Positions 1 to 64,000 of a stretch of 64,000 bases of DNA are shown piece after piece; within the stretch, counting starts at the first letter, position 1; every line of letters starts with the position of its first letter. The notes under the pieces are model-generated. The model searched no databases. It was not told the DNA's origin and was given only the letters and a program-made list of their open reading frames with translations. This DNA comes from Piedraia hortae CBS 480.64 (Eukaryota): positions 310,001 through 374,000 of the forward strand of contig MU005958.1 in assembly GCA_010093745.1 (NCBI GenBank). Direction: 5' to 3'. Position numbers and translations under genes: made by a program.

Positions 1-2374
1 AGACGACAGCGTCAAGGAATTGCTGGTGGGCGCGGCTGAGGAGCTGAGTGTTAGACTGCGCACTCAGAATATGCTGCGCCAGTATCAGCCACATGTCCAT
101 GGTCTGCGAAATCTGATCCGCAAGAAGCCAATTGCGGAAGCCATAACGCACTCGCAAATGTGGGCGCCATCCCTTTCAAACCCGGCGCAGATTGAAACAG
201 AGACACTCTTGGGCCCCTTTTTCCGCCTTTCGCCGTTGGAGCCTTCAGTCGCTCAAACTTTTTTCTCTGCGCCCAAGACGCGAGACCAGAAATTTATCCA
301 AAATGCCCAGAACAGTATCCGGTTGGAGCTGCGTAACCACCAGCATCAGCTTTTCCAGATCGCAGACACGTTTGTGCGAGCTGGGGCTGGTCCCAAAGAA
401 AAAATGCTGAGTTGGTTTGCTCTATGTGTCAACAAAAACCACAAAAGGCGAGCCATGCAGGTTGACTACAAGGCCGTTTCCTCGGACGGGTTCATGTTGA
501 ACGTCACTACCACTCTAGATCGCCTGTGCGAGCCGTTTATGGATGCATCTTTTGCCAAGATTGATCGCATCGATGTTGACTACTTCCGGCGAAACCCACG
601 TGTTGATATTTCGGATGAAACCAAAATCAACGCTGATCAGAAAACATCAGACGAGTTTTACTCTCAACAGGCGACGGGCAGTCATGGCTTCATTTCCGAG
701 TGCTTTTTCCTGGCCGTTGCCGCACACCACTATGGCACTGAATCTACCCAGGAGCACATGTCCAAACTGAAGAAAACAGTCAAGCATTATGAGAAAGAAG
801 TGAGATCAATGGAGAGCGATAAATCGCGACTTCCTCCAAACGATTGGCAAGTGGCTCGGCTGGAAGAGGTCCTGAAGCGGTACAGGACAGCCATCGACGA
901 CTGCTGGAGCTCCATTTACGCCATGCAGGGGCCGTTGATGGATGATCTAACCCAATCACGCAGCATGCAGTTTATGCGGTACGTGATTGTCTGGCTGCTC
1001 CGTTTGATCTCGCATCAGAACATTCCAAGTGAGCAGATCCAGCTCCCACTACCGTCCGAACAGCCGGATAAGTTTCGCTGCTTGCCAGAGTATTTTCTGG
1101 AAGACATTGTAGAAAACTTCAAGTTCATCACCATGAACATGCCTTGGATCATGACAGTTCCGCAGAGCGAGGAGATTGTCCAGATTTGCGTGGCCCTACT
1201 GCGGAGTAGCGAATACGTCAAGAACATGGGGATCAAGTCCGGCCTCTCCTCCATCTTGTTCTACGGCTGCCAGTCCTTTGGCAATTACCCCAATGGTCTT
1301 TTGGGGGACATTCTGATTGGCTCGGCTTTTGCCCACAAGCATCTTTTGCACGCTTTGATGCGGTTCTACATAGAAGCCGAACACATGGGCACCCATACCC
1401 AATTCTATGATAAGTTCAACATACGCTTTGAGATCTTTCAGGTCATCAAGTGCATCTGGAAAAATGGTTTGTACCGCGAAAACCTGGCCAAAGAGGCCAA
1501 GGTAAACACCGACTTCTTTGTCCAATTCGTCAACATGATAGTAAACGACGTCACGTTTGTGCTCGATGAGAGTCTGACAAGTTTTACAAAAATTCACGAA
1601 CTAACGACTGAGATCAGAGACCCGGCCTTTCAAACTCTGGACGAGGAGCAACGCAAAAGCAAAGAAGAGCTACTCGAAGATCAAAAGAGCAAAGCCAAAA
1701 GCTACATGGGTCTCACACGAGAGTCGATGGAGACGTTGATTCTCTTCACAGAGACCTTGCCTGATGCTTTCACAATGCCTGAAATTGTCCAGCGGTTGGC
1801 AGACATGCTCGACTATAACCTCGACATCATGGTTGGATCTCGACGGACCTCTCTAATTGTCGAGAATCCATCAGAATACAACTGGAACCCAAAGGCCTTG
1901 CTTTCCGACATAATACGTGTCTTCCTCAACCTGTCTTCCAAAGAGCGGTTTATCCAGGCTGTTGCTCGTGATGGACGCAGCTACAAACCCTCGAGCTTCC
2001 AAGAAGCAGCCAATTTGATGAGGAACAAAATGGGGTGCTCAGAGGAGGTTCTCGTGGCCTGGAACTCGCTTGGTGAGCAGGTAGCAGCAGCCAAGGAAGC
2101 CGAAGAGGCTGAAGAGGCCGATCTTGGAGAAATCCCAGATGAATTTACGGATCCTCTTCTAGCAACCTGCATGACCGACCCCGTCATTCTGCCCGCTTCT
2201 CGAGCCGTCATCGACAGATCAACGATTAGATCTCACTTGCTTTCCGATCCACACGATCCGTTCAATCGCATGCCGTTGAAGCTCGAAGATGTCATCCCAA
2301 ACGATGAACTAAAGGCTCGGATTCAGCAGTGGAAGACAGAACGCCTGGCCGAGAAAAGGGGAAGCGCAGTGTAA
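1..2374 (+). CDS. UFD2: Ubiquitin conjugation factor E4 (U-box); 5' end lies outside the window
   Basis: Long ORF with Ufd2 core motifs (LLGPFFRLSPL, SSDGFMLN, QFYDKFNIR) and a C-terminal U-box (IPDEFTDPL...MTDPVILP...DRSTIRSHLLSDPHDPFNR). Confidence 0.95.
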   Translation, partial: DDSVKELLVGAAEELSVRLRTQNMLRQYQPHVHGLRNLIRKKPIAEAITHSQMWAPSLSNPAQIETETLLGPFFRLSPLEPSVAQTFFSAPKTRDQKFIQNAQNSIRLELRNHQHQLFQIADTFVRAGAGPKEKMLSWFALCVNKNHKRRAMQVDYKAVSSDGFMLNVTTTLDRLCEPFMDASFAKIDRIDVDYFRRNPRVDISDETKINADQKTSDEFYSQQATGSHGFISECFFLAVAAHHYGTESTQEHMSKLKKTVKHYEKEVRSMESDKSRLPPNDWQVARLEEVLKRYRTAIDDCWSSIYAMQGPLMDDLTQSRSMQFMRYVIVWLLRLISHQNIPSEQIQLPLPSEQPDKFRCLPEYFLEDIVENFKFITMNMPWIMTVPQSEEIVQICVALLRSSEYVKNMGIKSGLSSILFYGCQSFGNYPNGLLGDILIGSAFAHKHLLHALMRFYIEAEHMGTHTQFYDKFNIRFEIFQVIKCIWKNGLYRENLAKEAKVNTDFFVQFVNMIVNDVTFVLDESLTSFTKIHELTTEIRDPAFQTLDEEQRKSKEELLEDQKSKAKSYMGLTRESMETLILFTETLPDAFTMPEIVQRLADMLDYNLDIMVGSRRTSLIVENPSEYNWNPKALLSDIIRVFLNLSSKERFIQAVARDGRSYKPSSFQEAANLMRNKMGCSEEVLVAWNSLGEQVAAAKEAEEAEEADLGEIPDEFTDPLLATCMTDPVILPASRAVIDRSTIRSHLLSDPHDPFNRMPLKLEDVIPNDELKARIQQWKTERLAEKRGSAV

Positions 2375-2933
2375 GCTTTGAAAAGGTCTTGTAGTATCAG
2401 CCAGCTTTTGTAGAAGTGGTTTTGCAACAGGAAATGGAAAAAATGTGTTAGAGTAGTGGTGGCACTGATGTTGTCAACTTTTTCAATCCCCATCATCAAC
2501 TATATGTACAACATTGCTTCTCAGAGTGTGTTCGGTCGCATCAAATCACTTTAAATCTTCAAGGCGCATTCCTAGGGCAAACTTGGAACGAAGACTTGAG
2601 ACAGCAACAAAGCCAAATTTCTACGACAGCGACAAATATTGGCAGGATTATGAGCAGACTCCACAGTAGAATCAAATAAATCTGTCCTGCCAGGCGTGAT
2701 GTTCACGCCAGACGAACAACCCACAAACAAGGACCTCCCGAGGACATGGCCAAGAAATAGAGTACATTTATACGCTCTGTCAAGAATAAAGATACATTAA
2801 CCCCCAGCCGCCCAGCCGCCCGGCCAAAGAAAAAGGATGTCCAAGAAGTGTATGTATGGTCGTCATCATCTGTACGCAAACGAAACAACAAAAAAAAAAG
2901 CGCCGGCAATTTTTAGAGCATTGATGTATGCAA

Positions 2934-4793
2934 TCAGGCTGGGTTGATGAGGTTCATCTTGGGCCGCAGCTGAGTTGCGATATCGTCACGCGTCGTCACA
3001 ACCTCCTTTGGAATGCGAGACACGCGATATGCTCCGGCACGAACTGCGTCCAACTGCACAGCCGAAATGCCCGAACGAGCACTGCGTATGCTGCCAACGT
3101 CACTACCGTTGTCAGCATCACGCAGTCGCGCAGGAGGAGCGAAGTCGATTGACGTGAACTGTCCAGACTTTCGAAGCATATACGGAGAGGGCATGGCATG
3201 CAGATCGTCAAACGAGGATGCCAGCGGATTGAAAGCCTTCACGGCGGGACTGTACGGCCGCGCGCCCCCAAAAGGGCTATCTGGGCGGCCGCCATTCTGC
3301 AATTGCCTCATTGACGTCGGCGGCGCAAAGTCCATGGGCGCATCAATGACCGAGTCATACGACTTGAGTAAACCAGGCGTCGGCAACACGTTCAGGGCCT
3401 TGGGCGGCTCCCGCGGCTTCTGGGGAACCTGTGGAGAGGGTCCAGTGCGGCCTCGCGGTCGCGCCGTCTGCGTCGAATAGTGCCTTCCATGTGCCGAAGC
3501 CAAGTCGCGCTCACCAGCAGGCGGAGGAGTCATGGCACGGCGGCCAGGACCCTCGGCAAAGGGCTTGATGGCCATGCTTGGATCAACGTTCGGGTACTGG
3601 GCCTGGGCCGGGTTTGGCCGACCGTCCTCAAAATATTCCTTGTAAAAAGAGCGGATGCGATTGGCACGCATCTCGGGGTTGTCATCTGGCATGTCCGGCG
3701 GCAGCGGTCGAAGGCCCATGACAGCCACGGGCTCCGGTTCAGCTGCGGGGTACATTTCCGACGGGTTCGGGGTGTCGATGGAGAAGCGGCCAATGTGTCT
3801 GGGTCCAGCTGGCATCGAGTTCTCCATGGGCTCCTGAACAATGCGCGGGACAGGTACTGCTGCCTTCTGGGCCCTAGCCGCCTGCACAGCGGGATGTTGC
3901 AAGGGCGGCGATGGTCCAAGCTCATCAATGTTAGCCAGCGGCGTCTCCAGAGAGCCAAGACTGGCCTTTCTGCTACCTGGACGGCTGCGGCTGCGGCTGC
4001 GGCTGTGGAGCTGTCGCTGACCATTCTTTTCGTTCAGCGGAGAGTCGGGTTCTCCGCGGCGAGGCTCGGCACGCGATGGAGTCTGCGCATTACCAAGTAA
4101 CTCCTGCGATGAGTGCATAGTGGAAACCGAGTGTGTGGACATGTTGTCCTGCATCGGCCGCCTGGAGTCGGATGAGGTGCGCATCATAGCAACGGGGCGG
4201 TAGGGGTCGTTTTCACCCGGCATAGCCAAGGACATGCTGTGCAGCGAGTCCTTGGAACTCTTCAGTTCGCCAGGCATCACGTACGGACTGCCCATGTCCA
4301 TTGACTGCCCACGCCCTTTCCGGCCGCTGGTAGACCCCATGTCAGTCACTGTCATCTCAGGAATGCCACGTTTGCCGCCAGACGGAACAATATCGAGGCC
4401 GAAGTCGAGCGATTTGTGCGGATCGTTTGCGTCTTCGAGCGCCTGTTTGCGGACAGAGCGGCGGTGGAGAAAGAAGAGGACTACCAGGGCGCTAATGATG
4501 GGGATGCTGGAACACGTCAGTTTCGCCCCGTACGGTGCAGCGCGACCCCTTCCGACTTACGCAGCGCCAAGAACAATGGCAAGCGTGGTTGCGTTGGAAC
4601 TGTCCGTCGGTTTCTGGCACAAGGGCGAGTTTTCGTTGTCCTTGCACTTATCCGAGCTTGAGCCACTGTCGTCCCGCGCCAGCAGGGAACGGGCAAGCAG
4701 CCGCGCTACCTGCGTAGTATTGGCGGCAACATGATCGAGGTGCGGTTTGGTGATGTCCCACTTGGTCTGGGATGGCACCGAGGGGATCCGCAT
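2934..4793 (-). CDS. Conserved fungal single-pass membrane protein with Pro/Ser-rich cytoplasmic tail
   Basis: Exons 4793-4561 and 4506-2934 joined by a 54-nt intron (GTAAGT...CTGAC...CCAG); spliced TM helix TLAIVLGAAIPIISALVVLFFL followed by HRR; tail motif RANRIRSFYKEYF. Confidence 0.8.
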
Positions 4794-5973
4794 CTTGCAG
4801 ACACTGTGGACGGCGTAGCGTCTGTACAGTAATGGGCGGCGCGCGTGGGGACCAGTGGGCGATTTAACGAGTGGAAGGGAGTGACGAGCAAATGAAGGGA
4901 CTGCAGAGAAGGAGCGACTTGCCCACGAGAGGCCCCCAGATCGCGTAGAGGGAAGCGAAGAAGTGGGAGAGAAAGGAGCGGAATGTCAGGCACGGGCCAT
5001 GTCGCGCTAGACCCGAACGGGCCGCTACGGGCCATTTGCGTTACCGGCACTTGCTTTGGGACTCCACCGACTCCATGCCATCTTTCTCGAGGACCCAGTC
5101 ATGTTGTGTGCAGTCTAGAGCGATCACGTCTTTTCATATACCCATTTACCTACATGCCCTGACAACACCATCTAGATATAATAGCCGATCTACCCAGATC
5201 GTAGCCCGCAGCCCGCAGCCCGCCCGCCAACCATGTGGGGCCTGCACGTGCATCTACCTGCAGCCCAATGCGCCGTCAGACGGTTGTTAGAGTTGTTCTT
5301 CTGGTCTAGCAGAAAGTCTTTCCCCTTTCCCCCTCTAGCCGCTGCGGGGACCTTTGCCGTCGTGTCCTGGTTGGACCATATCGTTCAAATGAGTCCGGCG
5401 CGGTCCGCTCCGTTTGACGCCAAAGATATTGCCCCCTCCAAATTTATACTGTCGTGATTGCGGCGCCCCTGACGATCACTCGCGTTGTGGGTGGTTTCGC
5501 GTCACTTTTTGCCGGACAAATGCAGACTTCACCCTAATAACAATCGCAAAAGATCCGTCATACGATAGCCATTAATGGTCCTCTAAGCCTCGATCATGCA
5601 GCTCGCTCTGCTTTTGGACGGGCCGTTTACGAGCAGCCTCTCAAATGAGCCTGATTGGCCGGGCACATTATCGGTTCAATACCTGTCGGCTGCTCAGCGT
5701 TATGGCGTCTGATTGGCGGCTGCTGTGTACCTGACTAGACAAGGGGAACAGGAGGTGGTTCCTTGCGGGGTAAACGGTCCATCTAGACCCTCGGATGAAT
5801 GTCGCAGATGTCTCGTACGAGGATGCAGCCAGTCTGAACCGTCATCCACTCCCGACTATTAGAGGGTGCACTCAAGAGTATGTGAATTGACCGGAGAATG
5901 CACGACTAGAGACTTTGAATAAGAACGCTCGATCATTGTGATATACCATGGTGGTTTGCAAAATAACTGTACC

Positions 5974-7080
5974 TCATGTCCCAATCAAATGCAATACATA
6001 TTCTCCAGCCAGCCCAGTTACAATGGCACCGCCTGTGAACCAGGCGCCTCTTCTGAACCAATCACCACAATCTTTGATGCTGTCGAGGTTGACACTTTTA
6101 ATCATGTAGCCTAGCGTGATCGCGGCGCCGCCACAGCTGCCAATGTAGAATGCTGGGCCTGCCCCTACCATAGCTCCGGCTGCGGCGAGACAAACAACCT
6201 GCACTGTGGACACTGTCGCCATAAATCTTTTGGCATTAGCTGCTTGTGCAAGGGCAATACTCTTGACTCCGGCCTTGGCATCGTCCCGAATGTCCTGGTA
6301 CGCATAGATCATATCGTAGACTATAGTCCAGGCCACGCAGCTAGAGTATAGGCAAGCGGCGCTCGCCAATGCAGACATGTTGCTGAGAAGATCCACATCC
6401 ATGGCGGGAAACCCCAGGAAGGCACCCCAAGAAAACGTGAGCCCTAGCACAAACTGAGGGTAATTTGTCACCCGCTTCGCCAAGGGATATATTGCAACCA
6501 GTAGCAGACTTGGCGTGGCGTAGTAGAAGCATTGCCATGGAAACTGCAGCAGAATCACCAATCCGATTAGGAGCTGTACTCCCAGATATGGCACCGCTTG
6601 ATAGATGCTGATTGCGCCTCTTGCTATTGGTCGTAACCTCGTGCGGGCGACGTGCGGGTCAAAATTTCGATCCCAAAGATCGTTCACCGTACAACCCGCC
6701 CCTCGCATTATTAACGCACCGGAGAAGAAGAGAAAGCCGGTACTGACGACGGATAAAGGTGGTGGTAAGGGCTTAGCGACTGTGGCAGCTAAAAGTGTGC
6801 TGAACAGACAAGGTAAAAAGAGGTAGTATGTGCCCGCCGGCTTATCCAGACGGATCAGTTCTCCATATGGTACCCATGTCCGCGGCAATATTGACAGTAT
6901 CCCCGTTGTGGGTGGTTTATAATAGTCTGCTGTCCTTTGCTTTGCGACCGCGGTCCATCGTTTGAGTGTTAACTGGATTTTCGGTCCGGATCCCTTGCCT
7001 ATACCATGGAATTGGTTTGGGCTATGGGCAAAGAGCTTTGGCGTCGTGAGCAACCGATTGCACCTCAATGGTCTCGCCAT
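5974..7080 (-). CDS. COQ2: 4-hydroxybenzoate polyprenyltransferase (UbiA family), mitochondrial
   Basis: RLDKPAG, MRGAGCTVNDLWDRNFDPHVARTRLRP, YDMIYAYQDIRDD motifs; basic N-terminal presequence. Confidence 0.95.
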   Translation of the reverse strand: MARPLRCNRLLTTPKLFAHSPNQFHGIGKGSGPKIQLTLKRWTAVAKQRTADYYKPPTTGILSILPRTWVPYGELIRLDKPAGTYYLFLPCLFSTLLAATVAKPLPPPLSVVSTGFLFFSGALIMRGAGCTVNDLWDRNFDPHVARTRLRPIARGAISIYQAVPYLGVQLLIGLVILLQFPWQCFYYATPSLLLVAIYPLAKRVTNYPQFVLGLTFSWGAFLGFPAMDVDLLSNMSALASAACLYSSCVAWTIVYDMIYAYQDIRDDAKAGVKSIALAQAANAKRFMATVSTVQVVCLAAAGAMVGAGPAFYIGSCGGAAITLGYMIKSVNLDSIKDCGDWFRRGAWFTGGAIVTGLAGEYVLHLIGT

Positions 7081-7174
7081 GTGGTTACAACTTCCTGATT
7101 AGGAATTACACGACTGAATTCTGATGCCTTAGGCAATACACAAAAGGGCTTGGCGGGTGGTCTTCGCCAGCGAC

Positions 7175-8041
7175 ATGTCAGATCAAGACGAGAATTATCG
7201 CTTACTGGAGCTTCGATTCAAAGACGACCTACAAGACTTCCAATCATCCAGCTCAACATTCAGGAAGCTGCGGACTATCGACCCTAGTGCAACCAATGAA
7301 GCTCCGGAAACGCTCTTCATATTGGACTCTTCTTTCAACCCACCGTCTGTAGCACACCATACATTAGCCTTAGCAGCAATACATAATTGCTACAGTGAAA
7401 ACTTCCCAAAACCCGCTCGTCTACTGCTGTTATTTGCTACAATGAACGCGGATAAAGCACCGGAAGCCGCATCGTTTGCACAGCGTTTAACCATGATGAA
7501 TCTCCTTGCTGAAGACATAATCAAAAGCACAAGGGGCAGGGCGAACGAGTATCCCGTGATGCCAATTGACATTTGCGTAACGACGAAACCGTACTACACC
7601 GAAAAATCCAGAGCAATCCAAGCTGAAGGTCAAGAATGGTATTCTGGGGCGCCAAAGCATATCCATCTCATGGGATACGACACTTTGACTCGTCTTTTCG
7701 CATCACGATATTACGAAGGCTTCCACCCGCCGTTATCGGCCTTGAGCCCGTACTTTCAACAAAACCACCGACTCCAGGTCACCCTAAGGCCCAGCGGACA
7801 ATTTGGGTCCGTAGATGAGCAAAGATCCTTTGTTGAAAGAATCAGAGATGGCCATTTAGAGCCAGAAGGCGGTAAACGCGAATGGGCGAAGCAAATTGAT
7901 CTCTCCCCGCCGAGTTCCAAGGTTGGCGTCAGTAGCACGACAATTAGAAGGGCCGCCTGCTCTGGCAACGACGAAACGGTGAGTGAGCTCTGTACTCCAA
8001 ACGTCGCAAAGTACGTGCTACGCGAGAGGCCTTATGAATAA
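7175..8041 (+). CDS. POF1: Cytidylyltransferase-fold nicotinamide mononucleotide adenylyltransferase, Pof1-like
   Basis: LFILDSSFNPPSVAH, NADK, GYDTLTR and VSSTTIR motifs; first ATG at 7175. Confidence 0.8.
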   Translation: MSDQDENYRLLELRFKDDLQDFQSSSSTFRKLRTIDPSATNEAPETLFILDSSFNPPSVAHHTLALAAIHNCYSENFPKPARLLLLFATMNADKAPEAASFAQRLTMMNLLAEDIIKSTRGRANEYPVMPIDICVTTKPYYTEKSRAIQAEGQEWYSGAPKHIHLMGYDTLTRLFASRYYEGFHPPLSALSPYFQQNHRLQVTLRPSGQFGSVDEQRSFVERIRDGHLEPEGGKREWAKQIDLSPPSSKVGVSSTTIRRAACSGNDETVSELCTPNVAKYVLRERPYE

Positions 8042-8192
8042 GCCTTCGACGTCCCACAATGGTAAGAGGGTTGACGTAGACGCTAGAATCGTGGAAACTG
8101 CTCATGTATCTGTAAGCATCAGTAGTTATTAAGTATGATTATTGTACACTATCGGGACCGGTGGTCGGGACATCCAACACGGTCTTACAGAT

Positions 8193-8762
8193 CTATTTCG
8201 AGGGCCTGCCAATGTTCCAGCCCCTTGCTCTGAGAAACTTTACAAGTTTGGGCGTTACAGCAGCAGTGAGGGGTATACGGAAAAAGATGAGGGATTTGTG
8301 GACACCATATGCGAGAAGCAACTGAGTCCAGATGCCTACCAAGAGATTAGTATGGATTGATCCTACCCTGATCCAAAACTCACTTGCGTCCCTCTTTCCA
8401 GATTTCACATCAGCCTCAATTTCAGAAACGTCCGAGGGTGCTTCTTCCTGTTTGTTGCTTCGCATGTCCAAACCCACGCTGCCGACAAGCTGCCAAAAAG
8501 CTTTTACCACCGCATGTTCAGCTTGCGCAATCCGGTCAGTGCCTAGCCACTGCACTGCAAGAAAGCAAAGCGGAAAGTCGAGCACCGATAAGCCAAGATA
8601 GACGCCGACTGCAGCATAGCCATATTTTCGGGAAAGTTCTTTAAAGCGGCTTGTCGGCTTCTGTGCCGGCGTCTGTGTACTGTTGAGGCGATGGCATCGC
8701 CACGGCGGCCTCGTAGATACAGTTCTGGTTCGTGAAAGAGCCAGGAAGCGTCTTCCCAGCAT
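8193..8762 (-). CDS. NAT2: Mitochondrial DUF1279 / FAM210 / Nat2-like protein
   Basis: LSRKYGYAAVGVYLGLSVLDFP and AYGVHKSLIFFRIPLTAAVTP; in-frame 48-nt intron 8383-8336 (GTGAGT...CTAAT...TAG). Confidence 0.8.
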   Translation of the reverse strand: MLGRRFLALSRTRTVSTRPPWRCHRLNSTQTPAQKPTSRFKELSRKYGYAAVGVYLGLSVLDFPLCFLAVQWLGTDRIAQAEHAVVKAFWQLVGSVGLDMRSNKQEEAPSDVSEIEADVKSGKRDASEFWIRVGSIHTNLLVGIWTQLLLAYGVHKSLIFFRIPLTAAVTPKLVKFLRARGWNIGRPSK

Positions 8763-9665
8763 ATTTTGGCCTCTAGCAGCTCGTCTCGCCGGCAGTTGCC
8801 GACCTGAACTGTGTCACGTGCATTTTATGTTTCATACATTATAACTCCATAATTATGGAATGATTATTATAAATAGTATAATTTGGACAGCCTTGTAACG
8901 AGCTTACCGAAAGCGGAAAGGGCCCGTTCCCGCTACCTCACATCCCCACGACCATAATCTCCTGTCTTGTGGGATCTAGATTTTCGGATCACCTCTCCCC
9001 TAACAACGTCGTTCTCAACAGGCCGATCATGCATGCCGCGAACGGGGGAGAGCTGCCAGTGGCCCGTGGCACCTTTTTTTTAGTGTCGGAACGCTGTACA
9101 TGCCAGGCTCTCGCGCCGCAGCGATGATCATTTCCCGCCTGTGGGTGTCCAACGCAAAAGGCGAGGGAAGCAACAATGAGGGAGTGGGGTAATTGAAAAA
9201 GAAAATGAGCCTCTGTATGACCAGGCTTATGGTTAATTGCGGCTTGCCAGTAAAGCTATTGTGTCCCAACCGTTCCAAACCCCGGAACATTTCGCTTTTG
9301 ACCTAACCAGGGTATACCCTCCAACCTCAACGATGATGCAAGCGCCAGCCAAAGCAGAGCCCTCAATTGTGTCAACAACGGGTGTGAAAAAGCTTAAGGG
9401 ATAACTTGCCGGAAACGGTCTTGATTTGACGCAGTAGATAACTCTCTTTTCCAATAGAGTGTGCATGGTATCTTCTCGCAGGACGCATGGTCGACCATCA
9501 ATCTTCCCCCCCCTCCCCCCACACACATACAGGTACTTTAAAAAAGGCTGATTGCTTTCTGGTTCTCCTACTTCTATTTTGTTTCCAGCCTCGATTCCCC
9601 CCTGTCCCCTCCACAGCTGAGAAAGAGACATGGGCAGCCTTGCTACCGGCTCGAAATACTCTCGA

Positions 9666-9959
9666 ATGAACAACTCCCAGGAAGTGATGGGGCCGCTTAC
9701 GTATCAGCGAGCGTTGGACATTGCACGAAATACAGAGGACGATCTGGACAAGTACGTTCTGGACTACTTGGAGAAGGCGCTCGTGGACATTTGGCAACGC
9801 ATCCAGGACAGCCCGCACGAATACGTGCTCACGCGAGACGAATTTGCCATTTTCAATTTCTTCAGGCCACGTTTTGCCAACTCGTCAGAGGCTGAGCTCG
9901 CTGTGTGCCGGTACTGGGATCACGCTCAGGGCGGCGAATCTGCCGACGGGGGGCATTGA
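9666..9959 (+). CDS. Small (~97 aa) conserved fungal hypothetical protein
   Basis: ATG-started ORF with globular composition (LTYQRALDIARNTE...IWQRIQ...YVLTRDEFAIFNFFRPRF...RYW), resembling a small Pezizomycotina family I recall. Confidence 0.7.
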   Translation: MNNSQEVMGPLTYQRALDIARNTEDDLDKYVLDYLEKALVDIWQRIQDSPHEYVLTRDEFAIFNFFRPRFANSSEAELAVCRYWDHAQGGESADGGH

Positions 9960-11944
9960 GGACTTCTGGAAGGCGAGTCAGGCAACCGCGCATGGTGAGA
10001 GCCTCACAGCCTGTTTTCCCCAACTATTAACTAATGCGTTTGTTAAGGGGGGTCCACGCGTATCGGGAGAGAGGGGCAGCTAATGATCGTGTGCTTACGC
10101 GCGGGCCGGCAGTGACAGGGGTGTTACCTTGCTGTACTTTTAGCGTTCTCTTCCTCACTATTTTGGTATTGAGATTTGTGGCGAAGAAGAGCTTGCCACG
10201 ATGCTGTGTACCCCTCAACCGCATTCAAGAAGATGCAGACTTGCTTCGTCGCCGTGGGTCTCTGGTCCAAGCCCGCCTAAACGGCGCACAGCTGATGTGG
10301 CGAACGAAGGAGAAGCAAGAAACGGACTTGAGGGTCATATGGACGACCAGGAAGGAGCACGATAGTTTTTCACAGGCTTTCCGACTTACCTTTGACTTGC
10401 CAAGAACCACGCAGGCATGAGGCCCCGAGAACCCAACCCTCGAGCTACAAAACCAAGTTCTCTCCTGGGTCTGGGTCCGATCTCAGGGCCAGAACGATTC
10501 TCGGCGCGAGTTGGGCATAGATGCTTTTGCATTTTTAGAGCCTGCGTATCCTGAGTGGAAAGTACGAAAGAGAGACCAGCTGCCGTCGCTCCTCGAGGGT
10601 TTGGTGCTGCAGTTACAGAACCAGCGAACGGCTGGCCTGTTCGGGTGGAAAGGCTGCCTTCTCACCACCGAAGAGGGCCTCTGGGTACGATGGCCATCGA
10701 CGCAATACTCGGTCCCTTTGGCTCGTGGTAGGGGTCTGCCAAGAGGAAGAGTACGGATCTGCTTGGCCCATATTAAGGGCCTTGTTGGTTGGCTGGCTAC
10801 GCACCAACTCAGCCCAAACCTCTTTTAAAGTATCACCAATAGAAAAGGCCACCATATACTGCCCATGCACTAATGCCCATTCGTCTGAGGGTTTTAACCA
10901 ATGGACTTGCATGCTATGCACCCTCTTAAGGGATGCAGCCTGCAGCCTTGAAAAGCAACACATGCCCCGCGCACAACGCCCTCAAGCAGATGGATTGTAA
11001 GATCTGAACTGTCTCAAGGCAGAGCGCTAAACAAACAGAGTTTGACACTTGTGTGTCAACTCTATGCTAAAACAAAGCGGTGGGGTTTAAAGTTTTACGT
11101 TTGGGGCCACCTTGTACCGTTGAAGTTTTGACAAATGTTCAACACGTGTATCTATGTCGTACAACGATATATCAAAGGGGGATAAGCTTAATGGAATTTG
11201 CTGGCCATGCTTGGTTTGCATACGACTCTATGGAAGGGGCGAGTGGACTATACATGCAAAGGATTCGGAGATGATATGATCGACGAGGCTATAGGACACT
11301 TATTCGTGCCCACTTTCTGGGTTATATCGCACGCAGCTGTCCCAAATGATCTGTGGCAAGAAACCAAATGGCATGGCTCTTCATTGCACATCGATATGAT
11401 TGACAAGGTTAACATTTCATTTTCTTCGCCTTGGTTGCCAGAGCCTCGCATCATCAAAAACACATGCTTTTTCTCAGGACATGAACCTTCTCCAACAATC
11501 ATATGATCAGCCATTATAGGGGCACCTGTTGAAGTCGGGCCTTTTTCATCCGTGATAGACATCCTATCCAAGGCCTTGAATCCTTTTCTTCGTCTTTGCG
11601 AATATGAAGCTAGTTACTGGTCGCCTTAGTGTATGAACTCTGGGGCTAGATTTCCTTGAGGGGCCGGTGCCATATCCTACTTTCATTGTAAAATAGTGTG
11701 TTTGATTTTGACGACGCTCATGCTGTAGGTTGGCGGTCCCAAGAATTGGTGAATGCAAAGTATTGGATCTATTGTAGATGCCGAGCTTTCAGAATACGTA
11801 GGGAGTTGACACTGCCAGCGCACATGTAACTGGTTTCAGTGCGGTGAGGTAATCGAGTATGACATTACAGCACTACGCTAGCCCCACTAATCCTAACCCA
11901 AATCGACCTCACCTCTTCCATCTCCTCCTGCGCCAACGTCGAGT

Positions 11945-12617
11945 ATGTCTGCAGCCAAGTCTGTGGTGAAGCGGGTAGGCCAGGCTACTCGAGCAACCAA
12001 TTATCAGGTACCTTTGTCCATAATCTAGGCACACTGCGCCGTCTTTAACACGTTGGCCAGAAATACACTCTCGAGCCGACGGGCATTTGGGCATGGTTTA
12101 ACCGATTCTTCGCTCTTGATCCAGCACGATCTTCTGGCGTTCCAATCAATGCACAATTTCGCAATCCGACGCCTGGCGGTGACTACCTGACCTATGACGA
12201 TCCGACAACCACACCCGCAGCAGACATCGCCGACAACCCGTACTGGAAACGCGACACGAGGAGAAACTATCCCCGACTGTCGGTTGTCGGTCAACCTGAT
12301 GCGGTGGCGCTGTTGACAGTTGGCTCGGCAGCCGCGCCAAAGGAAGATGTCCTCCAGATTGGTGAGGCGGGTCAGAAGCAGTTGGTGGCATTGAAAGACG
12401 AAGGACAAAAAGGATTGAGCCAATTCTTTCAAAAGGAAAAAGGAGCTGTGAAGGGGGTTTTGGCGGCGAATGGTATGCCACCTCTTCCGCCGCCGGTTAG
12501 TTCGAAGCAATATGACTTGCCAGAGGACCAAGCGTACGCGAATGCGTGAGTAAGGCCGCAAGCTGGTGATGCAGATGCTGATTTTAAGCCAGGTATCCAT
12601 GCCGAACGTTTGTCTAA
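11945..12617 (+). CDS. Complex I accessory 21.3 kDa subunit (NUZM / NDUFA7-like)
   Basis: Exons 11945-12007, 12061-12545, 12593-12617; KYTLEPTGIW...RSSGVP...FRNPTPG...DIADNPYWKRDTRRNYPRLS...YPCRTFV; the ORF track captures only part of it. Confidence 0.9.
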
Positions 12618-12715
12618 ATATGTAGCTGCCAAATGGGGAAGGCGCGATCGATGTTTCCCTTTCTCTCCCAGAAGAGTTTTCCCACTTTCCCCACCCCCGC
12701 ATCTGTACTCCATCA

Positions 12716-14142
12716 ATGACCACGCCAAATGGCAGCGGTCCCGATCCCTCGCTCGGAGCTGTGTTGTTTAGCTGTGGTATCTGCCTAGCCACTCTTTCCG
12801 AGGAAGGGGAAGAGAGCGTCGGCAGATTGTGGATTACAGAATGCGCTCACATTACTTGCAACAAGCATCTTCCTGGTGGCGGTGAGAACATCAAGGGGAA
12901 GGTATCATGTATACATTCATGCTGACGATAGTCTTAGCTGCACCGTCTTATCGAAGAGGCGTGCTACCCACGGCGCCTTGTCCCCATTGTGTTGAGGAAA
13001 AGGGTGATGATGGGGAAAAAGAGCTGCATGAGATTCGTGGCCTGGGAGATGGTGAGTTTGACGATTCAATTCCTGCACTGTGGATGGCCTGTCCTCCGCA
13101 GGCGCTAGATGGATCCACGCCTGAGATGGAGGCGTTACGGTTTCAGTATTTAACTCTGTATCGCTATGCGTGTCGAGCGTCCAAGTACCTGAGGTCGGCT
13201 GAAAGAGGTAAAGTCGAAATGGAGGCGGCTTACATCGAAAAGATGGAGCAGTGTCGGAACCTGGAAAGTGAGGTGATGGAGCTACGGGCCAGAGAATCGG
13301 AGATTAAGGGCAAACAGGAACAACTGGAAAAGTGGGAGGCTCGCAAACCGGTCATTCATCACTATCTCAGAGTTGTAAAGGAGATGGCAAGTGATATTGA
13401 GGAAATGAGAAGCCAGTTGAAATGGTTGGGCTACGAGGTGCCCAAACGAAACTACGAATACAGGCCAGAGCAGGCCGAGGAGGAACTGTCACGCCCATTT
13501 CACAAGCGCAAACTCGATGAATATGCCGAGGGAGACGAGCGTCTTGTAAGGGAGCCAATGCCACCACCGGTACGTTCTCGAATCTCACTGGCACCTTATC
13601 GAGGAAACATGGTTGCGCCACGAGAGGCCAGTCCAATGCCACCTGCATCTGCTTCTCCGTCCCTTTTGGACATTGGGCCTCCCGGTGAAGAAGGTCGTCA
13701 ACCATGGCAAACTCGGCAACCTGTCTATGGCCCGAGAAATCAAGCACCAAAACCACGGCCAATAGAAGGCCGACATGATGAGCAGTCACCTACTAATGCC
13801 TGGAATCTGCTCAACAGACGGGACTCTGTGGCGACGCCGGTCCTTCAATCTCAAACACGGCCGACATCTGTCATCAGCCCTTTCTTTAGAGCCCAGGATG
13901 ACAAAAGACAGCTCTACAGAGACTCGGATTCATCGGAAGTTCACAGACCGAGAAATCACAACACTTTTCGCGGCCGTTTGACAATGCCTTTGGTACAGCA
14001 ATCGACAGGACAACAAAACGAACCAATGCTCTCCCGTCATACGCACGTTCGGAAATCCAGCCCGCAGAGGCCTCACCAACCTTCAGGTGAGAGTAGACTG
14101 TTTCCCTCCAACGCATCCAGGCGTCGCCAAGGACATTTTTAA
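12716..14142 (+). CDS. RING - coiled-coil - low-complexity protein, Zip3/Cst9/RNF212-like meiotic E3 ligase
   Basis: After removing intron 12882-12937: FSCGIC...LWITECAHITCNKH...CPHC, then a ...FQ coiled coil and a Pro/Ser/Arg-rich tail, matching Zip3-family architecture. Confidence 0.65.
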
Positions 14143-14144
14143 TG

Positions 14145-15052
14145 TCAAGTACTAAATCTCATGCCTCCGTTTGCACAAATAACACTACCCGTACACCAGC
14201 CGGCATCTGGCGAACAAAGCATGCCCACGACACCGGCAATTTCAGAATCATACGCTGGTCTGCCCCCCGCGGTACCTGCACCGTCGACAATCTGCTGGGA
14301 ATCAACCCTCTTTCTGACGGCAGCCAAAGGTGTTATAGCGTTCCACGTCGCCATCTTACCCCTAAATTCGTCAGATGTGGCATTGTACATGTCGGTATTG
14401 ACCGGGCCAGGGTTAACGGCATTGACGGTAGCACGTTCAGCCAGTTCCCGCGCCCAAGTCCTCGTACAAGCCTCGAGCGCAGCTTTGGAGCCACCGTAGA
14501 TTGCATCTTCATGCAATCCCAGCGAAGCGCTCACGCTACTGATATTTACCACTCGACCTGACCTGTCGTTTGGAAGATAACGCTCCGCAAGCTGCACCAA
14601 CATCATCGGTCCAAGGACGTTTACTCTATAAATCAACTCAAACTCGTCGGCCGTGTATTTCCCCACGGGGGTCTTGGAAGCCACGCCCGCATTGTTGATG
14701 AGAATGTCAATCACGGGTCTGCTGTGGAAGTGATTCACCGTCTTGGCGATTAGCTCCCCAGGACCCTCGCGTGACCCGAGATCTGCTTGCACGCAGAGAA
14801 CTTGCACAGAGTACTCTTTTGTCAGCTTTTCGCATAGAGACTCAGCCAAGGAGGTTGATTTGGTCGACGTGTAGTTTATCACAATGTTGCTGCCCTTTGA
14901 TGCCAGATTTGCGCAAATTGCTGCGCCGATTCCTGTATCGAAAGCTTAGTATTCTTCCCATGCTTGACCTGTAGAGAGACTTTGTTACCGCGTGAACCGC
15001 CCGTCACGACGGAGAGTTTGCCTTCAAGAATTCGGTTGGCCATTCTTGACAT
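14145..15052 (-). CDS. Classical short-chain dehydrogenase/reductase (FabG-like)
   Basis: TGGSRGIG across intron 14988-14933, DILINNAG, NISS, YGGSK catalytic motif, NAVNPGPVNTDM; start at 15052 or 15043. Confidence 0.93.
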
Positions 15053-15164
15053 CTTCTGGCTTGTCGATGTAGGAGGGGGAAGTGAGGGGGCGGGGCATGC
15101 GTGCTATAGGTACACGAAGGGAAAAACGCATTTCTATTCTATGTACGGTGTTCAAGAATAACAA

Positions 15165-17699
15165 CTAGCACCCTCTCCTCTTTCCAGAATTGGCAATCAG
15201 AGATACACTACGGTCGGCCCCCTCACCATCGTCGATGACGGTCACAGAAGGGAATCGTCGCGTTTTCGTCCTGGCCTTGGGCGGTGTTTTTGGCTGACTC
15301 TTCGGCGACGGTGGCGAAGGTTCTCGTCCCGGTGGTGGGGAAGCAGGACACTGAACCGCTGTCACTGGCTCCGTGTCCAAATCTTCCAGTGGCGGTGAAG
15401 ATCCCATATTGGTTATCACTGGCTCTTCGTGAGGTCCGCTCAGTTCCATTGCATCATCGGTGATAGTAATTGCTCCAGTAGAAGGAACTCTTTCAGGGTT
15501 TGCAGTGTTCTTATGATCCTCCCTAGGAAGACGGACCTTGTTGGACGGTGAGGTATTGCCATCTTCTGCTCTGACAGCGTCTTCGGCCGACAATTTTCTT
15601 TGCGATAGAGTGGCCGAGTTAGGCCTCTCCTTGGGCGCCGTCATCAGACTCTCATCTTCAGCCGTGTCCACTGTTGCTCGTCGGGACTTTTGGTCAGGTT
15701 GTCCAATTCCCTGCGCTCGTTCAATCGCATCTAGATGTTTGTCCAGTTCCGCACTGGCATCATGGATCTCGTTGTGGACTCCACCTTCAGCGTCGGGTGG
15801 TGCGAAATTTGGAGGCTCTAAATCAGGATTTTCGAACCAGCCCTGCGTAGTAGTCGAGGTTCTCCTGTTCATCTCCGTCTGTTTGGACGAAAAAATGTTG
15901 CGATAATAGTCACGCAAATTTCTCAGAAAACTCTCGCGATGGGCCCTATGCTTCTTCTTTGCTTTGCCGTTTTGCTTGACTCCCGTATTGGATCCAGCAA
16001 AGTCATGCGAGATGACACTATCAACTCGCCCAGCAGAACCGTTTCGCTCTGCACGCGTGTGAGATGGAAACCTTGCCCACGAAGCCGGAATCGTACCAAT
16101 CCTTCCTCGCTTGGGCCGCTGACGCTCAACCACCGCGGGTAGCGAAACCTCATCGTCCACAACACCCGCTTTACTGGCGGACCGAAATGCTCTTCTTTCA
16201 CTTTCATGGCGTTGTAAAGCCGCCTCCATAATGCCAGTGGATTCCATGTCGTGGAGTTGGTACGGTGCAGGAAAATTGATTGTGGTGGTATGTCTTCGCT
16301 TAACCTCGTCTGGCCTTGAAACAACACTTTCTGGACGAAATCGGTAGCTCTCATTGGAGCCATCATACTCGTCTATCGACGACGAGGATGTAGCTGTGAC
16401 TTGAATTTTTGGAGTCTTCTTCTTCATTTTGAATGACAAAGATCCAAAGAAGGATGGCTTCTTCCCGAGTGATCTGGTTGAAAGTTTTCTCTTGATACGA
16501 CGAGACCATCTTTCAGATTTAGGCATGCTACTCTCCCCAACGGTTCCCGTAACCGACCCTTGCTCATCGTGTTGAGGTAAGTCTTGCACCTCTTTTTGAT
16601 GCATTGACCTGACGGAAAGTCGTCGTTTAAATCTGCGGAAGGCATTTGACCTGTGGAGAGATTTAGGATTGGGTTCGTCGGTCTGGTTGGTAGCTGCTGT
16701 TGTGATATTGTCATCTTCCGTGCCATGGGCCTCGGCACATGGCTCGACCACTTGCAATTGCTCTTCCTGAGGTTCCACTTCAATACTGGCGTCTCCTCCC
16801 CGAGGTACTTCGGTGCTGGACGATGTCTGATGTTCGATACTACGCTGCTTCGGCTCAACCAAAGGAAGTAATTCCGTAGCTTGGCTGTAAACAGAAGGCG
16901 AGCAAACTCGAAGAGGTATGCTGCTGTTCTCTTTGGAAATTGACCGGCAACTGTGTTCGTTCGACCCATCATACACAAGAGACATGCACCACAACCGATT
17001 GCGGAGGTTCATGTTGTTCAAATGAGGGCCTTGGGATGATGCCGAAGCCAAAGACTTGACAGACCCAACCTTTGCTATATCAACCAGTAGCCTCTGGCTG
17101 AGTTCGGGAATGGTCTCTTTGCTCAGGTCTGAATGCGATCGTGTCCGTCGTAGCAGCGGCTTGGACTGGGTATCCAACTGAGATGTGCTCATTGCCCGAG
17201 ACAAACCGCTTCCATCGCTCGTTGATCGTCCAATCAATGAAGGGTGATCCAGCAATGGTTTGATCCACTCTAGGCTCTTTAGCACCGACGAGTTTAAATC
17301 TGTGAGGTCTTCATGGCTTTTGGGGACCTGTACGACTGATCTGACACTTCCAAAGCGAGCCTTGGCAGAAGAGTCAACATCCTGGGTCCTGTCTTCGTTA
17401 TCATCGAAAGGATCGCTTGGATTGAGGGCTTCTTCAGAGCTGAGGGCCGGGTTGTCTTTGTCATACTCTTGACTGCTCTTGAGAGCCTTGACTGATTTCT
17501 TTGCCATCATCAACTTGACAGGTCCGCGTAAATTTGGAGCAGAAAGCCTTGTCCGTTTTTTAAGGTTGAAATGGTGAGGATGGTTTTCCGGAAGAGCTAC
17601 CAGAGGCAGCATGTCGTCTACACCAGATGGTAGAGGTCGACAAGGAGGGGGTGGAGGAGAGCTATATCGAGGCTGAGTAAAGCAGGATGGGGCGTTCAT
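15165..17699 (-). CDS. Hypothetical, largely disordered Ser/Arg/Lys-rich protein
   Basis: 844-codon uninterrupted ORF with short motif-like blocks (PASWARFPSHTRAERNGSAG; RRFPSVTVIDD); 5' end uncertain. Confidence 0.75.
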   Translation of the reverse strand: MNAPSCFTQPRYSSPPPPPCRPLPSGVDDMLPLVALPENHPHHFNLKKRTRLSAPNLRGPVKLMMAKKSVKALKSSQEYDKDNPALSSEEALNPSDPFDDNEDRTQDVDSSAKARFGSVRSVVQVPKSHEDLTDLNSSVLKSLEWIKPLLDHPSLIGRSTSDGSGLSRAMSTSQLDTQSKPLLRRTRSHSDLSKETIPELSQRLLVDIAKVGSVKSLASASSQGPHLNNMNLRNRLWCMSLVYDGSNEHSCRSISKENSSIPLRVCSPSVYSQATELLPLVEPKQRSIEHQTSSSTEVPRGGDASIEVEPQEEQLQVVEPCAEAHGTEDDNITTAATNQTDEPNPKSLHRSNAFRRFKRRLSVRSMHQKEVQDLPQHDEQGSVTGTVGESSMPKSERWSRRIKRKLSTRSLGKKPSFFGSLSFKMKKKTPKIQVTATSSSSIDEYDGSNESYRFRPESVVSRPDEVKRRHTTTINFPAPYQLHDMESTGIMEAALQRHESERRAFRSASKAGVVDDEVSLPAVVERQRPKRGRIGTIPASWARFPSHTRAERNGSAGRVDSVISHDFAGSNTGVKQNGKAKKKHRAHRESFLRNLRDYYRNIFSSKQTEMNRRTSTTTQGWFENPDLEPPNFAPPDAEGGVHNEIHDASAELDKHLDAIERAQGIGQPDQKSRRATVDTAEDESLMTAPKERPNSATLSQRKLSAEDAVRAEDGNTSPSNKVRLPREDHKNTANPERVPSTGAITITDDAMELSGPHEEPVITNMGSSPPLEDLDTEPVTAVQCPASPPPGREPSPPSPKSQPKTPPKARTKTRRFPSVTVIDDGEGADRSVSLIANSGKRRGC

Positions 17700-18594
17700 G
17701 TCCTACACAAGCTGATACACAGTATCGATGTGGAACAAAAGGGCTGCAGAGAGTTTGCAGAGAGTTGTGTGAGAGATACAGGAAGCTGGGAAGGTGAATA
17801 GAAAGTACCGCATCTTACTAAGTATATCAGAGAAATGAGGAAGGGACGACCAGTAAACACATGATCGGTCTTTACGCTTGACAAAAGGGTTGCGAGTCAT
17901 TGTTACTGTCGAGTCGTTTGTGAGGGAAGTAAGCCAGGCAGTCAAGCGTGCGAAGAGCGTGAAATGTGAAACGTGAGGTGCAGCATTGCCGTGACGGGTT
18001 CCCTAGCCCTAGCCTGAAATGGTAAGTGCCAACGGAAGTTTAGCTAAAACTTTATGTGGGGATGGTTACGATGAATCTATCGCACTCCTTTTGAACTCAC
18101 CAAGTAGTGCAAGATAAATCTTGGGTGTCATTCATGGCAGGCTAGAGAAGTTCATAACCTATCCCGCGATGGAGACGCTCAACAGCTGGCAGTCAGAGGT
18201 GGCTTACGATATTCTGATGCAAGGGGACGAACAGGCGTGAGATGGAGTTTTTGACGAGGTTTTTGGATGACATCATGACACTCGCTCCACCAACACTAGC
18301 CCCACGTCTACATGGCATCGCAACCTTGAGTGAGCAAATAAGGGTAAAAAAGACAAAGGACGATTCGCGCCTCAAGCGTGGCCCTACCAGTGGGTGCATT
18401 GTGGACCAAGAGAGCGAGTAGTATATAGACGTCTGTCAGCCTTTGGGTAATTGGGGCGTGTAAGTAAAAACCGGCCAACGTCACCCGCCGTGGCGTGCGG
18501 GGCGAGGGGAACGGAAGCCTCTTCAGGTCGCTCTCCGTGACCACCGCATGTGTTCCTCGTTCGACGTCGGCTTGCGCAACTGGCGGCTACGAAC

Positions 18595-21263
18595 ATGAAT
18601 GGGCGCTCGCGATCGAGGCGAGCGCAGTCGCAGTCTGAGGCGCCGAAGAATCTGCGACTGACCAGTAAGACGTGCGGAAGGCAGCGACGACCAATTGCTG
18701 ACAAGCGCAGTCATCGCTGCCGATGGATTGGCCAAGAGAGATGTTTTCCGTACGTATGCGCGACTCTACCGCCGACTTGGCTGACGGTCGCAGGCTTGCC
18801 GGATCCTTTTGCCGTGGCGACGATCAACGGCGAGCAGACCAAGTCTACAGAGTGCATCAAAAAGACGCTGCACCCGTACTGGAACCAGGTCTTTGACTTG
18901 TATGTGCACCGTGGCGGGGCGGGCAAGGGCTGACAAGGCAGGCACGCGGAGGAAGACAGCATCCTGGCCATCCAGGTCTTCGACCAGCGCAAGTTCAAGA
19001 AGAAAGACCAAGGCTTTCTAGGCGTTGTCAATGTCCCGATTGCCAGGCATATTGACCTTGACGGCGAGCCAATTGGTCTGTCGTCCCCAGAACGCCCGGC
19101 TGCTTCCGCTGACTCTTGGCAGACGAGATGTTTACGTTGGACCTCCAAAAGTCCAACGATAGCATCAACGTGAGCGGAAAGCTTATTTTCAACCTCAGCA
19201 CCAACATGGGACGCCAGCCCCGAGACGAGGCTTCAGCCTCCAGTGCCGCGTCGTTGGACGGACAGCAGTCGTTGGCGTCCGCACCATCAGCTCCCGCTGC
19301 CGCCGCCGCCGCCGCCGCCGCACCTGCACTTGCACCTGCACAGCCTGAGAGGCCGGTGGAGCAGCAGTCAGCCAGTCAGGGGTCTGCGCGTCCGTCAAAC
19401 CCAACCAACGGATTGCCAGGCAGCAGCCGGAGTGGGCAGGCGGGGCACAGGCGGCCAGACAGACCGTCAACAAGTGCATTCGAAGATTCTCAGGGGTGGC
19501 TTCCGGAGGGATGGGAGCGCCGGCTGGATAACCTCGGCCGGACCTACTATGTTGACCACAACAGCCGCCAAACGACTTGGACGCGGCCCACGGCGACGTT
19601 TAACCCGAATGCGCAGCGCAGCCAAATGCAGCAGCAGCATCAGCAGCGCATGCTGCCCGAAGACCGCACAGGCGCCAACTCGCCTTCGCTGCCGGACAGG
19701 ACTGCATCCTCGTCCCACTCCAGCGCCTCGACCTCGCAAATGGTCGCGACGGGCGTCACCACGAGCGGCACCGGAGAGCTGCCGGCTGGGTGGGAACAGC
19801 GCCGTACGCCCGAGGGCCGGCAGTACTTTGTAGACCACAACACGCGCACAACAACATGGGTGGACCCGCGTAGGCAGCAGTACATCCGCATGTATGGCAG
19901 CAACATGCAAAACGGCATCCAGCAGCAGCCAGTGTCACAGTTGGGCCCGCTGCCGAGCGGCTGGGAAATGCGACTCACCCATACTGCACGCGTCTACTTT
20001 GTGGATCACAATACCAAGACCACGACGTGGGACGATCCGCGGCTGCCGTCTTCATTGGACCAGAACGTTCCGCAGTACAAGCGTGATTTTCGGCGCAAAC
20101 TCATCTACTTCCGTTCGCAACCAGCTCTCCGCATCCAGAACGGCCAGTGCCATGTCAAGGTACGGCGTTCGCACATTTTCCAGGACAGCTACGCCGAGAT
20201 TATGCGGCAGACGCCGAATGACTTGAAGAAGCGGCTGATGATCAAGTTTGACGGCGAAGACGGGCTGGATTACGGCGGTCTTTCGCGCGAGTTCTTCTTC
20301 CTGCTCTCGCATGAAATGTTCAATCCATTTTACGGCCTGTTCGAGTATTCGGCCCACGACAATTACACGCTGCAGATCAACCCGCACTCCAGCGTCAATC
20401 CCGAGCATTTGGACTACTTCAAGTTCATTGGACGAGTGGTCGGGCTGACCATTTTCCACCGGCGTTTTCTGGATGCGTTCTTCATTGGAGCCTTTTATAA
20501 AATGATGTTGAAAAAGAAGGTGACTTTGCAGGACATGGAGGGTGTGGATGCCGACTTCCATCGCACCTTGACCTGGACCATGGAGAACGACATCACCGAC
20601 GTCATCTATAGCACATTTTCAGTCGATGACGAAAAGTTTGGCGAGCGGGAAACTGTGGATTTGAAGCAAGATGGACGAAACATCGAAGTGACAAACGAGA
20701 ACAAGAAGGAATATGTGCAGTAAGTGCAACTGGGCGCCAGCTTTGAACCACGCGACTAACGTGACAGACTCGTTACCGAATGGAGGATCCAGAAGCGGGT
20801 GAGTGAGCAGTTTGAAGCTTTCATCTCGGGCTTCTTCGAGCTCATTCCTCAGGATCTCGTCAGCGTTTTTGATGAGCGCGAGTTGGAGCTCCTCATCGGT
20901 GGCATAGCCGAGATTGACCTCGAAGACTGGAAGAAGCACACTGATTATCGCGGTTACACGGAAAGCGATGCCGTCATCCAGAATTTCTGGAAGTGCATCG
21001 CCGGATGGGACTCTGAGCAGAAATCCCGCCTGCTGCAGTTCGCAACGGGCACATCACGCATACCAGTGAACGGATTCAAGGACCTGCAAGGGTCAGATGG
21101 GCCCAGACGATTCACAATTGAACGGTCGGGCGAGGAGACCCAACTCCCGAAATCTCACACGTGTTTTAACCGTCTCGATCTACCGGCGTACAAGACGTTT
21201 GATGCATTGCAGCAAAAACTGTTATGGGCCGTTGAGGAGACTGTGGGCTTTGGCCAGGAGTAA
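18595..21263 (+). CDS. RSP5: Nedd4-family HECT E3 ubiquitin ligase (C2, 3xWW, HECT)
   Basis: Introns 18665-18710, 18750-18793, 18900-18941, 19076-19122, 20720-20767; three WW domains; HECT with [10 protein letters not shown] and terminal GFGQE. Confidence 0.97.
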
Positions 21264-21484
21264 GTGCGGAACGGCGTAGTGTTTTAGAATGTGTTTTTTC
21301 TTCTTTCTGTAGCTACGCACGGTTGGTGGTTTCTATCATGCCCTAATCATCGGGGTCTTGTAAGGACCGGAGTAGGTATACCAATCACGAATCAATCCTG
21401 GTGTATTCCTCTCTATGCTCGGAAATCTTGTGAAAAGGTATTCACGTCCTATCCTGCCATTTAAATATTTCTTTACTTTTTTTT

Positions 21485-22618
21485 TCATTTCCCTAGAACC
21501 TCTTTCACAGCTTTAACAACGTTACCGATATCGCTTCGTTTCTGGTCCGTGACAGACACTCCCATGTGTCCGATACGGAGGTACTTTGTTGCAATTTGCT
21601 TATGGAGACCGCCCGCAAGTACGAGGTCATGTTTCTCCAAGAATTTCGGTAGCACATCCGGAGGGGTGATGCCCTCGGGGAGGTAAAAGGCTGTCATGCC
21701 GTTTGCCTGCAAGTTAGGGTCCGCAGCGAGCTGCTTGAGGCCAACTTCCTTTACTGCGGCTTTGACCTTTGCGCTCGCGTCGCGGTGCTGAGCGAAACGC
21801 TCCTGTAGCGGCCGGCCCAAAATGTTGGTCAGACTTGCGTGGAGAGCACGCACGAGCTGGGTCGATGGCGTGGCAAAATACGAGGGTTTGCGCGCCTCGT
21901 AGTTCTGCATAATGGGAAGCCAGTTCTTCCAGCTTGCATAATAAGAGGCGGGCTTCTCCTTGCGGCTGTGGAAGCGTTGCATGGCGCGGTCGGAGACCAT
22001 CAGAATCGAGAGTCCCGTTGGACAGCCCAGCGCCTTTTGTGACGCCGTCAGCACACAGTCAATGTCCCAGTCGGTGAACTGGATCTCTTCACAGCCTACA
22101 CTGCAAACTCCGTCGACAACGACAAGAGTAGACGGTGACACTTTGCGTACCAGGGCCGTTATGGCTTTGATGTCTGACAGGACGCCCGTCGAAGTGTCCG
22201 TGTGAGTCACAGTTAGCATGCGGTAGGAATTCTCCCCGAGGGCTTTTTCAATCTCGTCTGGCTTTGGACGCTCGCCGATGGGTGCCTTTAGCTGCGTTAC
22301 TTTGGCTCCATATGTTTCCAAGCAGTCAGCGAAGCTGTCAGCAAAATAGCCCGTGTGTAGGACCAGGACTTGATCTCCAGCTTCGAGGAGGTTCGTGGCT
22401 ACCTGGTCCCAGCCAAGCGTTCCCGAGCCGGTTATGACGAACGGCTGTGTAGCTTTGTCCGTAGCTTGGAAAAGCTTTCGCACCATCTCCAGAGTCTCGC
22501 CGAATATGTTCACAAACGGCTTGCCTACATGGCTCTCGGCATGGTATGTCATGGCTTGGGACACTTCATCGCCGACTTCAATCGGGCCTGGAATCATCAA
22601 AGCTGGGTGAGATGCCAT
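21485..22618 (-). CDS. AGX1: Alanine-glyoxylate aminotransferase (class V PLP); possible longer isoform from ATG 22825
   Basis: LMIPGPIE, GSGTLGWD, VVDGVCSVG, TASQKALG (PLP lysine), RIGHMG. Confidence 0.92.
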   Translation of the reverse strand: MASHPALMIPGPIEVGDEVSQAMTYHAESHVGKPFVNIFGETLEMVRKLFQATDKATQPFVITGSGTLGWDQVATNLLEAGDQVLVLHTGYFADSFADCLETYGAKVTQLKAPIGERPKPDEIEKALGENSYRMLTVTHTDTSTGVLSDIKAITALVRKVSPSTLVVVDGVCSVGCEEIQFTDWDIDCVLTASQKALGCPTGLSILMVSDRAMQRFHSRKEKPASYYASWKNWLPIMQNYEARKPSYFATPSTQLVRALHASLTNILGRPLQERFAQHRDASAKVKAAVKEVGLKQLAADPNLQANGMTAFYLPEGITPPDVLPKFLEKHDLVLAGGLHKQIATKYLRIGHMGVSVTDQKRSDIGNVVKAVKEVLGK

Positions 22619-22973
22619 CTTGGGTAAAGAGTTTTCTTCTTCTTCTTCTTCTTCGTTGGTCTTCTGTTCCGGTTCTTGGATAGTCTGCGTGCCTTGGCTT
22701 CTACTTGTGATCGGTGCGGGCTGAGACTGATATGCTTCGTCTCTGCCAACGGAAAAGGGAGTATTAAGTGGAACGTCCGACTCCAAATGCCGAGCGATAA
22801 GGAACAAGCGATGGTGAGGCGCCATCTGCCAGTGCCCGCTTTTACCTCGACGCCTCGGAACCATGTGCATAGACGGGATGCGCCGTCGGGAGCGGCGCGA
22901 TCCGTCGGGCCGGGCCCGTTAAACGTCACCTCCCAGATGTTCGCTGACCATTGCGGATCAAAGTCAAACTACA

Positions 22974-23719
22974 ATGGCCAGGCTGATCCTGGTTCTCGGC
23001 GACCTCTTCATTCCGGATCGTGCAATCGTGAGCCCGAAACCGACGCTGCGAACGCCAACAACGGCTGGCTGACGCGGCTTTTGTTTCCAGGACATTCCGG
23101 CAAAGGTAACGGCCTTTTTGCTTCCAGCCTGTCATCACCCTGACCAGTGTACAAGTTCAAAAAACTCTTGACGCCGGGGAAGATTAGTCAGATCCTCTGT
23201 CTTGGGAATCTCACGTCACCATCAGTTTATTCTTTCCTCCGACCCATCGCTCCCGACCTCCAGCTCGTCAAGGGAGACTTTGACATTGTGCTTTCCACAG
23301 CACCTCCACCGGGTCATCAGGCTTCGGAGAACAGCTACACGGTACCCACAGCGCTCAGCAAGGTCGTTACCCACGGGAATCTGCGCATAGGCTTTACCCA
23401 CGGCGATGCGATCCTCCCGCCCGGTGATCCAGACGCTCTGCTCATCGCTGCGAGGCAGATGGACGTCGATGTCCTCTGCTGGGCCGGTACATGTAAATTT
23501 GAAGCGTACGAGATGGAGGGCAAGTTCTTTGTCAATCCTGGCTCCGCGACGGGCGCGTGTTCGTGGTCGGATGCTGAAGACGAGGAAAGGAATGTTCCGT
23601 CGTTTGTGCTCATGGAAGTGCAGGGCGATGGGCTGACGTTGTATGTTTACCAGCTGAGGGAGAATGAGGCCGGAGAGGAGAGCGTGGGCGTGGAAAAGGT
23701 CACGTATAAGAAGTCTTGA
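22974..23719 (+). CDS. VPS29: Retromer subunit Vps29
   Basis: Exons 22974-23027, 23091-23105 (15 nt), 23156-23719; LVLGDLFIPDRA, KFKKLLTPGKI, ARQMDVDVL, FVNPGSATGA. Confidence 0.95.
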
Positions 23720-23859
23720 TGTGTTTCATCACACTGTGTGCCCCTTCTACGTCTTTCGACATCTTACACAATAATACCTTTGCCTCGTGTACTTGACCCG
23801 CAGTTTGGTGACATGAGTGGCTTGAGTTAGTCTAGAATGTCTATCATCTGTCTCAGCTC

Positions 23860-25110
23860 TCAATCCTGCTTCACATTGCTCAATTTGCTGTCTTGTTCAG
23901 AGACTGGCATTGTTACATGGAGACTGGGCAGCAGGCTTCTTGCGCTCTGTCTCGCGCCTTGGATGAGAACGGCATCCATTATTACCAAGGCAGCCATGGC
24001 TTCTACGATTGGAACAGCACGGGGAACAACACAGGGATCGTGACGGCCCTTTGCCTCCAGCACGCCACTAACCTCGTCGTAGCCCGTCGTCTGCTGTGCC
24101 TGGCCGATGGTGGCCGGAGACTTGAAGGCCACGTCAAAGTAGATGTGGGCGCCGTTGCTGATGCCGCCCTGGATGCCACCGGAATTGTTCGTCTTGGTCG
24201 TCAGACGCGGCCTCGGGAATTTGCTCCCTGGCGGAGGCGTCGACGCTCTGATGAACGGGTCGTTGTGGACGGATCCACGCAACTCGCACCCACCGAAGCC
24301 AGAGCCGATTTCAAACCCCTTAGTGGCCGGAATAGACATCATGGCATGCGCGAGCTTTGCTTCCAGCTTGTCAAAGCATGGCTCGCCGAGCCCACTGGGG
24401 CAGTTTCGCACCACACACGTTACTACGCCGCCAATGCTATCCTGATGGTCCCTGTAGTGGGCAATCAAATCTTCCATGCGCTTCTGCGCCTGCTTATCGG
24501 GGCATCGAACTGGCAGGAAGCTGTCGACATGCTCCCGCGTCACGCTGTCAACCAGCTTGAGGAATTCTGGGTTCTGGGACTTGGTTGGATGCTCCTTGGT
24601 CTCGGGAAACAGGTGTTCGTGCCCTACCGAAGCCGTAAAGGCGACGATTTCCACCCCGTGTGCAACTCTCAGGTATTTCTCCGCAATTCCGCCTGCTGCC
24701 ACTCTTGCAATTGTCTCCCGTGCACTGCTCCGCCCCCCGCCGCTACTGGCCTTGACTCCATATTTCTCCAGATACGTCCAGTCGGCGTGGCTGGGGCGCG
24801 GGAAGTTGTTGATGTTGCGGCCGCCGCCTCCGTAGTCGCGCGGTCGTTGGTCCTCGTTCAACACCCGCAACCCGATCGGAGTGCCCAAGGTTACCCCGAG
24901 CTCTGTCCCCGATTGTATCTCTACACGATCCTTTTCATCCCGGGGCGTCGTCAGAGCTGACTGACCCGGTCTCCTCCGCGTCAATTGTGGCTGAATGTCG
25001 CTTTCGTTGAGCTCCAGTCCGGGCGGGCAGCCGTCCACTATGGCCCCAACCGATTTGCCGTGTGATTCGCCATACGTGGTAAGCCGGAACACTTGGCCAA
25101 AGGTTGACAT
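23860..25110 (-). CDS. ARO2: Chorismate synthase
   Basis: [35 protein letters not shown] signatures; intronless. Confidence 0.98.
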
Positions 25111-25358
25111 TGTGTTTCGACTGAATATGTATATCCCCTATGTGGAAGATGGCATATACATGTATTCATCCCCTACATGGCAGCTGCACCGCTGAGGTCT
25201 TGGCGGGCCACACAACATTTTTTTCATCTCACGAACAGCTGCATATGTTGATTCACGGGAAAGCTCATCAAATCAATCCTCAAACTACTGGGTATCATGT
25301 TGAAAATGCCCCTTGGCGATGCAGCGGTTGAGTGCTGCGACAACGCCCCCTCTAAGAT

Positions 25359-27662
25359 CTACTGTTTGCTATACTTGCCGCGGAAGAACTTGGCAGCATT
25401 GACCATGTTCGAAAGCGACTCCTTGGTTTCCTTCCACTGACGCGTCTTCAGGCCACAGTCCGGGTTAATCCACAGCTGATCAGGCTTCAGGTATTTGAGC
25501 ATTTCCTCAATGCGCTGCTTGATTTCCTCTTCCGACGGCACACGTGGGCTGTGGATGTCGTACACACCCGGGCCAATGTGACGAGGGTAGGCCTCATCGA
25601 TAAACACCTTGAGCAACTTGGCATCCGACTTGGAGTTTTCAATCGACAAGACGTCAGCATCAAGGGCGGCAATGGCATGGAAAAAGTCTTGGAATTCCGA
25701 ATAGCAGAAGTGCGAGTGGATCTGAGTGGAATCGCGCACCCCTGCAGTGGACAACTTGAAGCTGTTCACGGCCCATGACAGGTACTTTTCACGCTCAGTG
25801 CCCGCACGTAGCGGCAATCCCTCGCGCAAGGCTGGCTCATCCACTTGAATCACGTAAACTCCGGCCGCTTCGAGGTCAATGACCTCATCACGGAGAGCCA
25901 ACGCCAGCTGCTGCGCCTGCACCGACTGGTGGACGTCATCACGCGGAAAGGACCAGCGGAGGCAGGTAATGGGGCCAGTCAGCATGCCCTTCATCGGCTT
26001 CTTGCTTACGCTGACTGCATATTTGCTCTCCTTGACCGTCATCGGCGCCGGACGCGAGATATCGCCGACCACAATTGGCGGCCGCACACAGCGGGAGCCG
26101 TACGACTGCACCCACGCATGCGTAGTAAACACATAGCCGTCGAGGCGCTCTCCAAAGTATTGCACCATGTCGTTGCGCTCCGGCTCCCCATGCACAAACA
26201 CATCCAGATCCAGCTCCTCCTGGATGGCAACCACATCCCGAATCTCCTTCTCAATGAACTTTTCGTACTCCTCAGCAGACAACTCCCCCTTGGTAAACTT
26301 GTTACGTTGGATGCGAATGTTCTGTGTCTGCGGGAAGGATCCGATAGTGGTGGTAGGAAACATGGGAAGCTTGAGATGCTGCTTCTGCTCCTCGTATCGC
26401 TTGGCAAACGGCGCCTTGCGCTCGTGCATCTCGCGCGTTACAGCTTCCTGGCGCTTCTTGACTTCCGGGTTGTTTGTGCGCTTGGACGTGGCGCGTGACT
26501 TCATGCTGGCCGCGTTGGCCTCGAGCTTTTCGCGTACCGAAGCCGGGCCTTCGGTCACCGCCTTTGCAATGACTGCCACCTCGGTTGCCTTCTCAACCGC
26601 GAATGCAAACCAGTCCCGCACTTCACTGTCAAGCTTCTTCTCGCTTTCAAGCGTGTGAGGGGTATGCAGCAGAGACGAAGACGTGGCAATGATAACGCGA
26701 TCCTTGCCGAGCTTTTGCAATGCCTTCTCGGCGAGCTCGATGCTCTTCTGGAAATTGTTTTTCCAGATGTTACGACCATCCACGAGACCAGCTGATAACA
26801 CTTGCTTCTGCCCAAGATGTTCAAGCACCTTGTCCAGCTGCTCGGGCGCGCGGACCAAGTCGACGTGCAAGCCGTGCACGCCACCAAGGGCGGCATCGAC
26901 AACGTCGAGATTGTGGACAACGTCGCCAAAGTACGTGGCTACAACCAGCTGAGGACCGGCCTTCACGAGCTTCTCGTAAGCGGGCTTGAAAGCATCCTTG
27001 GTCTTGGACGGCAGATCGAAAACGAGGACTGGCTCGTCGATCTGAACCGTCTCTGCACCGGCCTTGGCGAGAGCCTGCAAGAGCTGTTCGTAAACAGGCA
27101 GCAACTTTGGAAGCAAAGTGATGGGGTCGACACTCTGACCACGGTCGGCCTTGCCGAGATGAAGGAACGATACGGGGCCAAGTAAAACAGGACGGGTAAC
27201 GATGCCGGCCTCCTTGGCTTCAAGGAAGTGTCTCACAGGTTTGGGATCATCCGCCAACTTGAATGTCTGGTTGTCGTGGAACGTCGGCTTCACATAGTGG
27301 TAGTTGGAATCAAACCACTTGACCATCTCCAGCGCCGGCACGTCGACATTGTCCTTTTGATGGCCACGGCCCATGGCAAAGTATTCATCAAGCGTCGACA
27401 GCTTCTGCTTGCTGTAGCGGTCAGGAATGGCCTGAAACATCTGGATGTGGTCCAGTACGTGGTCGTAGTAGGCAAAATCATTCGATGGAATGATGTCTAC
27501 GCCGGCATCCTTCTGGATCTTCCAATGCTCCAAACGGAGCCTCTTTCCCTCAGCAAGAAGTTCGTCCTTGGACAGTTTCCCGCCCCAGTAAGCCTCTGTT
27601 GCCTTCTTCAGATCACGCAGCTTTCCCATGCGGGGAAAGCCCAAAACCGATGATTTTACCAT
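25359..27662 (-). CDS. MET6: Cobalamin-independent methionine synthase
   Basis: MVKSSVLGFPRMG, KWFDSNYHY, HGEPERNDMV, WVQSYGSRCVRPP, HFCYSE, WINPDCGLKTR; intronless. Confidence 0.98.
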   Translation of the reverse strand: MVKSSVLGFPRMGKLRDLKKATEAYWGGKLSKDELLAEGKRLRLEHWKIQKDAGVDIIPSNDFAYYDHVLDHIQMFQAIPDRYSKQKLSTLDEYFAMGRGHQKDNVDVPALEMVKWFDSNYHYVKPTFHDNQTFKLADDPKPVRHFLEAKEAGIVTRPVLLGPVSFLHLGKADRGQSVDPITLLPKLLPVYEQLLQALAKAGAETVQIDEPVLVFDLPSKTKDAFKPAYEKLVKAGPQLVVATYFGDVVHNLDVVDAALGGVHGLHVDLVRAPEQLDKVLEHLGQKQVLSAGLVDGRNIWKNNFQKSIELAEKALQKLGKDRVIIATSSSLLHTPHTLESEKKLDSEVRDWFAFAVEKATEVAVIAKAVTEGPASVREKLEANAASMKSRATSKRTNNPEVKKRQEAVTREMHERKAPFAKRYEEQKQHLKLPMFPTTTIGSFPQTQNIRIQRNKFTKGELSAEEYEKFIEKEIRDVVAIQEELDLDVFVHGEPERNDMVQYFGERLDGYVFTTHAWVQSYGSRCVRPPIVVGDISRPAPMTVKESKYAVSVSKKPMKGMLTGPITCLRWSFPRDDVHQSVQAQQLALALRDEVIDLEAAGVYVIQVDEPALREGLPLRAGTEREKYLSWAVNSFKLSTAGVRDSTQIHSHFCYSEFQDFFHAIAALDADVLSIENSKSDAKLLKVFIDEAYPRHIGPGVYDIHSPRVPSEEEIKQRIEEMLKYLKPDQLWINPDCGLKTRQWKETKESLSNMVNAAKFFRGKYSKQ

Positions 27663-27969
27663 GTTGAGGGAATGTAGGAAGATGATTGTGGTCAACGAAA
27701 GCTTTTAGAAAAAAAATTCGGTGTGGGGTCGCGGGGCTGTCCCCGCACCTTGCAGCTTGTGGGTGGAACGGGAAACACCCGGTAGCCGTAATGCGGTAAA
27801 CCATTACGTTTTTTACAACCCTGGACAGCCATCGTGGAGGATCGGGCAATCAAACGGTTCCAAACCAGCCTGATGCAACAACCCGGAGAACATTGGCCTA
27901 TTTGAGGTCCGTGGTAATGCGAGGACTTCTGATAGAGCGTGGACCGTAGCGGTTTGCTGATGTTGTCTC

Positions 27970-27977
27970 ATGAGTCA
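27970..27977. promoter_or_regulatory. Candidate Gcn4/CpcA (AP-1-type) site upstream of MET6
   Basis: ATGAGTCA (reverse complement TGACTCAT) about 310 bp upstream of the MET6 ATG. Confidence 0.45.
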
Positions 27978-28387
27978 AGCGATCGACAAATCAATTAAGG
28001 GGTCTTGGGTATCTGTAGAGTTAATTGCTGCGAATTGCTCAAGGTGTTGTTGAATGGAGCATTAGAATGGTCGAGAATAGACAGATGGCACTCAACAAAT
28101 GTCGTGCTGTGTACCAATTTAGATCCAGCCTCGCCACCCGCCACCATCAGAGATCGCCACTGGATGCCTTTTGGAAGGTGGGTGCGAACAACCGTCCGAG
28201 TGGCGATGGAGAATGTGTCCGAGCTCGCATTAATTAGTTTGACACTGCATTGGGCGGCTTCCGGGGGCTTTATCTTCACAGTCCCTGCCTGCTTCTACCA
28301 TCTCACATCGTCTCCTCTTCTCCCACGCCTATCTACACCCCATCAATACACACCTCTAATCCTCCATCCACAACTATTCCCAGCACC

Positions 28388-29091
28388 ATGCGCTCCTTCT
28401 TGTTTGCCCTCACCTTCGGCCTCGCCGCCGCTCAATCCGCCTCTACCTCCGCTGCTGCTGCTGCTGCCTCTGGCACATCTGGATGCGGCAAGCAGATTGA
28501 TGCGTGAGTCTTCTTGCACCACATGGTCATGTACGCTTACTAACGGCTATAGCATCATTACTTCCTGCCTTGGATCCATGAACGCCCAGCTCCAATCCTG
28601 CAACCAGCAAGATTGGGATTGTCTCTGTGAACAGTCCAACAATGTCAAGACTTGCTACAACAACTGTCCCACGGACCCCAGGGCCTATGCTATTGGACAG
28701 CAAACTGAGAGCTACTGCAACGCTGCCAAGCAGTGAGTATACATTGACACATGCATTTGCTTCAGGTGACTGACAAACTAGATATGGTACTACGTCTAAG
28801 AGCAAGACCGCTACGGCCACTAGCACTGCCTCTTCTCAGGCCTCTTCCAACTCGGCCTCTGCTACTTCCAGCGGCTCTTCTGCTGCCACCTCATCTGTAT
28901 GTGCTTCCCTAACACCTCATCCCCATCAACTCTAACCTGTACAGTCGTCCAATGGCGCCTCTGCCACCGAGTCTTCCGGCGCGTCCTCCAGCAGTTCCAG
29001 CGATTCCAGCAAATCTAACAGCGCCTCTGGTGTTGTCGTTGCTCCTGTCGGTGCACTTGCAGCCATCATTGGCCTTGTCGCCCTTTTCTGA
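28388..29091 (+). CDS. Secreted, probably GPI-anchored Ser/Thr-rich protein with a small Cys-rich N-terminal domain
   Basis: Signal peptide MRSFLFALTFGLAAAQ; introns 28504-28552, 28733-28781, 28897-28944; Cys-rich block (C...WDCLC...CYNNCP...YC); hydrophobic C-terminus NSASGVVVAPVGALAAIIGLVALF. Confidence 0.88.
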
Positions 29092-29456
29092 ACCGTATAA
29101 AGACTTCGTGGCGTAATGTGAGCTTTACAAGAGATCGTAATAAATGTAGCGTTTCAGCGATTTTTCTGCTTGATGATAAATAGACCTCTGTCGATCTTTC
29201 TATTTTCGTCTCAAGGGCTTGATCTTGATGCAGGGAATGCATGACAGGTCTTGGCGCATACGCAGTTCCAACGTACAAGCTACATTAGTGTAGTACGTCC
29301 TTGGTATGCAGGTCTACCATGCGACAATTAATTTTTTGGAAGAGTAGTGAATATGTAAAAGTCGATCAGTATATGATATTCGGAAGATGAGCCTGTATTT
29401 CTCTTCGTCATAATATTTCGACTTGGGGAACAAGTCACTTACCGGGAGCGAGTTTT

Positions 29457-30370
29457 TCATTCGATGCTATCAAAGCTCGGTCGCGGCCAGCTCTCTTGGG
29501 GCATTCTGTTCCCGGAAGCCAAGCTCTTCCTGACCTCATGTCTCAACCTTGAACCAATAACAACCAGGTCCACTGTCGCCGGCCTCTTCTTTGGACTTCC
29601 GCTCAACATGCGAACAATCAGGTCGGGATAGCTCACTGGCAACTTTCAAGGAGCCAGTCGATGCCGCACCACTTTCTCATCGTAATCCTCCACCGTGTTA
29701 TCGAAAAACGGGTATTATGTCATCATGGTGGAGTAGACCACGGCGCCGGTGCTATACACATCCCTGCGAGCGAGGTGTTTGGCTGTCCTCACTGAACTCC
29801 GTCGACTGTGGAATTCTGGCGGCACGTACCCGTCTGGTCCGCTGAAGAAAGCCTAGAGGCGGCTCTTACCAAAACCTCTGAGAACGATGCGTAGCAATGG
29901 GTCCAAGGCTTTGTCTCAGTGCATTAATATGTTAGCTAGTTGTATGTTCCCGTGGATCAAGCAGTCATGACCAGTCACTTTGTCGTTGGGGGTATCAATG
30001 TCTTTGATGCCCAGGTGGAGGAACCCTAAGACCGAGGCCATGGAGGACATTATATGATCAACAGAGCTTGGACATTCTCGCTCCCCGTGGATGCCCCTGC
30101 CAGTGCTGGATGAGGTTCTGGAGGTTGTCTTCGCCCAGGTGATACTATGGCACTTTATGCCAGTTTTCATTGTCATATTCGTGAATGAACATCTGCATCA
30201 GGTTGCCGTTTTTACGCAACTGATCCCTCAGCAAGTTGATCTCGGCCGGAATGTTCGTCAGGCCATCCCCACGGCCGATCAGTTGCTTCACAACCACCAG
30301 TCTCCCACCGGCTTGGCCAGCTCCAGAGTGGCCAGGGTGACTGCTTCGTTGGTAATCAACCAAATTTGAT
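29457..30370 (-). pseudogene. Degenerate Ser/Thr protein kinase
   Basis: Manual translation gives ordered kinase motifs LVVVKQL, AEINLL, IHGNIQLANIL, LRGFG, GPDGYVPPE, DVYSTG, RMLS..PKKRP, broken by five in-frame stops and a frameshift. Confidence 0.85.
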
Positions 30371-31601
30371 GGTATTCTATGCTGCGCTGTTTCGAATGAA
30401 ATAAGACGGGATTTATCGGAACTTCCAAAGAGTCACCTCATTGATGAATGGGCCAATATCCTTCCAGTTTTGGACCGTTGGAACAAACACCTCATGGTAA
30501 CAAAAAGGGATCACTCTCGCGGAAGTTTTTCGTCAGGCAACGTTTGCCAGCTTCGTGGAGCCGTATCTCACCTTCTTGTACGTGAATATGATCTGCTCCA
30601 AGGAAGCATGACTGTGATAATCTGGCTTGAGCAGACCGTTAGTGGAGCATCATGATCTATTGTTGTTCTTTGTTCTTGCGTCTAACAATAATTAGTAAGA
30701 GCGGTTCTTTGTCAAGGACAAGGAGACTGACCGTCTCGTGCTATGATATATAATTGTCGGATGCAATACTGCAAGAATAACAGTGCACGTGGAGATATTG
30801 GCGTTGGAATTGCACAGATTTCACTGAAGCCTTTGTATGATAGCGTATCGTTTTGACTACAAATTTTCCGATGCAACCTTTTTGCAAAACTGACAACCTG
30901 AAGATCAGCCAAATCCTTACTTGAACTATCTCACTCCACCGATCATACAGCAGCACAAGAAGTGAGTTTAGCTTGTTTTGAGGGAGCCATTCATACGTTC
31001 AACCAATCTTCAAAGCTTCCAAAAAAATACAAGACCATTTCAAAGTTAGCTCACAGCCATATTTTGTGTACAGTCACCCTGTTGAATGCCTAGGTCTATT
31101 CGAGACTGTCAATCAAATCGAGAGAGGGGCTTCTCTTTCGTTGATTTGTGCCTCCCGAGGACTCTTAGCTGGACCATGAGCGCGCATGTATTGGAAGCAT
31201 CACCACTAGTAATTGCGACCAAACAGCTTTAGTAAAAAGTATGTGCGACGTTCCACATACGTTGTGCTAGGTTTCCCACATCTGTCCTATCAGTATGCCC
31301 CCCGACAAGTCGGTCTCTAGGCCATACTGCGCATTGCTTGCGATGATAAGGTGTCCGTGAGCAGTGCAGTGCCAGGAGCATGTCGCCCGCGAGATAAATT
31401 ATACACCCTTTTGCTGACCAGCGCAGTGGTACAGTATTTGCCCCGTTTTTTGCCTTTCGATCTTTCAGACTCTTGCAGCCAATTAATGACAGCTACTTTT
31501 TTTTTGCTCAATCTTTCATCTTACAATTGGCTCTGTGGATGCTTTTAACGTTTTAAGAATTCGCTAACCCTCTCCCGCAGCGTAAATGGAACCCAGCAAC
31601 A

Positions 31602-32273
31602 TCAATACGGAGCAAACCCGCCCCGAGCTCGACCTCGATAGCCGCCGCGATAGCCCCCGCGCGGCGTGAAGGGCTGTGAGCCATAGCCGCCACGCGACCC
31701 ATAAGGAGAGAATCCGCCGCGTCCGCGAAAGGTGCCACGCCCACCCCGTCCGCCACGGGTCATGCCGGGCAAATTTGTTCGCTTGGGGGTAACCTTTCGC
31801 ATTTGTTAGGATTAGACTTGTATGAACATGGGGAAATCACATACCTTGATATTGCGTCCGCGGAAGGTGCTGTCGTTCAAGGCCATAGCTTGCGCGACCA
31901 GACCAGGTTCGCTAAACTCCACATAGGCATATCCTTTGGGATGGCCAGTAAACTTGTCCAGCAGGATCGTTACCCGGTTGATGCTGCCGCATGACTGAAA
32001 GTGTGCCTGAATCTCCTCGGGACTTGTGCCATAATCGACATTTCCGACAAAGATACTTCGGGCATCAATGTCTTCTTTGCTCTCACGTAGCTTGTCGGCT
32101 TGTGTATCTATCGAGGCCTGCATCTCGCGCAGCTTGGCTGCCTCGGCCTCCATCTCCTGCACACGCTTCTTCATTGCTGCAATTTCCGCTTCCTCATTGC
32201 CCTCATCTATTCCATCGTCTTGTCGCACCATGTCGAGTGAGGTATCTACCTCCCTTTCAATCGTTTGAGGCAT
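31602..32273 (-). CDS. PAB2: Nuclear poly(A)-binding protein 2 (PABPN1/Pab2), RRM plus RGG tail
   Basis: [22 protein letters not shown], intron 31844-31794, KRTNLPGM and GFAPY end; 5' end slightly uncertain. Confidence 0.93.
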
Positions 32274-32723
32274 CCTGTCGCGAGTGAATAGCAGGTCGGG
32301 TCAGTGTGCAAATCGTATAAAAAAGATGTTGTTGCAACAAGGTTAGCCCTAGTTCCAGATCTGGTTAGCGCTGAATCTTGATTTCAGTTAGTGCCAACAC
32401 AGACATTTACCGGGAAAACTGGTGGGCCGTCCATCATGAGCCTTGATACGATCAAATAGACATGTTGGTGCGAACCACATCCCATCCACATAGCTTTGTG
32501 TACATTAAGTCGCCAGCAAGGTCTTCCTACATCGAGAGACTCCCATACGCTCTCTATAATTTGCGCGTACACGGCTTGCGCAGACCCAGTATTCATGTCA
32601 CGTTCATCAAAGGGAAGCTATGAAGACAGTGAAACTGGTTTAGTTTATTACAGAGACATTTTACAAGTAGTAATCGAGCTGGGTGGGTAGAATGACTTTT
32701 TGCACCCCGTCTGTGCTACACAT

Positions 32724-33947
32724 CTAACCTTCGAACGTGAGTGAGGTACCGATCTTGTGGCCGGCCTAGTTGAAAAAATTAGCGCAAACATACCATTGAG
32801 GTCTAGACATACCTCGTTCAATTTCTGAGTATCAAGCGAAAGACCGAGACCGAGAGTGGTGCCGGGGTTGAGCTTAGTGCTATAGGCGAAAGCAGCAATG
32901 CCGCGATCGTTGATCTTAGCCTGTCGTATTTGTCAGTAATGCATTTGCCTACAGCCTGTATAGCTTGCCTTTGCAAAGCTCATCGAGTCCAGCTTGTACT
33001 TGGACGCAAGCTCAAGCCCACTCGCCTTGGAGGAGCGGACATCGTATCCAGCCTTTGCACCAACTTCGACTGCATTATTGACCTTCTGATAGAAAGAGGC
33101 CATTACCATGCTGAGGTTCTGAATTCCCTGAAGTGACGCCGTGTAAGTAGGCGTCGAGTAGGCGACGGCGAGACCGTAGCGGGTGACAGCTGCCTTCTGC
33201 ACGTCGTAGGCAGCTTCACCACCGACAAGGAAGCCTTCGTGGCCAGCAACAACATCGACAATGGCATCAATGTTGCCGCTGGACTGGGCGTAATTGAGGA
33301 AAGCTCGGGAATGGACGTTGGGGTTTTTGAAAGCCATAGTTAGCTTCTGCGCGGCACTGCTGGGTTTGCTGGGATTCCACAGGTTCTGCAGGTCGATCTT
33401 GGCACCAGGGGCCACAACATCGGCGAGCTCAACCTTGGTATCGAGCAGCGAGGCCGTGTTCCATGCCTGAGTGATGGTGACACCTAAAGCGTGGCGCAAA
33501 GTTAGAGCCACCGTTTCCGAGGACAAATAGCTTGGGAGTTGAAGCGATGCAGAGGCGGCATGGGAGATACACGACCAATGCAACGCCTTGAGGCAGTGGA
33601 CATACCCTGAGGCTTGAGAGTATGCTTTCCCTCGAGCTGTGGCGAGTCAGCGACAATCGGCGGCAGCGGAGGCAGCACTTACAGAGCCACTCGTAACACC
33701 ATCAAAGCCCTGCTTGCCCTTGACCGTAACATTGGTGCCGTTGGGCGCCTTGAGCTTAACGTCGAGCGTGGCTAGAATCGTGTCAGTTGGCAATGCTCAG
33801 CGGCAACATTGGGCTTACAGACCTTGGGCGGTGTGGTAAAAATCGCGCGTGATGAGCTGCACGGTCGCGTCAGTGTGGCCGTCACGCAAGAGGGTTACAT
33901 ACATCATTGGCGGCCTTGGCCACATCGCCGTAGGCCGGCACAGGCAT
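32724..33947 (-). CDS. POR1: Mitochondrial outer membrane porin (VDAC)
   Basis: Seven exons; MPVPAYGDVAKAAND|LITRDFYH...AKINDRG...GHKIGTSLTFEG; introns 33902-33857, 33822-33772, 33682-33637, 33605-33484, 32968-32921 (GC-AG), 32812-32766; in-frame upstream ATG at 34031. Confidence 0.95.
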
Positions 33948-34445
33948 GGCGAACGACTTGTTCACCTCCTTGACCAGTTTCTCCGTCGAGCCAAATGGCT
34001 TGGGAATATCGGAGCTGAATGGAGACGACATATTGAACCAGTTCTGCAGGCTTTGAGATGGGCGCTGTGTGTTCTTGTCAGGAGGTGCTGTCAAGGTGTG
34101 CGGAAGAGAACGGCGGAGGAAGAAAAAGGATCGGGGCGCTTGGGCCCCTTTGGGTAAAGCGCACCTTTGCAGCAGATGGCTCACCCTGAAGCCCGGCCTC
34201 TTCTTCGTGAAGCATTACTTCGGCCATTGTTGTGCAACTCTGCCCCTGCAGATTCCACGGGAAAGAATCTGTTGGCGCCGGCCTGTTGCATGTAAACTAA
34301 CACACGTGCACGCTCCACCAAACAAAAAGGAAAGCGCAGGGGAGCGCAGGGAGAGGGTAGACAACGCGCTAGGGACTTTGCAGCTAGATACTTGGTGGTA
34401 GAAGTGCCGTCTGTCAGTACTGCTGACACTTTACGTGAAGCTAAA

Positions 34446-36282
34446 CTACTCCCCGGGCTTGTATGCCTGTTCATGGGTTGATATCGCTCTCCCAGATGGA
34501 TCCGTCTGCTTGCTCCATGTGGGTGTCCATCGCATGACCGTGCTGGCGCAGTAGGGCGGGAAGTGCTCGTCAAACATGCACCGGTACCAGTAGGCCTCCT
34601 TGGAATCGGGTATGTCGTCGCCCCAATGCGGCTTGTCTTTGCGCACGTTTGCCTCCTTCATCTGTTCATCCGTGACCATCTTCTTGGCCTCGTCTTTGAG
34701 TGCATCGATCCATCCGTAGCCCACGCCGTCAGAAAATTGCTCCTTCTGGCGCCAGAGTATGTTTTTGGGAAGATAGGCCTTCTCGCCGGGAGGCAGGTTG
34801 GCTGGGTCAAAAGCAGCCCGCATGATGTACTTCTCTATCCTGTCTTTTGTGATCATCTTCTCTGCGGGGTCAATGTTCATAGCCACATCCAGGAACTCCT
34901 TGTCCAGAAAGGGCACGCGGGCCTCAACACCCCAAGCACAGGTTGACTTGTTGGCTCGAAGACAGTCTGCAAGATGCAGGTTCTTGACCCTACGCACCGT
35001 CTCCTCGTGGAACGCCTTCTTGTCCGGGGCGGCATGGAAGTACAGATATCCACCAAATATCTCGTCGGATCCCTCGCCAGAGAGTACCATTTTGATACCC
35101 ATGGCTTTGATTTTCCTCGAGAGCAAGAACATGGGTGTGCTGGCACGTATTGTCGTGACATCGTAACTTTCCAGATGGTAGATGACATCAAATAGCGCAT
35201 CGAGTCCATCTTGAATGGTAAATGTAAAAGAATAATGTTTCGTCCCAAGAAACTTGGCCACTTCTTGTGCTGCCTTTGCATCAGGGGAGCCTGGAAGCCC
35301 AATCGAAAAGCTGTGGAGTTGTGCGAGAACAGGCGCTTCTGAGAGTTGGTAGTCTTCATCGATACCTGCCAGATTATCATCCTCCCAAGTCTCTTCTGCT
35401 CTGCCGTTGGCTTGTGGGCTCGATGTCCCAGACCTCGATAGCGCCTGCTGCTTGGCTTGTTCTCGTTGCAGCCGCAGGGTTTCTCTCTGTGCAACTGACG
35501 CTACCAGAGAACTGTCTAATCCACCAGAAAGAAGAACTCCAAATGGTACTTCGGCCATCATCCTCTTCCTTACAGATCGTTCGAATGTCTCCCGCAGCTG
35601 TGTCAAATCCAAGGGGTTCGATGGGACCTTACTCGGTTCTATCAACCATTTGGGCGCATAGTACCTGGTTAGCTTGTCCGTTTTGCTGTCATAAACATGT
35701 CCTGGAGGGAACGTTTCGATCTGATCGCAGACGGGAAATAAGGATTTAAGCTCACTGGCAAAGTACACAGCCCCTGGTGTACTTGAATCCCTTCCGATAT
35801 AAAAGGTCGTGATACCGATTGGATCTCTGGCTGCAATAGTTCTGTCGAGGTTCTTGTCATGAAGTACCCAGCTGAACATGCCATCCAAGTACTTTGGAGC
35901 ATCAATACCATGTTCTTGATACAAGGGAATGATGACTTCACAATCACTGTGAGTCTTGAACAGATACTGCTTGTGCAGTTTATGGCGAAGGATTTTGTGG
36001 TTGTAGATCTCTCCGTTGACTGCCAGAGCCAGCGAGCCATCATCGCTCACTATGGGCTGAGCCCCGGTGTCTATTCCCACAATGGAGAGGCGCTCATGTA
36101 CCAGAATTGTACTGTTGGCAATGTGGTTGCCACTCCAATCCGGACCACGATGCTTGACCTGCTTACCCATGCGGATAGCTGTAGGTCGGAACTTTTGCAC
36201 ATCGGGGTGGCTGTTGCAACGTGAGCGTTGACTTCCAAGACACCTGGGAAACTCACCAGTGACATGCAAATATTCCGCACAT
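34446..36282 (-). CDS. ASN1: Glutamine-dependent asparagine synthetase
   Basis: MCGIFAC first exon (36282-36257), intron 36256-36211, [41 protein letters not shown]. Confidence 0.97.
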
Positions 36283-36771
36283 GACGGCTACGGGAATGAG
36301 TCGTTTGGTCGAACAGTCTTTATCAAAAAGATACACGTTTAGCGCTAGCGGCTTGGCAACTCTATGATACCGTGGGGATGTTATGTAAGCGGAGGACCGA
36401 GAAGCTTAACGCCCTCCGAGGACAGTCAAAGTGAAATCCAGCGTTGCAGTTGAACAGCATTGCAACCAAGCATTCAAACTACGAGGACAAAAGTAGACGA
36501 AGACGAAGACGAAGAAGATGTGTTAATGATCTTCAAGTCTTTGGCTATCATACCGTTTCGTTAGATTTCTGGATTGTGATGAAGGTGCGATGTTGAACTT
36601 CAGGAGTGTTGAGCTTCCTGTGCTCGGCTTAAGAAACAGATCAAGCGTCCTATCACCAATGGCGGTGAGAATGAGGGATAACGACTTTTGGGTCGAAGGT
36701 CAATACCCAAGTCAAAGTTCTCAAAGGGTACCGCATCAACTGGACAATCACATGGAAATTTTACGAATGAC

Positions 36772-36795
36772 GGGTGGGCCGGGCCGGGCCGGGCC
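36772..36795 (+). repeat. (GGGCC)4 tandem repeat with G-quadruplex-forming motif
   Basis: GGGTGGGCCGGGCCGGGCCGGGCC: five G3 tracts with 1-2 nt loops. Confidence 0.7.
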
Positions 36796-36904
36796 AGATC
36801 TATGTCCTGCCACGCAATCATCGTTTGTTGACACGGGCCTTGATTGGAAACGCTCGGGAGACGTCGAGGAATGTTTGTAGATTTGCCTGCAATACCCGCT
36901 CACT

Positions 36905-39079
36905 ATGAGACCTGCTTTGGCAGCAGCGGCGCATCGCACACGTGCTAGAGCCACATCGTTGTCCACCGTGCCGCCAGCAGAAAATTCAGAGCACTACCAC
37001 CCTCATCTGGCGGCCATTGCCGCCTCCATATTGTACCTATCGCCTTGTCCTTCCAACGAGGGCCGTCGTGTTTACATATTGAATGCGGCCGCACTTCCCG
37101 ATGCCTTCGAAGTTGACTACGACAGTTTGTTGGCCTATGTTCTAGCCAGGCTTCCTGGTGAGGATGAGTTGCTGTCAGGCACCGAATATGAAATCATCTT
37201 CTTTGCTGGCGGTCCACCCGAAGGGGCAACAGTCGACAAGAAGGCCGGGCCCGGCGCAGGCTGGTATTTGCAGGTTTATAACGTCTTAAGCCGAGCAACG
37301 AGGAAGAAGCTGCAAAAGTTGTACATTGTGCATCCTCGCACTTGGGTCAAGGTCCTGCTCAGCGTCTTTGGCACTGTTGTATCGCCCAAGTTCAGGCGAA
37401 AGACGGTACACGTAAACACGTTGACCCAGTTGGCCCAATTCGTATCTTTGGAGAAGTTGCTCATCCCTCCCTCGGCTTACCAGCACGATCGAAAGTTGAC
37501 CCCAGAAATCATCGTGCCTTCTGTGAGTGGTCGAAGAGCGTTTGGTGCAAGGCACCCGTTACCAAAGAACATTGAGACGGGTCAAACAAGGCTGCCGCGG
37601 GTGCTCAGAGAGGCAACCACTTTTGTGCTACAACCAGAAAACATCGTTGCCGAGGGTCTGTTCCGTATTCCCGCACACAGCGTTCTGTCTGGCATCCTCA
37701 AAGAAGCATACGATCGCGGTCAACAATTTATCGTCTGGAAAGGCAATGGAGCCACGGTTGTGCAGCCAGGGATGGATCCCGCTTTGGTAGAGGAAGTGCG
37801 GACCGAAGATTCCTACACGGTGCACTCTGCAACCAGCCTGATAAAGCTGTGGTATCGTGAATTGCGTGAGCCCGTCTTTGGCGAGCAGAGCTACCCGTAC
37901 TTGAGGGAAAGGTTCTCCAGCCCAGACTCTGTAGTGACACCAGAGGATTTGGTGGATCTGATCCTGCCTGGTTCCCCATCTTCTCCATTGGCCGCCACAA
38001 GTCAGGAGATTCTCTCTCGGCACTTGTTGCCTATGCTCTCAGAGGTTGCTGCCCATGAGCCACAAAACAAGATGAATGCAGATAACCTTGCTATCTGCTT
38101 CTCCATGTGTTTGGTTTGTGGCCCTGACCAGATGGAAGACGCCAAGATGTCCTCTATCTTGCGGAAGGTCCTTCAAGCGGCTATCCAGATGTGGCCTCAA
38201 CTACGTTTAGGGCTCGGCATTGACTCAAAAGCATTTGAACACGACCTCATGCCACCAAGCGATATGCGTGATTATGAGGATCCGTTGGAAGAGCCCATCA
38301 TCGCCACGTCCTCGTTCAACGAGAATGGCCATAGAATCCAACTGGACGAGTCCGATGAGGAGAGCCAAAGTCCATCGACTTGGTCCCGTCAGCGAGCGAC
38401 GTCTACCGCCAAGCACATTGCAGGTGCAGTCTTGCCAAGGAAGTCGAAGCCGTCAGTGTCTGAGACGACACCACCGCAAATTGCCACGCCACCGCTCAAT
38501 CCAGGAGTAGATAGCCCGGTCAAAAGAAAACCCGTGCATTCCTCAGCAGAGATTTTGATGGAGAAGTTGGCCACTGGCGGCGTCACTTGCGACTCATCAG
38601 ATCCAGAAGAAAGCCGCAAGGTCGATGGATTCAAACCCACAATGAGCACCCATAATTCACTCGCACAAGCCGCACAAGCGGTGGTTATTTCGCGCAAGGC
38701 GCCTCCAATACCACCACACTCCCGCAAGCCTTCCAAACCCATTGTCGAAAGCAACAACGTCACGCACGATAAGCCCGAAACTAACAGTTCGAATGGCAAC
38801 ACCGAAGGACCCATGTTCGCAAAGCCCACCCATCCAGCATCATCATATAAGAAGCCCGCGCCACCTACAAATATCAACGAGTCAAATCCCATAGCGGCTT
38901 CGGGATTAATGCAAGTCCCGCCCCGCAAACTTCGCACCCCATCACCAGGTTTGCTCCAGCGAATTTCTTCCATGGAACTCGATAACAAAACCCCCAAACT
39001 CCCGCCGCCACAAGACAGAAACGCAAGCTTCAAGAAAGCAAGTGTGGATGATTTGAGGAAGATTTATGAGGGGAAGTGA
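36905..39079 (+). CDS. ECM25: CRAL-TRIO/BCH plus RhoGAP domain protein
   Basis: BCH-like KKLQKLYIVHP...SPKFRRK; GAP motifs EGLFRIP, KLWYRELREP, NKMNADNLAICF; Pro-rich tail. Confidence 0.85.
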   Translation: MRPALAAAAHRTRARATSLSTVPPAENSEHYHPHLAAIAASILYLSPCPSNEGRRVYILNAAALPDAFEVDYDSLLAYVLARLPGEDELLSGTEYEIIFFAGGPPEGATVDKKAGPGAGWYLQVYNVLSRATRKKLQKLYIVHPRTWVKVLLSVFGTVVSPKFRRKTVHVNTLTQLAQFVSLEKLLIPPSAYQHDRKLTPEIIVPSVSGRRAFGARHPLPKNIETGQTRLPRVLREATTFVLQPENIVAEGLFRIPAHSVLSGILKEAYDRGQQFIVWKGNGATVVQPGMDPALVEEVRTEDSYTVHSATSLIKLWYRELREPVFGEQSYPYLRERFSSPDSVVTPEDLVDLILPGSPSSPLAATSQEILSRHLLPMLSEVAAHEPQNKMNADNLAICFSMCLVCGPDQMEDAKMSSILRKVLQAAIQMWPQLRLGLGIDSKAFEHDLMPPSDMRDYEDPLEEPIIATSSFNENGHRIQLDESDEESQSPSTWSRQRATSTAKHIAGAVLPRKSKPSVSETTPPQIATPPLNPGVDSPVKRKPVHSSAEILMEKLATGGVTCDSSDPEESRKVDGFKPTMSTHNSLAQAAQAVVISRKAPPIPPHSRKPSKPIVESNNVTHDKPETNSSNGNTEGPMFAKPTHPASSYKKPAPPTNINESNPIAASGLMQVPPRKLRTPSPGLLQRISSMELDNKTPKLPPPQDRNASFKKASVDDLRKIYEGK

Positions 39080-39379
39080 GGCATTACATGATGGGAGTAA
39101 TGGCGGGTGGCATGGCGTTTTTTCCTGTTACTTTGCGCATACATCTTATTTCTTCGTTGGCATGAGCATGTTTCTTTATGAGAGTTCTGAGGTGTGCTAA
39201 TAAGCATTTAAATCTTTTTTTTTCCTACTCCTCGTGCTAAAGGCGTCTCTAGTCCGAAATTCAAAGCAAAACTCTATCGTGGACAGAAGCCCGTGCCAGT
39301 CTAGCGCGGGACAGTTTCTACACTACATTAACCCAACGCTACAAAACGCTGTAAACCATGTATCACAGACATGTCTTGT

Positions 39380-42300
39380 CTAACTGATCCCAAAGAACCT
39401 GACAACCGCATTTCTCTCCACCGTCCCATCCACTTTGGTGCCGCTATGATTTCCATTCTTCTCGCCAGATGTCTTGGAACAATTTTTCAAAACCAGCAAC
39501 CCGGAGGCCTGGACTTCTTTTACCAGACCAGGGACCAGGTTGAGTAATTTCTCCTCGCAAATAATTCCCGCGAGATAGTTCTCCTCTGCAATCCGTACGG
39601 TCTCTTTAACGGATCTGCTGGTGACTCCGCAGGGAAGTTTCGTCGTTGAGGAAGAGTCGTGCTTTTCCGAGGGACAAAAGGCGTTGCACAGGAAAACTGG
39701 ATCTGATCAAGTTAGAAAGAAAAACAAGCTTGGCGTTTTATTATGCGGAACTTACGAATGCTTTGCTTCCAATTTAATGCAATGCATACTTCTGCGTCGT
39801 AGGACGTGAAGATCACATTTTTGGGAGACGCTGCAGCTGCATTGATCATCCGACTCTGCGAATGAGAAAATATGACTTTCAGAACCGCATCCATTGTGGT
39901 GTTGACGTCTTGCACTTGGGACATATGAGACTCTTCCGCTTCAGATGCGTTGGGACGGCAAATATGCACTTCTAGCTGCATATCCGCGGCCAATAACTCC
40001 AATGCTTGTGCCAAAGACCAGCATGCTTCTGCCAGGCTTTTTTGGATACCAACAACATCATGCAGGTCTGTTGGCAACGACAAAGTACTTGTAGCAGTGA
40101 GGTCAGAGAGATCCTGGAATGTCAACCTGCTGATAAGGTCATTGCGACTGCGTGGTATTGACAAGTAAGGGTAAACCACCGGAATTCCATCGCTTGATAC
40201 TTGGACAAAAAGTCTTAGGTAGTCTCCTGATAATCGTGTCTCAGCCTCCGATCCACCTGGCTGGCTTGATCTTCTATATGACGGCATTTCAAGAGATCTG
40301 CTCTCGACTGGCTTCACAACTTGATAGCGGAAAGCAATGCTCCCCACTGCTCTCATACGCAGATCGAACAGCTCGCATTCATAAAACCCTGAATTGCCGG
40401 TGAAAATTCGGCTCGATGCAGCGGCTCTGGCGATTATTTTGCTGCCAAACCCAGGATAAATGTCAAGGTCGATGCTGAACGATCGCAAATCCTGGACTAG
40501 AAAGTAGACATGGTTTGAACCGTCTTGAAGTGGGAGACTGATGCTACGGGGGAGCAAGCTGGACAGTTTGGAGGTGACTGTCAGCCGTGCAGCCGGACAA
40601 CGACTTTCTCCGTAGAACTCTATCGGTTCACGACCAGGAACATCAAAGGACAAGAGGACGAATGTCTTTGTCTTGTCTAGGAAATGCTGTCCATAATGAC
40701 GAACAGGTATCATGGGTGGTGGTAGGCTCAGCGTTGGAATATTCTCGATCCCGATTGATGTCGGAGTCCGAGATCCTAATATTGGCGGTGCATTGTTCTC
40801 AGGGCCTTCCACCTGGTGATCTTTGGCATAAGTTGCTAGCAGTAGCATGCAGTTCAAGTGGCCCTCCCAGGCGGCGTAGTACATTGCAGTATGCCCCTTT
40901 TCATCAATAACATCAACGTCCACTTGAAGTTCCAGGAGTGCCCGTAAACTATCAAGATGACCTTCATTGGCCGCATAAAACAGGGGAGACCATGCGTACA
41001 GATTATCGGGCTGGTTCAAATTGGCGCCGTACTTTTTGAGCACAGAAAACACTTGTTTTCCACGGCCAAACCTTGCAGCAATGTGTTGTGGATACAGTTT
41101 CTCTGCATTGGGCTGTTTGGCTGGGAGATGTTGCAGAATCAACTCCACAATAGATTGTGTGGCATGTTGGCAAGCCAAGTTCAGTGGGACATTATCCGTA
41201 ATTCGGGCTCCTAGCTTCAACATCAACTTCACGCTGTCGGTCTTTGAGCCAATGATTCCATGGATGAGGGGGGTGAACGCATTGTTGTCTTTTGTGTCGA
41301 CACTGTCTGGTGCAGCAGCAACCAATTTTTGGATGATCTCCACAAACTCGTCCATGCAAGCGTAGTGAAGTGGCAGCCGTCCGTAGGCGTCCCGCGCCCT
41401 CACATTGGCACCTTTGGCGATTACAACATCCAAGGAGGCAACGTTTCCGCTAATTGCAGCCTCGTGCACGCAGTTACGCTCTGTGACTCTGTCGATGTAA
41501 TTGTAATCCACCATGCCAGTGTCATCGAGGACCAGCTGCATCTCAGGCGAAGACACAGCCATGCTCCTCTGAAACATTCTGCTGATGCGTTCCTTTGCAT
41601 TGTCATGTTGTGCCACATAAGTAGCCCACCTACGGACCACGTTTTCCTCGCCGGCACCTATGGCTCGAAGTAACTGTCCCTCAACTGCGTCTTCCGGGGT
41701 GACCGAATGGCCTCCGGAGGTAGATGTATATGTTACTGTCTCCCCTTCAGCCCATGCCTGTAGCTCGAGCTGTCCATTCTGGGCCTTGTCCGAGAGTTCA
41801 CTAATAACCTCTGGGTTAAAGCATGGTTGAACGTCAACAGCACGGGCAAGAAAGAGTTCTTTAGATCGAGACTGGGAAGAGTCAGCTTCCATTGAGTTCG
41901 AAGGTCGAGTACCTTTGATAGCTTGTCCCACTGCACCATGTTAGTGGGTTCAAATAAAACAGGGGAAAGTCTAAACCTTCTTCATGATTTTTGAAAAAGC
42001 AGTGCGATTGACCTCGACAAACTGCTGCAGCTTGTCAAGGTCACTATTAAAGAATCGAAATCCCTCTTCTAGTGTTGCATGGTCGGAAGTGAGTTTTGAA
42101 ATGCCACAAGACTGTGAAATCAGAGTGTCCTTTTGGTCCAACAGGGTTGCCAACCGCTGTGTAAGCTGGCCATCGTTAGCATCAGTTCGACACAATCCAG
42201 TATCACCTACCTCCCCCTGTCGCCGCAGGTAAAACGTATTGATTCTTTCGAGCTCACTGTCAATCTTGGCGAAGAATAATTGCTTGTTTGCCTGTGATGC

Positions 42301-42544
42301 AGTAGGAATGGCTGGTGATAGCAGTAGTGGTGCCTGTGTGCTCACACACTGTTTAATGAGCTGCCAAATGGATCAGATAAGCTCACTCCATCTTGCTTGT
42401 CATGGCCCACCTTCTTTAACCCTTTGTAGTCTATGAAACCTGGGGCATATTCGGGAATTTCCAGCTGACGCTTCTGTATGTGTTTACCGAATTTCCTAGA
42501 ATCGAGTCATCAGTCGAGTTAACATACATATGGGCTGCCTACAT
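39380..42544 (-). CDS. PHO81: SPX-ankyrin-GDPD-like CDK inhibitor of the PHO pathway (Pho81/NUC-2)
   Basis: Spliced MKFGKHIQKRQLEIPEYA...DYKGLKK SPX start, N.TAFSKI.KKWDK, ankyrin repeats (GRLPLHYAC, WSPLFYAANEGH, YYAAWEGH), ALNWKQ; six introns inferred. Confidence 0.9.
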
Positions 42545-42809
42545 GATTACGTTGCAAGCCTTCCAGGATGAGCCTCTGCTGGAAGATCTGGAGTGAAATG
42601 CGTGAAATTTCCAAAATCGGGTCAAGAAGTAAGAGCAGGCCACATCATGATGGCCCACGGCACTCAAAATTGCTTGGGAAATAGTTACCCGCGGCCCCCC
42701 ACTCCCCCCACTGCGGGGCATAAACACACGACCTCACCCAGTGGGATCCAATCGTTCGACTACTCGCTTAACTGAGTAATGCAATTGGTGGCATGCGAGA
42801 CTTCAGGAA

Positions 42810-42817
42810 CACGTGGG
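42810..42817. promoter_or_regulatory. Candidate Pho4/NUC-1 bHLH site upstream of PHO81/nuc-2
   Basis: CACGTGGG about 265 bp upstream of the start codon. Confidence 0.55.
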
Positions 42818-42863
42818 GCTCATCGAGAATAATCTTGGCTATCTATCACTCAAATCTACTTCG

Positions 42864-45800
42864 TCACAGAAACGCCGGTCCGCTCATGTTTGATCGTTAG
42901 GTTGATTGCCCCCTAGACTGGGCGGCCGCGGTATCAAGCCTGCCTCACCCAGGCCATCAAAGCCCGTCATTTGGTCAAAGTTATCCCACAACTCGCTTCC
43001 GCCTCGTGCCTGAGACGCAATACTTGTGTCCGCTGCATGCTACTGAATCTGAGCCCTTCCTCCACGTTGACGGGCTGTTGTGACTTTGTTTGCGTTGTTC
43101 GTGGCTTTGAGTAGTTTAGACTGTCATTGCTGATGGTGAATGGCTCAATCGATTTTGACCAACGCCACTCGTAGGCTGGAGCATCCATGCGAGAGGTAGA
43201 ACGAATTGCCAAGGGTAGTGGGAAGGGTGAAGGAGAATGATGATGTAGACGTGTTCTCCACCTCTCTCTCATTTTCACACTCCCGGTAAATTATGTTCTG
43301 CGAGCATCTGCCAGCGAAAGGTGCACGCCAGGGGGTGGCGTAGAAGGGTCTTTTCCAGGTAGCACCCAGCTCCTCTCGTGCCGCGGCAGAGCCAGTTGGG
43401 CGGCGAAATTGACCTCTTCTTAATTGTCTGTCGACCACAACCCCGAATCCGACCCTATTTGATGGCAAGCGCCTTCGTCATCAGCGCCCAACCTTGACCG
43501 CGCGAGGGCGCGGGGGTAGCTTGGTGAAAATGCTGACCGTATGGACGTGCTAAGCCGTTTGCGAGGCTCTTGTTGGTCAACCGGAGGGTGCTGAGGGTAT
43601 GGGTCCCCCATCGATTTGCAAAGAGTCCCTCGCGAGCTGCCGCCCGACAAGGTTGCACCGGAGATTTGACCGTGACGGCCTGAAGTAGCTCGTGAGCCGT
43701 ATGCAAGGAAAGGACTGGAATAGCAGGTGCTTGCCCGATTGCGAACGAACGACTGCCTTTTCTCGTCTAAAGTGCAACCACCAGCAATGCAGTTGCTGGG
43801 CTGGACCAAACGAATGCTACTTCTTTTCTCTTCTTCTATCAGCGCCTGCGGAACTGACTTGGTCAAGTACGATCTAGATGGAAGTTGGGGGAATTCAGAC
43901 AGCAGGCTGGTGCCTTGAGTACTAAGGGAAGCTTGGCTGCTGCAATCGAACACTGCTGACAACCGAAAACTGCCGACGCCTTTGCGCTTATTTCTGTTGC
44001 CTTTGGAACTGTGATGAGGCAAGACTGTGCTATCCCGGCGTGGCAAGTCGAGATTTACACTCACCCGTGGTGCATGACGAGAGTCGGAGCGATTGACCGC
44101 GGACTTTGTTGGCGATTGTTGAGAGAGATGGTGTGAATGTCGGGCCATTTCTGTTGGCACAGAGAAGCTGTCATGGGGAGTGTGCAACGCAGTTGAATTT
44201 CCCCCCAACTCTGGGATGTTTGCATCGGCCTTGATTGTGGCTTCTCCATTTCCAATCAATGATACCTGGCTCTTGCCCGAGAATTGTTTCAGTCACTTCG
44301 ACTTTCTTCCATCTGGTCGGGGCGGGAGGTCGAGCTCGATCTGGGGCGGATGGTCCCTTCTGGGAAACGACAATTGATACTCGACATCTGCTGCCTCGCC
44401 TTTCTCAATGTCTTTCGCCACATGTGGTGGAGTGCTGATTGGGCTCGAACTCTGTATGACTATTGGGTACGAAATGTCTCTGAACGAGCGTGACGATAAT
44501 GACTTTGTCCTCTTTCGCCTTTTCCGACGCCAGCAGAGAAAAAGGCAGAGGGCTAGCAAAGCTGCGACTACTACGCTCAGTGCAGCAATGACTGCGATCG
44601 CACGTGGTGACATGTGCGGACGTGTAGGGGCCGAAGTAGCAACCGTTGAAGCAGTAGACACGAAGGTGTTGATGGGCGAGGCATGGCTAGCAAGACGACT
44701 AGTTGACAGTATTCTGGTCGCAGTAGGCTTAATGCCAATCTCGAAAGCCTGGGACTGCTCAGTTCCAGAAGCAGGCGACCAGGCCAACAGTGTGGCTGTC
44801 ATGCGAGACGGAGCTGCTTGTGTGGGTACTACGCCCTGCAATTGTCGCAATCTCGGCTTGAAATGTAACCAGTTCCTGGTTGCTGGAATATCCACGTCCA
44901 AAACAGTGTCCGGCTCCGAAAAGAACGATGCCGGAAATTGGTAATCAAATGTCTGCCCTTCGGAAGCCTCCAGTCTCCCGATGGCCCCGGAGATTAGCTG
45001 GACCTCCCCAGTGTTCAAATTGATATCAACGCTCGCCAAGTCTCCGTCTCCGTCAGCCACTGTGACTGAGAAGCTCTGATTACTTGGCATTGCGGGAACA
45101 ACGCCCTCGATCAGGAGGTTCTCTTGAAACTCAACCAGCTGGGCAACGAGGAAGCTGTTGCCCTCGTGAGGTTTGCCGGGCCAATTGGAATGCCATTGCG
45201 GAAAAGTTGATGCTGCAGCATATCGATGGTAAAATTCATGTTCGGACGGATGGTGAAGTTGTGTTGTGAAGTATAAAATGTCAGTCTTTTTCGCGCCTAG
45301 GGCAATGGCAAACCGGGCAGTCGTGCCCCCGAACCCTTGGACATCCGAAACAATGAGGTCAATGTCCCAGGACTGCGGAGGTGTGCTGAGGGCGGGCGCC
45401 GTGCCTGAGAATGACAAGCTCTCGGGGTTGAACTGCAACCATGAAGGCAGTGGCGTGTGGTCCGAGAGCGTTGCATAGCAATACAACTTGCGCTGGACAA
45501 TGTCGATGAAGGAACTCTGCTGGAAATGGAAATCAAGCACATTCAGTGGTTCCAGAGCCACCACGGGTGGATGGGTGCTGGAGAGATTTGCTGATTCCTT
45601 GAGTGGCTGGCTGATATCACCTTCAATTAGAGGCGCAGGATCGGCCGACTCGACCAATGTGCAGACCATATAGGCCTGCCCGGCCTCGCTTGCCGCCGTC
45701 AAAACAAAGTGTACGGATCCCGCATCGCTTGGGCCCGGCGTGCCAGTTAAAGTCTGCGACTGTCCATTTAATTGTAGCCACGACAGCTGCCCCGAGATTT

Positions 45801-45996
45801 GGTATGTAAAGTTCGACGTCGTTGGCGCAAATGTAGAATTGGACAATTGGAACTGGTACGGTTCATTGACCCGGGCGACCGTTGGTACTTGGGAATTAGA
45901 CGGAAACAGCACATTGGGGGCCGCTTGTGCAGCTGTGTCCACAGAACAAATTAAGCATATCCATTTTGAGAAAACTGCGAGGACAGAGCCATTCAT
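42864..45996 (-). pseudogene. AXL2: Disrupted Axl2 (cadherin-like/He_PIG repeats, TM helix, long cytoplasmic tail)
   Basis: FPSNSQVPTVARVNEPYQF, WLQLN...LTGTP, YATLSDHTPLPSWLQFNP...FSGTAP, IVSDVQGF and a TM helix; in-frame stops at 44293, 43420, 43291, 42967; frameshifts near 45290, 45125 and about 42910. Confidence 0.85.
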
Positions 45997-47145
45997 TGCC
46001 GCCTTAACAGCGTCAGCCTTGAGGATGTCGGGCGGTTGGTCAGCACAATAGTTTCTGCCGTTGATCAGAGAGCAAAAAAGATTTTTACCAGACACAGCCG
46101 AGGGTCGAGATTATGGAGTCGCGTGGATGCGAACGCGACACGTGTAAAGTAGATATTTTCGTGCCCCTCTCTCCAGCGTGGTGGCGAGGAATGGAAAAAG
46201 AGTGTGGGAAACCAGTCGTCGCAAGGGGTGACTGGAGTCTAGGAACCGCATCGCCTACCATCCTACCAGCCTTTCCGACATTCAAGGGACGCTCGTTCTT
46301 AGAGGCCCAGCCTTCCCTAGTGGGATGGTGCTGGGGAGGACGGCACGAACACCTCGCTTCCGGTCTCGCTCAACAGCAACCACTGGATTGATTGGAACGT
46401 CGGCAAACCCATGGGTTCGATTCTAAGGGTCTTGGCCACCTTTTGCACACATTCCATGTGATGAGGTAGCATTCACAGCTTCGCTGTTGGTACTTGAATT
46501 GCGTTTGCTGGTTACCACCCTTCGAAGCTCACATAAGGATGGCAAGCAAAAGAACAAGACTGGTACTCGACAAGAATTGTATCAGATCATGGTCTCCGTT
46601 CTGTTAGTGTCGACTTCGCTGATGAGGGTTCAGTGAGTTGCACAGAGCCATTGTTGAAAGCATTGCATGTCTGGCTTGACCCGTTTAGCTACGTGGTTGG
46701 AACCTACTTTAACCCATCATTCGGTCAAAAACGAGATATCGTTAGTTGCATGTAGCGTGTTCGACGGTCCAAAGATAAGACATCACTTAGTTTGCATTGA
46801 GGCCGCAGTATTGTTGTAAGATGAGATGCGACGCTAATCCCGTTTCGGCATCCTGAGATCAAAACCCACAGTAACTTGTTGGTAAACGCATCGAAAGTTA
46901 ACGGCGCAAAAGCTGTGTGACTATTCTGCTGAGTAGAGTTAACAGCTTGATTTGCATCTATGGTTCAAGCAAGATACTAGATAGGGAAACATCACCTTGG
47001 GTCGGACCGAGCCGTACCGGCGAACAATTTCCCCTAAGGGAAAGAGAGCTTTGTAGTGTTGTAATAGCACGCACGGATCGATAATACACACTCACTTTGT
47101 CACATAATTCTGCATCTGCACTAGGTTGCTCCGCGAGTAATTTTC

Positions 47146-47981
47146 ATGGATAGCTTTACCGTCAGTGAAGATCTAGTCACCTCGCCTTCGCATAAGCAAG
47201 CTGGGACCAGTCATACTGATTTTGATGGCCTTCTCGCGGCCAAACGTCAGCTGAAATTGCACGAAGATTTGGCACAAGGGAACGGAGGTCAAGCTTGGCC
47301 TGCAGGTCATGTATTAGCCAAGTACTTACTACGCACCTGCCGAGAAACACTGAGAGATTGTTCCATGTTTGTACCTCATTACGTAGTCTTCATGACAGTG
47401 ACTGATTGTTCAAAATAGTGTGGAGCTGGGTGCGGGTGGAGGACTTGTTGGGTAGATATATATCGTCCACCAGCATTGTTTGGCCGCGGCCTGACTGACA
47501 GTTGTATAGTCTCTCAGTTGCTCTAGGGTGTAAGCTACGGCAGCCAATTTACATAACCGATCAGGCACCCATGCTTCCATTGATGCAGAAGAACATTGAA
47601 CTTAATGGTCTGCAAGATCATGTCAAGGCAATAATTTACAACTGGGGCGACTCTCGTCCAGACAACATCCCTTCGCACCCTGATGTTGTTCTTGCTGCCG
47701 ACTGCGTCTACTTCGAGCCAGCTTTTCCGTTGCTATGCAAGACACTGGAGGACCTGATCGGACCGGAGACGACGTGTTACTTTTGTTTCAAGAAACGACG
47801 CAGAGCTGACATGCAATTCGTAAAAGCTGTTCGAAAGGCCTTTGAGGTCGAGCCTGTGCTCGATGACCCTGACCAAAAGACTTATGCCCGCGAGAACATC
47901 ACACTGTAAGTTTCCCTTGACATTAGATGTGGACATTATACTAATCAATCCAGTTGCACCATTAAGCGCAAGCATTTATAA
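47146..47981 (+). CDS. EFM6: METTL21-family protein-lysine methyltransferase
   Basis: GNGGQAWPAG, VELGAGGGLVG (small exon), ITDQ, NWG, LAADCVYFEPAFPLL, KKRRRAD; three short introns. Confidence 0.85.
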
Positions 47982-48588
47982 TGTCCTACTTAGGCCCTGC
48001 TGAACAAACCTCCAAAGCGAATAGGTCATCTCTATGGAGCGTTCGTGTCCGGAGCCAAGGGTATGTAGCCTTATATGAGCACTTATTCACTCGCTTTGTC
48101 ATATGTCCAACCGTGGAATTTCCGGGTGTTCCTGGCTCTCATTTTCTTGGCATTGGTTTTATAAAATCTTGTCCTCTTCTGTTGGCCATCCACGCAGCGC
48201 TGCATCCTCGCTCATAATCTTCAAGAAAAATGTCGTACGGCAGTTATATGCTAGGATACTAAAATTCCACGCTCTTGATATTTCTGGTACAGTATTCCAG
48301 CCCCAGATTTCTTCCCAAATGACATAGCTGCGCTGAGATGGGTTTGTGGGTGTTATATGACTACTCATCCAGCTTTTACAGTGTCCATCACTGACCAAAG
48401 TGGTATGCCGATGAGCCGTATGGGCTTAATACGTTTTTTGTGAGCATAAATAGTACATAATGATGTTGTACACGGAAAATCCAGCGTTCCCTCAACCCGC
48501 TAATAGGGTTAAGCTTGCGCAGTAGCCTTATTCCGCCCATAATCGTGCGAACTGTTCCACACATTATTCTTTATTTTGAGTGGTAAAA

Positions 48589-49193
48589 TCAAGCTCCTCT
48601 ATGGTCGTACTGCCTACTCCTCAAGTCGTCCAAGTCAACTGGTACCAACTGCTGGCGTGCGTAAAGCGTTATGCCAAGCATAAAAGCCGGCATAACATCA
48701 CTTTATTCAACCTATCAGCGTTGTTACCTCAACAGAACATTTTAAGTACGACTTACATCCACAGTTCTTCGTCCACTCTCCCCCTCATCAGCGCCATCAC
48801 GAGCAAAAGGAACGCCAGGACGAAATTAAGCGGGACAAGGAAACACTCCAGCGGAGAAGCTGCAGGACCAATCGTCAGCACGCCGTCCCTCTTTTTGTCT
48901 GGCGGAAGAATTTTCCAGATGGCAGCAGTACAAGCAAGGCTGGACAGGCCGAACAGCACACAAAGGCGTCGCGACGACATGGTGATGCTCGAGCCGATGA
49001 TGAGCATGCCAAGAATCGGCATGAAGAAGAAGATGGTCTGATATATTTTGTTGGAGCGCAGGTCTTGGTCGCGTATGGTGGATATAACCTGTTCTTGCTC
49101 TTCTTCGTCGAGGATTGGCTCGCTTGACGATGATGAACCGCGCCGACGAAATATCCGACGCCTGTGAAGATCCGGCATTTGTAAAGTAGGCAT
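48589..49193 (-). CDS. Conserved fungal multi-pass membrane protein of unknown function
   Basis: LDEEEQEQVI motif and several hydrophobic helices; intron 48756-48701 joins a terminal exon ending VDLDDLRSRQYDHRGA. Confidence 0.7.
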
Positions 49194-49458
49194 GAAGGTG
49201 TCTGTACCGGAGGGGGTCAGGGTTTACGTTGGATTGAGCGATGTTGAAGTTATTTGAACATTTCAAGTGTGTGGGTATGCATCCCCAACGAAATGTTTTT
49301 TACGACAATGACAGTCGTGTCTAGTTCATGCTAGCTGCACAAAAGTGAGGTCGAACTCTTTCGCGTACACCGTCATGCAACTAGGGTTGCAGCAGAAGGG
49401 CCAATCAGCTGTCACCATCAGAAGCTTAACCGACTACACTTCTATCGAATCGCCTAAA

Positions 49459-50090
49459 ATGCGTGCGCGACTGTCGCCTCGGCTACGAACGAGCTCAATA
49501 AGACCGATTCCGGAATATCATAATGGGTTTCGAAGATGTTTGGGAACTTCTCCACGCCACCAGAGAATGGCACCCTTGATGGAGCGCCGGGCCGACCGCG
49601 AGCTGCCAACCATATCTGATGTGCTCCCGCACTGGAGCCGGACTCTTCCAGTTTTTGTACTCATCATGATTGGCTCAACCCTGGCCATCCTCAACCACCA
49701 GAAGCAGACAAGCTCAATTGTAGCTAGTACTTTGTATGCGCTTCGCACAAATCCGGCCGTACGCGAGATTCTAGGCGACGAGATCTATTTTGCTAGCCGT
49801 TATCCATGGATTTGGGGTGCTATGGATCCAATGGGTGGTTTAATAGACATCCAGTACTGGGTCAAGGGAACTAAGGGACGAGGTTTAATGAGATTCAGGA
49901 GCGAGAGGAAAACCAAGCATGATTTCGTAAGTGCCTGCCGCAATCCTGGAAAAGACCCCAATACCGGGAATTGACTGACATTAAATAGTTCCAGACAGTC
50001 AAGTGGACCTTGCAGCTTGAAGGTTGTCAGGAAATTTCCTTGCTCACGTCCGAGGGCAGTGATCCGCTCGAGCAATATGGCAACTCGTGA
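49459..50090 (+). CDS. COA1: Cytochrome c oxidase assembly factor 1
   Basis: ERRADRELP, TM helix, NHQKQTSSIVASTLYALR...ILGDEIYF...PWIWG...VKGTKGRG.MRFRS; one intron from 49927. Confidence 0.85.
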
Positions 50091-50963
50091 AAAGACTGTC
50101 AAACACACACATCACGTACAAAATGTTCTCAGCCCGTGGGCAGAGCAACATTCACGGACCTATTCCTACAAATCTCTAGAGCTAGATTTAGTTCTCACCG
50201 TCATACCCAGCCATAGCCCTGTCGTCATGGCCAGAACATAAACGCATCAATAACATGTTTTCTCAAACTTGGTCGGCGAGGATCCAATCGAGGCGTTGAC
50301 GCACTTCAAGGATGATGCCAGTAAGAGTGGCTGAATCATGACTTCCGGCGACGAATTCCCCACCAGTGCAGTATGTTGTCACGCGGTAGCTTGAGTACAT
50401 ATATCATCGAAAACTGACCTTGGGAACTGCTGCAGTGAACGGTATTTAATTGACACTGATCGATAGCATGGCATAAGATATGGAACATTGAGATCTGTGC
50501 ACACATAAATACAAGGAACTATCTTGGCTTCCGCATAAGATGAATACCCAAGGCCATCCTTTCCAGCAACCTGTGTAAGGCTGGGAACTGATGAAGATGG
50601 GGGTCGCATCAGCTGGAAATAGTGCAAGACCAGCGACACTTTGACCCTAGACATGAGCAGACTCAGCAGTCGCAGGGACGCGTTCCAACAATGAGCACAA
50701 TCAGAAGCCTCCGTAGAGGCATTTCAGAGATTAAACCGAAGAGAACAGAATACTCTACATGATCTAAGCCAAAATGCAAAGAGAGTTGGAGGAAAAGGGA
50801 CGAGAGAGCAGAAATTCTGTCAATCGGGCGGAAGCGCGCTAGCGAGTCATGTTAGCGTCCAGTCACATGCACTGTCGTGTGATTGGTTTGCCAACCCTGG
50901 AAACTCGATAGTAGCCTGTTCAGGAATAGTTTGGTTATCAAACATCAATTGGTACCTTGGCCG

Positions 50964-51746
50964 ATGGGGGGCAAGCGCAAACGAACAGATCCCACAAGCA
51001 AAGGGCCGGCAAGGAGGAATCACGGAATCAGAAAGAAACAAAAGAGTGTGGTACAGCAATCGCGACCATCACCAATAAAGAATCCATTTGAAGCCGAGAG
51101 TGGCATTTTACTATTCGGCGAGGGCGATTTCTCATTTGCACGTAGTCTAGTAGACGAACACGGTTGCTGCGATGTGACAGCTACCAGCCTCGACTCCCAA
51201 GCGGAGGTACAGGCCAAATACGCCCCACAGGCGGAGGAGAACACACGCCATCTCATCGATGAAGGGCAAACGGTATGGTATAATGTCGATGCCACGCGTG
51301 TTGAAAGCGACAATAGATTTTTCCGTAAAAAGAAGGTGAAGAGATTTTGGGATGTAGTCGCTTTCAACTTCCCTCATGTCGGTGGGAAGTCAAAGGATGT
51401 CAATCGCCAGGTGCGCTTCAACCAGGAATTGCTTGTGGGTGTCTTCAAAGCGGCTTCGCCATTGTTATGTTCAAGCGGGACAATCATAATTACGCTTTTC
51501 GAGGGCGAGCCATACACCTTGTGGAATATCAGGGATCTGGCTCGTTACTGTGGGTTGCAGGTCGTAACGAGCTTCCGCTTCAACCATGCGCTCTATCCAG
51601 GTTACAGTCATGCACGTACCTTGGGGAACATTGAGGGCAGTGGGGGTTGGAAAGGAGAAGAGAGGGAGGCGAAAAGTTATGTTTTTCGAAACAAGACCGA
51701 GGACATTACGGCAAGGGGTCAAAGCAAGCGTGGCCAAGAAGACTGA
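50964..51746 (+). CDS. BMT5: DUF2431 25S rRNA uridine-N3 methyltransferase
   Basis: ILLFGEGDFSFA, VDATR, FNFPHVGG...NQELL, TLFEGEPY..WNIRDLA, YPGYSHARTLG. Confidence 0.9.
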   Translation: MGGKRKRTDPTSKGPARRNHGIRKKQKSVVQQSRPSPIKNPFEAESGILLFGEGDFSFARSLVDEHGCCDVTATSLDSQAEVQAKYAPQAEENTRHLIDEGQTVWYNVDATRVESDNRFFRKKKVKRFWDVVAFNFPHVGGKSKDVNRQVRFNQELLVGVFKAASPLLCSSGTIIITLFEGEPYTLWNIRDLARYCGLQVVTSFRFNHALYPGYSHARTLGNIEGSGGWKGEEREAKSYVFRNKTEDITARGQSKRGQED

Positions 51747-52134
51747 TTAACTTTACACCGATATGCATATAAGTCGGTTGAACTGTTGCATTCCACTGCA
51801 TGAGGGTCAAGTAAAGTTCACCCGCATAATCATTAGATCGTGGCTTCTATAATGATCAATCGCATCCAGGAGACATGGCGAGACTTCAAGAATGCCTCGA
51901 GTTCCATGATGGAAACTTGATGGGGCTTGGAGCGGCTAAACCAACCAGGCTGTGCGACTTGCCGACTTGTTACTGTGCGCTGGTGTTTCCTTAGGCCCAG
52001 TTATTGGCAGCGCTTGAGTGGTGGCGAGGTCGACTGAGCTTATCAATCACTTCCTTCTGCGGCGTTGTAGAGCAGCAGGCAGTTGCGCATACCAGTTGAG
52101 ATGTAAGATGTACCATGTGTTGGGTTTAGGATAC

Positions 52135-52680
52135 TCAGAGGATCGAAATTCCCGGGTACCATGTTTTTCCAATGCGTTCTACCTCTCTAATGAAGCGGGG
52201 ACTTGCGATCTCGAGGGTGCCACGCGACTGAGCCTTTTTCGGATCGTGCTGATCTGGCACATAGAAAGGGTTCCTTAACAATCGAACGTATGCCAGCTGG
52301 AGCGCCTGAAACGCAGGTGTTAGATCTGCATTACGGAGGCCTAGGCCGACAACCTTGGCTGCTTCGGCAGTGGCAGCCGCTCGGCCGGACATGTCAACAG
52401 CTATGATGAGCTTCACGCCAGTGTTGAGAAGCCAGCCGTACATGGCAATTCGCTCGTCCAAGGCATGTAGAAGACCAAAGTCATGGCCTATAAGCTTGGA
52501 GGGCATACGGGCCTCGAAAATATCCAGACATGAATTCAATCTGAACGAGTACTCCAGGTGGTCCCGAGGAGCTTCATCGCCGTTGGAAGCTGTAGCGGGG
52601 AAAAGAGACGTATGCAGGAGATTATTGTGCCGTCCAACAACGCCAATAGCAGCTATGGCTGGGCTCCTTGCCTCTTCCAT
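52135..52680 (-). CDS. Sedlin-like TRAPP subunit (TRAPPC2L/Tca17)
   Basis: IAAIGVVGRHNN, LDIFE, FGLL...YGWLLNTGVKLII, AYVRLLRNPFY. Confidence 0.85.
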   Translation of the reverse strand: MEEARSPAIAAIGVVGRHNNLLHTSLFPATASNGDEAPRDHLEYSFRLNSCLDIFEARMPSKLIGHDFGLLHALDERIAMYGWLLNTGVKLIIAVDMSGRAAATAEAAKVVGLGLRNADLTPAFQALQLAYVRLLRNPFYVPDQHDPKKAQSRGTLEIASPRFIREVERIGKTWYPGISIL

Positions 52681-52829
52681 GACGGTTTGGAGGAGGCTGT
52701 GGTCGGTGACATGAGCGACGGTATGTCACCGAAAATGCCAGTATCATGACGACGATTAGTCATATCGACGGAGACAACGTCGCATGCCACCACCCACTTC
52801 AGACACCTCCAACTCCGGACACGTCCACG

Positions 52830-53602
52830 ATGCTCTCGACTACGCGCTCGGCGACGGCTCTGGCATTACGGCGTGCGTACAGCTTCGACACTTGAAGTTC
52901 CAAGCTGACAGCAATAGCGACCGTCTTCCGCAATGCGGCTTTTTTGTCGACGACGTCAGCTAAGGAGAATGCCCCGATGACGCAGCGGCCGGGACTTGTA
53001 ATGGGTAACCAGCCGCTGCCGCCGCCAGCAATAAGCTCCAGCAAAATGGCGACGACTGTGCCGCTGGCGAGTCAAGAAGGCACCAAGGGCGTTGTTCAAT
53101 ATGCACTGTGCGTGCTCATACGGCGAGGGGACTGGGAGCTGACATGTCCAGAACCACGCTCGACATAATGGCCAACTGGGCACGCCAGGGTTCGTTCTGG
53201 CCAGTAACGTTTGGCCTGGCTTGCTGTGCCGTCGAGATGATGCATTTATCCACGCCCCGGTACGACCAGGACCGACTGGGCATCATCTTTCGCGCGTCGC
53301 CGCGCCAGGCAGATGTCATGATCGTAGCCGGGACGCTCACCAACAAGATGGCGCCGGCACTAAGGCAGGTCTACGATCAGATGCCGGAGCCGCGGTGGGT
53401 CATCTCGATGGGCAGCTGCGCCAACGGCGGGGGTTACTATCACTACTCGTACAGCGTTACGAGGGGGTGCGACCGGATCGTGCCTGTCGATATCTACGTG
53501 CCAGGATGTCCACCCACTGCCGAGGCCTTGATGTTTGGAATCTTCCAGTTGCAGAAAAAGATTCGACATCAAAAGATTACGCGGATGTGGTATAGGAGGT
53601 AG
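52830..53602 (+). CDS. NDUFS7: Complex I PSST / 20 kDa Fe-S subunit
   Basis: [51 protein letters not shown]; two short 5' introns; presequence. Confidence 0.97.
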
Positions 53603-53845
53603 AGGTCTGTTCCAGCGTTTTTCTGTATCTACAATGCCCTTTTCACCTGCAAGGACACTGTTGCGTCTAGTTCTTTCCGTCGATGGTCTGGCTTTCGCTC
53701 TGGATGAGCAGCAGGGATCGGCCTAGTATGATGCTGATGCCCGAGGGATAGTGCAACCAGATGAATCCAGCCATAGTATAGTCATAACTTGTCCCTCATG
53801 ATCCCCGGTGCTAGGTCTTGGACTAGTCTATCCCCTCCACGAACC

Positions 53846-54565
53846 TCATCGGCTGTCCCACGACCAGATGGCGCCCGCGACGCCAAACGCAAAGCACAGA
53901 ACGGCGCTGACAGTGACAAAATCAAAAGCGTCATCCTGGTGTTCTACTTCCCTCTTTCTAACGCGGCCGCTTCTCTTCTTCTCAATCGTTTCGTGGGTGC
54001 GGTAATGGCCGTGGCGGTCAAAGTGGCTGAGATCGTCTTCAACAGAGCCGTGTCGTGATGAAGCCATATCGGCTTGCTTGGACTGCGACTGCGACTGCGA
54101 CGACGCGTTCCAGCCTCCATTTCTGTAGAAGCTTGGTGGCGGGCCCCGAAACGGCCCCCGTCGTTTGCTCAATCCACCCGGCGTCCTTCCTCCCGCGGCA
54201 GAGGAATGGCTCCCTTTGGGCGTCGACGCCGAAGATGCAGCTGGACGACCAAAGTATTCCCTGTCGTAACGCGCCTTGCTCTCGGGCGAGCCAAGGACGC
54301 TATGGGCTTCGGAAATACGCACGAAGCGGCGATGCGCAGCTTCGTTGTCCGGGTGCAGGTCCGGGTGATATGCCTTCGAAAGCTTGTAGAACTGTTTTTT
54401 GATCTCGCTGGGCGTAGCCGAAGGAGTAAGACCCAGTGTGGCGTAGTGGTCTTCTGCCTCCCGGATGGCGGAGCGGTGGAAGTACGAGGCCCACATCCTC
54501 CTTGCCACGCCATGTCCAAGCATCTCAGCCATGCTTGACGTTGTGCGGTTGGCATTGGTTATCAT
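53846..54565 (-). CDS. DnaJ-domain protein with C-terminal TM helix, probably mitochondrial
   Basis: DHYATLGL...IKKQFYKLSKAYHPD...ISEAHSVLG...ARYD; hydrophobic C-terminus. Confidence 0.88.
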   Translation of the reverse strand: MITNANRTTSSMAEMLGHGVARRMWASYFHRSAIREAEDHYATLGLTPSATPSEIKKQFYKLSKAYHPDLHPDNEAAHRRFVRISEAHSVLGSPESKARYDREYFGRPAASSASTPKGSHSSAAGGRTPGGLSKRRGPFRGPPPSFYRNGGWNASSQSQSQSKQADMASSRHGSVEDDLSHFDRHGHYRTHETIEKKRSGRVRKREVEHQDDAFDFVTVSAVLCFAFGVAGAIWSWDSR

Positions 54566-54813
54566 AGGGTTGATGTGGTTGAGAAGCGTGGCGTCTTCTA
54601 TTCAGCGGATGTGGTCTTGAATCTATCTCGCCTAGGTGTTGTCTGCACAATATTTTCAATTGCATCCTTGATCTCGTCTTGTCCGTTTACGTAGCCTTGG
54701 CACACATACGACGTCGTTGGCACCTGACAAACATTGAATCTGGCATCGAACAAGCCCAAAGTTTCGATTGCACTTTCACCTGGGTATCATTACGGCGACG
54801 ACACAAAGCTAAC

Positions 54814-55944
54814 CTAAGCCCCATTCTCCACTTCGGCCTTTCTGACCTTGAGCTCAAACTCTTCCTTCTCCTTTATCCTTCTCATGTCTGCCAACACGTT
54901 GACCTTGTTCATGATGCCTTCAAAAACCCTTATAACCTCGGGCGAGGGTAGTGGGATCAGCTCTGGGACACCCACGCTGGAAAGAATAGCAGTGATCTTA
55001 TCCGTCTGAAGCATAGACTTGGCCGTACGAGGTTTGGTCAATTTGTCTGATGCAAAGTGCACCCCAGCGGGAAGCTTGTCCGCGTATACCACTCCAAATC
55101 GCTCTTGGTCGGCCTTGGAAAGATCCAGAGAAGGGGGCGCTTCACGAGGCGTTGCTGACGTCGCACTATGAGGAGCGCCATGATCCCTTCCGCCTCCCCC
55201 TGCAGTACGTAACCTCGGATTCTTTCGTGCTCGATCTGCATTAACAAGACTCTGCCACAGTGCCATAAGTTCCTGGGACGAGGAGGGTGTGCTCCCGCTC
55301 TTGGCGATTGGATAGTCCAATCTTCTTCGCAAATCTTCTCTTTCGCTTTCAAGCTGTGCTTGGTTTGCCATGATTCTCTGCAAGTCTCGCAAAAGGGAGG
55401 TTTCCTCTTCAACCTCATCCGGAGAGCGATGTAGGTGACTCTGTAGCAGCTCCTTCCTTTTCCGCTCCCGTTCAGGGTCGAAGGAATTCAGTGTCTTCCA
55501 GAGAGCGTGCTGTGACGGAGTCATCTCTTGCTCAGGGGTCTCAAGTGCGAGGAGTTTGGCCGAAATGTTGTAAAATCGCGCCTTGAGATCTTCCAGTGTG
55601 CGCTGTGATCCTTGCCAGTCGTATCGATCGTGAATGACGGGCCATTTCCCGTAACATTCAGCGTAGGTTTGCATCAGATATGCTGTCTCTTCCGCACTCC
55701 AAAGCGGATCAGTTAGATGGCTCTCATAAGTTTCGGCCTCATACGAGGGAACGAAAGGGTGCACATCGTATTTCTTGAAATCGGGAGGAGCGCCAGATGG
55801 TGTTTGTCGCACCCAACGACGATAAGGAGATGCAGGTTGGCTCCAGTGTGCAGCTTCGCGGCGTTGACGGATCAAAGGACCTAAATGATGAGCTGATTGG
55901 AGATTAAGAAGATAGAAAGACGACCTACGATTTGCGTGCGCCAT
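54814..55944 (-). CDS. SWC4: SWR1/NuA4 subunit Swc4 (DMAP1, SANT domain); start uncertain (55944 or 56031)
   Basis: FKKYDV, WSAEETAYL...KWPVIHDRY...RTLEDLKARFY, FDPERERKRK. Confidence 0.85.
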   Translation of the reverse strand: MAHANRRSSFYLLNLQSAHHLGPLIRQRREAAHWSQPASPYRRWVRQTPSGAPPDFKKYDVHPFVPSYEAETYESHLTDPLWSAEETAYLMQTYAECYGKWPVIHDRYDWQGSQRTLEDLKARFYNISAKLLALETPEQEMTPSQHALWKTLNSFDPERERKRKELLQSHLHRSPDEVEEETSLLRDLQRIMANQAQLESEREDLRRRLDYPIAKSGSTPSSSQELMALWQSLVNADRARKNPRLRTAGGGGRDHGAPHSATSATPREAPPSLDLSKADQERFGVVYADKLPAGVHFASDKLTKPRTAKSMLQTDKITAILSSVGVPELIPLPSPEVIRVFEGIMNKVNVLADMRRIKEKEEFELKVRKAEVENGA

Positions 55945-56361
55945 GGCATTCCGGAACCTGGGTTGTTCCAAAGCCTGCGCCAGAGAGATGGCGCACGGTT
56001 CGGGCCGTTCCGCCAAAGCTTGGCACAACATATCTTGTGTCGATCCTGAAAGTCGGATTTTGCGAATACCGAGTATAACGCGGATGATTGCCTACTAACC
56101 ACCGTGCAAGAATTTTTATGTCCATGTTGAGGTTTAAAAACAAAACAGTATGCTATAACTATGAGCACATAAGAGAATTAATCATAAGGAATTTCCACAC
56201 TTCGCCTTTGTCCATTGGAATCATTTACCGTTTATCCATGCCACTTTTGTATGCCCAGCCAAGCCACCATAATACTTTTAATATGCTTGCACCAAAAATC
56301 TTGAGGCAATTCTAAGTCCCAGTGCCAGTCCCTCTTGTCCCACAGCAAAGTCAGGACTCTC

Positions 56362-57646
56362 CTAAAAGTTCTGCGCAATGCCGCTGTTTGCCTGATAATT
56401 GCCCCCCGTATGTAGTTGTGTGTTGCGCCGCGCAGTAACATCCCTGACAACGGGCATGTCAGCATTTGCACCGTCCTGAGCGCCGCCATAGGTCCCATCG
56501 CCATAAGGGCCATGCTGTCCATATCCAAGTATAGCAGGATGATCGTGGAGGGACGGTAAAGGGATTGGATCGTCCGATCGATCAGAACGCGCCGTGTTGC
56601 TATAGGCCGAAGAAGCATTGCTAGGGCCTCGGCGGGGGCCGGTATTGGTAGCCGAGACTGGTGCATGGCCAAGGGCCCCGAGATCGTCGCTGTCCATGGT
56701 TTGTCTCTGCGCATCGACCAAAGGATCGCCTGAATGTTTGTCAGAAGGGATGAATTCGGGAGAGCCGTTGCTCATTTCGCCCAGAGAATTTTCCGACAGC
56801 TGGTTATGCGTGTGACCAGCACCGCTTCGGGATGCACTTGTTGCTTTGTTCGCCAAAGGGGCTGCGGCACCCCAGCCCCTGTAGCCCTGCTCCTGCGTCA
56901 TTTCAGGGTCTTCGGTTGCAACCTTGGGGATGGTAGGATCGGAATTAGGATTGAAGCCGTAGTCCTCAACCTCTTTACGCCGCTGCTCACGCTCGGCTTT
57001 GGCTCGCTTGCGCTGTCGCCACCACCATATAAAGGCACCAACGAAGAGGGCTACGGCAAGGACCGGAAGTACCACGGCGATGGCCGTTTTCCCTCCAGTT
57101 GACAGCCCGCCTTTGGGGTTGCCAGATCCAGGCGTAGTTGGGCTGCTTGCCTGGGGCAGCGATGAAGGCGTGCTTGATGTGGATGACGGCGTCGTGTGAT
57201 GCGAAGCGACAACTGTCCGGATGGACGTCGTGGAGGGGCTGTTGGTCGACGTCACCACTACCGTCACAGCCTGAGTCTCAACGCCGCCATCGCTGGTAGC
57301 AGGCTGAGTCACCACCGAAGTAATGAGGTTGGTGGTCTCCTGCGGCGGCGCCTGGGACACAATCGACGTTACCACGTTGGGGCTAGGGTGTACCGTCACC
57401 ACCGAGGACTCATCCGAGGCAGACGATGCGGCGGACGCGGCCGGAGAGGCATCCGAAGAGGCAACTGAAGATGCAGCAGAGGTAGGCGAGGCAGAGTCGG
57501 CAGAAGCAGGGGTAGCGGCGCTGGAGTCGGGCGTGGAGGCGCTGGGCTCGGCGTTGGATTCGGTATCGGCGGGAGTGTTCACGGCTGCCATGTCAGCAAA
57601 GCCCACGTTGATAGCAGGGGGCCTACATACCAGTTAGGTTGGACAT
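56362..57646 (-). CDS. Ser/Thr-rich single-pass cell-surface protein (Mid2/Wsc-like)
   Basis: 16-nt first exon plus intron 57630-57585; S/T-rich ectodomain, GLSTGGKTAIAVVLPV...WWWRQRK, tail ending GIAQNF. Confidence 0.8.
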
Positions 57647-57959
57647 TTCAAAGAGAACATGAAAACAACAACGAAAAGAGCGAGAGAACGAACTGATTGA
57701 TCTGGGAAGCCTCCTCGTTTCACGCCCGAGATTGCTTGCGCGCTAAAAATGGACCGCACCGCATCACGTGCAGCGATTTTGATTGGCCCCACTGTGACTG
57801 TGACCGATAAAGCCGATGTTGATGTGAAAAATCTTCGTAGATCATCTAGGTAACCTCGACATATCCTATGTACATCAGAGTCGTAAAAGAAACGAAAACT
57901 CTCTGCGCTGCAGAGACGAAGACTTTTGTTCCCAGTCATAAATCATCACCACCAGCCTC

Positions 57960-58958
57960 TTAGTCCATCCTCCACTTCATATTGTGCACTCGACCGTCGC
58001 CGTTGTTGGTTACTCTGTTGAAGAACCCATGGCTGAGGTCCAGGTCGGCCTTGGCGCAGCCAGGGCAACGATCAACGATTTTGGCCGTGTACTCGCTGCC
58101 GTCGGCTCCAGTGATGGTAAGAGTCTTGCCGCACAGCGGATTATTGTTGGGGTTGCCAGTGTTGTAGGAATCAAAGATGGTTTCCGAGATGGCAACAATG
58201 TCGTCATTGGAGCCAGAGTTCCACCCACAAGCGCCCAATCCTGTGTCGTACCAGGTCAAGTCCCCGCTGTACTGGGCGCCAGAAGCGGCGAGTCCACCAG
58301 ACAAGCCAGAAGAACCGGAGCTAGGGCTGCTGGGCGTACCATAAGCTGATGTGGCAGTAGACGATGCAGCAGAGGTGGAAGTTGGCGCGACATAAGATGA
58401 TGTTGGCATGGACTCGGAGCTAGATGCGGGCGCCGAAGATGAGCTGGTTGGCGCTGCATAGGACGAAGTCTGTTCCAAGCTAGAGGTAGTCGGGGCCGGA
58501 GCCGGAGCCGAAGACGTCTCAGAGCTTGGTGAAGGGGCAGGAGGCACGGAAGAGCTTGAAGCGGGAGCTGACAATGTGTGCGAGCTGGAAGCCGGAGCCG
58601 GAGCCGGAGAATTATAGACTGAAGACGACTGGACCGGAGCCGGCTGCAGAGACGAAGGAGCGGTAGCCAGGCTGGAGTAGGCTGAAGTAGTCGCAGCAAC
58701 CGGGCTGTGGTAGGCTGGAGCAGAGGCAGCAGCCGAAGAACCGGAGCTATGGTATCCGTGATGGCTGTGGTTGTGAGGACGACTGCTATGAGGGGCTGTT
58801 TCGCCAGCCTCAAGCCAAACCGTCTGCGTAACCACATCGGTGATCACCCGAACTTTCGTCTCAGTGACGTAGATAAGGTCGCGCTTGCCGTTCAACGGCA
58901 CAGCCGACACGGCAGCGGCCAGTAAGGCGCTGATGGTGAAAAGAGACTTGGTGTACAT
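57960..58958 (-). CDS. Secreted expansin-like / RlpA DPBB protein (Asp f 7-like)
   Basis: Signal peptide, KR site, Ser-rich linker, GDLTWYDTGLGACG...NPNNNPLCGK...IVDRCPGC...DLDLS. Confidence 0.9.
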   Translation of the reverse strand: MYTKSLFTISALLAAAVSAVPLNGKRDLIYVTETKVRVITDVVTQTVWLEAGETAPHSSRPHNHSHHGYHSSGSSAAASAPAYHSPVAATTSAYSSLATAPSSLQPAPVQSSSVYNSPAPAPASSSHTLSAPASSSSVPPAPSPSSETSSAPAPAPTTSSLEQTSSYAAPTSSSSAPASSSESMPTSSYVAPTSTSAASSTATSAYGTPSSPSSGSSGLSGGLAASGAQYSGDLTWYDTGLGACGWNSGSNDDIVAISETIFDSYNTGNPNNNPLCGKTLTITGADGSEYTAKIVDRCPGCAKADLDLSHGFFNRVTNNGDGRVHNMKWRMD

Positions 58959-59482
58959 GCTTATTCTTGTAGGAGATTGTAAAGAGAGGTGTATGCGCTC
59001 AACAAACCGAGTTGGAGCTGTTCAAGGAGCGAACGGGTTTAAACCCAGAGAGACGATGGACAGAGGCTGTTAAGGAATGCGAGTCCAGATAATAGAGCGA
59101 TGAAAAAAAAAAAGAGAAAGCGGCAGGGCTGGACATTTAAACCAAGGCTGGCCAGGCTCACACGTGACACGTAATGCGGAGGAAGGAGCGAAATTTCGTC
59201 CCCGCTCGTCCCTGAAGCCGACAGCCAATCACTGGCGATGGCTGTCACGCCACACAGACACCGGCTGTTCAACCGCTTTTTTGGGTTAGATTTCCATACG
59301 TCGGGCCCGGAATCTAGAAGTGTGAGGGCCGCATATGCACGTGTGATGCAGAAGGCGTCACAGCCGCCCAATCCTCGTGGAAAACCGGTGAAGCTATGCA
59401 TTGTCGCCGAGGGGGTACCTTCTGGAGTGGTCGATACCTTCGCTTCTATAATGATACACATTGTGTCTGAAAAATTTACCCG

Positions 59483-60475
59483 TCAATTCCTCCCTGCCAG
59501 CATTATCTGCCCGATCTGTTCCAGCTGTTGATCTGTCAATTCTCTCTTGGGTGTAGATGTCTTCCTGATCTGCGCATTTTCCTGGAGCGGTGTAAGCATG
59601 CTGTCCATCAACTTCTCCCTTCTCTCATTCGCCGCCTTCTTTTGCTCAATCTTCTCCACTTCGTGATGCTCAAACCGAGTTCTGAACCTGGAGTACTTGT
59701 TTCTCAATTCGTCAATCACACTTGTTGGCATGACCTCGTACAGAAGCGGGGGACTGAAAGTACCCTCTTGCACGTTTTCCATTGTTGTGTCATTCTCGCT
59801 TTCTTGAAGAATTTCCTCTTTGCCTTTGGGCGGCCATGGGATGATCACATTTGTTCCTTTGATGGCCCTCACCCCCTTCCCCGGAATCTTCTCCAGGGCC
59901 TCGATAACAACGTCTTTAACCTTGTTGGGATCTTTCGGATCTCGTAAGGGGAACACAAGCCTAACATCCTCAAGAGGGACCCCCCTACTTGCCGCCGTAA
60001 CCTCTGGCTTTTCTCTATTGTCTTTCTGGTTCTGCCACGCAGGAATTATAACATCCACAATATTGAGGCCCTTGACGTTGCATGTCAAGCTGTCTGCGTC
60101 GACTTCAGTAACTTTCCCTATCTTGCTTCGATCTCTCCCCTTTGTGACAACGACCCTGTCGCCCACGCGAATCAGGTTTTCGACCCTTTCTTTCTTATAA
60201 GGCAGCTCCGGGGCGCGGTAGAGATGCATGGGCAAAGCGCCAAAGGTGAGTGCATCTTTTCCAACATCTCTTCGTGGAGCTAGTGTGTTGGTTTCCCAGT
60301 CTATGCGACGGTTTTGTCGCGCCGAGTCGAGCACGGCTTTGACTTGGCGCTGAGTGCGCGTGAAGTTCTCACGGTTGATGAATAGTTCTCCCCTTTTTTG
60401 TGCAGCCTTTTGCTTTTTGAGCTTGCGCGACGTAGATCGGTGAGCACTCGCTGCGCGCTGTAGGACTTTATCCAT
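59483..60475 (-). CDS. MRPL40: Mitochondrial ribosomal protein uL24m (KOW)
   Basis: LAPRRDVG, KOW motif GDRVVVTKGRDRSKIGKV, DVRLV, IPWP, MPTSVIDELRNKYS. Confidence 0.88.
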   Translation of the reverse strand: MDKVLQRAASAHRSTSRKLKKQKAAQKRGELFINRENFTRTQRQVKAVLDSARQNRRIDWETNTLAPRRDVGKDALTFGALPMHLYRAPELPYKKERVENLIRVGDRVVVTKGRDRSKIGKVTEVDADSLTCNVKGLNIVDVIIPAWQNQKDNREKPEVTAASRGVPLEDVRLVFPLRDPKDPNKVKDVVIEALEKIPGKGVRAIKGTNVIIPWPPKGKEEILQESENDTTMENVQEGTFSPPLLYEVMPTSVIDELRNKYSRFRTRFEHHEVEKIEQKKAANERREKLMDSMLTPLQENAQIRKTSTPKRELTDQQLEQIGQIMLAGRN

Positions 60476-60672
60476 TGATTTGGCCAGTGAGTTGGGGGCT
60501 ATGGGAGGGTGAGGTTTCGATAGGCGCTAATGCCTCAGGCACCAAGAAAGAACTATTCCGACAACACTTACAGCTATGATAGTGACTTCTAGAACATGAA
60601 TGCCATTGGAGTCTCATTGTTGGAACAGTTATCTTTCAGTCTATTGAACTACAGGTAACATACAAACCCACT

Positions 60673-63128
60673 CTAACTCCATGCATCGCCCCATCCATCA
60701 TCATCATCATCATCATCTTTTTGCGTCGTTTCATCTTTTTTAGCCACGGGCTGCGGAGTAGCCCTACTGGCAGGTCTATTTCCTAAAATGGGCGCCTTTG
60801 TGGTGGTCTTCTTGGGCGCCCGCAAAGGAGTCGCCTTTTTGGTCAAGCCCTTGGGTAACGGCTTCTTGGATTTAGCAGCGGCCTGGGCATTCAGCCAGCC
60901 CTCGAAATCGGCCTCGCTATTGTCATCGTGGGCAACTGTTGGCGTGGCCGGCTTGGGTGGCTCAGCCCATGGATCAACAGGGTCTGGTGTCCCGTCAGCA
61001 TTGTCCATTGCGCCCCATTCTTGGATAAGCTCCTCCTCGGTTGGAACTGGTTGGGGAACAGGCGATGCGATGTTGAAGCCAGCCGGCGCTGCCGACACAG
61101 TAGGCAATTCCTTCTCAACCGTCGCGGGTTTGGTTTCATGAGCATTAGAAATCCGCATCTCACCACTCGCACTGGAAAGTTTGTTGGTAAAAGATGAAAC
61201 CGCCCAACCCATCCACTGCTGTGTGGCGCCGCCTGTAGACTGAATAGCAACTTTGCCGTCTCCAGATGCCGCCGAGCCCGGTGGTGGGAGTACAGTGTCA
61301 GGTAGCGTACGGGCATACTTTCCGACCCTTTCGAGATAAATGTTTAGCGTTTTGTTAGCCTGGTCACGGACGAGTTTTTCTTTATCAACGAGACTTGGAC
61401 AAATGGCGGGTAGCATTTGCGTTGCACATTCGTTTTCCGTGAATATGTCCGCCGTGGCCGCAAGCGCCATGAGCGCAGCATGGCGAGCATGAACAAACGG
61501 ATCTCGCAGTGAACGTGAAAAGGCTGCATTGAGAACTTTTGCCCGGGAGCTGGGATTGAGGCTGCGCGCGAGCTTCCCGAGGCAGATGGTTGTGTTAGTT
61601 CTGATTCCCGGCTCCCCGTCGTTTGCCGTTTTGGCCAAATGCCGTAATAGCTCACCGTTGATGACGCGATCGCTCAGCTTCGGTACGGCCACTAGGACGG
61701 CCTTTACCGTTTGTTCCCTCACCACGGGTGCAACATCACCAAAGCCAGTGACTATTTGCGGAAAAATGCTGTTCGTGACCAGTTTTTGGTTGAAATGGTC
61801 GATCATGATCGGAAGATTATTCAGTAAACAGACTCGTATTGCACGGTCGGGGCAGGCAAATAGCCGTACAATGACTGGCGTGATGATGGTATCCCACTCA
61901 TCGTTTGGCATCTTAGATGCGATCCGCATGCATAGCTCGAGGGCTCGTGGCCCGCCTCCACCAAACTCAACAGACTTGAGCAGTTCGGGCAGTACTTTTG
62001 CTCGGAAAAAGTCCTCTGGAAATTGCTCCGATGAGACGACAGGTTCCAGTTCACTAATAGCACACTCTCAGTCATAGTTCCATCTGTTCACATGGGGATG
62101 GAACCTACCGCAAAAAGGCTGCTTTCTCGCTTTCATTCTTGAGACCAAAACTCTCAACGCCGTTGCTCAATTGGATCAAGGGTATGTCGAAGAAGCCTCC
62201 GTGTCTCGTGCCTTGGACTAGGAAATTGGCTACACTCAGCCGCATTTTCGGCAGATTATGGGTGAGACGCTTGTAGCTGGCATGCATGTCAAGCGGGACA
62301 TTTTCTGTACTCCCAATCTGTTTCTCGCCTGAATTGTGGCCGTGATTAAACACCTCATGAACCAAGATACCATATTGGTAGGCATCGACAGCATGAGGGG
62401 GGTTCTTCTTGACACTTTCCCACCCGTCTCTGACCACTTCAGGAGGGGTATAGTATTCAATGCCAGGAACCAAACTGCCGCGTGAGAACATGATCCCATC
62501 GTCCTCTTTCAGCGAGGATAGAATCTCTACACCACCCACCTTCCACTCTCCGCTTTCGCTAGTGAATATCGAACCTAGCCGGATATTGCCATGTACAGAG
62601 GCGGCTTCGTCATTGATGAACTTGATCGTTTTGGCAACATCGTGCAGACCCCACTTGATACTGTCTTCTGACAGAGATCTTCGTTTCACAGCCCAGGAAA
62701 GCGGTACGATACGTTCCACAGCAATATAGATTAGCTGATCTGTCTGCCTTGAAAATTTTCCAATTAGCTTCTTGAGATCCCTTTTCCAAGGCAGCAGGGT
62801 TTTCCAATCCCACCTCAAGCGTGTCAAGCACTTTTACCATGCCAGGGTGTCGCAAAGTACGGAGCTTTCGCAGGGCGTTCCTAGCCAGTGCAAATCGCGA
62901 CTTGTCATTGGCATCTGAGAATGAGTAAACGCTGCATTTGGATCCGTCCTCCTATTTCAAAAGGCGTTAAAAGATGCCTAAAAGAACCGTGCATTGGCAT
63001 GAACACACCCTTTTGGTTCCGTTATGCAGATTCCAAATGGACTGTCCGATATCAACACGATCGCCAAAGGTATATGGGAAGGCCGGACCCTTGGCGATGG
63101 ATGCAACAGCAGACTTGAAGAAGTCCAT
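60673..63128 (-). CDS. CEX1: SCY1-family pseudokinase with HEAT repeats (Cex1/Ppk3)
   Basis: MDFFKSAVASIAKG, KLRTLRHPG, SVHGNI, SGEWKVGG, GIRTNTTICLGK, LRDPFVHAR; three introns; acidic GWGDAW end. Confidence 0.9.
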
Positions 63129-63357
63129 ATTGCTAGTTGGATTCAGTAACAAGCCAAGGCAAAGTCACCAAACGGAGCGGGCCGAGCCACAGCAAGAGGT
63201 CACAAAGGAAGAGGGAAGGCAAGAGAGGAAGAAAAAGAGGAAAATTTGAGTTTTTCATGGTAGTATGCATACTTTGCTGCCGTGAATTAGACCATAGAGT
63301 AATATACAACATCGCTGGGTATGACTGGTTCGTTACGCACAACGTATCATCCATTGC

Positions 63358-64000
63358 TTAAAAATTGCTTGCCTTGTTCACCGGAACACTGGAATGGTAC
63401 CTCTCCACGTCGTCATTTATCGAAGTCCGCGGATTGAGCTTCTCCCGAAGAATATTGCTGTCTGTCGAATCACGGAAGTCGTCTTGGGGCAGTTTTTCAC
63501 GCCTCTTATTGCCCCATATCCGCCACGCAGCAAACACTAGTCCGGCAATCAAGACGACACCACCGATAGTCCCCACCACTCCACCGATGACTTTTCTGTT
63601 CGAACTCGACATATTCCCTCCACCACTCCCACCACTGGCTAGTGTTGGCGAGATGGTGGCCTTGGCGAGACCAGTAGTACTGGAAACCACATCGGCCTCT
63701 GTGACGGTGGAGGTGAGGATAACGCCGTCCGATGTCCAAACCGACGTAAGGGTTTTCCGTACAGTCTCTGCCACCACCAATGGGGTGGTGATTGTGATGG
63801 CGGAAGAGAGAGTGGAGCGGTCGATAGTAGACGTGCCTACAACAACCAGGTTGCTGGATTTGCCTGTCTGGGTTCTGACAATGGGCAAGGACGTGGTTGT
63901 AGGAGCAGACATAACCGACGTCTTTATGCGTGAGGTGATGGTAGACCCGTCGGAATTGGTGGTAGTCACGCTGATGGTGGTGGGCACTTGGATCGAGCTG
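63358..64000 (-). CDS. Ser/Thr-rich single-pass membrane protein (Mid2-like); 5' end outside the window
   Basis: Thr-rich ectodomain, VIGGVVGTIGGVVLIAGLVFAAWRIWG TM helix, tail ending NKASNF. Confidence 0.8.
   Translation of the reverse strand, partial: SSIQVPTTISVTTTNSDGSTITSRIKTSVMSAPTTTSLPIVRTQTGKSSNLVVVGTSTIDRSTLSSAITITTPLVVAETVRKTLTSVWTSDGVILTSTVTEADVVSSTTGLAKATISPTLASGGSGGGNMSSSNRKVIGGVVGTIGGVVLIAGLVFAAWRIWGNKRREKLPQDDFRDSTDSNILREKLNPRTSINDDVERYHSSVPVNKASNF

Follow-up and report, generated by a model that had tools for sequence, protein, structure and literature searches.

What has become of the AXL2 gene of Piedraia hortae CBS 480.64, and how much of its product could still be made? 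The question was raised by an initial annotation of the stretch of DNA analysed here (64,000 nucleotides, positions 310,001 to 374,000 of contig MU005958.1; hereafter the window), which described a polarity landmark gene caught during pseudogenisation between intact neighbours. The locus and its flanking genes are as follows.

45996-42864, minus strand: AXL2 orthologue of P. hortae CBS 480.64, frame from the ATG at 45996
39347..42546, minus strand: PHO81-like SPX-ankyrin-GDPD gene, downstream neighbour, intact, 960 aa when spliced
47146..48103, plus strand: Methyltransf_16-like lysine methyltransferase gene, upstream divergent neighbour, intact, about 225 aa when spliced

The identification as AXL2 is supported by orthologue matches, as are its single copy by a genome search and the reality of its lesions by DNA and RNA contigs. 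The window protein matches He_PIG (PF05345) with an E-value of 4.7e-20, the top Foldseek matches of its model are cadherin and dystroglycan-complex folds, and its nearest named relatives are Teratosphaeriaceae proteins of ~1,045-1,110 aa with 40-48% identity; for one orthologue (P0071) the source gives the name 'Axial budding pattern 2'. It shares with Axl2/Bud10 of Saccharomyces cerevisiae and with Aspergillus nidulans Axl2 a signal peptide, tandem He_PIG/dystroglycan-type cadherin-like domains, a Ser/Thr linker and one membrane helix but, unlike them, has four stops, four frameshifts and a tail of 80 aa. Similarity to Axl2 orthologues nevertheless runs the full length of the gene, since the DNA beyond the first stop is a relic 41-51% identical to the close ones. 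When the intact orthologue P0004 was searched against the genome assembly (16.9 Mb in 132 contigs, with no completeness figure given), it matched a single place, this locus, so no second copy was found there. The arrangement of genes is also shared: PHO81 lies downstream of AXL2 in two other loci (L005 and L010) and in gene model P0009, and the methyltransferase lies upstream, similarly arranged, in locus L004. The neighbours are indeed intact, with open spliced frames in both.

A typical intact Axl2 orthologue is a single ORF of ~1,050 aa. In 11 of 11 orthologous metagenome loci, picked for full-length matches from 34 fetched, there is one ORF of 977-1138 aa, so that the idea that orthologues might also end near 44293 fails. 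A set of 87 Axl2-like proteins, all complete at the N terminus and all with a membrane helix, includes 77 whose tail is at least 350 aa long, and the median is 553. The window Axl2 also sits on a long branch, 0.71 against 0.22-0.27 for two sister tips in an eight-taxon codon model. As far as the accessible text of two phylogenetic papers goes, the long branches of Piedraiaceae fall within or close to Teratosphaeriaceae (PMC2816965, PMC4312929), which fits the lineage of the window protein.

Some minor features of the surrounding genes may be recorded here. In the PHO81-like gene two short introns flank a micro-exon of 18 nt (41913-41930; whole region 41872-41976, minus strand), and the start codon sits in an initial coding segment only a few bases long, ahead of an intron; the RNA contig described below is consistent with both features. 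The CRAL-TRIO/RhoGAP gene at 36905-39079 (plus strand) encodes 724 aa against ~780-990 aa in most orthologues; the shortening is in its disordered C-terminal part and fits general compaction.

Frame reading and frameshift-aware alignment together give four premature stops and four frameshifts in AXL2, the alignment (to a 60-orthologue profile) placing the frameshifts at about 45291, 45124, 43034 and 42900. The downstream lesions and what remains between them are listed below, asterisks in motifs denoting stops.

44295-44293, minus strand: first premature stop, TGA, codon 568 (GRKSK*LKQF), at a column that is Trp in 11/13 orthologues
43422-43420, minus strand: second stop, TAA, codon 859 (STDN*EEVN), Trp in 0/13 orthologues
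43293-43291, minus strand: third stop, TAA, codon 902 (ARRT*FTG), Trp in 0/13 orthologues
43026..43044, minus strand: third frameshift, near 43034, placement approximate
42897..42930, minus strand: fourth frameshift (near 42900-42930) and probable fourth stop, TAA, 42899-42897
42864..42896, minus strand: ancestral C-terminal motif RSNMSGPAFL and stop codon
42864..44292, minus strand: untranslated relic of the cytoplasmic tail, ~470 codons, 41-51% identical to close orthologues

The last of the lesions is read as a slightly upstream shift plus the stop at 42899-42897 because ST*RSNMS matches STQRSNMS of orthologue P0003. The three stops first reported in the AXL2 frame, GRKSK*, STDN* and ARRT*FTG, are all real and fall at codons 568, 859 and 902. 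A fourth, given as LTK*RAF, actually reads LTK*RAL and is an out-of-frame stop encountered after the frameshift near 43034, hence no lesion in itself. The frame does shift before SNMSGPAFL*, as had been said, but through two terminal shifts, near 43034 and near 42900-42930. Nor are the 567 codons ahead of the first stop free of lesions, a compensated frameshift pair at ~45291/~45124 having been missed earlier. The damage to AXL2 therefore exceeds that first reported.

Could the lesions be artefacts? Two sequencing runs contain the stretch, a DNA run (X1) that is possibly the source and a run from a separate study (X2) that is judged to be RNA because it has splice joints and poly(A) ends. X1 matches in one piece. 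The X2 contig covers 42819-47366 with no other letter and no gap and, of its splice joints, eight fall in neighbouring genes and none in AXL2. Neither the two runs nor introns thus rescue the frame: there is not a single difference or gap over the gene in DNA or RNA contigs (these being contigs, not raw reads, in which rare variants are invisible), no joint lies within it, and its lone canonical 5' splice motif (44064) spans no stop. The RNA also ends in a poly(A) tail.

42819..42819, minus strand: site of poly(A) addition to the minus-strand RNA, 45 nt beyond the ancestral stop codon

There is no genomic A-run at this position. The identical RNA letters, the lack of an intron and the poly(A) site at 42819 exclude assembly error and hidden introns, and the neighbouring genes are clean. 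Two frameshifts do lie in or near short homopolymers, and short Axl2 models are common database noise (9/87, several probably artefacts; one clusters with a 1083-aa member), but against an unblemished RNA contig from an independent study the chance that sequencing, assembly or mis-read introns explain this locus is negligible.

Transcription of the AXL2 locus continues, with polyadenylation at its old site. The X2 contig extends into the divergent neighbour, so that one transcript is not defined, and its depth is unsuited to ranking expression. Since the RNA is identical to the genome it probably comes from the same or a clonal strain, and is silent on fixation in the species. The 1.1-kb gap between AXL2 and the methyltransferase gene (46000-47087) is covered by the same contig fully and unbroken, reflecting either 5' UTRs that are long or that overlap, or a background of DNA.

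Premature stops are corrected by A-to-I editing in the sexual stages of Sordariomycetes, and stage-specific editing of this kind, or readthrough, might restore a longer protein in Piedraia. The first stop is the obvious candidate, being a TGA at a column otherwise mostly Trp, and its repair alone would lengthen the frame by 290 codons; furthermore, minor variants of the kind that editing produces are dropped from RNA contigs. The other evidence runs the opposite way. Just one of the four stops is at a Trp column, the second and third being TAA at columns that are never Trp in the 13 orthologues, the four frameshifts are beyond repair by editing, and the RNA contig holds no other letter anywhere. 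We regard recoding as very improbable.

What stays open ahead of the first stop is a substantial reading frame.

44293..45996, minus strand: open front ORF, 567 codons
45919..45996, minus strand: probable signal peptide, aa 1-26, from hydropathy alone
45123..45291, minus strand: off-frame stretch of ~55 codons between the compensating frameshifts
44536..44598, minus strand: transmembrane helix, aa 467-487, then a basic cluster

It encodes a signal peptide, He_PIG domains 1, 2 and 4, a scrambled domain 3 and the Ser/Thr linker, and ends with the membrane helix and the 80-aa stub of the tail. The hydrophobicity of the signal peptide (1.92) is just under the range of 11 others (1.95-3.20), that of the membrane helix equals the orthologues', and a helix at aa 464-498 in the AlphaFold model agrees with hydropathy in indicating type I topology, with a signal peptide and a single membrane helix. 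The first frameshift sits in an A5 run (45291-45287), and from there ~55 unrelated residues replace most of cadherin-like domain 3, whose homologous sequence lies in another frame. AlphaFold is confident of domains 1, 2 and 4 and of the membrane helix but not of domain 3, pLDDT falling below 50 at aa 236-253, 258-293 and 314-322, and only two He_PIG stretches score in the window protein versus four in intact orthologues. The ORF is consequently something of an annotation trap, catalogued as an ordinary protein (P0002) despite its truncation and 55 off-frame residues. Between 45123 and 45291 (minus strand) there are no stops in either the translated or the ancestral frame.

The distribution of lesions along the gene is uneven. 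All four stops and both uncompensated frameshifts fall after codon 567; together they have cost the protein ~85% of its cytoplasmic tail, whose DNA is still decaying. When four stops and four frameshifts were placed randomly on the CDS of three intact orthologues, a front ORF this long survived in 0.25-0.42% of uniform-decay runs, or 0.6-0.8% with three stops; this simulation is post hoc, having been framed after the layout was known. From the stops in the tail, neutral divergence comes to 0.06-0.11 substitutions per site, a level at which 2.9-6.0 stops would be expected in the front part, where none is seen. We therefore favour, with a probability of roughly 0.6, the reading that the single syntenic AXL2 of a fast-evolving, small-genome, Teratosphaeriaceae-related fungus has been lost in stages. 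The tail would have become dispensable first, while weak selection may have held the frame for signal peptide, ectodomain and membrane anchor open for longer.

An alternative is that a single event inactivated AXL2 and that all of it has evolved neutrally ever since, the front ORF being a chance survivor. Some measures of substitution are compatible with this. At a 90% conservation threshold the Ig domains have lost 19/131 columns, against 16/222 in RhoGAP domains (p=0.04), suggesting that the front part has decayed too, although at a 97% threshold there is no excess (4/67 versus 7/136). Ratios of window to orthologue identity drop in all regions, and a branch codon model on eight taxa, itself saturated, finds no difference between halves (omega ~0.08 in both, LRT 0.15). 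On the other side stand the low probability of the layout under uniform decay, the missing front stops and, weakly, a GC3 of 0.53 in the tail versus 0.58 in the front, the reverse of the order in 5/7 orthologues. Taken together these make one-step loss distinctly improbable.

Substitutions in the tail do not decide the matter. Conserved-site loss there (27/114) matches that in the disordered tail of the intact RhoGAP (12/55, p=0.85) and is thus not an independent sign of longer decay; an earlier indication of tail-specific decay (12/51 versus 4/67, p=0.007) was dropped because the intact RhoGAP tail is equally changed (5/25; 12/55). Repeat-induced point mutation (RIP), recognized by raised TpA/ApT and depleted CpA+TpG and usually affecting duplicated DNA, was likewise rejected as the inactivating agent: the gene is single-copy, and the tail has no RIP signature, its indices of 0.52 and 1.37 lying within the range of eight intact neighbours (0.41-0.55 and 1.24-1.48). 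The term pseudogenisation suits the cytoplasmic tail, but we do not take it as shown for the 567 codons in front, because the placement of the lesions implies that they were kept open longer. The loss was also called recent, and by the codon model it is, but only by comparison with the divergence from the closest relatives sampled.

If the front was held open by selection, it may be asked whether it still is, that is, whether the 567-aa product functions today as a tail-less, membrane-anchored, cadherin-like surface protein, for instance in hypha-to-hypha or matrix adhesion. The frame has remained open across a frameshift pair, an outcome reached by chance in 6-9% of simulations; the signal peptide, the membrane helix and five N-glycosylation sequons are kept; none of 19 conserved columns is altered in the remainder of domain 3 and domain 4; a poly(A) transcript exists; and the modelled folds resemble cadherin and dystroglycan ectodomains. 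Colonies of P. hortae, in the available portion of a published description, contain parallel hyphae bound by matrix (PMC11551259). Set against these are drastic substitutions at ectodomain sites that are nearly invariant (F33S, P71L, L149E and Y173C in P0004 numbering), the disorder of domain 3 in the AlphaFold model and the silence of the literature searched on any adhesion role for Axl2. In addition, long 3' UTRs promote nonsense-mediated decay, which the 1.5-kb 3' UTR here would be expected to favour. A short form under present-day selection is, on balance, unlikely, though of the alternatives to staged loss it deserves the most attention.

Yeast Axl2 connects Cdc42-GTP, Bud3-Bud4 and the septin Cdc10; its cytoplasmic domain was the fragment used in Cdc42 two-hybrid tests, according to the accessible part of one study (PMC10617600). 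The A. nidulans protein, in similarly partial texts, is found at phialide-spore junctions and is required for spore septation (Si et al. 2012 cited in PMC7555563), and it is induced by BrlA and AbaA (PMC7555563; PMC10253035). The accessible text of a Podospora study has axl2 regulated in sexual development (10.1101/2024.12.09.627484), so that Axl2 is more than a conidiation gene. In the window gene the long tail for binding Cdc42, Bud3-Bud4 and septins is absent, 80 aa being translated where the median is 553. The product, if made, would be a tail-less type I membrane protein presumably unable to couple a cortical site to these partners and, judging from the sequence, the landmark function of Axl2 is probably gone.

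The partners themselves are present. BUD3 (1487 aa) and RAX2 (1223 aa) have open frames, BUD4 is open for 1210 aa up to an intron, and in the four core septins, an AbaA-like TEA factor and the velvet genes the frames are open or their stops are explained by introns. Matches to septin, velvet and RhoGEF genes (L039, L052 and L060) that were considered as further pseudogenes were rejected, their stops falling in intron-like stretches. All the budding, septin and conidiation-regulator genes examined thus read intact, and the AXL2 loss is isolated among the genes checked, with no pathway-wide collapse. Because these partners have a role in septation as well, their presence is no evidence either way on a loss of conidiation. 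A search for con-6 gave no match in the genome, nor in any control genome, and so carries no weight. Two incidental observations arose from these searches. A veA-like velvet gene is split over two contig ends (L050:1-1960 at the start of C116 in the assembly, G000, and L053 at the end of C53), the short overlap they share indicating an assembly break and no lesion; and the four core septins are accompanied by a septin-like GTPase that is divergent and carries an acidic insertion (L046, G000:C16:162502-163488).

With partners and regulators intact, the link to lost budding or conidiation proposed at the outset is unproven. Neither P. hortae nor Teratosphaeria nubilosa is known to have an anamorph. 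The morphology of P. hortae, as covered by the parts of the descriptions at hand, comprises hyphae, chlamydospores, asci and a hypha-gluing matrix with conidia unmentioned (PMC11551259), published descriptions include ascospores, and the word 'conidia' has no occurrence in the available text of two further accounts (PMC2938571, PMC5514591). The comparison with morphology therefore holds in so far as these descriptions never mention conidia, while an explicit statement that either species lacks an asexual morph was not found in the literature passages seen; for nubilosa one such passage gives '? Uwebraunia juvenis' (PMC2104719). A tie between AXL2 loss and lost conidiation is possible, as a hypothesis. 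Selection was most likely relaxed because a programme of repeated spore budding, or of yeast-like budding, had been lost, though we would put this at somewhat below even odds.

Losses such as this one are ordinary and known, both as unitary gene loss and as the loss of abaA with phialide loss. The accessible text on the latter records recurrent abaA loss in Eurotiomycetes without phialides (10.1101/829465). The resemblance is that a conidiophore gene was lost where asexual structures were simplified; the difference is that there four lineages lack a master regulator and the trait correlation was tested, whereas here a downstream effector persists as a relic in one lineage, with the AbaA-like TEA gene intact and no trait test. 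Like transcribed unitary pseudogenes (e.g. PMC4425925, seen in part), the gene is single-copy, syntenic and transcribed with several disablements, which are real and unspliced, and no intact paralogue is present in the assembly. It differs in the uneven lesions and in the front 567 codons that stay open through a compensated frameshift. This contrast of an open front half with a decayed tail, in a real, transcribed, single-copy AXL2 relic, is what is unusual here. None of the literature matches listed, which left out most subscription journals, described the loss of AXL2 in any fungus.

The case has some wider interest. The role of Axl2 outside yeasts and Aspergillus is barely known, though the long tail is kept in most of the filamentous ascomycetes sampled, and a natural loss with the partners intact isolates that tail as the dispensable part and offers a way of testing whether one gene is tied to the absence of conidia. 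Should the short form still be selected, an extracellular function would be separable from the polarity function. Two database proteins may be relevant in this respect, those of T. nubilosa (P0065, 654 aa) and Coniosporium apollinis (P0332, 549 aa), each with a full ectodomain and membrane helix but a tail that stops shortly after the conserved PPQI motif; P0065, unlike the window protein, has all four He_PIG stretches. Both are unverified gene models and are to be treated as leads only. It is a long shot that the tail-less, frame-rescued Axl2 is a still-selected adhesin, that the same tail loss occurred independently in other black fungi with few or no conidia, such as these two, and that the Axl2 tail could serve as a genomic marker of spore-budding loss, with a second, extracellular job for the protein. 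Among other short models, that of Friedmanniomyces simplex (P0208, 471 aa) ends before the membrane helix, by real truncation or model error, and in P0073, P0209 and P0033 the helix is missing, apparently cut by a predicted intron, so that these are likely annotation errors.
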